A stretch of 64,000 nucleotides of DNA from an uncultured Nitrospiraceae bacterium (lineage in GTDB: Bacteria; Nitrospirota; Thermodesulfovibrionia; Thermodesulfovibrionales; Dissulfurispiraceae). The position numbers and the translations under genes are program-made. The stretch lies in the NCBI GenBank assembly GCA_963705105.1, contig CAVPIW010000005.1, positions 192,001 to 256,000 of the forward strand. The letters run 5' to 3'. The first letter of the stretch is position 1. Each line of letters starts with the position of its first letter. A model generated the notes under the pieces. The model had not been told where the DNA came from. It saw nothing but the letters and a program-made list of their open reading frames with translations, and ran no database searches. Below, one piece after another: positions 1-64,000 of the stretch.

Positions 1-244
1 TCGGCTTCAGGGTCTTCGCGAGGATCTTGAGGAGTGTGCTCTTCCCCGCGCCGTTTTCTCCGATGATGCCGAAGGTCTCGCCCCTGGGGACCGTAAATGA
101 GATGTCGTTCAATGCCGTGAACGAGGAGTGGAAAGGTTTCCGCAGGATGATCTCCTTGAGTCTGTCCGCCGGCCTTTTGTAAATCCTGAAGGACTTCGAC
201 ACCTTCGACACGATGATCGCCTGGTCGTTGAACGTTGTATTCAT
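1..244 (-). CDS. wzt: Polysaccharide ABC exporter ATP-binding subunit, 5' part (runs off window)
   Basis: Manual translation MNTTFNDQAIIVSKVSKSFRIYKRPADRLKE...GIIGENGAGKSTLL (Walker A); ATGA overlap with wzm stop. Confidence 0.9.
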   Translation of the reverse strand, partial: MNTTFNDQAIIVSKVSKSFRIYKRPADRLKEIILRKPFHSSFTALNDISFTVPRGETFGIIGENGAGKSTLLKILAKTLKP

Positions 245-1083
245 AGCCAGTCCGCAAATTCTCCCTTCAGTTTTGCGAATACATATGCGCCTAGGGTATA
301 CGCGAAAAACGCCCAGGCGACGGCCATCAGCATCATGGTGTGATCGCCGATTTCGCCCTTGAGGAAGAGGGACTGGTAGATATGCACGAAGGGAAAGACG
401 GGGTTTGCGTACATCGCGCTCCGCGCCCATTCGGGCAGCATGCTGAGGGGATAGAGGATGGGCGTGACATAGACCCAGAACCCGATGACCAGGTTGAGGA
501 TCTGGACGGTGTCGCGGACGAAAACGGTGAGGCAGGAAAATATGAAGCCGACGCCGAGGGTGAAAAGCGCCTGCGCCGCAATCACGAGGGGAAGGTAGAG
601 CAAAATGCCATAGCTCTGCTTCGTCGCAATGACATACCCGGCAAGGATGACGATGGCGACGCCGTGGCTCGAAAAGGCGGCGACGACGGCCTTCGCCGGG
701 AGGATCTCCGTCGGGAAATAGGATTTCTTGATGATCTCGGCGTTCTCGATGAGGCTGTTCGTCGAGCGCATGAGCCCCTCCGACAGGGCCATCCAGGGAA
801 AAAGTCCCGACATGAGGTAAATGGAGGCGTTGTGCGTGCCTCCCTGGTCCGGCAGCCTCAGTTTGAAGATATACACGAAGACGAAAAGGAAGATGAGCAG
901 CATGACGAGGGGGTGAATGAAATTCCAGAGGAGCCCCACCGATGATCCGGCGAAACGGCTCTTCACCTCCTTGAAGATCATATGGGCGAGCAGATGACGG
1001 AAAGTGATGAAGTTCCGTGATATTTCGGCGATTTGTCTCAGCATGAACCCGTGGTGTTTGAGAAGATCTCTTCCCTCCGACAA
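241..1083 (-). CDS. wzm: Polysaccharide ABC-2 exporter permease
   Basis: KEVKSRFAGSSVGLLWNFIHPL and YVTPILYP motifs, about 6 TM helices, adjacent to wzt. Confidence 0.9.
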   Translation of the reverse strand: MSEGRDLLKHHGFMLRQIAEISRNFITFRHLLAHMIFKEVKSRFAGSSVGLLWNFIHPLVMLLIFLFVFVYIFKLRLPDQGGTHNASIYLMSGLFPWMALSEGLMRSTNSLIENAEIIKKSYFPTEILPAKAVVAAFSSHGVAIVILAGYVIATKQSYGILLYLPLVIAAQALFTLGVGFIFSCLTVFVRDTVQILNLVIGFWVYVTPILYPLSMLPEWARSAMYANPVFPFVHIYQSLFLKGEIGDHTMMLMAVAWAFFAYTLGAYVFAKLKGEFADWL

Positions 1084-1182
1084 GCATTAACTTTTTATAT
1101 TACCAAAATGATGGCTGCAAGACGAAGGTCCGCGATCAGGAGAGGTCTGATTACTGCGCAAAATAGTAAAATAGAATCACCT

Positions 1183-3301
1183 ATGTCATTCCGTCATTCC
1201 CATCCTGTCTCTTCGTTTTCGCAACGCCCCGGGTGGCTGACAGGACCGCTCCAGACGCTCTTCCTGACGGCTGCGACTTTGCTGAAGCTCTGGCTCGTCA
1301 GCGGTCAGCACCTGACCGCGCTCGGTGACGCCGGGCATGACGACCGCCTGTTCCTGACACTCGCCGAATCGATCCTGGCCGGTCAGTGGCTCGGACCATA
1401 CAACAATCTCACCCTTGCAAAAGGGCCCCTCTACCCTCTGTGGGTCGCCGCGGTTTCATATCTGGGAATACCCCTGCTTCTTGCGCAGCACCTGCTGTAC
1501 AGCATGGCCTGCATCATCGCCGCCGTTGCGCTGAAGCCTCTCATCCCTGCATGGCTGCCCCGGTATGTGATATTCCTTTTCGTCCTCTTCAATCCGATGA
1601 GTTTTACGGGCAGTGTCATGGCTCATGTCGTTCGCGAGGGGATCTATCCCGCCCTCACCCTCCTTGTCATCGGATCAGCCGCAGGGTTCCTCCTCCGGCT
1701 GGACCGCGCGGTCACCATGGCAGCTTCCCTGGGCCGCCGTGCTCGGACTCTCCCTCGCCGCCCTCTGGCTGACCCGCGAGGAGGGGGTTTGGATCGTCCC
1801 TCCACTTCTGCTCCTCGCCCTCTTTGGAACGGTAAAGATTGTCCGCGAGGGTCGCTGCATTCCCGTGAAACTTCTTCCTTTTTTCATCCCGTTCATCATC
1901 TGTACTGCGGGCGTGACCGGCATTTGCATGCTGAACAAGGTATACTATGGCATCTACAGAACGACGGAAATGAAGTCTCCCGATTTTCTCGATGCATACG
2001 GGTCCCTTTCGCGGGTGAACCCGGCGCGCTGGGAACCCACTGTTCCCGTTCAGCGGGAAGTGCGCAACCGCGTCTATGACGTCAGCCCGGCCTTTTCGGA
2101 GCTCAGACCCCATCTCGAAGGCGGGATCGGCAGGACCTGGAGCGGCATGTTCCGGACCATCCGGGAGTTCGCGGCGAGAGACCCCGTGTTCGCGGAAAAG
2201 ATACGGCCCTATCTCTCCGTCGACCCCGAAGGCATCTGGGACAGGGCAATGGCCGACGACAGGGAAATCCACGGGGGATTTTTTTTATGGGCCCTGCGCG
2301 ATGCAGTCGCCGCGGCGGGGCATCACCGTTCCGGGCAGTCTGCCGCGGCCTTTTACAGGAGAATCGCCGACGAAGTGAACAATGCCTGCGGCGCGGGCAC
2401 CCTTGACTGCGGTCCCGGGAGGTCATCCTTTGCGCCGCCCTTCCGCCTCTGGTACCTGACGCCCGCCCTGACGACGATGGGCGAGGGCACAATGTACCTG
2501 GCGAAACTCGAGGGATTCGATGTCAACCCGGAGCCGAGCCACGGTGACGAATCCCTGTTACGGCCGTTCCGTGAAATCACCCGTGAAAGGCTTACCCCCG
2601 CGCGATACCGGATCCAGGGGAGGGTCGCCGGCCCGCCGGCCCCGATCGTCATCACATTGAGAACAGCCGGGGGTGTGCCGGTGCAATCCGTTCCTCTTCG
2701 TTCAGAAAGAACAGATAGCTCCGGTCTCCCTTCTTCCGGCGGAAGGGACCTGCCCTCTGCGCCGGTCCCCTTCGATGTGACCGGCAATCTTTTCAGTCTT
2801 TCCGGAATATTCCACGCGACGTGGCTCTTGTCCGTCGAATCGGGCGGCGCCATAATCGGGAAGATCCCGCTTGACGGTTCAGTAAAACAGTTCCGCGGCG
2901 GCGGCATCGAGGTCTTCCTTGATTCGGCTGGCCCCGTATCCGGCCCCTCAGAGGCAGACACCCTGAAACTCCGGCGGCTCGACGGCATCGCGTCATTCTA
3001 CCGGATCTTGCTTCCCATCGCGACAGTCCTGTCACTGGGACTGTATTTTTTTGCAACTTTCAGAACGGTGAAGCGGCGGCGCATGACGGCGGCATGGATC
3101 ATCTCGACCGCCCTTGTTGTGTCGATCGTGGCCCGGCTCGTCATCCTCTCCCTGGTTCACGTAACATCATTTCCTGCGGTCTCCCCCCGATACCTGTCTC
3201 CTGCCTATCCTCTCCTCCTGCTCTTCATCGTTGTCTCCCTGATCGATGGCACGGCAACGATGAGGGGAAGGGACGGCAGCGAATGGAGCCGCTGGGGATG
3301 A
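1183..3301 (+). pseudogene. Multi-TM membrane protein (GT-C-like), split by a frameshift near 1708
   Basis: N-part (HDDRLF..WLGPYNNLTLAKGPLYPLW) in ORF 1033-2079 continues as RSPWQLPW..LTREEG in ORF 1613-3301; stop overlaps next ATG. Confidence 0.7.
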
Positions 3302-4545
3302 AAGAGCTCACGATCCTCATGCCCTGCCTGAACGAAGCCGAAACGATCGGTATGTGCATCCGCCGGGCCCGGAAACTGCTGTCCGACCACGGCATCGACG
3401 GTGAGATCCTCGTATCGGACAACGGCTCTACGGACGGAAGCAGAGGGATCGCCGCCGGTCTGGGCGCCCGCGTCATCGAGTGCCCCGTCAGGGGATATGG
3501 CGCCGCCCTGCAGTGCGGCATCGAGCAGGCGGAAGGGGAGTTTATCCTCATGGGAGACAGCGATGACAGCTATCATTTCGACGATGCCTTTCCCATGATC
3601 CGGAAGCTGCGCGAGGGAGCCGACATCTGCATGGGGACCAGACTGAGGGGAACGATCGTGCCCGGCGCCATGCCTGCACTGAACCGCTATCTGGGAAATC
3701 CCCTCCTGACCGCCATCGGACGGATCTTCTTCGGGATCCGGTTGAGCGATTTTCACTGCGGCCTCCGCGCCTTCCGGAGGGAGCCCATCCTTGCCCTGAA
3801 CCTCGTCACGACGGGCATGGAGTGGGCCTCTGAAATGATCATCAAGGCAAGGCTGGCAGGCCTCTCGATGACCGAAGTCCCGATCACCCTCTTCAGGGAC
3901 GGACGAAGCCGTCCGCCGCACCTGAAGCGCTGGCGAGACGGCTGGCGCCATCTCCGGTTCATGCTCCTTCATGCGCCTACGTGGCTTTTTATTCTGCCTG
4001 GCACTTTGATGGTGGGTTTCGGGGTTCTCAGCACAATAATTCTTATGAGGGGTCCTTTTTCAATCGGTCCTGCGCAACTTGACGTTCAATCCCTTCTTGT
4101 CGCATCCTTTGTCCTCATATTGGGCATGCAGACAGTCTTTACCGGCATCTTTGCTAATATTTACGCTCATATCGTCGGTATTCTGCCGATCAATGCAATG
4201 TTCCTCCGGCTGGTAAGAAAACTTTCCCTCGAACGGTTTCTTTTTGTATCCGTCATCTTTGGGCTTGCGGGTATCGCGGGCTTCGCCTATGCAGTATGGC
4301 AATGGTATCAAGTGGCCTTTTCAGAGCTTAATGTACGAGTAACCATGAGGATCCTCGTACCTTCACTCACAATGATCGCTCTTTCAGTACAGGGTTTCTT
4401 CAATAGTTTTATGCTCTCAATCCTCTTTCTTGAGACCAAAGGGACAGAAGAAAGCCTTCTCCTTTCTATCATGAAAAGAGAGCCACGCTTACGCCCTGAG
4501 AAGGAAGATGATACACAAGAGACAGCGGGGGACGAGGACCGATGA
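3298..4545 (+). CDS. GT2 polyprenol-phosphate glycosyltransferase (DPM1-like) with C-terminal TM helices
   Basis: ILMPCLNEAETI, DNGSTDGS, MGDSDDSY, DFHCGLRAF. Confidence 0.85.
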   Translation: MKELTILMPCLNEAETIGMCIRRARKLLSDHGIDGEILVSDNGSTDGSRGIAAGLGARVIECPVRGYGAALQCGIEQAEGEFILMGDSDDSYHFDDAFPMIRKLREGADICMGTRLRGTIVPGAMPALNRYLGNPLLTAIGRIFFGIRLSDFHCGLRAFRREPILALNLVTTGMEWASEMIIKARLAGLSMTEVPITLFRDGRSRPPHLKRWRDGWRHLRFMLLHAPTWLFILPGTLMVGFGVLSTIILMRGPFSIGPAQLDVQSLLVASFVLILGMQTVFTGIFANIYAHIVGILPINAMFLRLVRKLSLERFLFVSVIFGLAGIAGFAYAVWQWYQVAFSELNVRVTMRILVPSLTMIALSVQGFFNSFMLSILFLETKGTEESLLLSIMKREPRLRPEKEDDTQETAGDEDR

Positions 4546-5117
4546 AAGCCCTCGATTATTTTCTCAGGGATTGGCGATACCGCTTAGCTGAACCATGGAT
4601 TCCCGACGGCTCGCGTGTTCTCGACATTGGAGGATATGACGGTTCACTTCTCAGACGCATAGCCCGGAGAATCGCAGTTGGCGTCTGCATTGACCCTCAC
4701 ATCAATGACGCAAAGGAGGGAAACCTTACCTTTGTCAGGTCCAATATTACCAGCGTGATCCCTTATCCAGATGCTTCGTTTAATGTCGTCACTATGCTTG
4801 CGGTTTTCGAACATCTGTCCGCCAACCGGTTCAGCATTGCCGACGAGGTCGCCCGTGTTCTGGCAGCTAAGGGAACGGTCGTCCTGACCGTCCCGAGCGA
4901 TAAGGTTGATCATATCCTGAATCTACTGAAAGCCTTTCATCTTGTCGATGGCATGTCTGCCGAAGAGCACGACCACTTCAACCCTTATGATACGGCCCCT
5001 ATATTTGAGACCCGTGGGTTTCGGTTGAAGCGGCATAAACGCTTTCAGTTTGGACTGAACAATCTTTTTGTCTTCGAAAAAACAAAAACGCAAGAAATTG
5101 ATGAAGACAAGCGATAG
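4542..5117 (+). CDS. Class I SAM-dependent methyltransferase
   Basis: VLDIGGYDG motif I, LAVFEHL. Confidence 0.8.
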   Translation: MKALDYFLRDWRYRLAEPWIPDGSRVLDIGGYDGSLLRRIARRIAVGVCIDPHINDAKEGNLTFVRSNITSVIPYPDASFNVVTMLAVFEHLSANRFSIADEVARVLAAKGTVVLTVPSDKVDHILNLLKAFHLVDGMSAEEHDHFNPYDTAPIFETRGFRLKRHKRFQFGLNNLFVFEKTKTQEIDEDKR

Positions 5118-5217
5118 TCTCGCGGGGCAATTGAGGATACTCAGAATTGACTCGCCGGTTCATCTGCATGGATCCTCGATGGATTTCTGATTCTGAAATG
5201 TGCTGCTGAAATCTCTC

Positions 5218-5450
5218 GTGTCCACAATAAAATACAGCGAAACCTTGAAGACGGGGATAGGGTTTGGTTTCTGAAGCAAAATTCACGGGCAACCTTCACG
5301 GCGGCGGGAGTCGAGGCGGAAGCCGAAGCGGGAGCCGCACAGGTGGACGTGCAAGAACGTGTATCTTCATAACAAAACATGTACAAGCGCAGAGGTAGTT
5401 TATTTGCGAAGAAATCATGCCCTATCCCCGTTCCAGATTATTTTGGACAG
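5218..5450. mobile_element. MITE-like element family A, copy 1
   Basis: TIR TGTCCA(C/A)AAT...ATTTTGGACA; shared core GGTTTCTGAAGCAAAATTCACGGG and GGCGGCGGGAGTCGA. Confidence 0.8.
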
Positions 5451-5491
5451 CAATGTTCTGAAATACTATAATGAAGTCATGGAGACCGCGG

Positions 5492-5818
5492 ATGCTAACG
5501 GAAACCGACAAGAAAACGATTGATGATTACAGTATCCAGTGGACACGCTTCACCGACAACTCTGGTTACTACGGATCTGTTGAGCTGCTCCAGGATATCT
5601 TCGGTCCCCTTTTATCGGTTGAGTCAGTCAAGGATCAAGAAGTTTGCGACATCGGCAGTGGCACCGGGCGAGTGGTGAATATGCTTCTCGATGCAGGTGC
5701 CCGTCAGGTGGTCGCAGTTGATCCTTCAGATGCCTTTTATATACTTGCGAACAATATAGAAAATCGAAAAGACAGGATGGAACTGGACGGTGTTGGGCCA
5801 CAAGCCTTCCCACGATGA
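5492..5818 (+). pseudogene. Truncated class I SAM methyltransferase (N-terminal half)
   Basis: QWTRFTDNSGYYGS, DIGSGTGR motif I, then abrupt loss of domain after about 5775. Confidence 0.65.
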
Positions 5819-5966
5819 CCAGAGGCATAGAACGGACAGATGATCGTCTCCAGATCCGGTTCGGTCACTATTAGAGAGCACTCCGGACACAGTCTTGTGA
5901 GCCTTCGGGCATGGCTCTGTGAGAGCACGTGAAAAGATCGGGAACGAAAAAACGAGAGGAACAGGG

Positions 5967-6665
5967 ATGTCCTGGGATCTAAGCCTTCCCGAGGCCCGGT
6001 CGGTCATCGTTCTGGCTCCCCATCCCGACGATGAGGCGCTGGGCTGCGGCGGCACTCTTTCGCTCCTCAACGGCAGGGGCGTGTCGTCGTCGGTCGTCTT
6101 TCTTACCTGCGGGGAGCGTCTCCGCGGCGAGCCCGATGCGGAGATCGCGGCGCAGCGCGTCACCGAGGCCCGCGCGGTCTCATCCCTCCTCGGCTGCGCA
6201 GAGCCCCTCTTTCTCTACCTCCCCGACGGCGACGTAGCCGGCCACACTGTTGAAGCAGGGGAATCCGTGGCGGAAATCATCGGCGCTGTAAAACCGGACA
6301 TCGTCTTTGCCCCCTCGCCCGTGGACTATCACAGCGACCATCTCGCCACGGCGGCCATCGCCCTGAAATGCCTCGACCGGTTCCGGTCCTTCAGGCTCGC
6401 CTTTTATGAAGTCTATGGGACTGTCCGGTTCAACCGTCTCATCGATATCGGAGATATAGTCGAGGTGAAGAAAAGGGCGCTCATGGCATACAGAAAGAGT
6501 CTCTATGGGATACCCGGCATTTACACCCATGCGATCCTGGGTCTGAACGCCCAGCGGTCCTTCTTCGTCCAGCGACAATCATACTACGAGGCGTTCTGGA
6601 TGATCGACAGGCCGCTTACGGAAGATGAAATCTCCGACTGGCTCCTTTACAGGACGAAACGGTAG
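5967..6665 (+). CDS. PIG-L/LmbE family deacetylase
   Basis: LAPHPDDEALGCGG and HSDH motifs; GAGAGGA RBS before ATG 5967. Confidence 0.9.
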   Translation: MSWDLSLPEARSVIVLAPHPDDEALGCGGTLSLLNGRGVSSSVVFLTCGERLRGEPDAEIAAQRVTEARAVSSLLGCAEPLFLYLPDGDVAGHTVEAGESVAEIIGAVKPDIVFAPSPVDYHSDHLATAAIALKCLDRFRSFRLAFYEVYGTVRFNRLIDIGDIVEVKKRALMAYRKSLYGIPGIYTHAILGLNAQRSFFVQRQSYYEAFWMIDRPLTEDEISDWLLYRTKR

Positions 6666-6677
6666 CGCAGGGACTCA

Positions 6678-6910
6678 AACCTTCCAGTTGTATGAAAAGG
6701 CGGTACAAAGTGCCTCAAAGCCTTGCTGATAGCGAGAATGATCATTTGAAAATGGAGATTCGGGATCCCATCTCTTTGTGCGGTCAACCGTGGGCCACAA
6801 ACGATCCTCATGGGACGGCAAAGGTTTCGCAGCACCAAGGCTTTTCGGCATCTTCGCCCCGCCTTTCCGGCAATCCTATTGCAGCGAAAAGGTAAACCTT
6901 ATCGTTGCAT
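6678..6910. mobile_element. MITE-like element family B, copy 1
   Basis: CAGTTGTATGAAAAGGCGG...CTTCGCCCCGCCTTTCC inverted ends; homologous to 18974-19186 in reverse. Confidence 0.75.
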
Positions 6911-6931
6911 ACGCTCTTGGAAAGACAGGGG

Positions 6932-7738
6932 TCATGCGCCGAAAAGATAGTGCTTTCTGTAGAACCTTGCAAGCCCGCGCAAGAACTCGATCCTCTTTCT
7001 GAAACCCAGTGATGCCGTTGTGGCGCCGTGATGATGGATCGCCCTCGCTCCCGTGCAGAGATAGATCTTCCATCGCGTGTCCCTGTAAAGCCTGAAGCAC
7101 CAGTCGACGTCATTGAAGAAGATCGGGAATCCCTCGTCCATCGGACCAACCTCTTCCCAGCATCGCCGTCTGATCGCGAGAACAGACGCCATGGGCTGCT
7201 CGACGACGCCGCCCCGGAGGTGCTCATGCTCAACGAGTTTCCATCGCCGGAACGAACCGATGCGGTCGATTCCAAAAGCCTCCAGCACGAGGGCCTGCGG
7301 TGTCGGGAACCTTCTGCACGAAACCTGCAGCCTCCCGTCCGGATAGGAGAGAAGAGGGGCTACAGCCCCTGCATCATCATGTTCATCGAGACAAGAGTTG
7401 AGTCCGGCGGCGGTCCCCTCCAGCAGTCTCACATCATTGTTCAAAAGGTAGAGAACGTCGCCCCGCGACAGCGCGGCTCCCTGATTGACCGCCGGCGCAT
7501 ACCCGCGGTTGGTGTCGTTCCCGATCCACCGCACCCCGGAGAATGAGCCTGCTATGAGACGGTCGCTGCCGTCCGTCGACCCGTTATCAACGACGATGAT
7601 CTCAAATCGACCCGCCTGCATCGTTTCATGAATCGACTTTATGCATGCATGGAGGAGGTCCTTCCGGTTCCAGTTCGGGATGATGAAAGAGATGAGAGAT
7701 CCGGTGACCAGGCCGTTGTTCCCGTTGCCGCCCGTCAT
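6932..7738 (-). CDS. GT2 glycosyltransferase (WbbL/rhamnosyltransferase-like)
   Basis: IIPNWN, DNGSTDGS, LLNNDV, FFNDVDWC; ATGA overlap. Confidence 0.85.
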   Translation of the reverse strand: MTGGNGNNGLVTGSLISFIIPNWNRKDLLHACIKSIHETMQAGRFEIIVVDNGSTDGSDRLIAGSFSGVRWIGNDTNRGYAPAVNQGAALSRGDVLYLLNNDVRLLEGTAAGLNSCLDEHDDAGAVAPLLSYPDGRLQVSCRRFPTPQALVLEAFGIDRIGSFRRWKLVEHEHLRGGVVEQPMASVLAIRRRCWEEVGPMDEGFPIFFNDVDWCFRLYRDTRWKIYLCTGARAIHHHGATTASLGFRKRIEFLRGLARFYRKHYLFGA

Positions 7739-8583
7739 CGCCATGACCGGTATCCCCGCCAGTACTGCAGGTAGGCATAGCACTTCACGAAGGGCAGCAT
7801 AAGGAGATGGCCCACGTACCCCTTTCTGAGAAAGAAGATGCCGTGCCCTGCAAGGTCCTGCAGGACATAGCTTATCTTCCCGCGGGCCGATCCGACCCTG
7901 TCCGTAACAGACAGACGGTACCTGCTTTCCATGTACCGGAACGCCCTGCCGTCCCGGTATGCCGTTGCTGCAATGCGTCTGAGGGAAAAGGGGTGACTAT
8001 GATGAACCGGGGCGTCGGGAGCATAGCGGAAGACGTATCGCTCACAGGTGAGCCGATACCACAGGTAATCCTCCCAGCTCGGGATCTCTTCGTCGAACTT
8101 CACCTCGTCCCACATCGATTTCAGAAAGGCGCAGTTCGCGTTGGAAAAGGGTACCCTCCCGTCAGGTGCCCCGTACTCAGGAAACCTCCTGAGCAGGAAG
8201 AGCTCTTCAAAGGGATTTCTACCGCTAACCGGCACCTGACGCCCATATGTGGCCTGTGCCTCCCCTGACCTGACCGGGCCCGTCAGTGCGTCAAACCACC
8301 GGTCGTGGCAGGGTGTACAGTGAGCGGAGAGGCAGCAGATGATATCGGCTGAGGTGCTTCGTATGCCGTAGTTGAGTGCATAGCCGAAGGTGAACCTCTC
8401 CGGTGGTATGGCAACAATCCTGACAGGAAAGGACCGCGCAATGTCCAGGGTCCGGTCCTTCGATCCGGAGTCGACAAGGACGACCTCGAAGGCGCCGTCG
8501 CACTTCTGGGAGAAGATACTCCCCAGGACCTCGCCGATTGATTCCTCCTCATTTTTCGCCCTGATGATGATGGAGGTGTTCAC
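7735..8583 (-). CDS. GT2 glycosyltransferase
   Basis: SIIIRAKNEE, VDSGSKDRT, FSNANCA; GTG start chosen. Confidence 0.85.
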   Translation of the reverse strand: MNTSIIIRAKNEEESIGEVLGSIFSQKCDGAFEVVLVDSGSKDRTLDIARSFPVRIVAIPPERFTFGYALNYGIRSTSADIICCLSAHCTPCHDRWFDALTGPVRSGEAQATYGRQVPVSGRNPFEELFLLRRFPEYGAPDGRVPFSNANCAFLKSMWDEVKFDEEIPSWEDYLWYRLTCERYVFRYAPDAPVHHSHPFSLRRIAATAYRDGRAFRYMESRYRLSVTDRVGSARGKISYVLQDLAGHGIFFLRKGYVGHLLMLPFVKCYAYLQYWRGYRSWR

Positions 8584-8614
8584 GGCAGGCGGTTGGCGCA
8601 GAGTGTGATGCTTC

Positions 8615-9601
8615 TCACCGCCCTGACCGCTCCCCGTCCTTCGCGTCCCCGCCCTTCGCGCCCTCCTCCCCGAAATTGTAGCGTTCACTGACGATGAAGA
8701 GGGGTCTCCTCTTCACCTCCATGTAAATCTTTCCGATGTACTCGCCGATGAGACCGAGGAAGAAGATATTGAGCCCTCCGATGAGCAGCAGGGGGATGAC
8801 CGTCGAGGCCCAGCCCGGCATGACGTCGCCGGCCATCCAGGCAGATGAGGCCCAGACAATGAGGATGCCTGCAAACAGCGATATGAAGAAACCCGTGGCC
8901 GACGCGATTCTCAGCGGCTTTCTGCTGAATGACGTCATCCCCTCCCAGGCGAAGGAGAGCATCTTCCGCAAAGGATACTTCGTCTCACCGGCAAACCGCT
9001 CCCGCCTGTCAAAGGGAACGATCGCATGCCTGAATCCCATATAAGGGAAGATGCCCCGGAGAAAGATGTTCACCTCCGGAAATCTCCTGAACTCCTCGAC
9101 GACCTTCCGGGATATGAGGCGGTAATCTGCATGGTCGTAAATGATGTCCACGCCCATGAATTTCATGAGCCTGTAAAAAAAACGGGCCGTCCACCTCTTG
9201 AACAACGTGTCGGTGCTCCTCGTCCTCCTGACGGCATAGACGATATCGTTGCCTTCCCTGAATTTTGCTACCATCTCCCCGACCAGTTCCGGGGGGTCCT
9301 GGAGATCCGCATCGAGGCTCACGACGGCGTCGCCGGAAGAGTGAAGAATGCCGGCGGCCAGTGCCGGCTGGTGGCCGTAGTTCCTGCTGAAGGAGAGCAC
9401 CTTGACCGTTTTGGATGCTTCTGCGAGCCTTCTCAGTATGGGCATGGTGCCGTCCTTCGACCCGTCATCGATATAGACGATTTCGTATTCATCAACGGAG
9501 CCGGCCCGCACCAGCCCGTTGAGCAGGCCCGAGAGAGTCTCGTGGGTGGTCCCGATGACAGCCTCTTCGTTATAAACGGGTATGACGACGCTCAGTTTCA
9601 T
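8615..9601 (-). CDS. Bactoprenol glycosyltransferase, GtrB/CsbB-like
   Basis: VIPVYNEE, SRNYGHQPA, LDADLQDPPE, EYIGKIYMEVKRRP, two TM helices. Confidence 0.9.
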   Translation of the reverse strand: MKLSVVIPVYNEEAVIGTTHETLSGLLNGLVRAGSVDEYEIVYIDDGSKDGTMPILRRLAEASKTVKVLSFSRNYGHQPALAAGILHSSGDAVVSLDADLQDPPELVGEMVAKFREGNDIVYAVRRTRSTDTLFKRWTARFFYRLMKFMGVDIIYDHADYRLISRKVVEEFRRFPEVNIFLRGIFPYMGFRHAIVPFDRRERFAGETKYPLRKMLSFAWEGMTSFSRKPLRIASATGFFISLFAGILIVWASSAWMAGDVMPGWASTVIPLLLIGGLNIFFLGLIGEYIGKIYMEVKRRPLFIVSERYNFGEEGAKGGDAKDGERSGR

Positions 9602-9692
9602 GGATTCATCAGACTGACATAAACGGTAAGTTTCTTTGTATTATAGAGATGCCTCCGCAATTACTCAAGGTGATTGACCATGGCGCAGGGGA

Positions 9693-11225
9693 GTGCAGAT
9701 GCCCGAAAAAACATCCTCGCTCAGATCTTCCATGAGCCGCAGGCGACGACACCCGGCATGGCTTATCCCTCTTCTTTTGTCTCTTTCTATCCTCGTTTGC
9801 TATGGCCCGGTCATCCTTGTGCCTTACGCTTTCTCCGATGACTACTCCTTGTTTTACAATGCTGCCGTCGACAAGAACTTCGTCGACCGGGAGCAGGTCA
9901 TCGCATCGGGACGGCCTCTCAATGCATTCTTCCTTGAACGGACCTTTACAGCACTGACGGGAATCGCAGACTTGCGATATATAAGGTTTGCGGGAGTCAT
10001 CGGCATCATTGCACTGGCCCTCCTCATTTTCAGGGTATTGTCGACCCACGGATGGAACAGGTTACAGTCAGCACTCATATCAATCGTCATCTGCACCCTT
10101 CCTCCATTTCAGGTATTTGCCGCCTGGGCGACGACGTCTTTGTTCCCATACTCCGCATTGCTGTCCGGGCTGGGGTTCATCGTCGCAGAAAAGGGTCTTT
10201 TGATAAAAGGGTCCAGCCGCTTAATCTCTTCTGCGATTGCCTTGGCGCTCCTGTCCGTATCTTTTGCCGTCTATCAGCCGACAGCTATGTTTTTCTGGTT
10301 TTTTGCCGCAGTCCTTTTCCTGCATGAGCAAGACACACCCGCCCTCACCCTCCGGCGCTTTCTCTGTTTCTTTGTAATCATGGCTTCCGCTATGATTGTT
10401 GCGTACATCATGGTCAAGGCCGGTCAGGCGCTGTTTCCCGGTGCTGTCGGGCCTGAAAGGTCTTCTATCAGCAGCGACGCCGTCGGTAAAATGCTTTGGT
10501 TCATCCGCGAACCTCTGAAAAACGCCTTTAACCTCCACAGCATCCGGCCGAGCAAGTCTGCGGCTGTCACCGCCTTTTTTTTCAGCATGTGCGGCCTTAT
10601 GCTCTTTTTGAAGGGTCCCCTGATGAATCGTGTCACTCTGACTGCTCTCCTTTTCTTCATCCTCCCCCTGAGTTTCCTGCCTAACCTCATCGCTTCCCAC
10701 AACTGGTTTGCATATCGCATGATCATGGTTGTCGAGTCCCTCGTCGTCATCTATGGACTTTGCGCAATCAGGGGCTTCCTGAGCTTCCTTTCAACAGATC
10801 GCCGGAAACTGATTCTCAACGGCCTCCTGCTTGCGGCTGCTGCAACATGTCTCGTCGTCTCATCCAAAACCGTCCGCTCGTATTTCATAGAGCCTCAGAT
10901 GACAGAGATGAAGCTGGCCCGTGAGGCAGTTTCCCTGATCGATATGTCAAGAGTCACAACCGTCTACGTCATCCCCTCGACTTGGGACGATCACCTGGCG
11001 CCTCACGTATTTTACGACGAGTTCGGATTACCGTCTTCCGTCCACACATGGTCCTCCAAAGCCATGGTCGCTCTTTTCATGAGGGAGCGGGGATATCCGG
11101 CGACAGTCAAGACGGAGTCTGCGACGGCGGATGCCGTGCCTGCTATTGGGGAGAGCCGGACAGCCGTCATAGATTTTCGGTCTATTTTGGGAAACTTCAG
11201 GGACCGGAAAAAGCCCTCAGGCTGA
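9693..11225 (+). CDS. GT-C membrane glycosyltransferase, GtrII-like
   Basis: FSDDY near N-terminus, GRPL, YQP motif, about 11 TM helices; divergent from gtrB-like gene; start uncertain. Confidence 0.65.
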   Translation: MQMPEKTSSLRSSMSRRRRHPAWLIPLLLSLSILVCYGPVILVPYAFSDDYSLFYNAAVDKNFVDREQVIASGRPLNAFFLERTFTALTGIADLRYIRFAGVIGIIALALLIFRVLSTHGWNRLQSALISIVICTLPPFQVFAAWATTSLFPYSALLSGLGFIVAEKGLLIKGSSRLISSAIALALLSVSFAVYQPTAMFFWFFAAVLFLHEQDTPALTLRRFLCFFVIMASAMIVAYIMVKAGQALFPGAVGPERSSISSDAVGKMLWFIREPLKNAFNLHSIRPSKSAAVTAFFFSMCGLMLFLKGPLMNRVTLTALLFFILPLSFLPNLIASHNWFAYRMIMVVESLVVIYGLCAIRGFLSFLSTDRRKLILNGLLLAAAATCLVVSSKTVRSYFIEPQMTEMKLAREAVSLIDMSRVTTVYVIPSTWDDHLAPHVFYDEFGLPSSVHTWSSKAMVALFMRERGYPATVKTESATADAVPAIGESRTAVIDFRSILGNFRDRKKPSG

Positions 11226-11333
11226 TCCTTTCGGATGTCTTCTTGCTCTTTCCGTTATGACAGGATCCTGATCTCCTGACCGTGATGACCTGCAGAGTTT
11301 CTCGTTAATTTGCCATAGCCACATTGTTCCGCT

Positions 11334-12905
11334 TCAGTTGACACGCACGACCTCGAAGCCCTTCGCGCTCGCAATCGGGGTGAATGAATAGCTCTTCCCC
11401 TTGTGATCAAACTGCAGCGACCGTCCGGCATTCGACGCACGGACGGTCTCAAGCACCTGCGACGTGGTGACGACGCGCTGACCCTTGAGATGCTCTATGT
11501 CATCCAGGTTAAAAACTTCCCGGACAGGGCCTCTCTTTGAAAGATAGTAGACCGCGCTCGGGGAGTATAGAAACAGTGTTGTAATGGGCACGCCCGGATC
11601 GAGTCTTTCCACGATCGGCGCAATCGGCGGAACGGTGTTGGTGAAATTCAATTTCTGGAGCGTTGCCAGCACCGGCACGAAGCAGAGGGCAGCGACAAGG
11701 ACAATGGAAAGCGCATTCTTCCAGTGCGGCATTCTACGGCCGATGAAGGAAACGAGCGCGCCCAGCGCAAGCACAAGGAGCAGTGCCTTGACGATGTTCG
11801 AACCCGTGCTCCGCGGAAAAACCTCACGGTTGAAGAAATATGTCACAGTGACCACAAGACCGAGGTACAGGACAAGCTTGTTCAGGTAGTCGCCGCGCTG
11901 AACGAATGCCACGAGTGCCCGGGCTGTCAGGATCGCGAGCGGGAGATAGAGAGGGAAGACATACCATGGTTGCTGTGACTGCGAACCGTTGACGACCAGG
12001 AAAGCACCGACTGCCCAGACTATAAGGCACAGGTCTATCGTCTTCCTCTCTTCGGCATAGACCCTGACCGCAAACAAGAGAGACGTCAGCGCCGCACCGT
12101 ACCAGAGCCAGTTCTCCGGCGACAGCATTGTGTCGATATAGAACATGTCCGAGTGACTGAACCCGGCCGGCCTCTCCGTGTAGCGGGCGATGAAATTCTT
12201 GAGAATGTGCTGCCGGATGAATTCGTGACCGAATGTGACGTACATGTAGACATACCAGGGAAGAACGATGAAGCACGTCATTGCAAGGCACGTCAATCCC
12301 TCTTTCAGGATGATCTCCTTTCTGCCGACCCTCTCCGCAGAGATCATCGCGGCAATCACCAGGATGGGGATGACCACAATAGGGCCTTTGCACAGAGCGG
12401 CGCCGGAAAGGCACAAAGCGGTGAAGACCACCCGACGGCTTCCGCGACGGAACAAAACCCACGAAGAAACGGCTCCCGTCAGGAAGAAAAGGGTGATGCT
12501 GTCGATATCGGCGTTCCTCAGTCCGTGATTGAAAACGAGTTGGACCGTCGTCACGACAATGAGCACCGAAAGTGCGGCCGTCCATGGTCCGAAATAACGC
12601 CTGGCCAGGAAAAAGACCTGGAGAAGCAGCCCGAATCCGATCACGGCAGATCCCAGTCGGGCCGTACCTTCGTTGACACCGAAAAGCTTGAAAGAGAGAA
12701 TCATGGGATAGAGGCTCAGAGGAGACTTGTCCCAAAACACCTGATTCTGAAACCGCAGGAACAGATAGTTGCCGTCCTCAATCGCCCGCTGCGCCATGAC
12801 GACATACCACGCCTCGTCCCAATCGACGAGATAGTGGCCGTCAAGATTATAGAAAAGCACAAACAGAGAGAAAGCAAAGACGCAGATCACGAAAAGCTTC
12901 GTCAT
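11334..12905 (-). CDS. ArnT/PMT-family (GT83/39) membrane glycosyltransferase, copy 2
   Basis: DWDEAWY, WDKSPL, ARL, LCKGP, PWYVFPLYLPLA. Confidence 0.85.
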   Translation of the reverse strand: MTKLFVICVFAFSLFVLFYNLDGHYLVDWDEAWYVVMAQRAIEDGNYLFLRFQNQVFWDKSPLSLYPMILSFKLFGVNEGTARLGSAVIGFGLLLQVFFLARRYFGPWTAALSVLIVVTTVQLVFNHGLRNADIDSITLFFLTGAVSSWVLFRRGSRRVVFTALCLSGAALCKGPIVVIPILVIAAMISAERVGRKEIILKEGLTCLAMTCFIVLPWYVYMYVTFGHEFIRQHILKNFIARYTERPAGFSHSDMFYIDTMLSPENWLWYGAALTSLLFAVRVYAEERKTIDLCLIVWAVGAFLVVNGSQSQQPWYVFPLYLPLAILTARALVAFVQRGDYLNKLVLYLGLVVTVTYFFNREVFPRSTGSNIVKALLLVLALGALVSFIGRRMPHWKNALSIVLVAALCFVPVLATLQKLNFTNTVPPIAPIVERLDPGVPITTLFLYSPSAVYYLSKRGPVREVFNLDDIEHLKGQRVVTTSQVLETVRASNAGRSLQFDHKGKSYSFTPIASAKGFEVVRVN

Positions 12906-12910
12906 ACCGC

Positions 12911-13003
12911 GTGGCCGCGTTCACTGATGTCTATGCCGTGATGCCGGAAAATCCCCGTCCCCGGTGGGCCTTGATGAGAGCTCCGCCGGAACAGCCGATT
13001 TCC
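12911..13003 (-). pseudogene. Remnant of a duplicated methyltransferase gene
   Basis: Near-identical to 15143-15235 (CGCGTTCACTGATGTCTATGCCG..GATGCCGGAAAATCCCC..CCTTGATGAGAGC). Confidence 0.85.
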
Positions 13004-13047
13004 CTGCGAGTCGCATACTTTTGCGTCTATCGCCGAGCGAACGGGCA

Positions 13048-14616
13048 TCATTCCACTTTTACCATGGAAAAAACATCCGCGCTGAACAGTGGGGTCACCG
13101 TATAATGCTCCCCCTGAAATGTATAAGGAAATGGACCGTCCGGGACATCCTTGTTCAGGCCCTTCAGTGCATCCTTTGTTGTGATGACGACGCGACCTCT
13201 CAGTTTCGGGAAGTCATCATAGGAGAAGAATTCCTGCAGGATACCCTTCTTCGACAGATAGTAGCTTGCGCCTGGATTGTACAGTAGAAAGGTCGCAATC
13301 GTGCTGTTCTGTTCGACCCGCTCAGCGATGGAATGAATCGGGGCATCCCTGCTCGTGTATCCTGCAAGATCGTAGGACCTGTATGCAGGGTACAAAAACA
13401 GCAGGCACACCAACAGGGTGGAGAATGCCTTTCTATATTCCGGCAGCTTTTTTTCTATCAGTGTGTCGATGCAGAACAGACCGAGGCACACGATGCATGC
13501 CCTCGCGATGTTTGGTGCGTTATGCTCCGGAAAGATCTCACGGTTGAGATAGGCGGCAAGTATGATGATTGATCCGAAGTAAAAGGCAGCGATGTTGAGA
13601 TAATTTTTTTTCCCGATGAAGTCGTCAAGTGTTTTTGCCGCCATAATCGCCAGCGGCGGGTAGAGGGGAAAGATGTACCATGCCAACTTTGTGTGGGAGA
13701 GGTTTACGATGATATAGGTGGTGAACACCCATGAAATGAGTGCAAGGTGCGCGGGATTCTTCTCTTCGGCATAGAGCTTGAAAAAATAGAAAAACCCCAG
13801 CATGCCGACGCCATACCAAAGGAAGTTCTCGGGAGAGAGGAGCACGCCGGTGAAATACATGTCACCGTATGTATGATGGTCCAGTCCAACTGTGTACCGT
13901 TCAAGAAAGTTCCGCAGAATGTGATTTTGAATGAACACTCTGCCGAAAGCAACGTACATGTATGCATACCAGGGAACGACAATGACGAGCATAGTCAGGA
14001 GAGCCGTCATGAACGATTTCAGCATCCGACCCTTCAACGGATTGCCGACCAGGAGATTCAGAGCGACCACGGCAAGCGGTATCACAATGATCGGCCCTTT
14101 ACAGAGAAAGGCTAAGCCCAGGGAGGCAAAGGTCCCGGCAACCCTGGCTGCCGGTCTCTCTATAAGGAACCAGCAACTCAGTGAGCCCGTGACGAAAAAT
14201 ATCGTGATCCCATCAATATTCGCGGTCCTGAGACCGTGGAGAAAGATAAACTGCGTTGATGTCACCGCAATGAGCACGGCGAGTGCTCCTGCGACAGGGC
14301 CGTAGAATTTCCTTGCAAGAAGAAAGATCTGGATCATCACGCCGAGGCCGAATATGGCAGAGGGCAGGCGGGCAGTCGCCTCCGTGATCCCGAAGATCTT
14401 GAATGACAGCATCATGGGATAAATTGTGAAGGGCGACTTGTCCCAGAACACCTGATTCTGAAACCGCAGGAAAAGATAGTTGCCGTCCTCAATCGCCCGC
14501 TGCGCCATCAGGACATACCATGCCTCATCCCAATCGACGAGATAGTGTCCGTCAAGATTATAGAAAAGCACAAAGGAGGAGAAAGCGAAGACGCAGGTCA
14601 CAAAGAGCTTCGTCAT
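13048..14616 (-). CDS. ArnT/PMT-family membrane glycosyltransferase, copy 1
   Basis: Same motifs; N-terminal ~60 aa almost identical to 11334-12905. Confidence 0.85.
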   Translation of the reverse strand: MTKLFVTCVFAFSSFVLFYNLDGHYLVDWDEAWYVLMAQRAIEDGNYLFLRFQNQVFWDKSPFTIYPMMLSFKIFGITEATARLPSAIFGLGVMIQIFLLARKFYGPVAGALAVLIAVTSTQFIFLHGLRTANIDGITIFFVTGSLSCWFLIERPAARVAGTFASLGLAFLCKGPIIVIPLAVVALNLLVGNPLKGRMLKSFMTALLTMLVIVVPWYAYMYVAFGRVFIQNHILRNFLERYTVGLDHHTYGDMYFTGVLLSPENFLWYGVGMLGFFYFFKLYAEEKNPAHLALISWVFTTYIIVNLSHTKLAWYIFPLYPPLAIMAAKTLDDFIGKKNYLNIAAFYFGSIIILAAYLNREIFPEHNAPNIARACIVCLGLFCIDTLIEKKLPEYRKAFSTLLVCLLFLYPAYRSYDLAGYTSRDAPIHSIAERVEQNSTIATFLLYNPGASYYLSKKGILQEFFSYDDFPKLRGRVVITTKDALKGLNKDVPDGPFPYTFQGEHYTVTPLFSADVFSMVKVE

Positions 14617-15353
14617 GCCGACGGCTTCGTTGCATCAGCGAAGAGACTGACCCCGAAGGGCAGGTCGGCCGCTTCCATGATCCTGTTTTCAGACTTCACA
14701 AGCAATACAAGAAGACTGTTCACCACGGGATTGACGGGCTGCAACTGATCGCTCGATTCTCTCCCCTGCCATCTCAAAACACGCTGGGCGATACGCACCA
14801 GGGCTGCGGGAAAAAAGAGGATACAGTTCCAGAATGAAACCCTTTTCACGGAGAAGCCCGCATCCAGAAGAGCTCCTTTCAGTTGAGACCGCGAATATCT
14901 CCTGAAGTGGTGGTTAACTTCGTCATGACGGCTCCACAAAAAGGGAAAGGCAGGCACAAAGACGATCATTCTGCCTCCTTTTTTCAGCAGCCTCTTCCAT
15001 TCGCGGAGCGCCGATCCGTCATCCTTCATGTGTTCAAGGATATCCGAGGCGATGACGATGTCGAACGTCTCGTCGTCGAAATCCAGCACCGCGGCGTCCA
15101 TGACCATGACATTATCGAGACCCCGCTGCCTGCACACATCGATGGCGCGTTCACTGATGTCTATGCCGGTGATGCCGGAAAATCCCCTCTCCCGGAGGGC
15201 CTTGATGAGAGCGCCGCCGGAGCAGCCGATCTCGAGTATTTTCGCCTGCCTTTCCCCATCGGGCAGGAGTCTCGATATCATGTCACGGCGGGCGACAAAC
15301 CACCAGTGCCCCTCTTCAAGGCTATGGTACTTTGATTCGAATTCCTTTTCCAT
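14613..15353 (-). CDS. Class I SAM methyltransferase
   Basis: HWWFVARR, ILEIGCSGG, SDILEH, HDEVNHHFRRY. Confidence 0.85.
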   Translation of the reverse strand: MEKEFESKYHSLEEGHWWFVARRDMISRLLPDGERQAKILEIGCSGGALIKALRERGFSGITGIDISERAIDVCRQRGLDNVMVMDAAVLDFDDETFDIVIASDILEHMKDDGSALREWKRLLKKGGRMIVFVPAFPFLWSRHDEVNHHFRRYSRSQLKGALLDAGFSVKRVSFWNCILFFPAALVRIAQRVLRWQGRESSDQLQPVNPVVNSLLVLLVKSENRIMEAADLPFGVSLFADATKPSA

Positions 15354-15395
15354 GGCGAAGAACCCCGAACGCCTTCCCTCCCATCTGCTCTATAT

Positions 15396-16409
15396 CTACA
15401 GTCCCCTCAGCAGACGACGCATCGTGGAGACATGGTCGCGCCTTCGTTCCAAACTCGGCTCCTTGGCTGCCTCCCTCGTCAGTTCCGTCAGTTCCCGCTT
15501 GAGGTCAGTGACTGATCTCTCCAGTTCCTCTGTGATTGAACTGCGCCGACTTTCATCATCAGCCTCTTCATCGCCGAGGGCGTGCAGGAGTCTCTCTATA
15601 TGCGACAACGCCGGGAGTTTCTCGAAAACAAGCGTGCAAACACACCACTCGACGTGGTACTCATGAGTGAAGAGGCCAAAGTGCTCATACATCCTGATTA
15701 GGGCATCCGGAGAGAAGTAGTAGTACTGGCCGGACGAGTGAGGATTCCTTCTGTACCCTTCGTTCGTGTGCTCGATCCTCATCCAGGCATTCGGTACCGA
15801 GTTAACGGCATAGTGACAGGCTCCGCACCCGTGGTCTGTCAAGACTCTGGCGATTTCCTTGGTGTAGAGAAACGTGTCCTCCAGGGCAATGTGCACGAAG
15901 ACGTCATAGCTGAAAAAGAAGTCGACGCTGCTATCCGCAACGGGAAGGAAGTCTTTTCCGCTGGCGAGCACGTACTCGACATTCCCTATACCCTCTGCCT
16001 CCATGCGCTGTCGAGTCCGCCTGAGCATCTCCTCGGCAACGTCCAACACAATGAGTTTCTTGACTCTCCTTGCAAGCCGGACAGACCACTTCCCTCCGCC
16101 CGGTCCAACTTCGAGGACCGTCATTTCCGGTTTCAGGAACCGCTCTGCGTAAACCTGGAAGTAGAACTCATCACGTTTCCTGTCGCGGGTGCGGTCATCA
16201 TTCCACTCGTCCCCGAGATGGGCGTATCGATCAGAGAAACGCGTGTCCCATGTCTTGCTGTAGGCATTCCAGTCCCGGCTATAGCGGTTCTCTTCCGTGT
16301 TAGCGTCCGCGCCGGACCTTTGGTCGGCACTCACCGGCGACGTCCCTTCTTTCTCACTTCCATGCTCAGTCAGCTTCGTACTCCCTTGCAGGAAACGTTT
16401 CAACCCCAT
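15396..16409 (-). CDS. Class I SAM methyltransferase with C-terminal coiled coil
   Basis: VLEVGPGGGKW, SYDVFVH; Glu/Arg-rich helical tail. Confidence 0.8.
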   Translation of the reverse strand: MGLKRFLQGSTKLTEHGSEKEGTSPVSADQRSGADANTEENRYSRDWNAYSKTWDTRFSDRYAHLGDEWNDDRTRDRKRDEFYFQVYAERFLKPEMTVLEVGPGGGKWSVRLARRVKKLIVLDVAEEMLRRTRQRMEAEGIGNVEYVLASGKDFLPVADSSVDFFFSYDVFVHIALEDTFLYTKEIARVLTDHGCGACHYAVNSVPNAWMRIEHTNEGYRRNPHSSGQYYYFSPDALIRMYEHFGLFTHEYHVEWCVCTLVFEKLPALSHIERLLHALGDEEADDESRRSSITEELERSVTDLKRELTELTREAAKEPSLERRRDHVSTMRRLLRGL

Positions 16410-16494
16410 GGTTACCTCCGTATATTGTAAGATCCTTAATCAGTTGTCAGCCCACCGTTTAAGGGGAACATGCAACCACATAAAGAGTGACTGA

Positions 16495-16528
16495 TGTCGG
16501 GGTCGGTCCCCGAAACGGCCCGACATCG
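16495..16528. repeat. REP-like imperfect hairpin
   Basis: GATGTCGGG..TCCCCGAAACGGCCCGACATC; resembles 51193-51220. Confidence 0.4.
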
Positions 16529-16568
16529 GTGAAACGGTCTGCCCCACCTTTTAACGCAACGAACACGG

Positions 16569-17471
16569 TTATCCCTCCTTTTCCGCCAGCACGAACGTCG
16601 TCGAGGCGAAGACCATTGCATTGCCCCTTTCGTGGAATCGCCGGTCAAGCGGTTTCAGCACAAGACTAAGGATCTTTAGAAGCACCCGTGCCGGCACATG
16701 AACGAGGGGATGGAAATACTCCCTGAAGAACCGGGAACTGAGATCAAAGAATGCATAGATCGGACCGACGCAGGTCCCGCTGTCGACGATACGGAAACCG
16801 CATTTTTCAAACACCAGCGCATGCCCTGTGAGAGTAAAATTCTGAAAGTGGTTCGGATAGCCGTGATATGCCTGAAGAAACGGTGTTATGGAGAGCACCC
16901 TGCCCGCTCCTCTGAGGACCCTGAACATCTCGCTAACGGCCCTCTCCGGATCGGAAAGGTGCTCCAGCACGGCCTCACAGAATATCGCATCCACACTGCC
17001 CTGTGCATAGGGGAGATGGTGGGCGTCTGCAACGACATCGACATTCGGAAAGGGCCCGATGTTCAGGTTCGTGAAGACCGGATGCTGCCGGGCAGGCCCT
17101 CCGCCTATCGACAGGACCAATGACTGCCCCGTATCGAGCGAATCAAACATATTACTGAAATAGGTGTAAGTCTTCCTGTTCCGGTAATCCTTCCGGAGGA
17201 AAGTCCCGAACCGGTGCCGCGCAATCTCCCATGAGCCGAATCGCCTCTTCTCACACCCGTATTCCCCGCTCATCCTTTCCGAGGATTTCGCATACCTGTC
17301 CGCCCAGACGGGATCGAGGAGGAGGACGGGAACGACCGTGTCCCCGTTCCTGATGACGGGGAACGACTCTCCTCCCTCCGTCGCAATAAAGCGTCCGTCG
17401 GCAGAAAAAAGAGAGACGTTCGAATGTCCGCGGGCTGACGATGATTCCCTTTTCAATTTGACGGAGGACAT
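16569..17471 (-). CDS. Class I SAM methyltransferase
   Basis: LSIGGG, VADAHHLP, AVLEHL, HGYP. Confidence 0.8.
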   Translation of the reverse strand: MSSVKLKRESSSARGHSNVSLFSADGRFIATEGGESFPVIRNGDTVVPVLLLDPVWADRYAKSSERMSGEYGCEKRRFGSWEIARHRFGTFLRKDYRNRKTYTYFSNMFDSLDTGQSLVLSIGGGPARQHPVFTNLNIGPFPNVDVVADAHHLPYAQGSVDAIFCEAVLEHLSDPERAVSEMFRVLRGAGRVLSITPFLQAYHGYPNHFQNFTLTGHALVFEKCGFRIVDSGTCVGPIYAFFDLSSRFFREYFHPLVHVPARVLLKILSLVLKPLDRRFHERGNAMVFASTTFVLAEKEG

Positions 17472-18917
17472 TCACAACCCCGCGCCCCCCTCTTTCTCCG
17501 TGGCCTTTGCATAGAGACCGGTCATCCTCTCCATGTGCTCATCCATGCTCACGATCTTCGTCTCCCGTGCGCCCCGGGTGATCCTGTCCAACACTGCGGG
17601 ATCATCGAGTATGATACCGATCTTTTCCGCCAGTTCCCCTTCCCGGTAAGGATCGAAAAGAAAGCCGTTCACTCCGTCCTCGATCGCCTCCGGGACTCCG
17701 CCGAGCCTTGAACCGATGACAGGCACGCCGTGCAGAAGGGTTTCCCTCACGACAAGGGGATAGTTCTCCTCCCAGAGGGAAGGGAAGACGACGAGGTGGA
17801 CCTTCGAGAGTATATCTTTCATTTCCCTGTCGCTCCGGTAGCCGCCGTGCAGGAAGACCTTTCCCCCGGGAAACTGACGGGCATACTGTTTCACTTCTTC
17901 ATAGTAGAGTTCGTTCACCGGTCTGCCGTGGATGTGCACTTCTACCCTTTCCCTCTTCCCGAGCTTCATCACCTCCCGGAGGATAACATGGGCGCCCTTG
18001 AAGGGAACAATATTTCCCAGGTAGGCGATTCGCAGCGTGCCGTCAAAAGGCATGTTTTTTACCTTGTCGACGCCGTAGAAGCCGAGCGGTACATGCAGGA
18101 TCTCCCGGTACCCTTCATCTTCATACCTCCTCTTCAAATGCCGGGACGGGCTCAGGACGACACGGGGAAATTCGAACTGGCGCTTAAAAAATGTATACCG
18201 GAAAACATGATCCCTCACGTTTTCATCATTCACCGGCTCTTCGGCCTTCACGTCGGCGACGGGCTGTTTGTACAGGATCGCTTTTATCTTCTGTATCATG
18301 GCAGGCGACAATCGTTCCTTCGGGTTCATCTTCGCCACGAGACGGGACTGGAGGATGCGCGACAGGAACCCGAACCTGGGCGTCACCGACGGATTGGGCA
18401 CCGCAACGTCATGACAGGACGCGCAGTAGACACCCCCTTTCGGTCCCGGGCAGGCGCCGAATCCCGGCCTGATGAGCTGACTGCGGAAGCAGATGTACCA
18501 GTAATCGTGGACCGTGAAGAGGCTCGGCACCCCAAGCTGATGAGCGATCTCCGGCAGGTTGCCCGAGAGGAACGGGAGGTGCTGAAAGTGAATGATATCG
18601 GGTTTTTCCCGTTCAGTTATTTCCCTGAATATGCCGTCGATGGCCTCGTCGATGAAGAAATCCCTGAACGTCCGGGTGAAGTAAAAGGAATTGACGACCT
18701 TGATGACACGGAGCCCCTCGAAGGTGGTGTGGATCACCTTGTACCTGTCGATCGACAGGTCCTGGAGTCCCGTCAGGACAACCACCTCGTGCCCCCTTCT
18801 CACGAGCTCCTGAGAGAGGTGATAAGTGTAAAACTCCGATCCCCCGACGCTTTCCGGGAGAAAACAGAGAACGACCATCATGATTTTCTGCTTCTGACAA
18901 TTAGATGCGAGAGACAT
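17472..18917 (-). CDS. GT4 glycosyltransferase
   Basis: GGSEFY, TVHDYWYIC, PSLWEENYPLVVRE, SRLGGVPE; start uncertain (18938/18917/18882). Confidence 0.9.
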   Translation of the reverse strand: MSLASNCQKQKIMMVVLCFLPESVGGSEFYTYHLSQELVRRGHEVVVLTGLQDLSIDRYKVIHTTFEGLRVIKVVNSFYFTRTFRDFFIDEAIDGIFREITEREKPDIIHFQHLPFLSGNLPEIAHQLGVPSLFTVHDYWYICFRSQLIRPGFGACPGPKGGVYCASCHDVAVPNPSVTPRFGFLSRILQSRLVAKMNPKERLSPAMIQKIKAILYKQPVADVKAEEPVNDENVRDHVFRYTFFKRQFEFPRVVLSPSRHLKRRYEDEGYREILHVPLGFYGVDKVKNMPFDGTLRIAYLGNIVPFKGAHVILREVMKLGKRERVEVHIHGRPVNELYYEEVKQYARQFPGGKVFLHGGYRSDREMKDILSKVHLVVFPSLWEENYPLVVRETLLHGVPVIGSRLGGVPEAIEDGVNGFLFDPYREGELAEKIGIILDDPAVLDRITRGARETKIVSMDEHMERMTGLYAKATEKEGGAGL

Positions 18918-18973
18918 GCGCTTCCTGCTTTCTGTCACCTGTTCTTTTGTCTACCGTCCACTGTTTGCTGCTT

Positions 18974-19186
18974 ACCTTATCGCTGCAATAGGATGTCCGG
19001 AAAGGCGGGATAAAGATGCCGAAAAGCCTTGGTGCTGCGAAACCTTTGCCTTCCCACAAGGATCATTTCAGGCCTACGGTCGATCGCACAAAGGATGAAT
19101 CCCACATTTCCAATTTCAACTGATCATTCTCGCTATCAGCAAGGCCTTGAGGCGCTTTATCCCGCCTTTTCACACAACTGAAAGGC
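18974..19186. mobile_element. MITE-like element family B, copy 2 (reverse orientation)
   Basis: Reverse complement of 6678-6910 (GCCGAAAAGCCTTGGTGCTGCGAAACCTTTGCC; TGATCATTCTCGCTATCAGCAAGG). Confidence 0.8.
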
Positions 19187-19202
19187 TTACTGCCTGCCTG
19201 CT

Positions 19203-20036
19203 TCACCGGGCCTCCCTGCTGCCGACATAGAGCCCCAATTCCTGCGCAAGCCGGTAGACGATGATGTGAAAGAGCCACATCGGACTATACCCGTTTTCCC
19301 TGACAAACCTGAAATCCGTCCGGACGTGCCGTTTCCAGTCGACATAGACGTCTTTCAGGGTCCTGTCCGGCAGGTTCAGGCAATGCTTAAGCGAACACCG
19401 CTCCTTCCGGTATCTCCTGAAGTAGTACCACGGAGATGACGAGTGCGAATGGAATACCCGGGCACAAGGGATGTAACGGATAGAGAATCCCCGGCTCATC
19501 ACTTCCTTTGCCCAGAAAAGATCCTCGCAGGCCGGGAGCGCTTCGTCGAATCTCACCTGCTCCCACATCCATTTCCTCACGGCCGCGTTCGCGTTCGAGA
19601 ACTTGTTGCCGTCCGGCCCCACCTCAGGGAAGTGGTTCAGGATGTCCCTTGCCTGGGACGGGCAGGTCTCGGGCCAGGGGATGTCCCGTCCAAAGGTAGC
19701 TGCCACTGCGGGATCCTCGAAGGGCTCGACCATGAGGTTGAAATAATCGACTCCTTCCGGCACCGAGTGCCCGCTCAGGTGGAGCATAATATCGCCCCGG
19801 GCCTCTGCTATCCCGATGTTGAGGGCGCGACCGAATGAGAACGCCTGCGGTTTCATTTCGATGACCCGGCAGCCCGAGGAACGGGCGATCCCGACGGTTT
19901 CATCAGTCGAGCCCGAATCGACGAGGATGATCTCGACGGGTCCGCCGTACTCCTGCTCCTTCAGCCTCTGCAGCACCCTGCCGAGATAGGCCGATTCGTT
20001 CTTCGTCCTGATTATGACGGAAACAGGAGGGGTCAT
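19203..20036 (-). CDS. GT2 glycosyltransferase
   Basis: SVIIRTKNE, VDSGSTDET, FSNANAA; paralog of 7735-8583. Confidence 0.85.
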   Translation of the reverse strand: MTPPVSVIIRTKNESAYLGRVLQRLKEQEYGGPVEIILVDSGSTDETVGIARSSGCRVIEMKPQAFSFGRALNIGIAEARGDIMLHLSGHSVPEGVDYFNLMVEPFEDPAVAATFGRDIPWPETCPSQARDILNHFPEVGPDGNKFSNANAAVRKWMWEQVRFDEALPACEDLFWAKEVMSRGFSIRYIPCARVFHSHSSSPWYYFRRYRKERCSLKHCLNLPDRTLKDVYVDWKRHVRTDFRFVRENGYSPMWLFHIIVYRLAQELGLYVGSREAR

Positions 20037-20725
20037 CGGGCACTCGTGTCCCGCTCCGCAAGGAAATATGCAGCCCTCCCCTGCCACTCAGACGTCGTCT
20101 CGATCACCCTGAAGCCGCATACCTTCAGTAAACCGGCGATGAAATTCGTGGTGAAGAGATACCACCATGCGGCATAGTCATCGAGAGACCATCCGCTCTC
20201 GACAGGGAGATTGATGCCGACGATCTTCGCACCCACCTCTTCGAAATAGGCGGCGACGACGCTTCTCTGCCCGTTGCTCAGCGCCGGGACGAGGAGCGCC
20301 GTGTTGTCTGCCATCGCGATCGTTCCCGCATCGTTCGAGATCGTCAGAGGAATGACGGTGCTGCCGAGTATCATGGTCTTCCTCGTGATCCTGGCGAGCT
20401 GGGAGACCGTGTAGAGGGGATTCGGGCAATGATAGACGACACCGGCACAGTGGACGACATCAAAGGATCCTACCCTTTCGGGGAAATGAGGATCATCGAC
20501 ATTTCCCTGCATGCACCGCGAGCAGACCACTCCCTGCTCTTTGCAGCGCTGATGGAACTTTGTCCACATCTCATGATCGAGAGGGGCGATATCCACCATG
20601 GCCGCCTCAGCAGCCCCCGCTTTTGCGGCGACCGTCACCCGCTCGTTGAGGGTCCCCCAAAGTCCGCCCACATCCGCAAATGTTTTCCCCCGGACGACCG
20701 CCTGTATCCACTCGTTACACGACAT
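20033..20725 (-). CDS. SAM-dependent methyltransferase-like protein
   Basis: FADVGGLWG, FDVVHCAGVVYHCPNP. Confidence 0.7.
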   Translation of the reverse strand: MSCNEWIQAVVRGKTFADVGGLWGTLNERVTVAAKAGAAEAAMVDIAPLDHEMWTKFHQRCKEQGVVCSRCMQGNVDDPHFPERVGSFDVVHCAGVVYHCPNPLYTVSQLARITRKTMILGSTVIPLTISNDAGTIAMADNTALLVPALSNGQRSVVAAYFEEVGAKIVGINLPVESGWSLDDYAAWWYLFTTNFIAGLLKVCGFRVIETTSEWQGRAAYFLAERDTSAR

Positions 20726-20740
20726 GATGTCCTTCTCCTT

Positions 20741-22294
20741 TCACTTTTTAGCCGGCTCGTCCCGCGGCATGACGTAGCCGGGAACGGTCCGCAGTGCTTC
20801 CGCGTAAACTCTCCATGAATGCCTCGACTCGATAAGATCCCTCGCATGACGGGCAATCCTGCCGAGGACCTGACGGTCGGCGAAAATGCCATCCAAACGC
20901 CTCACATACCCTCCGACGTCATCGTAGGGATCGACGATAAAGCCCGTTTCGCCGTCGATGATGACCTCGGGGATCCCTCCCGTCTTCGAGGCAATGACCG
21001 GAAGACCCATGGAAATGGCCTCGAGAATCACATTTGGGATGCCGTCCCATTGAGATGTATAGAGAAACAGGTCGTACTGATCTGCGGGCAGCGAGGGGAG
21101 GCCTTCGAATCCCCCCTGATAACGGACGTTCGGCAACGTCCTCAGTGCCGTGACGAAGCGGTCCGCATCCAGGTGCGATGTGCCGTACACAGGTGTCCCG
21201 TAAACGTGAAACGTGAAGGGGAGACGGGCGGCGTCACACGCTTCGGCAATGCCGATCAGGATGTCGGGCCTCTTCTGTATATCGAGCCGGCTCGCCCAGA
21301 GGATGTCCATACGCTCCTTAACGGTCTTGCCGGGATCGTACTCCCTTGCCGAAACCGGATCAACGGGCTGGTACTGGACATGGAACTTTCCCCGGTCGAA
21401 AGCGAAGATGCCGCAGAGCTTGTCGATGATCGTGCGGTTTTCGGTCACGACGGCGGTGAGCGCATCAAAACAGTGCGGCAGGAAGCAGATGGGATACCCG
21501 ATCATCCTGCCCTCGGGCGTCACGTCCTCGCAGAACGCCGATGCATAGAGCCGCGACCGGCTGGCCAGCGCCTTCCCGTATGTGATAAACACTCTGTATC
21601 CTAAAAGCGAATTGATCGTATGGATAACGGGCGGGGCCATCTGAAGGAGCACCCTGACGAGGAGCTTTTCCTGTTCATCCTGTTTCAGGTGACCGTACCG
21701 TTTGCCGAACTCGATGAACCTCACCGCTGCAGGCAGCCTTTCGGCCCAGGGCGAGTCGTCCCGTTCCGTCGTTACGACGACAACGCCCGTCGCCAGATTC
21801 TCCGTGACGAGAGCCCTGACAAGGTTCAGGGTCACCAGTTCGGCGCCTCCCTTTTTCAGCCACGGCGTCAGGATGACGTGGCTCACGGATGCCCCAAAAA
21901 GCCGGTACAGGTCGAGATAGTGCTCACCGACCCGCGATGGTGAGATGTAGTCTGTGACAACCTCGACGGGTATGCTGAAATCGGGGAAGAGCTGCGGCTC
22001 TATGGCATGGATCTCCCTCCATTCGTCAATGAGCCACGGGGGAAACCGGTCCCTGCGGCCGTGGACGTCGCGCTGAGGCACTGTATGGTCCTGCTCCGTC
22101 ATATGTGCGGTCTCCGCACCGCTTTCCCGATGGTCCGGAGATGAATCGAAGAGCCCCTTGAAGGCCTCTTTCAATGCGACGGCAAACCGGTGCACTCTCG
22201 GATGCCTGTGGACGATCGGCCTCAGGGGGCCTTTGACGGCCCGGTATGCCGACCGACTCAGGGTATAGATGGCCTCAGCAGCCTTGTTCTTCAT
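20741..22294 (-). CDS. GT4 glycosyltransferase
   Basis: KGGAE, SRLDIQKRPD, SQWDGIPNVILEA, GGIPEVI. Confidence 0.85.
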   Translation of the reverse strand: MKNKAAEAIYTLSRSAYRAVKGPLRPIVHRHPRVHRFAVALKEAFKGLFDSSPDHRESGAETAHMTEQDHTVPQRDVHGRRDRFPPWLIDEWREIHAIEPQLFPDFSIPVEVVTDYISPSRVGEHYLDLYRLFGASVSHVILTPWLKKGGAELVTLNLVRALVTENLATGVVVVTTERDDSPWAERLPAAVRFIEFGKRYGHLKQDEQEKLLVRVLLQMAPPVIHTINSLLGYRVFITYGKALASRSRLYASAFCEDVTPEGRMIGYPICFLPHCFDALTAVVTENRTIIDKLCGIFAFDRGKFHVQYQPVDPVSAREYDPGKTVKERMDILWASRLDIQKRPDILIGIAEACDAARLPFTFHVYGTPVYGTSHLDADRFVTALRTLPNVRYQGGFEGLPSLPADQYDLFLYTSQWDGIPNVILEAISMGLPVIASKTGGIPEVIIDGETGFIVDPYDDVGGYVRRLDGIFADRQVLGRIARHARDLIESRHSWRVYAEALRTVPGYVMPRDEPAKK

Positions 22295-23073
22295 GACCCC
22301 GCTTCATTTCGTCCCTTCCCATCCTCCTGCAGCAAACGCGAGTATATGTCGGGATCAAACAGCCTCGAAGGCCGGATGATCCTGTTGGATTCTTTCGTAT
22401 ATGCCAGAAGAGAGCCCGATCTCTTGATTCTCAGGAAGTGGACCGTCCCGGGCACGACATCGTGGCCGATGGCGCCTGCGAGGGTCTGACAGTTCCAGTG
22501 CCAGTCTTCGTACCCGAAACCTTCACCTCCCGTCGTGCTCTCATAAGTATGGTTCAAGAAAATCTCTCTTTTCGCCATGCAGACGGCGTCCCAGTAATTG
22601 TATTCGATGATGTTGGCATACCTGAACGACCGGTCCGTCGAGGAAATCTGGCGGAAGAGAAGATGCTTCCCTTCGAAATACATCTGGTATTCGGGATGCG
22701 CCACCACCTTGCCGCCCCGCGCGAGGAGGTACTGATAGGCGTCATAAAGCCAATTGAGACAGATGAGATTGTCAGCATCGAGGACCGCGATGTATTCACC
22801 GGTCGCTCGGGCGATGCCGGCATTGCGGGTCAGTCCGAGGTCGCCGACGTCGGCCCTCGCAAGGGTGATGTCTTCACCTTCGGGGGATGAAAAGTATTTC
22901 ACAGTCGCCTCGTCCGGCCTGTCCAGGACGACGACCACCTCCACGGACAGACCTCTTTCCGTCGCATACCGGCGGGATCTATGAAGGCTGCGCATCGTGT
23001 GATGGGCCAGTCGTCCTTCATGGTGGGCCGCGATAACGACTGTTATGTCTTTACTGCCGTGACTGCTCGTCAC
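22291..23073 (-). CDS. GT2 glycosyltransferase
   Basis: DLGLTRNAG, VLDADNL, GYEDWHW; GTGA overlap. Confidence 0.85.
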   Translation of the reverse strand: MTSSHGSKDITVVIAAHHEGRLAHHTMRSLHRSRRYATERGLSVEVVVVLDRPDEATVKYFSSPEGEDITLARADVGDLGLTRNAGIARATGEYIAVLDADNLICLNWLYDAYQYLLARGGKVVAHPEYQMYFEGKHLLFRQISSTDRSFRYANIIEYNYWDAVCMAKREIFLNHTYESTTGGEGFGYEDWHWNCQTLAGAIGHDVVPGTVHFLRIKRSGSLLAYTKESNRIIRPSRLFDPDIYSRLLQEDGKGRNEAGS

Positions 23074-24398
23074 GTCTTGCCGCCCCCCGGTTGAATCATG
23101 TCCCTCAGCTTTCTCCCCGGCCATGTCAATACCCTTCCCACGCGGAAGGAGAGAGATCCGGTGACAGCCTGAAGCTCACCGGTCAAGCTCCTGACATGAT
23201 CCGCCTCAGCCAGCAACTCTCTTTCTTTGTCGCGCAACTCACCTTCCTTGCCCTGAAGCTCTTCCGTCCTTTTCTGCAGTTCTTCATTGCAGGCGATCAG
23301 ACGCTGATTCGTCTCGTCCCACCTCTGCCAGCCCTCTTGCCCGTGCTTCCACACCTCTCCGAGCTTCGTCTCCGTTTCGATAAGCCTCCTGTTGGTGTCG
23401 TCCCACCTCTGCCAGCCCTCCTGTGCATGGCGCCACGATGCGTGGAGCCTGTTCATCCTGTCCAGGCAGAGTCGTCTGAAGGGGTTGTCCGGGTGCCTCG
23501 CGAACTCTTCGAGCAGCGCCGACCTCTTGTCGGGACGGATGATACCGAACAGGAGCAGTGTCATGATCATCCTGTCGGTGTCGTAGGTCTTGATCGAATT
23601 GTATAATTTGACGAGAGTCATGCACGGCAGTGAGCCGTTATCCGGCTCTGCGGGAAGAAGGGGCGACATGTCGTGGTTCAGGAGAAAGCTTGACAAAACG
23701 AGGCCGACATCGATGCTCACCGCAGCTTCGCTCTCCCGCAGGGTGTTGAGATCGTGCACCCGGTATTTGACGAGCGCTTCCTCGATGACGTGCACCCTGG
23801 CGCTCGAGCAGAGACGGAGAAAGAAGTCATAGTCGTGGGCATAGCGGAGGTTCGTGAAAAGGCCCACGGTCCCGAACACCTCCCGCCTGCAGAAGAGATT
23901 CGACGTGGTGATGAGGAAATTACCCGCCAGGAGATTGAGGATTATGTTTTCCTCACCCTTGAAGGAGTCTTCCGGGCTGTGATCCATCCAATACTCTTCC
24001 GGGCCCCGCGGCGATTTGACGGTATTGTCCTCATCGTCGATGAAATCGACGTAGCTGAAAACCGCCGCAAGTGAGGCTTCACCTTCGAGTTTCTCAGCGC
24101 AGATCTCGAGCCTCCGCGGATGATAGATGTCATCGGAGTTGAGAACTGCCACGAAAGTGCCCTGCGACAGATCGATGCCGCGGTTGATCGCAGCGGCGGC
24201 GCCCCTGTTCTCCTGGTAGAAATAACGGACCCTGCCGTCCTCGCAGGCCCGTACGATGTCGCCGGACCGGTCCTGCGACCCGTCGTCGATGACGATGAGC
24301 TCGAAATCTTCGCAGGTCTGTCCGAGGACGGAGTCAATGGCCCTCTTAATGTAGCGCTCGTGGTTATAGAGGGGGATGATGACGCTGACTTTCGGCAT
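23070..24398 (-). CDS. GT2 glycosyltransferase with C-terminal coiled coil
   Basis: SVIIPLYNHE, LNSDD, HDYDFFLR; repeated WxHxQEGWQRWDxTNxRL; SLSFRVGRVLTWP tail. Confidence 0.85.
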   Translation of the reverse strand: MPKVSVIIPLYNHERYIKRAIDSVLGQTCEDFELIVIDDGSQDRSGDIVRACEDGRVRYFYQENRGAAAAINRGIDLSQGTFVAVLNSDDIYHPRRLEICAEKLEGEASLAAVFSYVDFIDDEDNTVKSPRGPEEYWMDHSPEDSFKGEENIILNLLAGNFLITTSNLFCRREVFGTVGLFTNLRYAHDYDFFLRLCSSARVHVIEEALVKYRVHDLNTLRESEAAVSIDVGLVLSSFLLNHDMSPLLPAEPDNGSLPCMTLVKLYNSIKTYDTDRMIMTLLLFGIIRPDKRSALLEEFARHPDNPFRRLCLDRMNRLHASWRHAQEGWQRWDDTNRRLIETETKLGEVWKHGQEGWQRWDETNQRLIACNEELQKRTEELQGKEGELRDKERELLAEADHVRSLTGELQAVTGSLSFRVGRVLTWPGRKLRDMIQPGGGKT

Positions 24399-24434
24399 TA
24401 TGACGATGACACCTTATTATCTCTCATGCACCCT

Positions 24435-24667
24435 TGTCCAAAACATCTTGCAGCGAGACCTTGGAAACGAGGATAGGGTGTGGTTTCTGAAGCAAAATTC
24501 ACGGGTATCGTGAACGGCGGCGGGAGTCGAAGGCGATAGCCGCAGCGGGAGCCGCGCAGTGTACCAGAGAAGGCAAAAATTTTCATAACAGGGGCATACA
24601 CATGAGGAGAGGAAGTTTATTTTGGGAAGAAAGCATGCCCTATCCTCATATAACGTTATTTTGGACA
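24435..24667. mobile_element. MITE-like element family A, copy 2
   Basis: TGTCCAAAA...TTTTGGACA TIR; inner IR GAGGATAGGG..TTTCT / AGAAA..CCCTATCCTC. Confidence 0.85.
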
Positions 24668-24701
24668 CCAGTGTCTCTCACGACAAAAAGGGATGAGCGC
24701 A

Positions 24702-25733
24702 TCAGCGCAGTGCCTCCAGGAGTCTGTCGCGCAGTCTGTAATAGCGGCAGAGGAGTTTCCACCCCCGTCCTCCCTGAATGATCCGGATATACTCCTCCTT
24801 TTCACGGAGCTGCCCTTCGAGCCCCTCGTTCCGGGAGCGAAGCCTGCCGATGGCATCATCTTTCTCAACGGTCATTTCGGTGAGACTGGAGATCTCGGAC
24901 TCCTTCTCCGCTATGACCCTGCCTTTCTCCTCGTTGCCCGCGGTCAGGGCATTCAGGCGGTCCCTGTAATACCGCATCACCTCGCCGGTGATCTTGTCCC
25001 TGTGCTTCAGCACGACCTTATCATACTCTATAGCCAGCGTATCCCAAAAGTCCCTGCTCTGCGCTATCTGGTGCTCCGGACTCCACTGGACGTAGCGGGC
25101 CGTCACCTTGTCGAGGTGGATCAGGGGAAACCGGGATCCGCAGCGTATAAAGAAATCCCAGTCTTCATACGCCGCAAACTCCTCATCGAATGTACCGATC
25201 ATATCTGTAACGGTCCTGCTGAAGAGGACATTGATAAGGGGGATATAGTTTTCGAGGAGGAGATCGCAGAGCGAAAAATCCCTCGACCGGAAGACGCACA
25301 CGTCCCGGTCCGTATATGTCATGGTTGTGAAGTCATACTGTCTGGTGACCATCTCGGCATCGCTGTAAGCGAATAACCGGCCGTCGTCATGCAATGCAGC
25401 GAGGAGAGACTCCACATGGTCAGGGTAGAATTCATCATCATCATCGAGAAATCCGACATATTCACCCCGGACATGACTGATTCCGATGTTTGCAGCGTGC
25501 GCCCTGCCCCTGTTGACGTCCAGCTTTTCGTAGGTAAGGGGCATCCCGCCGAGGAGGGATCTCAAATTATCGATGTCAAGGTCGACGCCGCCGTCATTGA
25601 CCAACACGACTTCGATGTTCCGGTAAGTCTGCGCGGCGATGCTGTGCAGCGCACTCTGCAGGAGTTTCGGCCTGTCCTTCGTTCTGACGATGATCGAGAC
25701 GAGGGGCGGATGAATGTCGCTTCGCTGATTCAC
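24702..25733 (-). CDS. GT2 glycosyltransferase with C-terminal coiled coil
   Basis: SIIVRTKDRP, FLDDDD, YEDWDFF; EK-rich heptads. Confidence 0.85.
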   Translation of the reverse strand: MNQRSDIHPPLVSIIVRTKDRPKLLQSALHSIAAQTYRNIEVVLVNDGGVDLDIDNLRSLLGGMPLTYEKLDVNRGRAHAANIGISHVRGEYVGFLDDDDEFYPDHVESLLAALHDDGRLFAYSDAEMVTRQYDFTTMTYTDRDVCVFRSRDFSLCDLLLENYIPLINVLFSRTVTDMIGTFDEEFAAYEDWDFFIRCGSRFPLIHLDKVTARYVQWSPEHQIAQSRDFWDTLAIEYDKVVLKHRDKITGEVMRYYRDRLNALTAGNEEKGRVIAEKESEISSLTEMTVEKDDAIGRLRSRNEGLEGQLREKEEYIRIIQGGRGWKLLCRYYRLRDRLLEALR

Positions 25734-25861
25734 GAGGGAATGTTAAACCGGAATGCCCGCGAAAGTGTCTGTTTATTTAACATGGTTCGCTATAGTTTAA
25801 CGAGATTTCCCCGTAATGGCAAGGCAAGGGCCACCGGGGTGCGGTTCGTGCCACCCGCCAT

Positions 25862-26051
25862 CCGGGAAGGCGGGGCGCATGCGCCGAAAACCTTGATGCG
25901 GCGACACCTTACGCGTCACAGAAGACGACTTTTCAACTCAATGGTCGATCGCACGGAGAGTGGAAGCCTGAAAGACGAACCTGACGAGGCTTATCATCGC
26001 CTTCAGCAAGGATTTGAGGCGCTTCACCCCGCCTTTGCACGCAACTGGAGG
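25862..26051. mobile_element. MITE-like element family C, copy 1
   Basis: GAAGGCGGGG..GCGCCGAAAACCTTGATGCGGCGACACC...CGCCTTCAGCAAGG..TTTGAGGCG..CCCGCCTTT. Confidence 0.8.
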
Positions 26052-26115
26052 AGTCCGTTTGACCCCCTATCTGCCCGTCTGGTAGAATAAACAAAATTTC
26101 ACTTGGAGGAATATC

Positions 26116-26544
26116 ATGCAATCTCAATGGCATAGAGTCAGAAACCGGAAGGGCTTCACCCTCGTTGAGCTCCTTGTTGTCATGGTGATCATCGGGCTCC
26201 TGGCCGCCCTCGTCGGTCCCCGCCTGTTCCCGAAACTCGGCAAGGGCAAGCAGGCTGCCGCAAAGGCCCAGATCGAACTCCTCGGTCAGGCCCTCGACCA
26301 ATACAGGCTCGACGTCGCGGCATACCCCACGACGGAGCAGGGCCTCAACGCCCTCACCACAAACCCGGGCGTCGAAAAATGGGAGGGCCCGTACCTGAAA
26401 AAAGGGCTGCCCGTCGACCCCTGGGGAAAACCGTATCTTTACCAGAGTCCCGGCTCGCACGGGGAGTATGACCTCTTTACCTACAGCAGGGACGGAAAGC
26501 CTGGAGGAGAGGGAGAAGACGCGGACGTGACGAACTGGGAATAG
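26116..26544 (+). CDS. gspG: Type II secretion major pseudopilin
   Basis: GFTLVELLVV prepilin motif, YPTTEQGL, WEGPYL, DPWG. Confidence 0.95.
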   Translation: MQSQWHRVRNRKGFTLVELLVVMVIIGLLAALVGPRLFPKLGKGKQAAAKAQIELLGQALDQYRLDVAAYPTTEQGLNALTTNPGVEKWEGPYLKKGLPVDPWGKPYLYQSPGSHGEYDLFTYSRDGKPGGEGEDADVTNWE

Positions 26545-26590
26545 GGCGCCCACCAGCCCGTCCATGAACCGTGTCGTCGCATACGCCCGA

Positions 26591-26780
26591 CAGGAAGGCG
26601 GGGTGCACGCGCCGAAAACCTTGATGCGGCGACACCTTAACCATCACACCAGACGACTTTTCAAGCCAACGGTCAATCTAACAGAGAGCGGAATCCTGAG
26701 AGACGAACCTGACAATGCTCATCGTCGCCTTCAGCAAGGGTTTGAGGCGCTTCGGCCCGCCTTTCACGCGACTGGAAGGT
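26591..26780. mobile_element. MITE-like element family C, copy 2
   Basis: Direct repeat of 25862-26051. Confidence 0.8.
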
Positions 26781-27894
26781 GAACCTTGCCTTTATCAAGA
26801 AGCGCTTCTCCTTTCACGGCGGCGCCGAAAGGTATCTCCAGACCCTCGTTGAAGCGCTGCAGCGCTCCGGCCACGGCACCCACATCTTTTCCTCCCTCTG
26901 GTCGGATGTGGTGGGAGTCACCTTCCACCGCGTTCCCGTCATCACCGCCGGATCATTCCTCTCGACATACACCTTCAATCATCGTGTCTGCAGGGAAATC
27001 CGCCGGCACAGAGAATTCGACTGTGTCGTCAGCTTCGAACGAACGACTTGCCAGGACGTCTACCGTGCCGGTGAAGGATGCCACGCCGAGTGGCTGACAA
27101 TAAGGCGGCACGTCGAGCCCTTTCACAAGAGGCTCTCCTTCAGGATCAACCCCCTTCACATCCTCCTGCTGAGCCTTGAAAGAAGGCTCTTCTCCGGAAC
27201 GAAACGCATCGTCGCCAATTCCGGCATGGTGAAAGAGCAGATCATGGGGCACTACGGCGTCCCGGCGGAGAGGATTTCGACGGTGTACAACGGCGTCGAT
27301 CTGTCACGGTTCACGCCGGAGAACAGGAAACAATGGCGCAACAGCATCCGGGCGGACCTCGCGGTTCCCGAACAGGCGAAGGTCGTACTGTTTGCGGGGT
27401 CGGGCTTCGAACGGAAAGGCCTTGATGTGCTCCTCAGAGCCGTCCCGCATGTCGGTGTCGGCGGGTTGAAGGTCATCGTGGCGGGCAAGGGAGAGTCGCG
27501 CCGATACAGCGCATTTATCAGGCGCGCGGGACTTTCGGACGATGTCCTGTTCCTCGGTCCCTGCAGCGGGATCGAAAGACTCTACGCAGCCTCGGACATC
27601 TTCGTGCTTCCTACGCTCTACGACCCCTTCAGCAATGCCACCATCGAGGCCATGGCGGCAGGGCTTCCCGTCATAACGACAAGGAACAACGGCGCCGCCG
27701 AACTCGTGAGTGATGCCGTGGAGGGCTATGTCGTCGACGCACATTGTGACCCGGTCATGCTTGCCGGCAGAATCAGACAGACGCTGGATCAACGTGAACG
27801 GATGGGAGCGGAAGCAAGATCAAAGGCTGAACAGTACCCGATTGAACGGGCAGCCGGGGAATTCCTCGCCGTCATCGAGAAGATCGTATCCTGA
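26779..27894 (+). CDS. GT4 glycosyltransferase, LPS core WaaG-like
   Basis: HGGAERY, GSGFERKG, LPTLYDPFSNATIEA. Confidence 0.9.
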   Translation: MNLAFIKKRFSFHGGAERYLQTLVEALQRSGHGTHIFSSLWSDVVGVTFHRVPVITAGSFLSTYTFNHRVCREIRRHREFDCVVSFERTTCQDVYRAGEGCHAEWLTIRRHVEPFHKRLSFRINPLHILLLSLERRLFSGTKRIVANSGMVKEQIMGHYGVPAERISTVYNGVDLSRFTPENRKQWRNSIRADLAVPEQAKVVLFAGSGFERKGLDVLLRAVPHVGVGGLKVIVAGKGESRRYSAFIRRAGLSDDVLFLGPCSGIERLYAASDIFVLPTLYDPFSNATIEAMAAGLPVITTRNNGAAELVSDAVEGYVVDAHCDPVMLAGRIRQTLDQRERMGAEARSKAEQYPIERAAGEFLAVIEKIVS

Positions 27895-27899
27895 GGGCG

Positions 27900-28103
27900 T
27901 CATCTCCTGTCCTCCGCCGACAGGAGTTCCTCGATCCGCGCTATCGTCTCCCTCAGTCTTCTCATATTGTCTTCGTCCCTTCTCACCTGGGCGCCGCCGA
28001 TGTGGGCCGACGTAAAGGTAAAATCGAACCTGACCATGTCCTCAAGATCTTCAAGATTGTTCCGGAGGCGTTTCAGCTCCGACTTAAGCTCAGCCCTGCT
28101 CAT
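27900..28103 (-). CDS. Small hypothetical coiled-coil protein
   Basis: MSRAELKSELKRLRNNLEDLE; GC-rich coding-like codon usage. Confidence 0.5.
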   Translation of the reverse strand: MSRAELKSELKRLRNNLEDLEDMVRFDFTFTSAHIGGAQVRRDEDNMRRLRETIARIEELLSAEDRR

Positions 28104-28116
28104 TGCAATTCTCGCA

Positions 28117-28590
28117 CTATCTCTCACCGGCCATCTCCAATATCTCACTCATCAACCTGTCGCTGAGAAAAAAACCGGATTCCCTCATCCTCTCCAAAAT
28201 CGGCTTAACCTCCGCTAAAATTCCCTTATTTTTTGCTCTGAGTAAAACACCGGCAGTCCCCGTAATCTTAAGGCCGTTCAATTTGGCAATCCGGCGCCCC
28301 AGTGCGTCATCAATAATAAGCAAGGCTCCTTTCACCTCTCTTCGAGCGCAATCACCTCTGCTCGCCATGTCCCAAATCGGGAACCAGAAGAGACTATCCG
28401 GCAAGAACCGGGGTTTTCGTACTTATCCATGAGAACTGTTCGATGACAGGGACGTCTTCACCTGCACGCCTGTCTGCGTCACGGATCAATCGCCACTCTC
28501 CGGGGATCAATATCCCGCCATAAAGGCTCTCCCGGATGCGAGGAGTCGACCTGTTAAATAAAAAATGGCGATTATCGTCAGAGAGGTCTT
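28117..28590 (-). pseudogene. Frameshifted DUF3368 (PIN-like) gene remnant
   Basis: SLYGGILIP and LLIIDDALGRRIAKLNGLKITGTAGVLLRAK..ILEMAGE in different frames. Confidence 0.7.
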
Positions 28591-28597
28591 TCACGGT

Positions 28598-28867
28598 CAT
28601 AGCAAGACCTTTCCCTTTTTCTACAATATGCTCCGTAAACTTGGAAGGAGGGCTCAAAGGAACTATGTCGAAGTGCGTACTTAGTTCTTCCTCAAGCCTC
28701 GCCGCAAGCTCATAAAGCTTCCATCCCGATACCCCGTCGCAGGCCAGATCGATGTCACGCGCTTTCGAAAGCTTCTCCGCGGCACTGCCGAAAAGGATTA
28801 ATCGCGTCGCCCCGTAAGCCTTTGCCAATGAGATTATCTTCTCAATCTTTGACTTGCCGATCGCCAT
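28598..28867 (-). CDS. Minimal nucleotidyltransferase (MNT antitoxin-like); ORF reads through to 28394
   Basis: LILFGS..RDIDLA motif; domain ends near EKGKGL but frame continues into the DUF3368 remnant. Confidence 0.7.
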
Positions 28868-29065
28868 TGAAACCCGCCCAACTCAACTTGCATGTACATA
28901 AAACTCTTGCCCCGTCTCTTCACGCAAGGTGACGATAGTGTCACGCAAAAAACAATACCATGAAGGGACTGGAAATGTGAAGGGAACCGCTTTCGTGCAA
29001 ATTGCCTCTATTGTTTGGCACATCGTGATGAGCTTAACTTGCTGATACACAGAGGAGGAAAAAAG

Positions 29066-29138
29066 TGGACGGTAAGGGGGTCGAACCCTCGGCCTCCAGA
29101 GTGCGATTCTGGCGCTCTCCCAACTGAGCTAACCGCCC
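29066..29138 (-). tRNA. tRNA-Ala(CGC), CCA not encoded
   Basis: Cloverleaf GGGCGGT/ACCGTCC with G3:U70, D arm GCTC/GAGC, stem CCAGA/TCTGG with loop ATCGCAC, TTCGA T-loop. Confidence 0.95.
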
Positions 29139-29191
29139 GTGACTTTAAATGTATCATTAACGGACCGCGAATTTCAAATGCAGCCGCGCTG

Positions 29192-29956
29192 TCAGACCAT
29201 CTCGGACATGTCTCCGAGCGCCTTTCCGGCATCTTCCTGAAATAGCACGGATGCGATATGATCCCAGGGTGTTTCCGTCCTGTTGACGAAGATGAGCCTT
29301 GCCCCAGCCCTGTGAGCAAGCCGCGGATACGATGCAGCCGGCTCGACCTGAAGAGACGAGCCGATCATGATGAAGAGATCGCACTTTGACGAGTATGTAT
29401 AGGCGAGTTCCATCTCCCGCTCCGGCATAGCCTGCCCGAAGGAGACAGTCGCGGGCTTTATGATCCCTTTGCAGTCATCACATGATGGGTCGAGATTGCC
29501 CGCATCGAGCAGCCTTTGAATGTCCCCCATCGGCCACGTCTTCCCGCAGGAGAGGCAAAGGGCCTTCCTGTTCGTCCCGTGGAGCTCGATCACGTTCGAA
29601 CTGCCCGCCTCCTGGTGGAGACCGTCGATGTTCTGCGTGATGAGGCAGCTGAGTTTTCCTTTCCTTTCAAGCGCTGCAAGGGCAAGATGGGCCTTGTTGG
29701 GCCGGGCGCTCATCATCTGACGGTTTAATTCCCTCCTCATCGTCCAGGCCTCCACGCGGGCGTCATGACTGGCGACGAATTCCTGGAACATGACGATCCT
29801 GTGGCGCTCCCAGATCCCGCCGGGACTCCGGAAATCGGACAGTCCCGATTCCGTCGATATGCCAGCCCCGGTAAAGGCGACGATTCTCTGCGATGCCAAG
29901 ACGAGACGAACGGCCTTGCCGAGGCGTTCCTCATAGCTCATCATTTCCACTCTCAC
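29192..29956 (-). CDS. cobB: NAD-dependent deacylase (sirtuin)
   Basis: GAGISTESGLSDFRS, TQNIDGLH, ELHG, CxxC..CxxC, GSSL. Confidence 0.9.
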   Translation of the reverse strand: MRVEMMSYEERLGKAVRLVLASQRIVAFTGAGISTESGLSDFRSPGGIWERHRIVMFQEFVASHDARVEAWTMRRELNRQMMSARPNKAHLALAALERKGKLSCLITQNIDGLHQEAGSSNVIELHGTNRKALCLSCGKTWPMGDIQRLLDAGNLDPSCDDCKGIIKPATVSFGQAMPEREMELAYTYSSKCDLFIMIGSSLQVEPAASYPRLAHRAGARLIFVNRTETPWDHIASVLFQEDAGKALGDMSEMV

Positions 29957-29966
29957 CTCCCCGCAT

Positions 29967-30515
29967 TCAGACCACCACCCTTCTCACCTTCCTCAGCCTG
30001 GCGAATCTCGTGAACATGTTTTCGTGCTCCCTGTCCTTTTCGAACCCCATGAATTCGAACTTTTCGACCAGATTCTCCATGTCCCGCCGGTTCACTTCGA
30101 CCTTCGGTTCGTAGACGGCGACGAAGCCTCCAGGCCTGACTGCCTTCGCCATATTGAGGACCGCCCCTGTTTGATTGGTGATCTCGTGGAAGCTGTACAG
30201 AAAGATGGCCACGTCGATAGACTCTTCCTTCAATGCATACGTCGCGACATCACCGAGAATGATGTCGACCCTGTCGCCATATGCCGACATCCGTCTCCTG
30301 AGCTTCTTCACCATGCCCTGCTGCACGTCCATGGCGAGAACTTTGGACGCCCGCTGCACCAGGACCTCCGTCAGAAAGCCGTTTCCGGCGCCCGCCTCCA
30401 GGACGACCGAGGATTCATTCACCCCCGCCTCCAAGACAATCCTTGCCCTGTCGGTAAATAACTTGCGGATTGGGTTGTACAGGATGAAAGACAAATATGA
30501 CGGGCAGATGTGCAT
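29967..30515 (-). CDS. Class I SAM methyltransferase
   Basis: VLEAGAGNG, DVQQGM, SFHEI. Confidence 0.8.
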   Translation of the reverse strand: MHICPSYLSFILYNPIRKLFTDRARIVLEAGVNESSVVLEAGAGNGFLTEVLVQRASKVLAMDVQQGMVKKLRRRMSAYGDRVDIILGDVATYALKEESIDVAIFLYSFHEITNQTGAVLNMAKAVRPGGFVAVYEPKVEVNRRDMENLVEKFEFMGFEKDREHENMFTRFARLRKVRRVVV

Positions 30516-30629
30516 GGTCTAACCGGAGACCTCCCGGGACGGGATCGTGCTGTCAGATCGTTCCACGCTCCGCTGCATTTTGCTGTTCAATTTCCTGGTT
30601 TTTCAAGCTAATTCAAACGGATCGAGAGA

Positions 30630-31076
30630 TCACACCAGGGTCCAAGGTTTGGTGAAGTAGACTTTGCGTACTTCAGCGGCCTTATGCTCGGCCCATCTTT
30701 CCAAGCCCATCTTCTTAATCAAGCACAGATTGAACACTTTGATATTGTGGGGCAGATCGCCAGCCTTGTCAGCATATGGATGCAGGTTGTCGCAGGGAAA
30801 CTGATCGCAGTCGCCGCAAAATCTGAAACCCTTTTCGTGGGAACATTCATAGGCTGCACAATGATGCGCTTCACCGAAGACTTGTTTTTGAATTGGTATT
30901 TGGCCATTGTGGCTGCGACAACCTTTACAAAGCATTGCCTCAACCGGAATCTTGTATTCGCCGGATATTTTCTCAACTACAGCCATGGATTCCCGGTTCT
31001 CTTTGGCCAAATAGAAATGGCAATTGAAACAATCCAGGCCGCATGGAGCGGTCATTTGAAAATAGTCCATGGACAA
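30630..31076 (-). CDS. Cys-rich DUF3795-like protein
   Basis: APCGLDCFNC, CKGCR, FCGDCDQFPC; AGGAGG RBS. Confidence 0.75.
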   Translation of the reverse strand: MSMDYFQMTAPCGLDCFNCHFYLAKENRESMAVVEKISGEYKIPVEAMLCKGCRSHNGQIPIQKQVFGEAHHCAAYECSHEKGFRFCGDCDQFPCDNLHPYADKAGDLPHNIKVFNLCLIKKMGLERWAEHKAAEVRKVYFTKPWTLV

Positions 31077-31129
31077 TTTCCTCCTTCGCTAAACATTTGA
31101 AGCTTCAGACTCCTACTTGTATGTCCTGT

Positions 31130-31188
31130 TAGCAACGTTACGGCTGTGCGGTGCGCAATAGCGTGTCCGCACCGGCCGACGGTTCGGC
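31130..31188 (-). other. attC site (distal end of array)
   Basis: R'' GCCGAAC, palindrome CGGC..GTGCGG/CCGCAC..GCCG, R' GTTGCTA. Confidence 0.7.
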
Positions 31189-31371
31189 AGTCTTGGTTGC
31201 CACAATCATGATTTCATACTCGTCCAAGTCGAGAGTTCGTCTCCCCCAGTTGCCGGCCGTTCCGCCCCACATGTTGACGACAGACAGCCCCGCAAGGCGA
31301 AAGAGCAGCCTGAGTTCCGTTCCGACGAAACCGCGCTCCCATGCGGCCTTCTCCTTCATTGCTTTCTCCAT
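31138..31371 (-). pseudogene. Gene cassette holding only a C-terminal methyltransferase-like fragment
   Basis: ERGFVGTELRLLF..AGLSV..WGGTAG..EIMIVATK; ORF runs through attC. Confidence 0.5.
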
Positions 31372-31377
31372 AGGTCT

Positions 31378-31435
31378 GACGAACGCTAAGAATCACGGGG
31401 AGCGTGGAACGCGATCCCGTGAACGAGTGTTAGCG
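31378..31435 (-). other. attC site
   Basis: R'' CGCTAAC overlaps stop; TCACGGGA/TCCCCGTGA stem; R' GTTCGTC. Confidence 0.75.
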
Positions 31436-32113
31436 TGGCTTCTTTCCTTCTCGCTCCGTCAACCATTCAACGACTGCTCGAACGATCTGTTCATCGTAGC
31501 CCAGAAAACTGTGATCTGCACCGGAGATTCTGACCTGTTTAAACGCATCTGAGATCATCGAGCGCCGGTTTTCAGCGCTCTTCAGATCGAGAGGCGTTTG
31601 GTCGGCGAAGATGTCAATTACCGATAGTCGAATGCCCGACAGGTTCTGATTCGCGTCTAATGGCTTACCTCCACCTTCCAAGAGTCCTACGCCTATGTAC
31701 CCAACAATCACCGGCGTTGGCCTTTCAACAATAAAGGAAGTGGTCATCCGTGCCCCCATACTGTAACCCATTAGATAGATCCGCTTCACACCTTTCTCCC
31801 TCGTTAGGTAATCGATGGCTGCCTGGATGGTTTTATAGGCATCCGGAAAAGTTGGGGCATAGGCTCGGAAATCCTTAACGGGAAGCACTGGCATTTGAAG
31901 CGAAAGCGTGTAGAAACCAAGCTCTTTGTTAATGGCTTTGCGCAGCAGACCGACAACCTTCCCGTCCGGTCCTTCGCCTCTCCCATGTGCAAGAACGACG
32001 GCAGTTACGGTGTCTTTGCCTTCCAGCAACTCACTGCCGGGCGGCTGGGCATATACGATCGACACCAGCAGGAAGAATGTTATGGTGAGCAGCAATCGTA
32101 TAGAACGTTTCAT
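31430..32113 (-). CDS. Cassette gene: secreted alpha/beta hydrolase (DUF3530-like)
   Basis: Signal peptide, LAHG, GYSMG nucleophile elbow, GADHSF. Confidence 0.8.
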   Translation of the reverse strand: MKRSIRLLLTITFFLLVSIVYAQPPGSELLEGKDTVTAVVLAHGRGEGPDGKVVGLLRKAINKELGFYTLSLQMPVLPVKDFRAYAPTFPDAYKTIQAAIDYLTREKGVKRIYLMGYSMGARMTTSFIVERPTPVIVGYIGVGLLEGGGKPLDANQNLSGIRLSVIDIFADQTPLDLKSAENRRSMISDAFKQVRISGADHSFLGYDEQIVRAVVEWLTEREGKKPR

Positions 32114-32125
32114 GTTTTCTCCTTT

Positions 32126-32188
32126 CGCTGACGTGGGCTTCAGCGGGAGCCGGCTTTCTTGGCGGTCCGCTGGATGCCCTTGTTAACC
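32126..32188 (-). other. attC site with GTC crossover
   Basis: R'' GGTTAAC, GGGCATCCAGCGG/CCGCTGAAGCCC stem, R' GTCAGCG. Confidence 0.8.
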
Positions 32189-32490
32189 GCGGGTTTCTTC
32201 TTTGCTGGCTTCGGATTCAATTTGGAAGACTCCCGAGGCCTGGGAGCGGGAATACCGTAAAGCATGCCTTCGGCACTGATATCTTCATCAATATCGGTCC
32301 AATGCACACCATGGCCGTCTCCGATGATCTCCCAGTTTGCCCGCTGTTTCGGCGTAGCCTCCGACAACCTCCATGACCAGGCAAGCGGAACACTGATTGT
32401 CCTCCCATCCATAAGATGGGCCGTAATGGAGTCTTCGGTGACGTCTATATCCTTAATTCGCACTTCCTGTATTTGTACCGCAGTGTTCAT
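32140..32490 (-). CDS. Cassette gene: DUF2442 family protein (putative antitoxin)
   Basis: LMDGRTISVPLAWSWRL..GVHWTDIDEDIS. Confidence 0.8.
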   Translation of the reverse strand: MNTAVQIQEVRIKDIDVTEDSITAHLMDGRTISVPLAWSWRLSEATPKQRANWEIIGDGHGVHWTDIDEDISAEGMLYGIPAPRPRESSKLNPKPAKKKPAVNKGIQRTAKKAGSR

Positions 32491-32710
32491 TCCATGCCTC
32501 CGTGATCTTGTCTCTGTTCTTTACGATTATCCCCCGTATAATGTTGAGTTCTTTCGGCGCAAACCCCTGATTCCTCGATAGAGCCACCGGTTGAATCCAG
32601 AATTTGCAGACCATCCTTTCTCTCTGAATGTGGACATGCGTTCGTTCATTGCAGTCGAAACTGTAAAAGAAGAATCGGTATGGTCCCGCGATGTTCCTGA
32701 CTGTCGGCAT
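32453..32710 (-). CDS. Cassette gene: DUF4160 family protein (putative toxin)
   Basis: MPTV..GPYRFFFYS..HVHI..KFWI..WNEH. Confidence 0.8.
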   Translation of the reverse strand: MPTVRNIAGPYRFFFYSFDCNERTHVHIQRERMVCKFWIQPVALSRNQGFAPKELNIIRGIIVKNRDKITEAWNEHCGTNTGSAN

Positions 32711-32726
32711 ATCAAGTCTCTCTTAA

Positions 32727-32755
32727 ATTATAGGGGGATACGTGCGATCTGTCCA
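32727..32755 (-). promoter_or_regulatory. Sigma70-type promoter of the TA cassette
   Basis: TGGACA-17 nt-TATAAT just upstream of the DUF4160 ATG. Confidence 0.75.
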
Positions 32756-32769
32756 TATTTGTTTTGTGG

Positions 32770-32861
32770 GGTTAACGCCGAGTTGAGCGGGGTTCTCATA
32801 ATAAGGCCCGCCGGAGGCGGAGCCGGGTTATGGGAACCTTCGCTCGAACGACTTGTTAGCG
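32770..32861 (-). other. attC site (inside ORF-less cassette B)
   Basis: R'' CGCTAAC, GTTCGAGCG/CGCTCAAC L boxes, R' GTTAACC. Confidence 0.8.
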
Positions 32862-32970
32862 CCGCGCGAGTCAGCGCGCGGTGCGGTTTCATCGTCAGAT
32901 GAAAAACAAGGAGTAAGAGCGGTACTTTCCGCTCAACTCGGCGTAAGCGTCGCGCGCAGCGCGGCGCTTA
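32776..32970 (-). mobile_element. ORF-less gene cassette B (195 bp)
   Basis: Lies between crossovers G|TAAGCG and G|TTAACC; hairpin-rich; internal 21-bp mirror of its junction at 32929-32949. Confidence 0.65.
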
Positions 32971-33219
32971 CAGGGGCCGCTGAGCGGCTGCGACGGAGGC
33001 GGGAAGCCCACGAAGTTGTGGGCTGGTAGCTGCAGGAAGCAGTGCGCTCCAGTGGCTTGATGGGCGGCCTCTATCAGAGGACGCACAGCGAGACGCTGGG
33101 GGTGCAAGCACAGCGGCCCCTGATGGGGCGAGGCCTCCTTATTGTCGTTCATAGTCCCTGCCCATTGTATTTGTCGTTATTTATCGTGGGCAGGGACATT
33201 TTAAATATCCTCGCCCCAT
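32971..33219 (-). mobile_element. ORF-less gene cassette A, copy 2 (249 bp)
   Basis: Starts at attC crossover G|ATGGGG; 3 substitutions versus 34090-34338. Confidence 0.75.
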
Positions 33220-33304
33220 CGAAATGGCTGAGCCGCAGGGGAAATATAATTAATAAAAAAATACCTACAGTTAATCCCCTGTCGGATCGAGCCAGGTGTT
33301 ATCT
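33214..33304 (-). other. attC site with GAT crossover
   Basis: R'' AGATAAC matches cassette start GTTATCT; TGGCT..CAGGGGA/TCCCCTG..AGCCA stem; R' GATGGGG. Confidence 0.75.
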
Positions 33305-33319
33305 TTTGAGTTTTAATTT

Positions 33320-33544
33320 TCATTGTTTGTTTTTATTCTTGTAGCCAAAAAGGACAAGGCCGGCAAGACCGCCTAATATTGCAGAAGCAAATGTGGCCAT
33401 GAACCACCAGCCGTATGGATTCCAGCCTTTAGTTTTGTCCAAGATATAGAACCATACACCAGTAATAATGGTAGCGAGGACCATTCCCGAAATGACGAAG
33501 AGGATAGGATTTCCTTTTTTAGTATTTTGCCCTAAATATTCCAT
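33320..33544 (-). CDS. Cassette gene: small 2-TM membrane protein
   Basis: AT-rich ORF filling the space between two attC sites. Confidence 0.65.
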   Translation of the reverse strand: MEYLGQNTKKGNPILFVISGMVLATIITGVWFYILDKTKGWNPYGWWFMATFASAILGGLAGLVLFGYKNKNKQ

Positions 33545-33563
33545 TTGTCTTATTTAATTTTGA

Positions 33564-33627
33564 AGATAACGCTTGGCATCACCGGGAGCCAGTCTTATCG
33601 GCGATCCGGTGGATGCCGTGGTTATGG
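33564..33627 (-). other. attC site
   Basis: R'' CCATAAC overlaps stop; GGCATCCACCGG/CCGGTGATGCC stem with extrahelical base; R' GTTATCT. Confidence 0.85.
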
Positions 33628-34074
33628 GAATTCAAATCCTTCCTTGACACGGATATATCTGAACTTTGTTCCTGTCCCGACGTGCTCAAATAATATCTCT
33701 GAGTCTGTAGATTTCGTGATTAAATATTTGTCGGTAATGTATCGGGACTCCCCAAGATGCCTACCGTTAATATGCGTAGTAACCGTTGTTTTCAAGCTAC
33801 CATCCAAATGCCAGGTACCTGATTCCTCTTGATTCCATGTGGGCTTGCCATTATTGATAATACAAAATCTTACATAAAAGGTTCCGTCTGCCTTTCTCTG
33901 AAAAATTGCTTGGATATCACCATCTATTCCTTCCTGCTCATGAACGCCAAACCAATAGCCGATAAGCCGTTCTTTCTCTGGTCCATCCAATGAGGGTGGG
34001 TGTATCCTACTCGCGCACCCAAAAAATATTGGGATCAGAAGAATCGACCATAAACCTAAATGTTTCCAGTTCAC
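33622..34074 (-). CDS. Cassette gene: lipoprotein, lipocalin-like beta-barrel
   Basis: GAGGA RBS and GTG start, lipobox IFFG-C, LIGYW and ESGTW motifs. Confidence 0.65.
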   Translation of the reverse strand: MNWKHLGLWSILLIPIFFGCASRIHPPSLDGPEKERLIGYWFGVHEQEGIDGDIQAIFQRKADGTFYVRFCIINNGKPTWNQEESGTWHLDGSLKTTVTTHINGRHLGESRYITDKYLITKSTDSEILFEHVGTGTKFRYIRVKEGFEFP

Positions 34075-34089
34075 TAATTCCTCACATAA

Positions 34090-34338
34090 CAGGGGCCGCT
34101 GAGCGGCTGCGACGGAGGCGGGAAGCCCACGAAGTTGTGGGCTGGTAGCCGCAGGACGCAGTGCGCTCCAGTGGCTTGATGGGCGGCCTCTATCAGAGGA
34201 CGCACAGCGAGACGCTGGCGGTGCAAGCACAGCGGCCCCTGATGGGGCGAGGCCTCCTTATTGTCGTTCATAGTCCCTGCCCATTGTATTTGTCGTTATT
34301 TATCGTGGGCAGGGACATTTTAAATATCCTCGCCCCAT
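34090..34338 (-). mobile_element. ORF-less gene cassette A, copy 1 (first position, 249 bp)
   Basis: Removing it restores ATTAAATG|TTATGT, a GTT core at the putative attI. Confidence 0.75.
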
Positions 34339-34360
34339 CATTTAATATGACAAACAGGCG
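34333..34360 (-). other. Putative attI site
   Basis: First crossover upstream of intI: GTCATAT-TAAAT-G|ATGGGG; no attC-like palindrome on the intI side. Confidence 0.55.
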
Positions 34361-34376
34361 AATCATTCATGAAATC

Positions 34377-34406
34377 ACTTTAGCACAAAAAAGGGGAGTT
34401 CCGCAA
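34377..34406 (-). promoter_or_regulatory. Candidate Pc cassette promoter
   Basis: TTGCGG-18 nt-TAAAGT with TGn extended -10, pointing into the array. Confidence 0.4.
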
Positions 34407-34494
34407 AGGATATAAACCCCGCAAATCAATGGGCATTAATTGAAAATATATGGTATATTTTGGTATTAAGAACTATAAATGGTAATGGTGTTAT

Positions 34495-35802
34495 ATGAGC
34501 AATACGGCACAGCATAGCCCGGAACAGCTTCCCGACTTCCAGTCGTTTCTCCGGGAGCGCAAGCTGGCTCCGGACAAGAACATCCCTTATCTGGCCTATT
34601 GGGTGAGCCGTTTTCTCTCCTTTGCGCGGAAGCGCGACATCGACGCCTCAGAATACCGCGAACCGGCCGTCATCGAGTTCCTTGAAGCGCTCCGGTCCGA
34701 CACGCGGGTGCTCGACTGGCAGCCGCGGCAGGCCGAAGACGCGCTGAAGCTCTACTATGTCAATTTTCTCGGCAAGTCGCCGGCGCAGCCGGGCGGTTCT
34801 GCGCAGCCCGATTCCGTGCCGGCTGTGCTGCGGGAGGTCAAGCGCCACCTCAGGCTGCGGCATTACTCCTACAGCACGGAGAGAACGTATCTGCAATGGG
34901 CGGAGCGGTTTTTCTCCTACGCCCTGCATTCCGGACAGAAGGCCATTGCCGATTTGTCTTCAAAGGATGTCAGGGACTTCCTCAGCCACCTGGCCCTGAA
35001 ACAGAGGGTCTCGTCCTCGACGCAGAACCAGGCCTTCAATGCGCTTCTGTTTCTCTTCCGCCATGTCCTGGGCAGGGAAACAGCGGACCTCGGCGGCGCG
35101 GTGAGGGCGAAACGGGGGCCGAAGCTGCCCGTCGTGCTGTCCGTGGAGGAGGTGAAAAGACTCCTCTCGGCCATGAGTGGGACGACGCGGCTCATGGCGG
35201 AGCTGCTGTACGGCGCGGGGCTCCGTCTCATGGAGCTTGCCCGCCTGCGCGTCAAGGACATCGACTTCGATGCGCAGACCATCTTCGTCCGAAGCGGCAA
35301 GGGCGACAAGGACCGGTCGACGGTGCTCCCGGATGCTGTCAGGGATCGTTTGCAGGAGCATCTGCGCCAGGTGAAGGAGGTGCACGAGCGGGACCTCGGC
35401 CTGGGATACGGGGAGGTCCACCTGCCCGACGCCCTCGGCCGGAAGTATCCGAATGCCGGAAAGGAATGGGCCTGGCAGTATGTGTTCCCGTCGGTAAAGC
35501 TGTCCGTCGATCCCCGGACCGGACGGGTGGGGCGGCATCATATGAGCGATACGGCGATCCAGGAAGCGGTGAAGCGTGCTCTCCGAAAGGCGGGCATCGC
35601 AAAGCACGCGTCGGTGCACACGCTCCGCCACAGCTTTGCGACGCACCTGCTGATGGCAGGGGTGAATATCAGGGAGGTGCAGTCACTCCTGGGACACAAG
35701 AACGTGGAGACGACGATGATCTATACGCATGTGCTCAGAGATATGTCTAATGTACCCGCAAGCCCGCTCGATGCGCTGTACATGGATCATCCGGTTCGAT
35801 GA
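34495..35802 (+). CDS. intI: Integron integrase with N-terminal extension
   Basis: HYSYSTERTY, STQNQAFNAL, LLYGAGLR, KGDKDR, integron insertion ALGRKYPNAGKEWAWQYVFPS, HTLRHSFATHLL, LLGH, TTMIYTHV. Confidence 0.95.
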   Translation: MSNTAQHSPEQLPDFQSFLRERKLAPDKNIPYLAYWVSRFLSFARKRDIDASEYREPAVIEFLEALRSDTRVLDWQPRQAEDALKLYYVNFLGKSPAQPGGSAQPDSVPAVLREVKRHLRLRHYSYSTERTYLQWAERFFSYALHSGQKAIADLSSKDVRDFLSHLALKQRVSSSTQNQAFNALLFLFRHVLGRETADLGGAVRAKRGPKLPVVLSVEEVKRLLSAMSGTTRLMAELLYGAGLRLMELARLRVKDIDFDAQTIFVRSGKGDKDRSTVLPDAVRDRLQEHLRQVKEVHERDLGLGYGEVHLPDALGRKYPNAGKEWAWQYVFPSVKLSVDPRTGRVGRHHMSDTAIQEAVKRALRKAGIAKHASVHTLRHSFATHLLMAGVNIREVQSLLGHKNVETTMIYTHVLRDMSNVPASPLDALYMDHPVR

Positions 35803-35849
35803 CAGGGAGGATGGATTCCTGATACACCAATAATTCCCGACTATACAAA

Positions 35850-36073
35850 CAGGAAAAGGCCTATCCTCGCGCCAAGACGCCAAGGCCGCCAAGAACCGCA
35901 AATGCACAAGTGCTTAAAAACTTTCTTAGGATAAAGGTCTTTATCTTTCTTTGCGCTCTTTGCGGCTTTGCGTGAGACTATTCCTGGTTTTCTCTTTTAC
36001 GACCAGGAAAAGACATTCCTCGCGCCAAGACGCCAAGGTCGCCAAGAACCGCAAATGCACAATTGCTTAGAAT
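35850..36073. repeat. Two ~70-bp direct repeats with 9-nt periodic core, flanking an inverted related unit
   Basis: CTCGCGCCAAGACGCCAAGG(C/T)CGCCAAGAACCGCAAATGCACAA at about 35866 and 36019; TTTGCGCTCTTTGCGGCTTTGCGTGAGA at about 35950. Confidence 0.75.
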
Positions 36074-36075
36074 CT

Positions 36076-36165
36076 GTCCTCGTTTTCGAGGTCTCGCTGC
36101 AGGATATTTTGGACAGGGGTGAACTGAGCGGTTTATTTGGCGAAGAGATCATGCCCTATCCTCAT
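36076..36165. repeat. Two terminal fragments of MITE family A
   Basis: TCCTCG..GGTCTCGCTGCA..TTTTGGACA followed by GTTTATTTGGCGAAGAGATCATGCCCTATCCTC. Confidence 0.6.
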
Positions 36166-36193
36166 TACCCCGGCAATTGTTTATAATGTCCTT

Positions 36194-36916
36194 ATGCCGG
36201 GATTGAACAATATCGTTCGTATCGGGAATCTCACTCTGGGCAATGCGCCCGTCATCGCCGGCGTCCTGACGGACAGGGACGTGCTGTCCCTGGGCGCCGG
36301 AGACGTAGAAGGCGCCGACCTCCTCGAACTCCGCGTCGACATGTTCGACAATGTTGATGCCGGCCATGTCACCTCCGTCTTCAGGTCTGCGGCGGAAAAA
36401 TTCCGGAAACCCCTTCTTGCGACGGTCAGGGACCCGGCGGAAGGCGGCCGGAAAGACATACCGGACAGACTTTCCCTATACAGTGCCGTCCTTCCCCTCG
36501 CCGACGCAGCCGATGTCGAGATCGCATCGTCGGACCTATTGACCTCGGTGGCGAAACTCTATCAGAACCTGGGCCGCATACTCATCGGGTCGTACCACAA
36601 CTTTGCGGGCAGCCCCGGCGACGCCTTCCTCGAGGAGATCGTCCGACGGGGAAAAGCCCTGGGCGCCGACATCGTCAAGATCGCCCTCACAGCCGGAAGC
36701 AGGGACGACACGGCGCGGCTGATGTCCTTCACGTACCGCCACCGCGAGACACCTGTCATCACGATGTCCATGGGCGATGCCGGTCTGCCCTCCCGGGTCC
36801 TCTCCCCCATCCTCGGGTCACTCGTCACCTACGGGTACATCCGTCAGCCCTCGGCACCCGGTCAACTCTCCGTTACAGAACTACTGGACCTTTTTCAGCG
36901 CCTCAAGGTCCGCTAA
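36194..36916 (+). CDS. aroD: Type I 3-dehydroquinate dehydratase
   Basis: ADLLELRVD, EGG, SYHNF, ADIVKIA, MSMG, SAPGQL. Confidence 0.9.
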   Translation: MPGLNNIVRIGNLTLGNAPVIAGVLTDRDVLSLGAGDVEGADLLELRVDMFDNVDAGHVTSVFRSAAEKFRKPLLATVRDPAEGGRKDIPDRLSLYSAVLPLADAADVEIASSDLLTSVAKLYQNLGRILIGSYHNFAGSPGDAFLEEIVRRGKALGADIVKIALTAGSRDDTARLMSFTYRHRETPVITMSMGDAGLPSRVLSPILGSLVTYGYIRQPSAPGQLSVTELLDLFQRLKVR

Positions 36917-38248
36917 TCGCAGCTCTCCCTCGCGGCCCACAACGACGATAACGACCCGGTCCGGGTGCAGGTATTTCTGCGCCACCCGCCCGATGTCTTC
37001 CTTAGTCACGGCATTGATATAACCGGCGTAGCGCTCCGGGTAATCGTCGCCGAGTTCGTAGAATTTCACGACGGAGAGGAAATCGGCGACTTTTCGGCTC
37101 GTCTCGAGCCTCCTGGGGAAGCTCCCCGTCAGGTACGATTTCGCATCGGCCAGTTCCTGGTCCGTGACGGGCTCGTTTTTCATTCTTGTCATCTGTCTGA
37201 ATATCTCGCCGATCACCGCCCCTGCGGACTCGTTCTTTGTCTGCACCTCCACATCGAACTGACCGGGTTCCTTGTTGCCGGCAAAGGAACTGTATATGGA
37301 ATAGGTGAGCCCCATTTCGTCGCGCACGATCGACGTGAGACGGGAAGCGAACCCGCCTCCCCCCAGTATGTAGTTCATGACCGCCACGGCGTAGTAATCG
37401 GGATCGCTCCTGGCGATGCCCCTGTGTCCCAGGTGGATGTTCGCCTGGGAGATGTCCCTGTTGACGATGACGATCTTCGGTTCTTTCCGTTCCTTATCAG
37501 CGGGCCTGACGGCCTCTGCCTTGATCGGACTCTCCCGCCCTTTCCATGGGGACAGATATCGATCGAGAAGGTCTTTCAGTTCCTCCTGAGTCACGTCTCC
37601 CACGACGGACAGGACCGCATTGTCCGGCCTGTAATGATCCCTGTAAAAGTTAGCGACGTCATCCCTTGTCAGGGTGTCGATGGTCTCGACGGAGCCCTCG
37701 ACGGGCCTTCCGTAGGGATGATCGCCGAAAACCTCCCTGAGGAATGTCTTTTCAGCCACATAGGAGGGCTCATCCTCCATCCGCTTCAGCGAGCCCTTGA
37801 CGAGCTCCCTTTTTCTCTTCAGTTCCTCTTCGGGAAATGCCGGGTTCAGGAGCACATCGGAGAGGACCTCGAACCCCTTCTGCACGTTTTTTTTCAGCAC
37901 CGAGAGGGAGAGGGTCGAATAGTCCTTCGTCGCCGATGCGTCGAGGTCGGCCCCGATGAACTCGATTTCCTGGCTGATCTGAAGGGACGACCGTGTCGAG
38001 GTCCCCTCGGTCATCATGTGAGAGGTCATGGAGGCGACTCCGGCCTTGCCGGGAAGCTCGTCAAGAGGCGACGCCTTGATCAGGAGAGAAACCATGACGA
38101 CGGGGAGGTTGTGCCGCTCGCTGTGATAAACGACGAGGCCGTTCGGGAGGGTCTTGCGCGCGAAATCGAGGGAATACCCTTCGCCGGCCGGGACGAGAAA
38201 AACGATGACCGTGAAGAAAAGCAGGACGATTTTCTGACGGAGACTCAT
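36881..38248 (-). CDS. M16B peptidase, non-catalytic subunit
   Basis: LPNGL, lacks HxxEH, NYILGGGGFASRL, GLTYSI; signal peptide. Confidence 0.85.
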   Translation of the reverse strand: MSLRQKIVLLFFTVIVFLVPAGEGYSLDFARKTLPNGLVVYHSERHNLPVVMVSLLIKASPLDELPGKAGVASMTSHMMTEGTSTRSSLQISQEIEFIGADLDASATKDYSTLSLSVLKKNVQKGFEVLSDVLLNPAFPEEELKRKRELVKGSLKRMEDEPSYVAEKTFLREVFGDHPYGRPVEGSVETIDTLTRDDVANFYRDHYRPDNAVLSVVGDVTQEELKDLLDRYLSPWKGRESPIKAEAVRPADKERKEPKIVIVNRDISQANIHLGHRGIARSDPDYYAVAVMNYILGGGGFASRLTSIVRDEMGLTYSIYSSFAGNKEPGQFDVEVQTKNESAGAVIGEIFRQMTRMKNEPVTDQELADAKSYLTGSFPRRLETSRKVADFLSVVKFYELGDDYPERYAGYINAVTKEDIGRVAQKYLHPDRVVIVVVGREGELRLADLEALKKVQ

Positions 38249-39567
38249 TGCGCACCCCCTTCCTTCTTCACGGGGATGAGTACGGCGACGGTCCTGTTCC
38301 CGGGAGTGAAGTACTTCTTCGCCACCCTCTGGAGATCTCCGGCACTGACGGCCCGAATCCCCCGGAGATAACCTTCCTTGAGACGCCAGTCGCCCATCAT
38401 TTCGAACATGCCCGTGTAGAGCGCCTGCGCGTAGTTGGAGTCCTGGGCGAAAACGAAGGAGGCCTCAGTCTGGTTCTTCGCCTTCTCAACCTCCTGTTCC
38501 GCCGGCGCCTCGGCGATGATCCCGGCCACCTCATCATAAATCGCCTGCTCGACCGCTGCCGCATCTTTACCCGGCGCTGATGTGCCCCCGAGGATGAAGA
38601 GGAAGGGGTCTCTGTGTATGCCGCTGTAGTCTGCGAAGGCGCTGAGGGCTATTCTCTTTTCGTACACGAGGCTCCTGTATAGCCTGGAACTCTTCCCTCC
38701 CGAGAGGACCGTGGACAGCACGTCGAGGGCGTAGCTGTCGTCGTCGGGAATGCTCGGCACATGGTAGGCGATGAGAACATAGGGGAGCTCCGCCTCTTTC
38801 CTCAGAAGGATCCTCTTTTCGCCGCGCTGCTGCGGCTCCTTCGTCCGAACCGCCGCAACGGGATCCGCCGTCCGGCTGATGCCGCCGAAGGCTTTTCTGA
38901 TCCGGGCGAGTATGTCGTCCGGGTCGACGTCTCCTGAAACGACGATGAAAGCGTTCTGCGGCGCATAATGCTTTTTGTAATAGCCGAGGAGGTCGTCGCG
39001 CCCGATGGAAGAGATGTCGGACATCCACCCGATCACGGGACGCCGGTACGGGTGGGCCTTGAGCGCCGTGGCGACGAGTTCCTCATAGAGCAGGTTCTGG
39101 GGATCGTCCTCGTAACGCATGCGGCGCTCCTCCATGACCACATTCCGCTCCGACGCCACGTCCTTTTCGTTCAGGAGAAGGTTCGTCATCCGATCCGCCT
39201 CAAGCTCTATCGAGATGTCGATCCTGTCGGACGCCAAAGTCTGGAAGTACATGGTGTAGTCCTTCGTGGTGAAGGCGTTGTCGGAGCCGCCGTTCCTCTG
39301 GACGATGTTCGAGAAGACCTTCGAGCCGTACCGCGTCGTCCCCTTGAACATCATGTGCTCCAGCAGGTGGCTGATACCTGACTTTCCCTCCGGTTCATCC
39401 CGGGACCCCACGCGGTACCAGACCTGAAAGGTTGCCAGGGGCGCCTTCCGGTCCTGGATGACGAGCACCTTGAGCCCGTTCTCGAGCCGGTACTCCTGCA
39501 CCGCCGCGTCAGGAACGGCGGGAATCAGCAGCAGCAAGATCAAAACGACAAGCAAACGGATCATCAT
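38245..39567 (-). CDS. M16B peptidase, catalytic subunit
   Basis: HLLEHMMFKGT, NAFT, EERRMR; signal peptide. Confidence 0.9.
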   Translation of the reverse strand: MMIRLLVVLILLLLIPAVPDAAVQEYRLENGLKVLVIQDRKAPLATFQVWYRVGSRDEPEGKSGISHLLEHMMFKGTTRYGSKVFSNIVQRNGGSDNAFTTKDYTMYFQTLASDRIDISIELEADRMTNLLLNEKDVASERNVVMEERRMRYEDDPQNLLYEELVATALKAHPYRRPVIGWMSDISSIGRDDLLGYYKKHYAPQNAFIVVSGDVDPDDILARIRKAFGGISRTADPVAAVRTKEPQQRGEKRILLRKEAELPYVLIAYHVPSIPDDDSYALDVLSTVLSGGKSSRLYRSLVYEKRIALSAFADYSGIHRDPFLFILGGTSAPGKDAAAVEQAIYDEVAGIIAEAPAEQEVEKAKNQTEASFVFAQDSNYAQALYTGMFEMMGDWRLKEGYLRGIRAVSAGDLQRVAKKYFTPGNRTVAVLIPVKKEGGAQ

Positions 39568-39610
39568 TACTCCCCTTTCAGGTCAAGAGTCATTAAGTCA
39601 TTACATTGGC

Positions 39611-39840
39611 GACCAAAATAACGTAACACGAGGACAGGGCATGCTTTCTTCGCAAAATAAACTCCCTTTCCTCATGTGCATGTCTCTGTTACGAAAACCT
39701 TTACCTTCTCCGGCACACTGTGCGGCTCCCGCTGCGGCTTCGCCTTCGACTCCCGCCGCCGCTCACGGTACCCGTGAATTTTGCTTCAGAAACCACACCC
39801 TATCCTCGCTTCCGGGGTCTCACCGCAACTCATTTTGGCA
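39611..39840. mobile_element. MITE-like element family A, copy 3 (reverse)
   Basis: CCCGTGAATTTTGCTTCAGAAACCACACCCTATCCTC core; decayed TIRs. Confidence 0.8.
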
Positions 39841-39861
39841 ACCGCGCTACGAAGACCGGGC

Positions 39862-40030
39862 GGGGAGGCTGATGTGGTGAAAAGCCTTTCCGCTAAGATA
39901 CCTTATTCGTCACCAGACCACACTTTGCCGTGTCGATCGATACCAAATGCCCGTCAGGCAGCAAGCGCTCAACACATCGATATGTCTCATCATCGCATTG
40001 GAAAGGCTTTGAACCATATCTGCCTTCCCC
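39862..40030. mobile_element. MITE-like element family D, free-standing copy
   Basis: About 30-bp imperfect TIR GG.AGGCTGATGTGGTGAAAAGCCTTTCC / GGAAAGGCTTTGAACCATATCTGCCTTCCC. Confidence 0.8.
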
Positions 40031-40078
40031 CCCAGCATCTTGACCTTATGAATGAACTCCTTTCACTGACACCGTGCT

Positions 40079-41755
40079 TTACTCCTGATCCCCCAGCAGC
40101 TCCCCCGCGTGTTTCAACGACCCCTCCGTAAACCGTCCGCTCAACATGCGCGCAATCTCCCTCTTCCTGTCCTCGCCGGTGACGACGCTGATCTCCACGG
40201 AGACGCGCTGTTCATCGACGGCCTTGTCGATCTTCAGGTGATGGTCGGCCAGTGCGGCGATCTGGGGAAGGTGGGTGATGCACAACACCTGGTAGCCTCG
40301 GGAGAGCGCCTTGAGCCTGTTGCCCACATGCTGGGCCGTCACCCCGCCGACTCCCGCGTCGACTTCGTCAAAGATAAGGGTCTTGCCTCCGGGAACACCT
40401 TCCCCGGCCGGTGTCCGGCGGGGATCGGCGGTCTCAATGCATTTCATGGCGAGCATGATCCTTGAGAGCTCACCGCCCGAGGCGACCCTGATCAGCGGTT
40501 TCGGCGGCTCTCCCGGATTGGCCGAGAAGAGGAACTCCACATCATCCAGCCCTGTCTCGCCGATAATGTCCTTCGTCGAGATATGGACCTGAAAATCGGC
40601 TTTCTGGAAACCCAGTTCCCGGAGTTCCCTGATCACCATTACCCCGAGCGCATCAGCCCGTTCCCGCCTCCGCCGCGAGACATCGCCGGCGAGGGCTTTC
40701 TGCCTGTCTTCCACGCGACGGAGTTCCTCCTCCCATGTGCCGATCTGTTCATCCACATGGTCGAGCTGGTCACGCTCCTCCGCGGCTCTTGCGCGGAAGG
40801 CAAGGATCGCCGCGTTCGATTCACCGTACTTCTTCTCCAGTCTCCTGAGCAGAGAAAGCCGCTCCTCGATCTCGTCAAGTCTTCCGGGGTCCTCTTCATA
40901 GCGGTCCTTCAGGGAGCGAAGCCCGAGCGAGGCTTCCTCGACGAGAGGCAGGGCCGACTCGGTGATCGCAAGGATCTCCGCCGCCGCAGGGTCGATGGAC
41001 GCCATTTCCCTGATTCTGCCGATGGAGGCTGAGAGCTGACCGAGGCAGGAACTCTCCGCCCCGTAGAGCGACCGGTATGCCGATTCGGCGGCATCCCTGA
41101 GCCTGCCGAGGTTGACGAGGATCGCCCTTTCTTCGACGAGGGCCTCCTTTTCCCCTTCCCTGAGGTCCGCCGCGTCGATCTCGCCGATCTGGAACTCGAG
41201 GAAGTCTCTCTTCTGCGACCGTTCACGGAGGTCTTCACGGGCGGCACTGACCCGTTCCCTCAGTGCGGAGGCCTCACCGTAGAGCGCCCTGAGGGCACTG
41301 ACATCGTCTCCAAGGCCGCTGAACGCGTCAAGGAAGGACAGGTGGCTTTCTCTTTTCAGCAGGCCCTGGTGCTCATGCTGGCCATGAATATCAACGAGGC
41401 TGCTGCCGAGGGCCGAAAGGGTCTGCAGGCTGATGGGAGTATCGTTCGCGTAGGCCCTCCCCTTGCCCTGGGCGGAGATGATCCTCCTGAGGATGATGCC
41501 GTCGCCGTCATCGATGCCGAGAGACTGCAGCGCGATGTGTCCCGTGTTGTCGAAGGACGCCTCGATGTGCATCTCCCTTTCGCCCGAGCGTATCATGCCG
41601 GGAGATGCCCTTTCCCCGAGCATGAGCCCGAGGGCGTCGACGACAACGGACTTGCCGGTCCCCGTTTCGCCTGTGAGAATATTCAGCCCCTCCCTGAACT
41701 GGACGGTCAGGCTATCGATGATCGTGAAGTTCTTGATTCTCAGTTCACGGAGCAT
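40079..41755 (-). CDS. recN: DNA repair protein RecN
   Basis: TGETGTGKS, HGQHEHQ, ASGGELSRIML, FDEVDAG, ITHLPQIA. Confidence 0.95.
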   Translation of the reverse strand: MLRELRIKNFTIIDSLTVQFREGLNILTGETGTGKSVVVDALGLMLGERASPGMIRSGEREMHIEASFDNTGHIALQSLGIDDGDGIILRRIISAQGKGRAYANDTPISLQTLSALGSSLVDIHGQHEHQGLLKRESHLSFLDAFSGLGDDVSALRALYGEASALRERVSAAREDLRERSQKRDFLEFQIGEIDAADLREGEKEALVEERAILVNLGRLRDAAESAYRSLYGAESSCLGQLSASIGRIREMASIDPAAAEILAITESALPLVEEASLGLRSLKDRYEEDPGRLDEIEERLSLLRRLEKKYGESNAAILAFRARAAEERDQLDHVDEQIGTWEEELRRVEDRQKALAGDVSRRRRERADALGVMVIRELRELGFQKADFQVHISTKDIIGETGLDDVEFLFSANPGEPPKPLIRVASGGELSRIMLAMKCIETADPRRTPAGEGVPGGKTLIFDEVDAGVGGVTAQHVGNRLKALSRGYQVLCITHLPQIAALADHHLKIDKAVDEQRVSVEISVVTGEDRKREIARMLSGRFTEGSLKHAGELLGDQE

Positions 41756-41782
41756 GGCAGGAATGAACGTATCGGCAGGGTT

Positions 41783-42150
41783 TACCTCACAGTTGCATGA
41801 AAAGGCGGGACAAAGTGCCTCAAAGCCTTGCTGATAGCGACATTGATCATTTCATTCCATATGCTGTTCCGCCGGGAAGGCAGATATGGTTCAACGCCTT
41901 TCCAATGCGATGATGAGACATCTCAAGATGTTCAGCGCCTGTTGCCTGACAGAATTTTGGCATCAATAGACACGGCAAAGTGTGGTCTGGTGATGAATAA
42001 GGTATCTTAGCGGAAAGGCTTTTCACCACATCAGCCTTCCCTTCGCGTGTGTTTATCATCTGGATCCTGTTTGTTGTCTACCGTCTACTGTCTAATTTTT
42101 CGTGGCATCTTCGCCCCGCCTTTCCGGAAGGCCTGTGCAACGATGAGGTT
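41783..42150. mobile_element. Composite MITE: family B ends enclosing a family D element (41874-42041)
   Basis: B left end CAGTTGCATGAAAAGGCGG..CTGATAGCGA, D element, B right end GGCATCTTCGCCCCGCCTTTCC. Confidence 0.8.
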
Positions 42151-42153
42151 CGG

Positions 42154-43413
42154 TCAGTGCGAACTTGAGTCGAGGAGCCCCTTGAACTCCCCCTGGTCCA
42201 GAGGACCGTAGACGGCGACGCTCATCTTCCCCGCGTTCACCAGGCGGTGGACGAGGTCCCGCATCTGCTCCATGCTCACGGCGTCGATCCCACGCATGAT
42301 CTCCTTCTGGGAGAAATAGCGGCCGTAATATATCTCCTGGCGGGCGATGCTCTGCATCCTGTTGCTCGTCGACTCGAGACCGAGAATGATGTTGCCCTTC
42401 AGCTGGTCCTTCGCCCTCTTCAGCTCTTCATCCGTCATGGTGTCAGCGAGGCCCCTCATTTCCCTGACGATCATTTCGATGACCGTTTTCGCCCTCTTCT
42501 TTCCCGTGCCGGCATATACGGTCCAATACCCCGTATCGACATAGGAAGAAACGAAGGAGTAGATCGAATAGGCATAGCCCTTTTTCTCCCGTATCTCCTG
42601 GAAGAGGCGGGAACTGACACTTGACCCGAGAATGCAGTTGAGGAGCGCAAGGCAGTACCTCTCCTCGCTTGCGTGAGGGAGGCCCTCGACACCGCAGCAG
42701 AAGTGGATTTCCGACAGGTCCTTGGGATAGACGGCGACCTGGCTGACGAAGGACGGCGGCGTGAGAGTCCTCGGCTCCGAGCCCCTGCGGAGATCTCCCA
42801 GGTGATGGTTGAGTATCCGGACGATCTCTTCAGGATCGAAGTTGCCGGCGCAGCCGATGACGGTGTCCGCCGTGCCGTAATATTTCCTGACATGTCCGAC
42901 CAGGTCGTCGCGGGTGAGCGTCCTTACCGTCTCCCGCCTGCCGAGAACGGACTGGCCGAGACCTGAATCGCCCCAGATGGTTTTATTGAAGAGGTCATGG
43001 ATGTAATCATCGGGCGTATCCTCGACGAGTTTGATCTCTTCCTTGATGACGCCCTTTTCCTTTTCGACCTCTTCTTCGGCGAGGGTGGAGTGAAGAAAGA
43101 TATCGGCGAGCAGCTCGACACCCTTGGCGACATACTCGTCGAGGACTTTGACATAAAAGGCGGTATTCTCCCGTGATGTGAAGGCGTTCAGATCGCCGCC
43201 GAGGGAATCGATCGCAAAGGCGATGTCCGTGGCGCTCCGTTTTTTCGTCCCCTTGAAAAACATGTGCTCAAGGAAATGGGACGTGCCGTTCTTTTCGGAG
43301 GGTTCGTTGCGGGAGCCGACCTTGACCCATATCCCGACAATGGCGGAGCGGAAGTTCTTCAACTGCTCCATCACGATGGGAATGCCGTTGTCGAGATGGC
43401 GCTTCGTGAACAT
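42154..43413 (-). CDS. Cytoplasmic M16 zinc protease
   Basis: HFLEHMFFKGT, SSRLFQEIREKKGYAYS; conserved position after pnp. Confidence 0.9.
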   Translation of the reverse strand: MFTKRHLDNGIPIVMEQLKNFRSAIVGIWVKVGSRNEPSEKNGTSHFLEHMFFKGTKKRSATDIAFAIDSLGGDLNAFTSRENTAFYVKVLDEYVAKGVELLADIFLHSTLAEEEVEKEKGVIKEEIKLVEDTPDDYIHDLFNKTIWGDSGLGQSVLGRRETVRTLTRDDLVGHVRKYYGTADTVIGCAGNFDPEEIVRILNHHLGDLRRGSEPRTLTPPSFVSQVAVYPKDLSEIHFCCGVEGLPHASEERYCLALLNCILGSSVSSRLFQEIREKKGYAYSIYSFVSSYVDTGYWTVYAGTGKKRAKTVIEMIVREMRGLADTMTDEELKRAKDQLKGNIILGLESTSNRMQSIARQEIYYGRYFSQKEIMRGIDAVSMEQMRDLVHRLVNAGKMSVAVYGPLDQGEFKGLLDSSSH

Positions 43414-43475
43414 GGATAGCGGGTCTCCTTCCCCTTACGGTGTGATATGCAGGCTGTAGGAAGAGGTTCCCCGGG

Positions 43476-45605
43476 TTACTGGTCCTGGCGTTTTCCCTTG
43501 CCCTCTTTGAGGGCCTCTTTCCTGCTCAGTCTCATCTTGCCCTGATTGTCGATCTCGAGGACCTTGACGACCACTTCGTCCCCGAGGTTGATCTCGTCCG
43601 TCACCTTGGCGATCCTCCTGTCGGCGATCTGAGAGATGTGCAGCAGACCCTCGACGCCGGGGATGATCTCGACGAAAGCGCCGAAATCCATGATCCTCTT
43701 CACCTTGCCCGTGTAGAGCTTGCCCACTTCCGCCTCGGCGACGATGCCGCTGATGATATCCATGGCCTTCTTCGCCGATTCTTCGTCCGGCGATGCGATG
43801 TTGATGAGACCGGAGTCGTCGATGTCGATCTTCACGCCCGTCTGGTCGATGATGCCGCGGATTACCTTACCGCCCGTCCCGATGACGTCCCTGATCTTTT
43901 CCTGCCTGATCTGCATGACGAAGATCCTCGGCGCGTGGGGGGAGAGCTGCGTGCGCGGCGCCGCGAGCACCTCATTCATCTTGTCGATAATGAAGAGCCT
44001 GCCTTTCCGGGCCTGCTCGAGGGCGTCCTTCATGATCCCGTGCGTGACCCCTCCGATCTTCACATCCATCTGGAATGCCGTGATGCCGTCCCTCGTCCCG
44101 GCGACCTTGAAGTCCATATCTCCGAGGTGGTCCTCGAGACCGAGGATGTCAGTAAGAACGACGACACGTTCGCCCTCCTTGATGAGTCCCATGGCGATGC
44201 CGGCAACAGGTTTCTGGATGGGAACGCCGCCGTCCATGAGCGAAAGGGTGGCGCCGCAGACCGTGGCCATCGATGAAGAACCGTTCGACTCGAGGATGTC
44301 CGAAACGATCCTGATCGTATAGGGAAAAGCCTCTTTCGAGGGAATGACATACTTGATCGCCCGCTCCGCCAGCGATCCGTGACCGATCTCGCGGCGTCCG
44401 GGCGAACGGAGCGGCTTCACCTCGCCGACGCTGAAGGGCGGAAAGTTGTAATGGAGCATGAAGGTCTTATACATCTCACCTTCAAGCGCGTCGATCTTCT
44501 GTTCGTCCTCCGACGTACCGAGGGTCGTGACGACGAGGGCCTGCGTCTCACCCCTGATGAAAAGGGCCGATCCGTGGACGCGGGGAAGAATGCTCACCAT
44601 GCCGGAAATGTGCCGGATCTCGTCGAACCTTCGTCCGTCCGCCCTGATCCCTTCTTCGAGAATCATCGTCCGCACGATCTCTTTCTCGAAATCTTCGGCC
44701 ATGGTGACGACTTCCCTCGTCAAGTCCTTGTTGGCGTCCTGGTAGTACTGTTCCCGCTTTTCGGGAACGTTGAGATGAGCGACGACATCCTTGAGGATGG
44801 CCGTGATCGCGTCCTGGCGCTGTTGTTTTCCGGGGATCCTGATGGCATCGTGAAGGCGTTCCCGGATGAAGGCCCTTACCTCATCCCTCAACTCGGTCCT
44901 TTCGACGGGCGGCTCGACAACCCTCTTCGGCCTGCCCGCGAGATCCCGAAGTTCCCGCTGGGCGGCCACAATCCGCTTGATCTCCTCATGGGCACGGGAG
45001 ATCGCTTCGAGAAGGACGTCCTCCGTCGTTTCGCCGCCGCCGCCTTCCACCATGATGACGGCTTCATCCGTCCCGGCGACAACGAGATTGAGATCGATCT
45101 GCTCCACCTGTGAAAGGTCGGGATTGATGATCAGTTCCCCGTCGAGACGTCCGATCCTGACGGCGCCGACAGGTCCGTCAAAGGGAATGTCGGAGATGTG
45201 AATCGCCGCAGACATCCCGATAATGCCGAGGATATCGGAAATATTCTCCGTCCCGTAGGAGAGGACCGAGACGATGCCCTGGGTCTCGCAGTAGAATCCT
45301 TTCGGAAAGAGCGGCCTCATGGGCCGGTCGATAAGGCGGGAGGTGAGCACCTCCTTTTCGGACGGTCTTCCTTCCCTCTTAAAAAAACCGCCGGGGATTT
45401 TTCCGGCGGCATAGGTCTTTTCCTGGTAATCGATCGTCAAGGGAAAGAAGTCAAGCCCTTCCTTCGCTTTCTTGGACGCCACGGCCGTCGCCAGCACAAC
45501 GGTATCCCCATACGTCAGCACGACAGCCCCGTCGGACTGCCTCGCCATTCTGCCGGTCTCTATGAGCAGGCGTTTTCCATCAATCTCAATCTCTGCACTC
45601 GTCAT
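43476..45605 (-). CDS. pnp: Polyribonucleotide nucleotidyltransferase
   Basis: FFPLTIDYQEK, RREIGHG, SNGSSSMA, GDMDFKVAG, KH and S1 domains. Confidence 0.98.
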   Translation of the reverse strand: MTSAEIEIDGKRLLIETGRMARQSDGAVVLTYGDTVVLATAVASKKAKEGLDFFPLTIDYQEKTYAAGKIPGGFFKREGRPSEKEVLTSRLIDRPMRPLFPKGFYCETQGIVSVLSYGTENISDILGIIGMSAAIHISDIPFDGPVGAVRIGRLDGELIINPDLSQVEQIDLNLVVAGTDEAVIMVEGGGGETTEDVLLEAISRAHEEIKRIVAAQRELRDLAGRPKRVVEPPVERTELRDEVRAFIRERLHDAIRIPGKQQRQDAITAILKDVVAHLNVPEKREQYYQDANKDLTREVVTMAEDFEKEIVRTMILEEGIRADGRRFDEIRHISGMVSILPRVHGSALFIRGETQALVVTTLGTSEDEQKIDALEGEMYKTFMLHYNFPPFSVGEVKPLRSPGRREIGHGSLAERAIKYVIPSKEAFPYTIRIVSDILESNGSSSMATVCGATLSLMDGGVPIQKPVAGIAMGLIKEGERVVVLTDILGLEDHLGDMDFKVAGTRDGITAFQMDVKIGGVTHGIMKDALEQARKGRLFIIDKMNEVLAAPRTQLSPHAPRIFVMQIRQEKIRDVIGTGGKVIRGIIDQTGVKIDIDDSGLINIASPDEESAKKAMDIISGIVAEAEVGKLYTGKVKRIMDFGAFVEIIPGVEGLLHISQIADRRIAKVTDEINLGDEVVVKVLEIDNQGKMRLSRKEALKEGKGKRQDQ

Positions 45606-45672
45606 GAACGTCTCTTCCCCTTCTGTATTATTGGATGTGTGGTACCTGGTCGGGTACTTGCCGTGAAGGCGG

Positions 45673-45942
45673 CTATTTTCTGAGTCCGAGGCGCTCGATG
45701 ATCTTTTCGTAGCGGGACTTGTCCGATGTCCTGAGATACAGGAGGAGCTTCTTCCTCATCGCGACGAGCTTGAGCAGCCCTCTCCTTGAATGGTGGTCCT
45801 TTTTATGGGTTTTGAAATGATCGGTCAGGTAATTGATCCTCTCCGTCAGAAGAGCGATCTGCACTTCAGGAGAACCTGTATCCTTTTCATGAATCTTGTA
45901 TGATTCGATAATTTCCCTTTTCTTGTCCGTAATGAGAGCCAT
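45673..45942 (-). CDS. rpsO: 30S ribosomal protein S15
   Basis: [23 protein letters not shown]. Confidence 0.98.
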
Positions 45943-46183
45943 CCATGCACCACCTTTCTGCGTAATAACCGGTCATTCCGGCGTGAAGCACTGTCAATGA
46001 AACGCTAAAATCATTGTCTTTCAGAATATTAGGTTAGCATATGTCCCGAAGCCCTGTAAAGGTTCCCCGGCGGGACCATCCTTGATCTAAGTCAATGACG
46101 CCGGTCACGCGCAGCAGGCATACTTGAACATGTACGCTGACCCATGCTTCGCAGACGGTCGGCATTCCGGAGGTGAAGAGAAC

Positions 46184-46726
46184 ATGATCGGGACGTACTT
46201 CGAAAAAATGAAAGGCGGCGCCAAGGTCCCTCCCGGCCTGCCCCTTCCGGAAGTGCTCTGGTCATGGCTCGGCGCCTTCACCGGCATCGGACTCTGCGGT
46301 TATCTCTCGGCGCTGTATTTCGAGCCGCGAGACCTGACGCTCATAATCGGCTCCTTCGGCGCCTCGGCGGTCCTCATTTACGGCGCCGTCAGGAGTCCTT
46401 TCGCCCAGCCGAGAAACCTCATCGGCGGCCATGTCATCTCGGCTCTCATCGGTGTGGCCTGCTTCAAACTTTTCGGTGAAACGCCGTGGATCGCCTCGGC
46501 CTTTGCCGTCTCCTTGGCCATTGCTGCCATGCTCGTGACGAAGACGGTTCACCCGCCCGGCGGCGCCACGGCCCTCATAGCAGTCGTCGGGGGCAGGAAG
46601 ATTCAGGACCTCGGTTTTCTCTATGCCTTCATCCCCGCAGGCGCCGGCGCCCTCGTTCTCCTGATCATGGCGCTTCTCGTGAACAACCTCTCGAAAAACC
46701 GGAGATACCCGGACTACTGGATATAG
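46184..46726 (+). CDS. HPP family membrane protein
   Basis: SFGASAVL, PFAQPRNLIGGH, HPPGGATAL. Confidence 0.9.
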   Translation: MIGTYFEKMKGGAKVPPGLPLPEVLWSWLGAFTGIGLCGYLSALYFEPRDLTLIIGSFGASAVLIYGAVRSPFAQPRNLIGGHVISALIGVACFKLFGETPWIASAFAVSLAIAAMLVTKTVHPPGGATALIAVVGGRKIQDLGFLYAFIPAGAGALVLLIMALLVNNLSKNRRYPDYWI

Positions 46727-46759
46727 TTGCATATAAAGTCACCAAAAGGAGGAATCATC

Positions 46760-47077
46760 ATGGCAGACGTGCTCGATCTGAAAAAGCTCATCACCTTTCA
46801 TCCCGACAAAATCTACAGGGAGATGCTCTCGGACAAACCGGAGATGCGCATCGCCCTCATGTGCCTCAAGGCGGGTCAGAAGCTCGATCCTCACAAGGCG
46901 CCGCTGAGGCTCCTCATGTACTGCGTCGGGGGGAAAGGCACCTTCACCGTGGGAGACGAGAAAATCGAGGCCGACGAAAAGACGTGCATCCTCTGCGATC
47001 CAATGGTACCTCACGGCTTCGCAGCGGACAGGGGGGACAACCTCGTCGTCATGGCCGTCGTGACGCCCGTCGAATAA
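46760..47077 (+). CDS. Cupin domain protein
   Basis: GQKLDPH, GKGTFTVG, PHGF; AGGAGG RBS. Confidence 0.85.
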   Translation: MADVLDLKKLITFHPDKIYREMLSDKPEMRIALMCLKAGQKLDPHKAPLRLLMYCVGGKGTFTVGDEKIEADEKTCILCDPMVPHGFAADRGDNLVVMAVVTPVE

Positions 47078-47126
47078 TCGCATCATTCACTCCGACCTCT
47101 CCCCCTCCTCGCCCCAGAGGAGGGGA

Positions 47127-47484
47127 AACCTTATCGTTGCATGAAAAGGCGGGGCGAAGCGCTCTGAAAAACAGTGTCGGTGTCAGTGTGAGTGTCGGTG
47201 TCACTACCGCTGCCTCAGGGAAGGCAGATATGGTTCAAAGCCTTTCCAATGCGATGATGAGACACCTCAAGATGTTCAGCGCCTGTTGCCTGACGGGCTT
47301 TTTGCATCAATAGACACGGCAAAGTGTGGTCCGGTGATGAATAAGGTATCTTAGCGGAAAGGCTTTTCACCACATCAGCCTTCCCTTCGCGCGTGTTTGT
47401 CATCTGGATCCTGTTTGTTGTCTACCGTCTGCTGTCTAATTTTTCGTGGCATCTTCGCCCCGCCTTTGCAGGTAACGATAAGGG
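47127..47484. mobile_element. Composite MITE: family B ends enclosing a family D element (47218-47385)
   Basis: Right two-thirds near-identical to 41874-42123; left arm replaced by GTGTC hexamer repeats. Confidence 0.8.
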
Positions 47485-47673
47485 GAACTCACCCGGAAAG
47501 GCGTATGCAATGACAATGTCTGTTTTGCGCTCTTTGCGGCTTTGCGTGAGATAATATGTCGTATTGAAGCGACGCATCGCGGGGCCGCCCTTGAATCGCC
47601 CTCTTTGTGTACGGTATCATGATGTTTGTTCCATAGCCGTTTTTCAGGTCCACATATACAGGGAGCACATCCA

Positions 47674-49083
47674 TTGAGCGAAAACATCAGGGTGCGATTT
47701 GCGCCGAGCCCCACCGGCCACCTCCACATCGGCGGCGCCCGGACGGCCCTCTTCAACTGGCTTTTTGCGCGTCATCACGGCGGCATCTTCATCCTGAGGA
47801 TCGAGGACACCGACCGGAGCCGTTCGACGGAAGAATTCATCGATGCCATCATCGACGGCATGGGGTGGCTGAAACTCGACTGGGACGAGGGCCCATTCCG
47901 CCAGACGGACCGTTTTGACGTTTACAGGAATTATGCCAACCGCCTGCTCGATGAGGGCAGGGCCTACCGGTGTTACTGCTCTCCCGAGGAACTCGAGCGA
48001 AGAAGGCAGGAAGCCCTTGCGCAGGGACGGACGCCGAAGTACGACGGAAGGTGCAGGGATCTCTCCGCTCCTGTTGCGGGCGTGGAGCCGGCCGTGCGCT
48101 TCAGAATGCCGCAGGAGGGCAGCACCGTCATAGACGACCTGATCAAGGGACCCATCGAGTTCGACAACAATCAGCTTGAAGACCTCGTGATCATGCGATC
48201 CGACGGCACACCGACCTACAATTTCGTGGTCGTCGTCGACGACATCGACATGCGGATCACCCACATCATCAGGGGCGACGACCACCTGAACAACACCCCC
48301 AAGCAGATCCACATCTACCGGGCCTTCGGCTGGGAGCCCCCTCGGTTCGGGCACCTGCCGATGATCCTCGGCGCCGACAAGGCAAGGCTCAGCAAGCGCC
48401 ACGGCGCGACCTCCGTCATGGCCTACCGCGACATGGGGTACCTGCCCGAGGCCCTCGTCAACTATCTCGTGCGCCTCGGATGGTCCTTCGGAGACCAGGA
48501 GGTTTTCACGAAGGAGGAGCTGATCCGCCACTTCTCACTCGACAGCGTCGGCAAGTCGGCGGCGGTCTTCAACCCCGAGAAGCTCCTCTGGCTAAACGGG
48601 CAGTACATGATCGCGACTGACGAAAACATCCTCGCATCGCTTGTCATGCCTTTCCTCGTGCAGGAGGGTATCGTCAGCGAGGGACAGACCATGGATATGC
48701 CCTGGCTCGCGGCGGCTGTCCGTACCCTGCGGGAGCGGTGCAAGACCCTTGTTGAGCTCGCCCGGTCCCTGCGGTATTACGTCCTGGACCATGTCGACAT
48801 AGATCCGAAAGCGAGGGAAAAGTTCCTCAAGCCCGATCAGGTAAAGCTGCTGTCGGAGCTGACGGGGCCGATCGCGGGACTGGCCGAGTTCACGGCTGAC
48901 GAGCTGGGAAAGGTCTTCCAGACTTTTACGGAAGAGCGGGGCCTCAAGCTCGGCGCCGTGGCCCAGCCGATGCGCGTCGCCATCACAGGAGGAACGGCGA
49001 GCCCCGGGATCTTCGAAGTCATGGAGATCGTCGGAAAAGAGAAGGTACTGAAGAGAATCGCACGGGTTACGGAGGAGAAATGA
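47674..49083 (+). CDS. gltX: Glutamate--tRNA ligase
   Basis: RFAPSPTGHLHIGG, LSKRHG; TTG start after GGGAG. Confidence 0.97.
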   Translation: MSENIRVRFAPSPTGHLHIGGARTALFNWLFARHHGGIFILRIEDTDRSRSTEEFIDAIIDGMGWLKLDWDEGPFRQTDRFDVYRNYANRLLDEGRAYRCYCSPEELERRRQEALAQGRTPKYDGRCRDLSAPVAGVEPAVRFRMPQEGSTVIDDLIKGPIEFDNNQLEDLVIMRSDGTPTYNFVVVVDDIDMRITHIIRGDDHLNNTPKQIHIYRAFGWEPPRFGHLPMILGADKARLSKRHGATSVMAYRDMGYLPEALVNYLVRLGWSFGDQEVFTKEELIRHFSLDSVGKSAAVFNPEKLLWLNGQYMIATDENILASLVMPFLVQEGIVSEGQTMDMPWLAAAVRTLRERCKTLVELARSLRYYVLDHVDIDPKAREKFLKPDQVKLLSELTGPIAGLAEFTADELGKVFQTFTEERGLKLGAVAQPMRVAITGGTASPGIFEVMEIVGKEKVLKRIARVTEEK

Positions 49084-49250
49084 CGGGGATCAGCAAAGAG
49101 CTTCTCGAAATATTGGCCTGTCCGAAATGCAAGGGCGACGTTCACATGAACGAGGCGGGAGACGGCTTGACATGCCCTGCCTGCGGGCTCCTCTACCCCA
49201 TTCGTGACGGCTTTCCCGTCATGCTCGTCGAAGAGGCGATCAGGCTTTAA
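49080..49250 (+). CDS. Trm112/YcaR family small protein (not in ORF track)
   Basis: Manual translation MTGISKELLEILACPKCKG..CPACGLLYPIRDGFPVMLVEEAIRL; ATGA overlap with gltX. Confidence 0.9.
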   Translation: MTGISKELLEILACPKCKGDVHMNEAGDGLTCPACGLLYPIRDGFPVMLVEEAIRL

Positions 49251-49263
49251 CTTTACGTATACG

Positions 49264-49455
49264 CGAATGAAAGGCGGGGTGTATGCGCCGAAGACCTTGC
49301 TGCGGCGACACCTGTATCGAGACGAAAGACGAATTACAGGCAAATGGTCGATGACATAAAGAGTGGATTCCTGAAAAACGAAGCTGACGATGCGTATCGT
49401 CGCCTTCAGCAAGGCTTTGAGGCGTTTCGCCCCGCCTTTCCATTCAACTGAAAGG
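49264..49455. mobile_element. MITE-like element family C, copy 3
   Basis: Same ends and conserved blocks as 25862 and 26591 copies. Confidence 0.8.
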
Positions 49456-49464
49456 GAAATCATA

Positions 49465-50853
49465 GTGGAGAGACAGCTCATACGGTCCGTTCTCGCCGAC
49501 GGGGTCATCGGAAATCCCGTGACGGTCTGCGGCTGGATCCGTTCGAAGCGCGAGTCCAGGGCCTTTGCCTTTATCGCCCTCAGCGACGGGTCTTCGCAGG
49601 AGACACTGCAGCTCGTTGTGCCGGGTGATGCCGATGCTTTCCGGGAGCTTCCCCGCTGCTCGACCGGCGCCGCCATCAGGGCGAGGGGCACCCTGAAGGC
49701 ATCGCCCGGCAAGGGACAGCGCGTCGAGGTGGAGGTCTCGGAGATCGAGGTCTTTGGTGGCGCCGACCCCGCAACCTATCCCCTCCAGAAGAAGGGGCAT
49801 ACCCTCGACTTCCTGAGGGAGCTCGGTCATTTGCGTCCGAGGACGAACACCTTCGGCGCCGTCTTCAGGATGCGGAACATCCTCGCCCGGGCCGTCCACG
49901 CCTTTTTCCAGGACAGGGGCTTTCTCTGGGTCCACACCCCGATCATCACGGCGAGCGACTGCGAGGGCGCCGGAGAGCTCTTCACGGTGACGAGCCTGGA
50001 TTTCGCGGGCCTTCCCAGAAACGAGAGCGGGGCCGTCGATTTCGGCGGGGACTTTTTCGGCAGGAGGGCCTTCCTCACTGTGAGCGGGCAACTCGAAGCG
50101 GAGTTCCTCGCCATGGCCCTCGGCAACGTCTACACCTTCGGCCCGACCTTCCGGGCGGAAAACTCGAACACGACGCGCCACCTCTCCGAGTTCTGGATGG
50201 TCGAGCCGGAGATGGCCTTCGCCGGTCTTGCCGAGGACATGAAACTCGCCGAGGACTTTCTCCGCTTCCTCTTCAGGACGGCCGTCGAGCAGGGAGGCGG
50301 AGAGATCTCTTTCTTCGCTTCTCATTATAAAAACATGAGCGTTGAAGAACTGGGCGCACTCGCCGAATCGCACTTCGCCCATATGACGTACACGGAGGCG
50401 ATCAGGGAACTGGAGCGGTCGAAGGAGCAATTCGAATTCCCCGTCCGGTGGGGGCTCGATCTCCAGTCCGAGCATGAGCGGTATCTGACGGACCACGTGG
50501 TGAAGGGGCCTGTCATCGTGACGGACTATCCGAAAGAGATCAAGGCGTTCTACATGAGAATGAACGATGACGGCAGGACTGTCGCGGCCATGGACGTACT
50601 CATGCCGAAGATCGGCGAGATCATCGGCGGAAGTCAGCGCGAGGAACGGCTCGATGTCCTCGAGGAGCGCATCGCCCAGCTCGGCATCCCCGGTGAGGGT
50701 CTGCAGTGGTACCTTGACCTCAGGCGCTTCGGCTCTGCGCCTCACGCGGGATTCGGCCTCGGCTTCGAGCGCCTCGTCCAGTACGTCACGGGGATGGGGA
50801 ACATACGCGACGTCATCCCCTGCCCCCGGGCGCCGCGCCTTATCGGCTTTTAA
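49465..50853 (+). CDS. asnS: Asparagine--tRNA ligase
   Basis: LTVSGQL, FGPTFRAENSNTTRHLSEFWM, GGSQRE, GFGLGFERL; GTG start. Confidence 0.97.
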   Translation: MERQLIRSVLADGVIGNPVTVCGWIRSKRESRAFAFIALSDGSSQETLQLVVPGDADAFRELPRCSTGAAIRARGTLKASPGKGQRVEVEVSEIEVFGGADPATYPLQKKGHTLDFLRELGHLRPRTNTFGAVFRMRNILARAVHAFFQDRGFLWVHTPIITASDCEGAGELFTVTSLDFAGLPRNESGAVDFGGDFFGRRAFLTVSGQLEAEFLAMALGNVYTFGPTFRAENSNTTRHLSEFWMVEPEMAFAGLAEDMKLAEDFLRFLFRTAVEQGGGEISFFASHYKNMSVEELGALAESHFAHMTYTEAIRELERSKEQFEFPVRWGLDLQSEHERYLTDHVVKGPVIVTDYPKEIKAFYMRMNDDGRTVAAMDVLMPKIGEIIGGSQREERLDVLEERIAQLGIPGEGLQWYLDLRRFGSAPHAGFGLGFERLVQYVTGMGNIRDVIPCPRAPRLIGF

Positions 50854-50878
50854 ATCGACTCTGAAACTTTATGATCGC

Positions 50879-51111
50879 TGTCCAAAATAATGTTGACACG
50901 AGGATAGGGCATGCTTTCTTCGCAAAATAAACTACCTCTCCTCAAGTTCATAGCTTGCGATGAAGACAAATGTTCGCACAAATACACTGTGCGGCTCCCG
51001 CTGCGGCTTCCGCCTTCGACTCCCGCCGCCGTTCACATTACCCGTGAATTTTGCTTCAGAAACCACACCCCATCCTCGTCTTCAAGGTCTTGCTGTAAAC
51101 TGTTTTGGACA
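50879..51111. mobile_element. MITE-like element family A, copy 4 (reverse)
   Basis: TGTCCAAAA...TTTTGGACA TIR and shared core. Confidence 0.85.
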
Positions 51112-51192
51112 CGAGTTTTATTTCCAAGTATGAAATCATATCTCACGCAAAGTCGCAATGCGCGCAAAGAGAGAAGCATTCGCCGCCACTTT

Positions 51193-51220
51193 TCGGGCCG
51201 TTCGGGGAACGGCCCCTACA
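51193..51220 (-). repeat. REP-like element (GTAG plus hairpin)
   Basis: Minus strand TGTAGGGGCCGTTCCCCGAACGGCCCGA. Confidence 0.55.
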
Positions 51221-51402
51221 ATGAAACGGCAGTCCATTCAAACAATGGATCCGGCGACTGTTGGCGTAATGCTTTAATGACCGACTGTCGACTCTGACGA
51301 CGGATGATCAATGACTCAATGACTTAATGACTTTTACGGTGGTATCTTCGCCTCGCTTTTGTCATGCAACTGTGAGGTTATTATTTTTTTTGAGGAGGAG
51401 AC

Positions 51403-52620
51403 GTGTCTGAGAAAATACGCGTAAAGAACCCCATCGTCGAGATGGACGGCGACGAGATGACGCGGATCATCTGGTTTATGATAAAGGAAAAACTGATCCT
51501 GCCTTTCATCGATGTCGATCTGCGGTACTACGACCTCGGCGTCAAACACCGCGACGAGACGGACGACAGGGTGACCGTCGAAGCGGCCCAGGCGATCAGG
51601 GACATCGGCATCGGCGTGAAGTGCGCCACGATTACGCCCAACGCCGCGCGGGTGAAGGAATACAACCTCAAGCAGCAGTGGAAGAGCCCGAACGGCACGA
51701 TCAGGTCGATCCTCGACGGGACGGTCTTCCGCAAGCCCATCATCGTGAAGAATGTCCCGCCCGTCGTGAAGTCCTGGAAGCTGCCGATCATCATAGGCCG
51801 TCATGCCTACGGTGATATCTACAGAAACACGGAACTCCTCATCGAGGGACCCGGCACCGCGGAGCTTGTCTTCACCCCCGCTGACGGCGGGCCGAAAAAA
51901 ACTCTCACGATCCACGACTTCAAAAGCCGCGGCGTCATCATGGGCATGCACAACACGGAGCCTTCCATCAGGAGCTTCGCGCGGTCCTGCATCAATTACG
52001 CGGTCAGTGAAAAGGTCGACATCTGGTTCGGCGCCAAGGACACGATTTCAAAACAATACCATGGATTCTTCCGCGACGTCTTCGCCGAGGAGATCGAGAG
52101 GTCGAAAGACATGATTGGGAAAGCCGGCATCCAGTACCGTTATCTCCTCATTGACGACGCCGTCGCACAGGTCATCAAATCACAGGGCGGCATGCTCTGG
52201 GCCTGCATGAACTACGACGGCGACGTCATGTCCGACATGGTGGCGACCGGCTTCGGGAGCCTCGGTCTTATGACGTCGGTCCTCGTCTCGCCTGACGGCA
52301 AGTACGAGTATGAGGCGGCCCACGGAACGGTGACGCGCCACTACTACGAGCACATCAAGGGGAATCCCACGTCGACGAACTCCATCGCCTCCATATTCGC
52401 CTGGACGGGCGCCCTCGCGAAACGAGGAGAGCTTGACGGAACGCCGGGCGTCGTCTCCTTCGCGAAGACGCTGGAGAAGGTCATCATCGAGACCGTCGAA
52501 GGCGGCATCATGACAAAGGACCTCATGCTCATCGCCGACCCGCCCGTGTCAAAGTACTCCCTCACCGGCGAGTTCATCGACACCGTGGCGGAAAAGCTGA
52601 AGGCAGCAATCGCCGGCTGA
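51403..52620 (+). CDS. icd: NADP-dependent isocitrate dehydrogenase
   Basis: [44 protein letters not shown]. Confidence 0.97.
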
Positions 52621-52744
52621 GCTAGGGGTTATCTCCCTCCTTACCGAATTTTACATACAGTGTCAAGGCCGATCATTTTTGTTCCCAATTCGCCGAACTA
52701 AAATGTCCGCTTTTCATCGATAACAAACCTGCGACTGCCGCACG

Positions 52745-53539
52745 TTACGCCTCCGACTCGACTGTATCCGTCGTTATCACCTCCTTGGCCCTCGTGTGAT
52801 CCCCGAAGAAACCCGCCCTGCGTTTCTCCTTGAGCCTGTAGCTTTCGCCCTTGATGTTGAGCACTGTCGCGTGATGCAGCAACCGGTCGAGGATGGCAGT
52901 GGCCAGCACCTGATCGCTGAATATCTCGCCCCAGTCCACAAAGCTCTTGTTGGAGGTGATGATCAGGCTCGCCTTCTCATACCTCCTTGTCAGGAGCCGG
53001 AAGAAGAGCCCTGCCTCCTCCCGGTTCATCGGCAGATATCCCATCTCGTCGATGATCAGAACCTTGGGGTACAGCAGCAGTTGCAGCTGCTTGTCCACGC
53101 GGCTCTCCACCTGTGCCCTCTTGAGGCGGCTGATGAGGGTCTCCAGGGTGAGGAAGTGGACTTTATGGCCCGCCTCCACCGCCTTGATCCCAAGGGCGAT
53201 CGCCAAATGGGTCTTTCCTACCCCGGGAGGTCCAAGCAGGATCACGTTTTCGGCCCTCTCCACAAACCCCAGGCCCGAAAGCTCCCGGATCACCTTCCGG
53301 TCTATGCTCGGCTGAAAGCTCAGATCGAACTGCTCAAGGGTCTTCACCCAGGGAAACCGTGCAAGGGAAAGCCTCGCCTCGGTCCCCCGCTGATGCCGCC
53401 CCTGCCATTCTGTCTGCAGTGCCTCCGTAAGAAACTCACGATACCCCAGATCGCGCTTTGATGCCTGCTCGCAAAGGGTATCGAGTCCAGAGGCCAGGTG
53501 CTCCATCTTCATCTTCTCAAGAAGCCCTACGAGTTGCAT
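52745..53539 (-). CDS. istB: IS21 helper ATPase
   Basis: GPPGVGKTHLA, IIDEMGY, AILDRLLHH, GESYRLK. Confidence 0.95.
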   Translation of the reverse strand: MQLVGLLEKMKMEHLASGLDTLCEQASKRDLGYREFLTEALQTEWQGRHQRGTEARLSLARFPWVKTLEQFDLSFQPSIDRKVIRELSGLGFVERAENVILLGPPGVGKTHLAIALGIKAVEAGHKVHFLTLETLISRLKRAQVESRVDKQLQLLLYPKVLIIDEMGYLPMNREEAGLFFRLLTRRYEKASLIITSNKSFVDWGEIFSDQVLATAILDRLLHHATVLNIKGESYRLKEKRRAGFFGDHTRAKEVITTDTVESEA

Positions 53540-54717
53540 GCTACCACCTCCTCGTAGACGGAGAGCTCTCTGTGCTCCACCCAAAGCGTCTGTCTCCAGA
53601 GCCCTTCGTGGTGCGAGGGCACGGTCACCCATCCATCCCGCGCAGGCCTAAGCCGGTGCTCAGCCACTTTCTGATCCCCCGCATAGACGCTCAGCCCGCC
53701 CTCAAGACTCAGTCGAATCTGCACCATCGTGCCGCAAAGGCTGCCGGGGACGCTGTAGCGATTGCCTCTGACCTCAATATAGCTGTCCCAGCTTACCGTG
53801 CGGTACTCCTGGTAGGAGGTGTCGTATCTGACAGCCGGCAGGCAACTCAGGTGCGGCGCTTCACGTGCAAAGCGCTCCCTCACGATCTCCTTCAGTGTGC
53901 TATGCACCCTCGGGTCTGCCTCTTCTGTCAGCCACTTCTGGGCAAGCTGGTTCAGATGCTCAAAGCTGTCAAACCGGCGGTACCTCTGGAAAAAGTTATG
54001 CTTGATATAGCCGACCATCCGTTCGTCCTTGCCCTTTGTCCTTGCCCGGCTGGGGCGGCATGCCCTCGGTGTAAACCCATAATGTCCTGCCAAGTCCAGA
54101 AACCGGCTGTTGAAGACCACCCGTCCACCGTGCCGGTGCGAGATGACCGCCGTCTTCTGGTTGTCAACCAGCACCTCCGATGTCGTTCCCCCAAAATACT
54201 CAAAACTCCTGATGAGACCCTCATAGGTGTGCTCGGCATCCTGGCTGTCGGTGCCCCAAAAGTGAAACCGCCGGCAATATCCAAGCTCGTTGACGATGAA
54301 GTACACCTTCGTCGGCTCCTCCCCGATGGTCGTCATGATCTCGCCCCAGTCGCTCTGCAGTTGCCGCCCCGGCGGTGTTTCAAACCGCACGGTCACCCGG
54401 CTGGCCCGCAGCACTCTCTTGGGTCGTATGTAGTCGCGCAATATGCAGATCTTCCCCTCGTAACCCGCCTCCTGTATCTCCCGAAGCGCCACCATTGCGT
54501 TCCACACCCCTTCCTGCAGCAGCCTGTCTACTATCGGCTTGTACGGGTCCAGCTTGCTCTTGCGCGCTCCAGGTCTCTTTCCCGAGGGCGGCCCCCCTCT
54601 CTCTATCGCCCGGCTGATCGTCTTGGGATGCACCCCAAGCTCCGCGGCGATGTCCTTGATATAGACGCCCTTGTCCCTTTGTGTGGTAATATCCATCCAG
54701 TCCTCCTTGTTGAGCAT
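53527..54717 (-). CDS. istA: IS21 transposase
   Basis: N-terminal HTH, RFETPPGRQLQSDW, DNQK, TKGKDER. Confidence 0.95.
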   Translation of the reverse strand: MLNKEDWMDITTQRDKGVYIKDIAAELGVHPKTISRAIERGGPPSGKRPGARKSKLDPYKPIVDRLLQEGVWNAMVALREIQEAGYEGKICILRDYIRPKRVLRASRVTVRFETPPGRQLQSDWGEIMTTIGEEPTKVYFIVNELGYCRRFHFWGTDSQDAEHTYEGLIRSFEYFGGTTSEVLVDNQKTAVISHRHGGRVVFNSRFLDLAGHYGFTPRACRPSRARTKGKDERMVGYIKHNFFQRYRRFDSFEHLNQLAQKWLTEEADPRVHSTLKEIVRERFAREAPHLSCLPAVRYDTSYQEYRTVSWDSYIEVRGNRYSVPGSLCGTMVQIRLSLEGGLSVYAGDQKVAEHRLRPARDGWVTVPSHHEGLWRQTLWVEHRELSVYEEVVACNS

Positions 54718-54810
54718 CCGGCACCTCCTTCGCAGAAGGTACCTTACCATGCCCGGCTTGGAGGACATCTTAGTCCGGCGTTTTGTGGACTATATCATTC
54801 GGCGCTGACA

Positions 54811-55135
54811 ACAGGGAGGGGATCACGATCATGTTGAGCGCCGTGGAGCTCAACAGCCCGCCGAGGATGACGACTGCCAGGGGCGACAGTATCTCGTTGC
54901 CCGGCTTGTCCGCGGCGAAAGCGAACGGGACGAGCGCGAGTCCTGCAGCAAGTGCGGTCATGATCACGGGCCTCAGCCTGAACGCAACGGCTCCGCCCGA
55001 TGATTTCCAGCCGCCGCAGTTTCCGTCCGGCAGGTGTTCTCCGGCATGGCAGTGGCAGAAGGGGAAAAGCGCCATGACGAGAAAGAACAGGAAAAATGTT
55101 CCGCAAATCATCCGCCGCGGGTTAAATATAATCAT
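54811..55135 (-). pseudogene. Scar of a CzcA/CusA RND efflux gene (last TM helices) fused to a short His/Cys leader; final codons lie at 52622-52660
   Basis: RLRPVIMTALAAGLALVP..PLAVVILGGLLSSTALNMIVIPSL; removing IS21 continues as LYVKFGKEGDNP*. Confidence 0.85.
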
Positions 55136-55187
55136 ATCTTATGATTGCATAAATCCTTCTCGATAAAACTCTCGCAATAGCCGTGGC

Positions 55188-55358
55188 TCAATATTCCTTT
55201 ATCTTGTCGGCCGGGACTGAAACCGCAGCACCATCGCGCCACACAACAATGGGGTCTCCGCTTTTTTTATGGTCGGCGATAACTCCTGCCACAGCTTCTT
55301 TCAATGCCGCTTCCGCCTTGCTTATGATTGACATATTCTCCTTACTGTCTTCACTCAT
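55188..55358 (-). CDS. Small protein coupled to the zeta-toxin-like gene (not in ORF track)
   Basis: Manual translation MSEDSKENMSIISKAEAALKEAVAGVIADHKKSGDPIVVWRDG..; ATGA overlap, GGAGG RBS. Confidence 0.7.
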   Translation of the reverse strand: MSEDSKENMSIISKAEAALKEAVAGVIADHKKSGDPIVVWRDGAAVSVPADKIKEY

Positions 55359-55942
55359 GCTCCCTCCGCATATCGCTTAACCTGTTCAAAAAGTCCTGTG
55401 TTTCTTATGGAAAGCCTTTCATTTTCATAAAAAGCGATTATATCGGGCGAATCGGTCGAATTGTCGAAAATTATCCATGTGTCGGCAAGCGCAAGATAAT
55501 GTTTGAACAGATTGAACAACCCTCTGTAATATCTACGACGGATTGTAGGCTCAGGTACATCGTGCCCGCCACGTTTAACACGCTGATTTACCCTCATAAT
55601 GCCAATCTCCGGGCTGCGAAGCCAGAGGAACAGGAGAACTATCCTATATCCGTCCGCCTTTATGGCATTCAGCTTCTTTATGTAACTCAAGCCCGAAAGT
55701 GTCGTCTCAAAAGCAAAGTCCACTTTCTGTCTGGAGAAATTATGAATCTGCTCAAGCATGAGTCTCCCCGCCCTTATTGAGGCCAACTCAGGAGAAAAGG
55801 GAGACAAGCCGGCAGCAATCATGTCAGCATTGACAAAGTTCAGGCAATGAGCGTACTCAGGCAGAAACTTGCCGACAAAGGTCGTCTTGCCCGCTCCATT
55901 TGGGCCTGCAATGATATACAGATTTGGTCGTTCACTGTCCAT
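55355..55942 (-). CDS. Zeta-toxin-like P-loop ATPase/kinase
   Basis: IAGPNGAGKTT, FVNAD, FAFETTLS, RVKRGGHDVPE. Confidence 0.85.
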   Translation of the reverse strand: MDSERPNLYIIAGPNGAGKTTFVGKFLPEYAHCLNFVNADMIAAGLSPFSPELASIRAGRLMLEQIHNFSRQKVDFAFETTLSGLSYIKKLNAIKADGYRIVLLFLWLRSPEIGIMRVNQRVKRGGHDVPEPTIRRRYYRGLFNLFKHYLALADTWIIFDNSTDSPDIIAFYENERLSIRNTGLFEQVKRYAEGA

Positions 55943-55950
55943 TTAAGAAC

Positions 55951-57459
55951 CTCAAGTTTCGCAGATAGAAAACGGTCATGAAATGGCGTCTTATAAGGGA
56001 ATGAACAGAAAAAACTAAAAAGAACATCCCCAAACCTTGTACAATATTGTCGCGAAACATACAAAGACGAGGAGGGGATGTTCTATGAGCATTGTACCAC
56101 AAAACGAAGATGTTCAGAATTATACACGTGCATTTCTCCAGACCCATCGTATTGCCAGGATTCTGAAAATGTCCAATTTCAGCAAAGAGCGGGGTATCCC
56201 CTGCGTGGCACTGTTTCGCTTCATCTTTTTGTTGGTATTCACCGGGAAGAATCTGTATCGAACACTGCAGATGACAACGACAGAGGGGAATCCCGGCAAA
56301 GATGCCGTGTATCGGTTCTTGAACTCGGCTCGCTATAACTGGAGAAAGTTTCTGTTGCTGCTGAGCGCATCGATCATCAAAGACCGGGTCGCAACATTGA
56401 CCTCTGCGGAGAGGATCAAGGTGCTCATCATCGATGATTCCCTGTTCAGCCGGAACAGGAGCAACGTGGTGGAACTTCTGGCACGGGTGTACGATCACTG
56501 TGAGCAGAAATACCGCCGGGGATTCCGGATGCTGACGGTGGGCTGGTCTGACGGGGTGAGTTTTCTGCCTGTGGCGTTTTCTTTGCTGAGTTCCGTCAAA
56601 CAGGACAATCGACTCTGTGCAATGAACGAAGAGATCGACAAACGGACCAACGGGTACAAGAGGCGGGCGGAAAGCATCAAGAAGGCGACTGAGACGATGT
56701 TTGATCTGCTCAAACAGGTCAAGACGTCCGGGATTGACGCGCAGTATGTGTTGTTTGACCGGTGGTTTTCGAGTCCTTCGGTGATCATGAACGTCCTCAA
56801 GGAGAAGTTTCATTGCATTTGCATGCTCAAAGATACCAAAGTCTCGTATGGGTATAGAGACAGCAAAATGACGTTGAGCAAATTGTATGCGTCTGTGCGG
56901 AAGAAGAGGGGCCGGGCGAAGGTTCTGGCATCCGTCATTGTCAGGCTCGGCGTTGATGAGGAAGGAAAGGTCGTCGAGGCGAAGATCGTGTTTGTGCGGG
57001 ACCGCAGGAGCAGGAAGTGGCTTGCCGTCTTGTCGACGGATACGGCCATGAGTGACGAGGACATCATCACTACCTATGCGAGGCGGTGGGACATCGAGGT
57101 ATTTTTCAAAATGGCGAAATCGCATCTGAAGCTTGCCAGGGAGTTCATGGGACGCAGTTATGACGCGATGATGGCTCATACGACGATCGTGTGCTGCCGA
57201 TACATCATGCTGGCGCTGGAGAAGCGGGAAAGTGAGGACCCTCGGACAATCGGGATGCTTTTTTACGTTCATTGTGATGAACTGCAGGGACTCGGATTTA
57301 TCGAGGCGATGCTGATTGTCATAGAGGTCTTGAAGGATCACTTGAGTCGATTTCTTTCACTCACCCCACGGAGACTGGAGCAGTTTATGGCCAACTTTAT
57401 GGGGGCTCTGCCTTTATTTCTCAAGGCTCCGCTCCAGATTTCTATGTGCGAAAGTTGAG
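55951..57459 (+). mobile_element. IS4-superfamily (IS701/ISH3-like) insertion sequence
   Basis: TIR CTCAAGTTTCGCAGATAGAAA / TTTCTATGTGCGAAAGTTGAG; 7-bp target duplication TAAGAAC. Confidence 0.9.
56085..57458 (+). CDS. DDE transposase
   Basis: IIDDS, LFDRWF, YARRWDIEVFFK. Confidence 0.9.
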   Translation: MSIVPQNEDVQNYTRAFLQTHRIARILKMSNFSKERGIPCVALFRFIFLLVFTGKNLYRTLQMTTTEGNPGKDAVYRFLNSARYNWRKFLLLLSASIIKDRVATLTSAERIKVLIIDDSLFSRNRSNVVELLARVYDHCEQKYRRGFRMLTVGWSDGVSFLPVAFSLLSSVKQDNRLCAMNEEIDKRTNGYKRRAESIKKATETMFDLLKQVKTSGIDAQYVLFDRWFSSPSVIMNVLKEKFHCICMLKDTKVSYGYRDSKMTLSKLYASVRKKRGRAKVLASVIVRLGVDEEGKVVEAKIVFVRDRRSRKWLAVLSTDTAMSDEDIITTYARRWDIEVFFKMAKSHLKLAREFMGRSYDAMMAHTTIVCCRYIMLALEKRESEDPRTIGMLFYVHCDELQGLGFIEAMLIVIEVLKDHLSRFLSLTPRRLEQFMANFMGALPLFLKAPLQISMCES

Positions 57460-57472
57460 TAAGAACAACTCC

Positions 57473-57612
57473 TCAAAAGAATCTGCTCCACTCTTTCACC
57501 TGCTGTAGTTTATCGAGGACGAGTTCTACGGTGACACGGGTTCCTATAATTGCAGGCTTGCCTATCATGACAGGTGGGTTGGATACTCTGAATTCTGGGT
57601 TTGACTTTGCAT
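57473..57612 (-). pseudogene. Frameshifted DUF433 antitoxin remnant
   Basis: PPVMIGKPAIIGTRVTVELVLDKL out of frame with the ATG after GAGGTG. Confidence 0.65.
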
Positions 57613-57642
57613 GTAATCACCTCACGGTATGTTCATTGCGTG

Positions 57643-57733
57643 GCCCAACATCGAGTTGAGAGGGATATAATAATGATGCCCGCCCGAGGCGGCGCGGGAT
57701 TAGGGGTACCTTCGCTCGAAAGACTTGACTCCA
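57643..57733 (-). other. Orphan degenerate attC site
   Basis: Aligns with attC 32770-32861 (CGAGTTGAG, GCCCGCC.GAGGCGG, ACCTTCGCTCGAA.GACTTG); R' GTTGGGC intact, R'' lost. Confidence 0.7.
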
Positions 57734-57820
57734 AACTCAAATGTCAAACCCCACGTCGAACAAGTCAACGACTTCCTTAATACGGCCATACGCGCCTGAA
57801 CCGCACTGTCCACAGTGCAA

Positions 57821-58750
57821 TCAATCAAAGGACTTGTATATCTGCGTGTAATGGTAGCTAAGGCTATCTTCACGCAGCTTGTGCTTTAATGACTTCAACT
57901 TTGTGCCTTTTCCAGATTTCCAATGCTCAACTATTAACGATTTCGGATTCAAAGCAATTACCCCAAGATCTAGCATCGCATGATGCTGCGGGCAAACAAC
58001 TAAGATATTTGATTTGCCATCTTTGCCATTGTGAGGCGCACCAACAGGCCTCAAATGATGAGTTTCCGCATATCGTTTTCCATTTGGCAGCTCGATGGTT
58101 TCGCCGCAGATTTGACATTCGTAACGATACTGCTCCTTAAGTTGTTTGACGACGTTACCGTCTCGAACTATTCTCTGAGTGAACAGATCTTTCCTCAAGG
58201 GAGACGTCATTTCATCATATGAATCAATCACCGCCTCTCCAGCTTTGCCAAAAGTACTCGTTGTGGAACCCAAGAAGACCATAATATCTCTTTTCTGTTC
58301 TGGATTGAAATCGACCATTAATGAAATCAGTGTATCAAATCCATCAGGAGTAATACCAAGAACCGATCCCCGATTGACTCTTACGAATTCGATAGCACGA
58401 TCTGCATTCTTCGATTCCCTAATTGCAGCGTATGGAACGGGTCGGTTGAGTCTAACTCTTGGGCTTGGTTTTAGGTCAAATGTATTATAATTGCAGCCAT
58501 CAGGCGATTGATATCCATTGGACATCAAATAACCGAGACCAATCACACCTTCCTTCGCCTGGTACGCAACTGCAATATCGCCTCTACGCATCTTCTTAAT
58601 ACGAGCAAAGGACACTGGAGACTTAATCCATTCCTCTCCACCCCATTCAAATTTCTTAGGGTCAGTGTAATCCTTTAAAATATCGTCCCAATGCCACTCG
58701 ATGCTTGCCGTAACCCACCAGTATTGAATGTTGCCCAAAGCACCTGCCAT
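57821..58750 (-). CDS. EVE/PUA-like domain plus HNH endonuclease
   Basis: YWW..KMRRGDIAVAY N-domain; CQICG..ETHHL..NILVVCPQHHAMLD HNH. Confidence 0.75.
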   Translation of the reverse strand: MAGALGNIQYWWVTASIEWHWDDILKDYTDPKKFEWGGEEWIKSPVSFARIKKMRRGDIAVAYQAKEGVIGLGYLMSNGYQSPDGCNYNTFDLKPSPRVRLNRPVPYAAIRESKNADRAIEFVRVNRGSVLGITPDGFDTLISLMVDFNPEQKRDIMVFLGSTTSTFGKAGEAVIDSYDEMTSPLRKDLFTQRIVRDGNVVKQLKEQYRYECQICGETIELPNGKRYAETHHLRPVGAPHNGKDGKSNILVVCPQHHAMLDLGVIALNPKSLIVEHWKSGKGTKLKSLKHKLREDSLSYHYTQIYKSFD

Positions 58751-58793
58751 AGTCTACACTCCGCTCTTTATTTTCTGTGGCATATTGTCTCGA

Positions 58794-59138
58794 CTAGCAG
58801 TTTGTCCTGCTTGCCTCTTGGATCCCCCCCGAGAAGCCTTGAGCATCATCGGAAAACAAGAAGTTGCCCTGTTTATCATACATATTGACGGTCCCATAAA
58901 ATAGTTCTCTAGTCTTGCAGTTAATCCTTACCTTTATCGTTGCATAACCCTTTTCCTTATTGATTAAGGTCATAACCTCATAAAGGTTGTGACTAACTTT
59001 ATTTACACTCCTCTTATCGTATGAATAGCCATCATCATATTCAATCCAAGTCGGTTTGCTATATGTTGGAGAACTCCAAAGTGCTATGATAGCCATAAAT
59101 AATGTAATAGCAGAATATTTGATAATGACCTTTGTCAT
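58794..59138 (-). CDS. Exported hypothetical protein, possibly truncated
   Basis: Signal peptide, W..YDKRSV..INCKTRE; AGGAG RBS; AT-rich. Confidence 0.5.
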   Translation of the reverse strand: MTKVIIKYSAITLFMAIIALWSSPTYSKPTWIEYDDGYSYDKRSVNKVSHNLYEVMTLINKEKGYATIKVRINCKTRELFYGTVNMYDKQGNFLFSDDAQGFSGGIQEASRTNC

Positions 59139-59252
59139 GCTCTTCTCCTTCCAGATATCCTTAATAGCTCGTTCTTTTTCGATATACAATTGTTATTATC
59201 AGTATAATTTAATGACTTATATGCCTTATCACATCGTTAGTGCAAATAGTTT

Positions 59253-59594
59253 TTAATAAGTTTTACTGTCAGCAATTGCCATAAATTTTCGACCATCTCT
59301 CAAAGTACAAACAAAACATAATTCCTTTTTATTTCCACCTTTAAGTACGCCCGCAAGCCCCGCCGCTAAAGCAACTGGTGCAGCTATGACCCCGCCAAGA
59401 ACAGCACCTGTTATTCCCCAGCCAGCACTTCCCAATATTTTCTTTTTATTCTCTTCCGTCAGTAACTCAATATTTTCAATTTGATCTTTTAAATCAAAGC
59501 TCTTTCCCCAGCCCCAGACTAAATTGGCCTGTCCCAAAAAGGTTGATAATGATGCATTTTGTGGGAAGTCGCCAGCTATTATTTTAAAAGACAT
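59253..59594 (-). CDS. Hypothetical protein with glycine-zipper segment
   Basis: GSAGWGITGAVLGG..AGLAGVL; GGAGGGAG RBS. Confidence 0.55.
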   Translation of the reverse strand: MSFKIIAGDFPQNASLSTFLGQANLVWGWGKSFDLKDQIENIELLTEENKKKILGSAGWGITGAVLGGVIAAPVALAAGLAGVLKGGNKKELCFVCTLRDGRKFMAIADSKTY

Positions 59595-59846
59595 GGTCTT
59601 CTCCCTCCCCTTTTAACAGCGTTAGCGAGATGTCTGCTTTATGGCAGTCACTGCCTCCTCATGAGTACATAACAAGGCAACGGCTGCCCTTCGTCACATG
59701 ATACCCCAAAAAAGGGTAGCCGTCAATGGCAAGGACAATTACCTGACGAACACTGGTGTTACAACAGGCAACAGGGAACTCTGGTTTCATGAGCAACGAT
59801 TGCTATAGGGATATCGTATCCTTCTATCAGTTTCTGTCGGCCAACG

Positions 59847-60040
59847 TCAGTCCGTTTCGGGGTCTCTCTCCTCATACAAGATGTCAGGGCATATATCCCA
59901 TACACCAGCCCACTGGATGCTGCCGAGAAACGGCCTCACACGCTTGAATGCCCGTGGGTCTCTCAGTTCTCGAAAAATCCCCTTATCGAGATGCGGATAG
60001 ATGTCAAATCGCATTGCCTCACCGTTCATTAATATGATAG
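59847..60040 (-). pseudogene. DUF2442-like remnant
   Basis: NGE..FDI.PHLDKGIFRELRD..F..SIQW..DICPDILY with no intact N-terminus. Confidence 0.55.
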
Positions 60041-60246
60041 AGAAATAGATCGGCATTTGCCTGAACTGTCGACACTCTGTGGTGCATCGTTGCGTACTAT
60101 GGATCAATTGTGAAGACGGTCTGCTTCTTAATGGTCAGCTCCCAGTCTGCCAAAAGATAGCATTTAGTGACAGCATAACGGATAAATGGCGTGAGTCATG
60201 CAAGGATGACAAGTTTTGGCGGCGTATCGGGGCTAAAACGTCTGTC

Positions 60247-61032
60247 TCATCTTCTCTTCTCGCGGTTACAGAATTTCCATCTCATTAATCCTAACCCTAA
60301 CAATCCTGCACTAAAAAGGAGAATAGTCGATGGTTCAGGAACTGCGGTTGAATTCAAGGTGACTTTAACATTGTCAATGCCAAATCCTTCGTCAAGCCAA
60401 TAATCCCACGGCTGTAAGCCAGCGCCATATAGATGAATTCTGAACGTAAGATCTTCGGCATTGTGAGGAAAGGTGAAACTCAGATTGTATTCTGAGTCGC
60501 CATACCAGTAAGAGCCGTTGCTTCCAGGCCCACCGGCTAAATACCCAAGAACATCCGTACTGGCGGATCCTGTGCCCGCCTGGTAATCTCCCGTGCCATA
60601 TGTTCCTGGATAAGCCTGTCTGTTGTAAGGCCCTGTATTGCTGAAAGTCGTCTCCATAAGAATGGGACCGTCGTCAACACTAAATTGCCAAATGTCAGGA
60701 CCGCAACAATAGTTGCTGTTTCCATCCCATGTGCTAACGACATAAAGAGAAAACGATACCGTTGCGTCGACATGTTGTGGTAAAGCGGCGAGGGTAAGTG
60801 TTACATCAAAAGGCGCACCCGTTGGGCCTGGTGTTCCCATCATCCCGAGAAACCTTTCCCCATTTGGCGCCACCTCAGTCTGATTGAATGACCACTCATT
60901 ACCAATGACCCCAAGAGAAAAATCCTCGGAATAGAAGGTCAACGTATTAGCCCTACTATTATTCGGGTTGAACAAGACTACAACAACCACAAAAGTTAAT
61001 ATGATGATGATCGTTGCTCTTAGCGCTCTCAT
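60247..61032 (-). CDS. PEP-CTERM sorting domain protein
   Basis: Signal peptide; VPEPSTILLFSAGLLGLGLMRWK C-terminus. Confidence 0.9.
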   Translation of the reverse strand: MRALRATIIIILTFVVVVVLFNPNNSRANTLTFYSEDFSLGVIGNEWSFNQTEVAPNGERFLGMMGTPGPTGAPFDVTLTLAALPQHVDATVSFSLYVVSTWDGNSNYCCGPDIWQFSVDDGPILMETTFSNTGPYNRQAYPGTYGTGDYQAGTGSASTDVLGYLAGGPGSNGSYWYGDSEYNLSFTFPHNAEDLTFRIHLYGAGLQPWDYWLDEGFGIDNVKVTLNSTAVPEPSTILLFSAGLLGLGLMRWKFCNREKRR

Positions 61033-61152
61033 ACTTTTTCATCCCTCCTTTACAATAAAATTTGAGTCCGAAAGGGCTTACCTTCATGCAACCCGATATC
61101 TTTCTCTTCTGTATGCCTGAAAAGAACGACTATCGAAGGGTAACGTCTATAA

Positions 61153-63103
61153 CCCATCTTCTACAGTAGCAAGAAAATAACTTTCTTATAACAAGGGGAT
61201 ATGAGGGCGCAAGAAGGGCGTGGCACTAGGAATCCCCTTGTCAGCTTCACGCTCACTGTCATGACGTCTCCATGTCCAATGCAGTCTGATTCAGTATCCT
61301 GACTGTCGGCGGCACAGCCACGCCCGCCGCCTGAAACGCCTTGCCGGCTTGTCCCTTGAGGTCGCTCCGGAGAAGGACCTCCTTCGTACCGGTCCGGATC
61401 GTCACTTCTTCGACCCTCTCCAGGTCACGGATCACATCAGCCCATTCCGCCTGCCACCCCTTCCTTTCCATCCGCCCCTGCAGTTCCTTGATCAGCACCA
61501 ATGCAAGGAAACTGCAGAACACATGCCCCCGGATCGTCTCGTCACACTTGTGGTAGATGGGCTGCGTGCTGAGGATGCTCTTCATGCTCCGGAAGATCTG
61601 CTCCACCATCCACAGCTGCTTGTACTGCAGCGCCACCTCCCGCGCCGGCAGTGTCGTGTTCGTCCTGAGGACCCACTTGCCGTCATACCGTCCCTCCGCC
61701 TTGATCTTGTCCTCATCGATCCCGAACCTCTGCCCCGTCGCCTTGAGGTACTTCCGGTACCCCTTGTTGCCCACCAATGTCTTGTGTCCCTGCTGCAGTT
61801 TGTCCCGCAGGGAGGCAACGATACTCTGCCGGTCAAGAGCGTCTTTCTTGGCCTGATCCTCGTTGTAACAGACGACGTACCGTCTGTCGTCAACACGCAC
61901 GTCCTTGACTTTCAGCGGTGAGGGCGCTTTGCTGTCCGCACCCTTGGGATACACTTCCTCATACCTGCCCGCCCGGCTGAGCACCTCCTGGGTGACCTCT
62001 TTCTGTCTCCTCATCCGGGCGCCCAGGATGTACGGGACCTCCCCCGTCTGCAACTCCTTGACCGTCGCCGCGCTGATCATCCCCCGGTCCGCCACGACAC
62101 AGACCCGCTGGATCCCAAACCGCTTGCGTAATCTCTCGGTGACGGGAAGAAGGCTCTTGACGTCCGTCGTGTTGCCCGGCCACAACTCACAGCACAACGG
62201 CCGACCCGCGCTGTCGATGATCACACCCACCACCATCTGCAGAAGGTCAGGCCGGTGGTCCTTGCTGTTGCCCAACTGCCCGATCTCCTCTCCCCCATTT
62301 CCTTCAAAATAGATGCTCGTGGTGTCAAAAAACACCAGGGTGAGATCTGTAAACAGGTCCCTCCGGCGCTCAAAGATCCCTTCTTCGATCAGGTCCTTCG
62401 TGCACCGGCAGGCAAAGGGTGTCGCCCCTTCCTGGTCGTCCTCCGGCAACTCCTCCCCTAACCATGCCATCGCCCGGTACAGGTGGTGCAGCTCGATCCC
62501 CTCCGCCGCCTCAATCCGGTAGTCGTCCTTCCACTTGTCCGCCGCCCTGTCAGAGCCCGATGCGCTGAGCCGGTGCAGCACCGTCAGATAGATCGCCCTC
62601 TCCACGGCAAACTGATACTTCCTCTGCGACAGCACGCGGGTGATCACGTCCGGGATGCCGAGTTCCTTCCATAGTCGGCCAAACACCAGAGGCAGTCCGA
62701 TCTTTTGCTGTCCCACAGACGGAACCTCTCCCTTGTCATAGGCATCAAGCAGGGCAAGCTTTTCTGAAAACCGCGCCCCCGAGCGTACGAGGCTGTCCAA
62801 AGCTCCCGATTCCCGGAGTTTATCGACACGCCCCAGGGTGGCGATGACTTTCTGGCGGACCTTGCCGTTTTCCCATCGGCTTTCAACGATCTGCAGATAG
62901 GAGCGGGGGCCGGATGGTTTGATTCTGATGAACATGACATTAATATTATACCCATTCTAATCCCTATTGGCAAGCTTATAATGGCTATGACGTGGCACTA
63001 TGTTTTGAGCTTCTTTCCAATTCCTCTCCTCATATCACCCTGTTTCTCATAGATTCTTATGTCTGATTCGGAGCGCTTTTCGGGTCCAACTGTAGAAGAT
63101 GGG
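61153..63103 (-). mobile_element. IS1634-family insertion sequence
   Basis: Perfect 15-bp TIR CCCATCTTCTACAGT / ACTGTAGAAGATGGG; 5-bp target duplication TATAA. Confidence 0.9.
61259..62935 (-). CDS. IS1634-family DDE transposase
   Basis: YLQIVES, FFDTTSIYFEG, SKDHRPD, VADRGM, YKQLWMVEQIFR. Confidence 0.92.
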   Translation of the reverse strand: MFIRIKPSGPRSYLQIVESRWENGKVRQKVIATLGRVDKLRESGALDSLVRSGARFSEKLALLDAYDKGEVPSVGQQKIGLPLVFGRLWKELGIPDVITRVLSQRKYQFAVERAIYLTVLHRLSASGSDRAADKWKDDYRIEAAEGIELHHLYRAMAWLGEELPEDDQEGATPFACRCTKDLIEEGIFERRRDLFTDLTLVFFDTTSIYFEGNGGEEIGQLGNSKDHRPDLLQMVVGVIIDSAGRPLCCELWPGNTTDVKSLLPVTERLRKRFGIQRVCVVADRGMISAATVKELQTGEVPYILGARMRRQKEVTQEVLSRAGRYEEVYPKGADSKAPSPLKVKDVRVDDRRYVVCYNEDQAKKDALDRQSIVASLRDKLQQGHKTLVGNKGYRKYLKATGQRFGIDEDKIKAEGRYDGKWVLRTNTTLPAREVALQYKQLWMVEQIFRSMKSILSTQPIYHKCDETIRGHVFCSFLALVLIKELQGRMERKGWQAEWADVIRDLERVEEVTIRTGTKEVLLRSDLKGQAGKAFQAAGVAVPPTVRILNQTALDMETS

Positions 63104-63638
63104 TATAACGATAAACGCCCTGGAACGGTACTCAATAGACCTATCCAATGCATTAAATCGCAATATTTATGCCTGTCATTTAACTTATTGATATTCAAAA
63201 AAGTCGCGCGCATGTCAGGGGAAAGTGTAAAGACCACCGACAGGCCACCTTGAAGATATGATCTGCTCATATTGCCGTTTGAAGACCTCTCTCTCCGTTA
63301 TTGTTGCAGGAAGTGTAAGATTAACCGACAAATTAATGCCATCGAGCCGTATCAGGCAAGTTAGATGCATGAGTTGATTTCGTGATCGCTCATTATCTGT
63401 GAAATTGCTTTTTTTTAATAACTTCGGGGTTTGCGGGCCACGATTGGCATAGGGATACATCCTTTGATCAGTTCCTTTCTTTCCACGTCACTCATCAAGG
63501 CAGGATTTTCATTATGGATAGGACACCCGAAAAATTGAATTATAAAGCCATTCACGCTGCGTACAAGTGTCAGGGCACAGATACTGTCCGCCAGCCCACC
63601 GTATTCTGCCGAGAAACGGGCCGGCATCACGTCTACGA

Positions 63639-64000
63639 TCAACCTTCCAGCCTCGAGGCAAGATCTGACGGTGGTGAAAACACAAACTTCCGGCCTTCTT
63701 TGCGCATATCAAGAAGCCCCATATCCCGCAGGCCCAGCAAGTCCGTTCGGGCCGTCTGGTAGGTGATGCCATGCACAATGGCGTGGGCTTCGATTGTAAA
63801 TATCCCGTCAGGCTTTTCAAGAGCGCTTGTCAGAAGCGTCCGCTGCCTCATATTCAGAGCGGGGTATTTCGCCGCAAAGCGGAATGCGCTCTTCTTCTCC
63901 CGCTGTTTTCGATCGAGATACTCGTTCAGTTTCTCTATCGCGCGGTGAATGGCCCTGAGATTATAGTAGATGAAGTACGTGACGTCGTTGTCGTCAATCT
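63639..64000 (-). CDS. Fic-family protein, C-terminal wHTH part (runs off window)
   Basis: DDNDVTYFIYYNL..LNMRQ..ITYQTARTDLLGL; Fic motif itself lies outside the window. Confidence 0.7.
   Translation of the reverse strand, partial: IDDNDVTYFIYYNLRAIHRAIEKLNEYLDRKQREKKSAFRFAAKYPALNMRQRTLLTSALEKPDGIFTIEAHAIVHGITYQTARTDLLGLRDMGLLDMRKEGRKFVFSPPSDLASRLEG

Follow-up and report, generated by a model that had tools for sequence, protein, structure and literature searches.

A conserved variant of the integron cassette with a second left arm complementary to its own excision junction

INTRODUCTION

On the current view, an attC site is recognised only if its spacer is unpaired, it has extrahelical bases and its AAC/GTT core is paired. 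We analysed a 64,000-nt stretch of DNA from an uncultured Nitrospiraceae bacterium (the window; its genome is G000 below), in which two kinds of cassette, A and B, contain the reverse complement, or mirror, of the joint formed when the cassette is circularised. An earlier note on this DNA had let the mirror stand in for the attC hairpin, with the excised circle folding into a fully paired dumbbell, and had treated A and B as dissimilar cassettes that share one design. The question is whether such a mirror replaces attC, whether it is maintained, and which fold the integrase could use.

RESULTS

The window holds an intact integron consisting of intI, attI and a cassette array that adjoins them. 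The integrase gene (34495..35802, plus strand) encodes 435 aa and scores 431 bits against TIGR02249 (cutoff 265). The protein matches VchIntIA (2a3v) with an E value of 7e-76, and its catalytic residues R, K, H, R, H and Y, equivalent in the alignment to IntI1 positions 146, 171, 277, 280, 303 and 312, are intact. At the equivalents of IntI1 P109 and D161 the aspartate is kept, while position 109, which sits in a variable linker, differs. About 110 extra N-terminal residues (34495-34825), common to many relatives, stand ahead of the part aligned with VchIntIA. The attI core (34339..34351, minus strand) runs up to the crossover G at 34339 and lies 156 bp from the intI start; the same motif is found 152-158 bp from intI at four homologous loci (L022, L031, L034 and L052). 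The minus-strand array begins with A1, continues with genes of 149 and 74 aa, A2 and B, and then has a DUF4160/DUF2442 pair and additional genes. The two genes between A1 and A2 form ordinary gene cassettes (33570..34089, without a Pfam match, and 33220..33569, both minus strand), and the attC of the second is the site that precedes A2. Elsewhere in the window, an attC at about 57650-57730 (G000:C5:249652-249727) is 82% like the terminal stem of B, ends a gene cassette beside an insertion sequence and has no mirror. Other intergenic repeat families (191, 168 and 71 nt; 25846-26036, 26574-26764, 39862-40029, 41874-42041 and 35855-36078) are MITE- or REP-like and unrelated to the array.

Unit A is 249 bp long and present in two copies, A1 (34090..34338, the first cassette, core G|AT) and A2 (32971..33219), with 3 differences between them; unit B (32776..32970, core G|TA) is 195 bp long and present once in the window. 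All features of the units lie on the minus strand, and the ends of A1, A2 and B are exactly integron crossovers. As the earlier note had stated, circularisation at the crossover G gives a joint whose exact reverse complement lies inside the unit: 23 bp in A, 12 to the left and 11 to the right of the joint (34230..34252 in A1, 33111..33133 in A2), and 21 bp in B, 15 + 6 around the joint (32929..32949). The mirrors do carry ATC for GAT and TAC for GTA. The longest junction mirror in 1000 dinucleotide shuffles per unit was 10 bp for A and 11 bp for B (mean about 5), and the two gene cassettes between A1 and A2 have no junction mirror of at least 10 bp. Misassembly, which the note had named as a way for its reading to fail, is ruled out: the 23-bp mirror occurs in two independent metagenome assemblies (L022 and L031), and contigs of sequencing run X1 span A1 (34088-34600, 3 differences) and most of B.

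The mirror does not stand in for the attC hairpin, however. Each unit keeps a normal left arm that had been overlooked, with R'', spacer and an L'' that has a bulged base (34163..34185 in A1 and 33044..33066 in A2, R'' with ATC; 32841..32862 in B, R'' with AAC). This inner arm gives each unit an attC with R'', L'', L' and R' boxes, an extrahelical base and an unpaired spacer, and the mirror is a further, outer and perfect left arm. Both left arms have the same right arm, made of L', spacer and the crossover G (32971..32986 in A2; 32776..32790 in B). Each unit is thus a pair of left arms in competition for one right arm, and the mirror is an add-on to attC, not a replacement. The parts follow in the order start (the rest of R'), small loop, mirror, middle hairpins, inner left arm, terminal stem and L'-spacer-G. 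A hairpin within the small loop of A2 (33153..33198) is dispensable, since the homolog L043 lacks it. In B the cassette start folds back on the R half of the mirror with a 3-nt loop (the cap hairpin, 32944..32970), and a degenerate copy of L' right behind the mirror (32917..32922) is a local competitor for its L half; comparable motifs are found in homologs.

The cores of these sites depart from AAC/GTT, being GAT or GAA with an inner ATC in A and GTA in the B of the window; other B-type units have a GTT core. This counts against a 'textbook attC' and not against a cassette, since IntI1 tolerates a paired GAT, GTA or GAA (second- or third-position changes) in one partner (PMC2811028). The description of the units as ORF-less holds: closed ATG frames in 34 homologous units range from 0 to 70 aa without a common length, although short ORFs do overlap unit A and L081 is an exception with a short antisense frame.

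Homologs lie where cassettes are expected, at attI or attC crossovers in several lineages, often in multiple copies, with crossover-G ends, varying neighbours, one orientation only and no target duplication. A motif from the inner arm of A was found at 27 metagenome loci, and one from the middle and inner arm of B at 9 genome loci (6 in Nitrospirota, the others in Smithellaceae, Proteobacteria and Ignavibacteriales). The non-duplicate motif matches number 43, with 34 complete units. DNA searches gave matches in 4/61 and 5/401 genomes, G000 included, so that carriers are uncommon among the genomes searched. Blastn against plasmid and phage collections gave no match to the units; viral contigs gave one truncated A, no match to the B cap pattern, and 8 matches to a looser motif, none with the two-arm architecture.

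G000 itself has four full copies of A, 98.8-100% identical, and a fifth that stops at the end of the mirror, behind the attI of a second integrase (G000:C12:170013-170122, L009). In this truncated copy the mirror half and the unit end are direct repeats, 10/12 alike, and slippage may explain it. All five copies and B lie within cassette arrays; one, behind a cassette with an inverted gene, comes after an attI-like 12-mer within an array (G000:C15:877-889), and another is without its first base (G000:C15:2871). Further copies of the 74-aa cassette and of a toxin-antitoxin cassette in G000 have different neighbours at that crossover; on contig C12 the cassette after the 74-aa gene is not A. Other multi-copy genomes are G054 (4 pattern matches), G656 (2) and G657 (6 full or partial). 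Contigs from public runs diverge from the window at 34088, 32970 and 32776-32777. In run X1 a different cassette follows A1 at the crossover seen in the window, and in contigs of runs X1 and X15 B precedes attI-like flanks. One X1 record (record 3) has B at an attI-like flank with 22 nt of the cap hairpin skipped between short direct repeats, either a true deletion or an effect of assembly. Circle joints numbered 0 in contigs of four sequencing runs, material in which assembled contigs cannot show absence. At the start of one contig an A end is joined to an A start (L025, 1-297), which may be a tandem copy or the trace of a circle.

Flanks other than att sites were seen at the fragments L015 and L035 and at L046 and L050; the latter two, from Nitrospirota and Ignavibacteriales, are near-identical B-type units, and the flank at which they are inserted shows no attC and no attI motif of the usual kind. 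An 11-nt remnant resembling the start of B lies between an A unit and the next cassette in L035 (minus strand). In L002 (1735-3232 and 1-730) the attC ahead of A appears interrupted by a putative group II intron that carries a reverse transcriptase frame, and a presumed RAYT-like transposase gene stands at the close of the array. On another contig of G000 (C6, about 19000-112000) simple GCC and GA repeats are abundant, unlike the rest of the genome, and this may be foreign sequence in the assembly. Other kinds of element were rejected as accounts of the units. MITEs or insertion sequences do not fit, since the units have no enzyme, no terminal inverted repeats (their ends pair with the internal mirror and not with each other) and no target duplication. 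Retron and bridge-RNA readings fail on the missing enzyme and duplication and on a mirror that is continuous across the att crossover. RAYT-like genes do occur near some loci, yet the unit ends are att crossovers.

A and B are less dissimilar than had been thought. A mirror scan free of motifs, run over 164 kb of further arrays, yielded L065 and L069, and a search with the cap pattern found a type of 228 nt; all combine the B cap and middle motif with A-like attC arms. The two are thus linked by intermediates and probably form one superfamily of mostly gene-less cassettes; they are therefore no independent evidence of convergence, and the claim that two separate cassettes had arrived at the same design is not supported. 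The inner arm was called in 46/47 complete units. It is partly built into the search motifs of A and B, and its conservation in A is partly built in because A was selected by this motif; it is present as well in L065, L069, L081 and L101, found without the motif. A scan of the whole of G000 for mirrors de novo gave 95 matches, 4 of them the A and B units, 1 a reverse reading and the remaining 90 mostly simple-repeat noise outside arrays.

Reduced and fused forms also occur. L013 is a minimal unit of cap and canonical attC only. In one array of G657 (C276, L117-L120) a full B-type unit, whose core has changed and whose mirror matches it, occurs together with a 99-nt unit that has only the mirror, a unit cut after L'' and a 52-nt unit of cap, mirror and mini-arm. 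L081 (minus strand, 266-626) is a first-position mirror cassette whose small loop holds the short antisense frame, hydrophobic, with a ribosome-binding motif; the cassette next to it has a second arm-like stretch too. In L021 (minus strand, about 75-940) a hydrolase gene cassette runs through its own R'' and spacer into the body of A from the L half of the mirror onward, so that the gene now ends with the attC of A; this single case fits an L-side spacer exchange or a microhomology deletion.

If the mirror matters, it should change with the junction, and the expectation that it covaries was borne out. With a perfect mirror defined as at least 14 bp, at least 5 of them left of the joint, 38 of 47 complete units (sister copies included; a 52-nt unit and the minimal L013 set aside) keep it; it is broken in nine (L002, L005, L017, L018b, L040, L051, L052, L081 and L109). 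One of these, L109, is a 228-nt unit at attI on the minus strand that starts with AT where its sister copies and its own mirror have TT/AA. In A (n = 25) the mirror matches its own junction at 22.9 of 26 positions and those of other members at 18.1; for B (n = 9) the values are 23.3 and 17.0. Counts were anchored on the junction because MAFFT mis-registers the unit starts. The 15 distinct A junction types match at 232/255 positions (shuffled pairing: mean 164, maximum 212) and 9 B/C types at 119/126 (mean 82, maximum 114); since kin are not independent, these counts are not probabilities. Junction types are scattered across the tree of unit bodies, and the mirror tracks indels also (L043 and L011). 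The control was a set of 81 cassettes called at these loci by a heuristic finder that needs GTT and is blind to non-canonical cores. An ORF is present in 77, and 74 of the 77 mirror fewer than five bases left of the joint. The three exceptions are two miscalls that end in B units and one true gene cassette with a fully paired spacer (L037).

One could hold that the mirror is a by-product with no role in recombination. A single event, either fold-back copying over the joint of the circle or dimerisation of minimal cassettes, would have created it, and template-switch correction would keep it. Such correction of quasi-palindromes is a way to keep a mirror perfect, and start and mirror have changed together between sister copies within one array, as copying would have it. 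The B mirror continues straight into the cap hairpin, the order in B (cap, arm, degenerate right arm, second cap, attC) looks like a dimer of a unit such as L013, and L013 itself exists. Yet in 15 junction types the A mirror has kept up with both substitutions and indels across the 75-170 nt that separate it from its partners. It also ends close to the end of L' and is lax at a single defined position. We regard this account as quite improbable.

That lax position is informative. Mirror mismatches cluster at the pair beside the canonical bulge (12/29 distinct types; 0-2/29 at each of six neighbouring positions). Moreover, where the core and the inner arm disagree, the mirror triplet goes with the core of its unit, with GAA/TTC against an inner ATC in 6 types and GTA/TAC against an inner AAC in 3. 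Because the mirror and not the inner arm follows the core in these nine types, and because the mirror is lax beside the bulge, the substrate of the integrase may be a hybrid fold that takes its R box from the mirror and its L box from the inner arm. Against this, 17/29 types pair straight through the bulge position, 9/47 mirrors are broken, and the 99-nt unit has a mirror only while a 108-nt unit has a canonical arm only.

The folds were computed as equilibrium models without IntI, SSB, supercoiling or kinetics, and forced-pair energies of circles on rotated sequences. The dumbbell with a paired R-spacer-L stem, postulated for the circular single strand, was reproduced on both strands; the mirror stem has a probability near 1 and pairs the start in 35/38 circles, and the bottom strand is the more stable in 39/39. 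G-T wobbles, split 9:9 between the strands, carry no strand signal. In the computed folds of the single-stranded bottom strand, in circle and array alike, both ends are paired with the mirror and the canonical attC is buried; the mirror fold also takes the R' of the upstream site. In 37/37 circles the inner R box is unpaired (canonical R pairing 0.00 at equilibrium); when the mirror was masked, at a median cost of 27 kcal/mol, 12 of the 37 regained the inner L stem and only 5 the R box.

Could the perfect stem itself be the recombination site, on either strand or as a duplex partner, like attI or attG, for a folded attC? Its stem probability is near 1, the 99-nt mirror-only unit sits at an attC crossover, L037 shows a fully paired spacer in an ordinary cassette, and attG sites (GWT core) recombine double-stranded with attC (bioRxiv 2022.09.11.507474). 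All rates available are for IntI1, to which the integrase of the window is about 45% identical. With this enzyme a paired spacer costs 27-fold when the bulges are kept and 8.5e4-fold in attI x attC when the extrahelical bases are removed as well (PMC2727003); efficient recombination of both strands is reported for certain bulge-less sites whose spacer is normal (PMC5027507). A symmetric perfect stem should also yield units opened at the mirror, and no such inverted isomer was seen among the units found. The integrating dumbbell of the earlier note is unlikely on these two grounds, the near-dead bulge-less paired attC and the missing isomer, and the retention of the inner arm in L065, L069, L081 and L101 counts against it too; taking the stem itself as the site therefore seems highly improbable.

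The hybrid fold costs a median of +4.8 kcal/mol in the circle and the full canonical fold +17.9 (32 units); the values are +2.8 and +17.8 for A2 and +4.3 and +16.9 for B. It remains a minor state, within 3 kcal of the optimum in only 11/32 units, which weighs against its use, as does the 130- to 490-fold drop of attC x attC deletion when the bulges of one partner are deleted (PMC2727003). In the array, folds could be evaluated for 11 of 15 units behind attC; in all 11 the normal two-hairpin excision state lies at +17.7 and a four-way junction at +3.4, while 14 ordinary cassettes give +4.6 and +3.9. As the four-way state is equally accessible in ordinary cassettes, it is not special to the units; what is peculiar to the units is therefore the closing of the normal excision route. 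The two-hairpin state stays at +15.6 after the mirror is shuffled (3 shuffles each). Core mismatch and middle hairpins thus contribute to the closure as well, and so small a rescue is a further point against the hybrid reading.

A simpler reading of the same folds is a lock or kinetic switch. Here IntI would catch the inner arm, the only substrate, ahead of the longer-range pairing of the mirror, whose sole effect would be to make the unit and the cassette upstream of it less prone to excision, or to shield the circle from nucleases or SSB. The dominance of the mirror fold, which takes the upstream R' too, is what a lock predicts, and attC sites of low pfold excise poorly (PMC5371416). The short local competitor right behind the mirror suits a switch, and the inner arm of B keeps an AAC able to pair with the GTT of the next cassette. 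A lock does not account for an inner R'' that fails to follow the unit core in nine junction types or for an inner R box that forms in so few circles even with the mirror masked, and a pure brake fits badly with near-identical multi-copy spread. We consider it unlikely.

An attI-like motif stands directly before 18/36 classifiable units under a loose rule, with intI 152-158 bp away in only 5 of these 18 and counts that are not independent. This excess in first position could point to a regulator useful to the host, such as a promoter, a terminator, a structured RNA or a poor R box that jams attI, with selection acting on the first position. Gene-less cassettes with promoter activity have been reported (PMC8876359; bioRxiv 2023.11.21.568050), and A and B have weak terminator-like matches. 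A consensus scan found no sigma-70-like site inside A or B, however; the terminator count is 5 against 2.3 +/- 1.9 by chance, the units have no match to a known structured RNA in Rfam, and the wobbles are even between strands. A regulator would moreover leave the crossover-centred mirror unexplained, and half of the units are not first, so that we hold it to be very doubtful.

DISCUSSION

A and B are a real, conserved variant of the integron cassette, and their two-arm design is new. The evidence suggests that, as passengers, they exploit or disable the integrase of the array in an undescribed way. Our tentative preference, which falls somewhat short of being probable, is that A and B are selfish IntI passengers that would move through the hybrid fold and resist normal excision. 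Every step of this model beyond the folding is one that we infer. The mirror would supply the R box, the spacer and the first L pairs, so that any core (GAT, GAA, GTA or GTT) is paired by the unit itself, and the inner arm would supply the remaining L stem. The DNA between the arms would loop out at the usual position of an extrahelical base, and strand choice would be kept. After insertion, normal two-hairpin excision would be shut, the more so with a non-GTT core; with IntI1 the attC x attI rate of 2.2e-3 falls to 6e-6 once the core is a GTT/ATC mismatch (PMC2811028). With both flanking sites mismatched or buried, retention is predicted, strongest at attI: a unit behind attC might still leave through a folded four-way junction with all four boxes paired, whereas one behind attI would have no such exit, and units would accumulate in first position.

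A bolder form of this model, which we think somewhat doubtful, is that the units represent a widespread class of integron parasites, in which the mirror builds the R box and spacer, a three-way junction replaces the extrahelical base and the exit is a pre-folded four-way junction. If true, such elements would not depend on a GTT core and could regain the first position and stay there; they could also transport cargo within the small loop, as in L081, and hand an attC to neighbouring genes, as in L021, and this would bear on the way cassettes form. Under any reading the units, evidently mobile and with a fully paired alternative laid over a normal attC and non-GTT cores, are ready-made substrates for asking which folds an integrase accepts. 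They also bear on sequence-encoded brakes in arrays, on whether non-coding cassettes are selfish, as was proposed for gene-less, paralogous cassettes (PMC1382264), and, through the cap, dimer and fused forms, on the origin of new cassettes, which is largely unknown (PMC5371416). Further integron literature considered here includes PMC2095811 and PMC7439510.

With the cassettes of class 1 integrons and the VCR cassettes of V. cholerae the units share G|NN crossover ends near intI and attI, an R''-spacer-L'' arm with a bulge, a variable terminal stem, L'-spacer-R' and a more stable bottom strand. They differ in the added second left arm, a gapless complement of spacer and L', and in the frequency of GAT, GAA and GTA cores; compared with their ordinary neighbours, their canonical fold is about 13 kcal/mol less accessible. 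Other non-host passengers of cassette arrays are the attC-targeting IS1111/IS110 elements, group IIC-attC introns and MITEs. Unlike these, the units have no enzyme of their own and are inserted at the crossover, not inside attC. A second junction-spanning arm is unreported in the main texts of the mostly open-access literature searched; attC alignments in supplements may contain some.

The closest relatives in content are the non-coding paralogous cassettes of Vibrio (PMC1382264) and the promoter-bearing ORF-less cassettes (PMC8876359; bioRxiv 2023.11.21.568050), which like the units are ORF-less, conserved over their full length and often paralogous. In the accessible text of these reports only classical attC sites are described, and the terms 'inverted repeat' and 'secondary structure' are absent from that of PMC1382264 and bioRxiv 2023.11.21.568050; from the promoter-bearing kind A and B differ in having no sigma-70-like site inside. 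The attG and Delta-attI sites (bioRxiv 2022.09.11.507474; PMC12901181) are non-hairpin duplex partners with GWT cores, and one copy of A resembles them in following an attI-like 12-mer inside an array, but they are genomic duplex sites and not folded parts of cassettes. The mirror fold itself is a natural version of the engineered VCR sites mut20 and mut21, which have a paired spacer and no extrahelical bases (PMC2727003), with the difference that here a mobile unit combines the paired structure with a normal arm.
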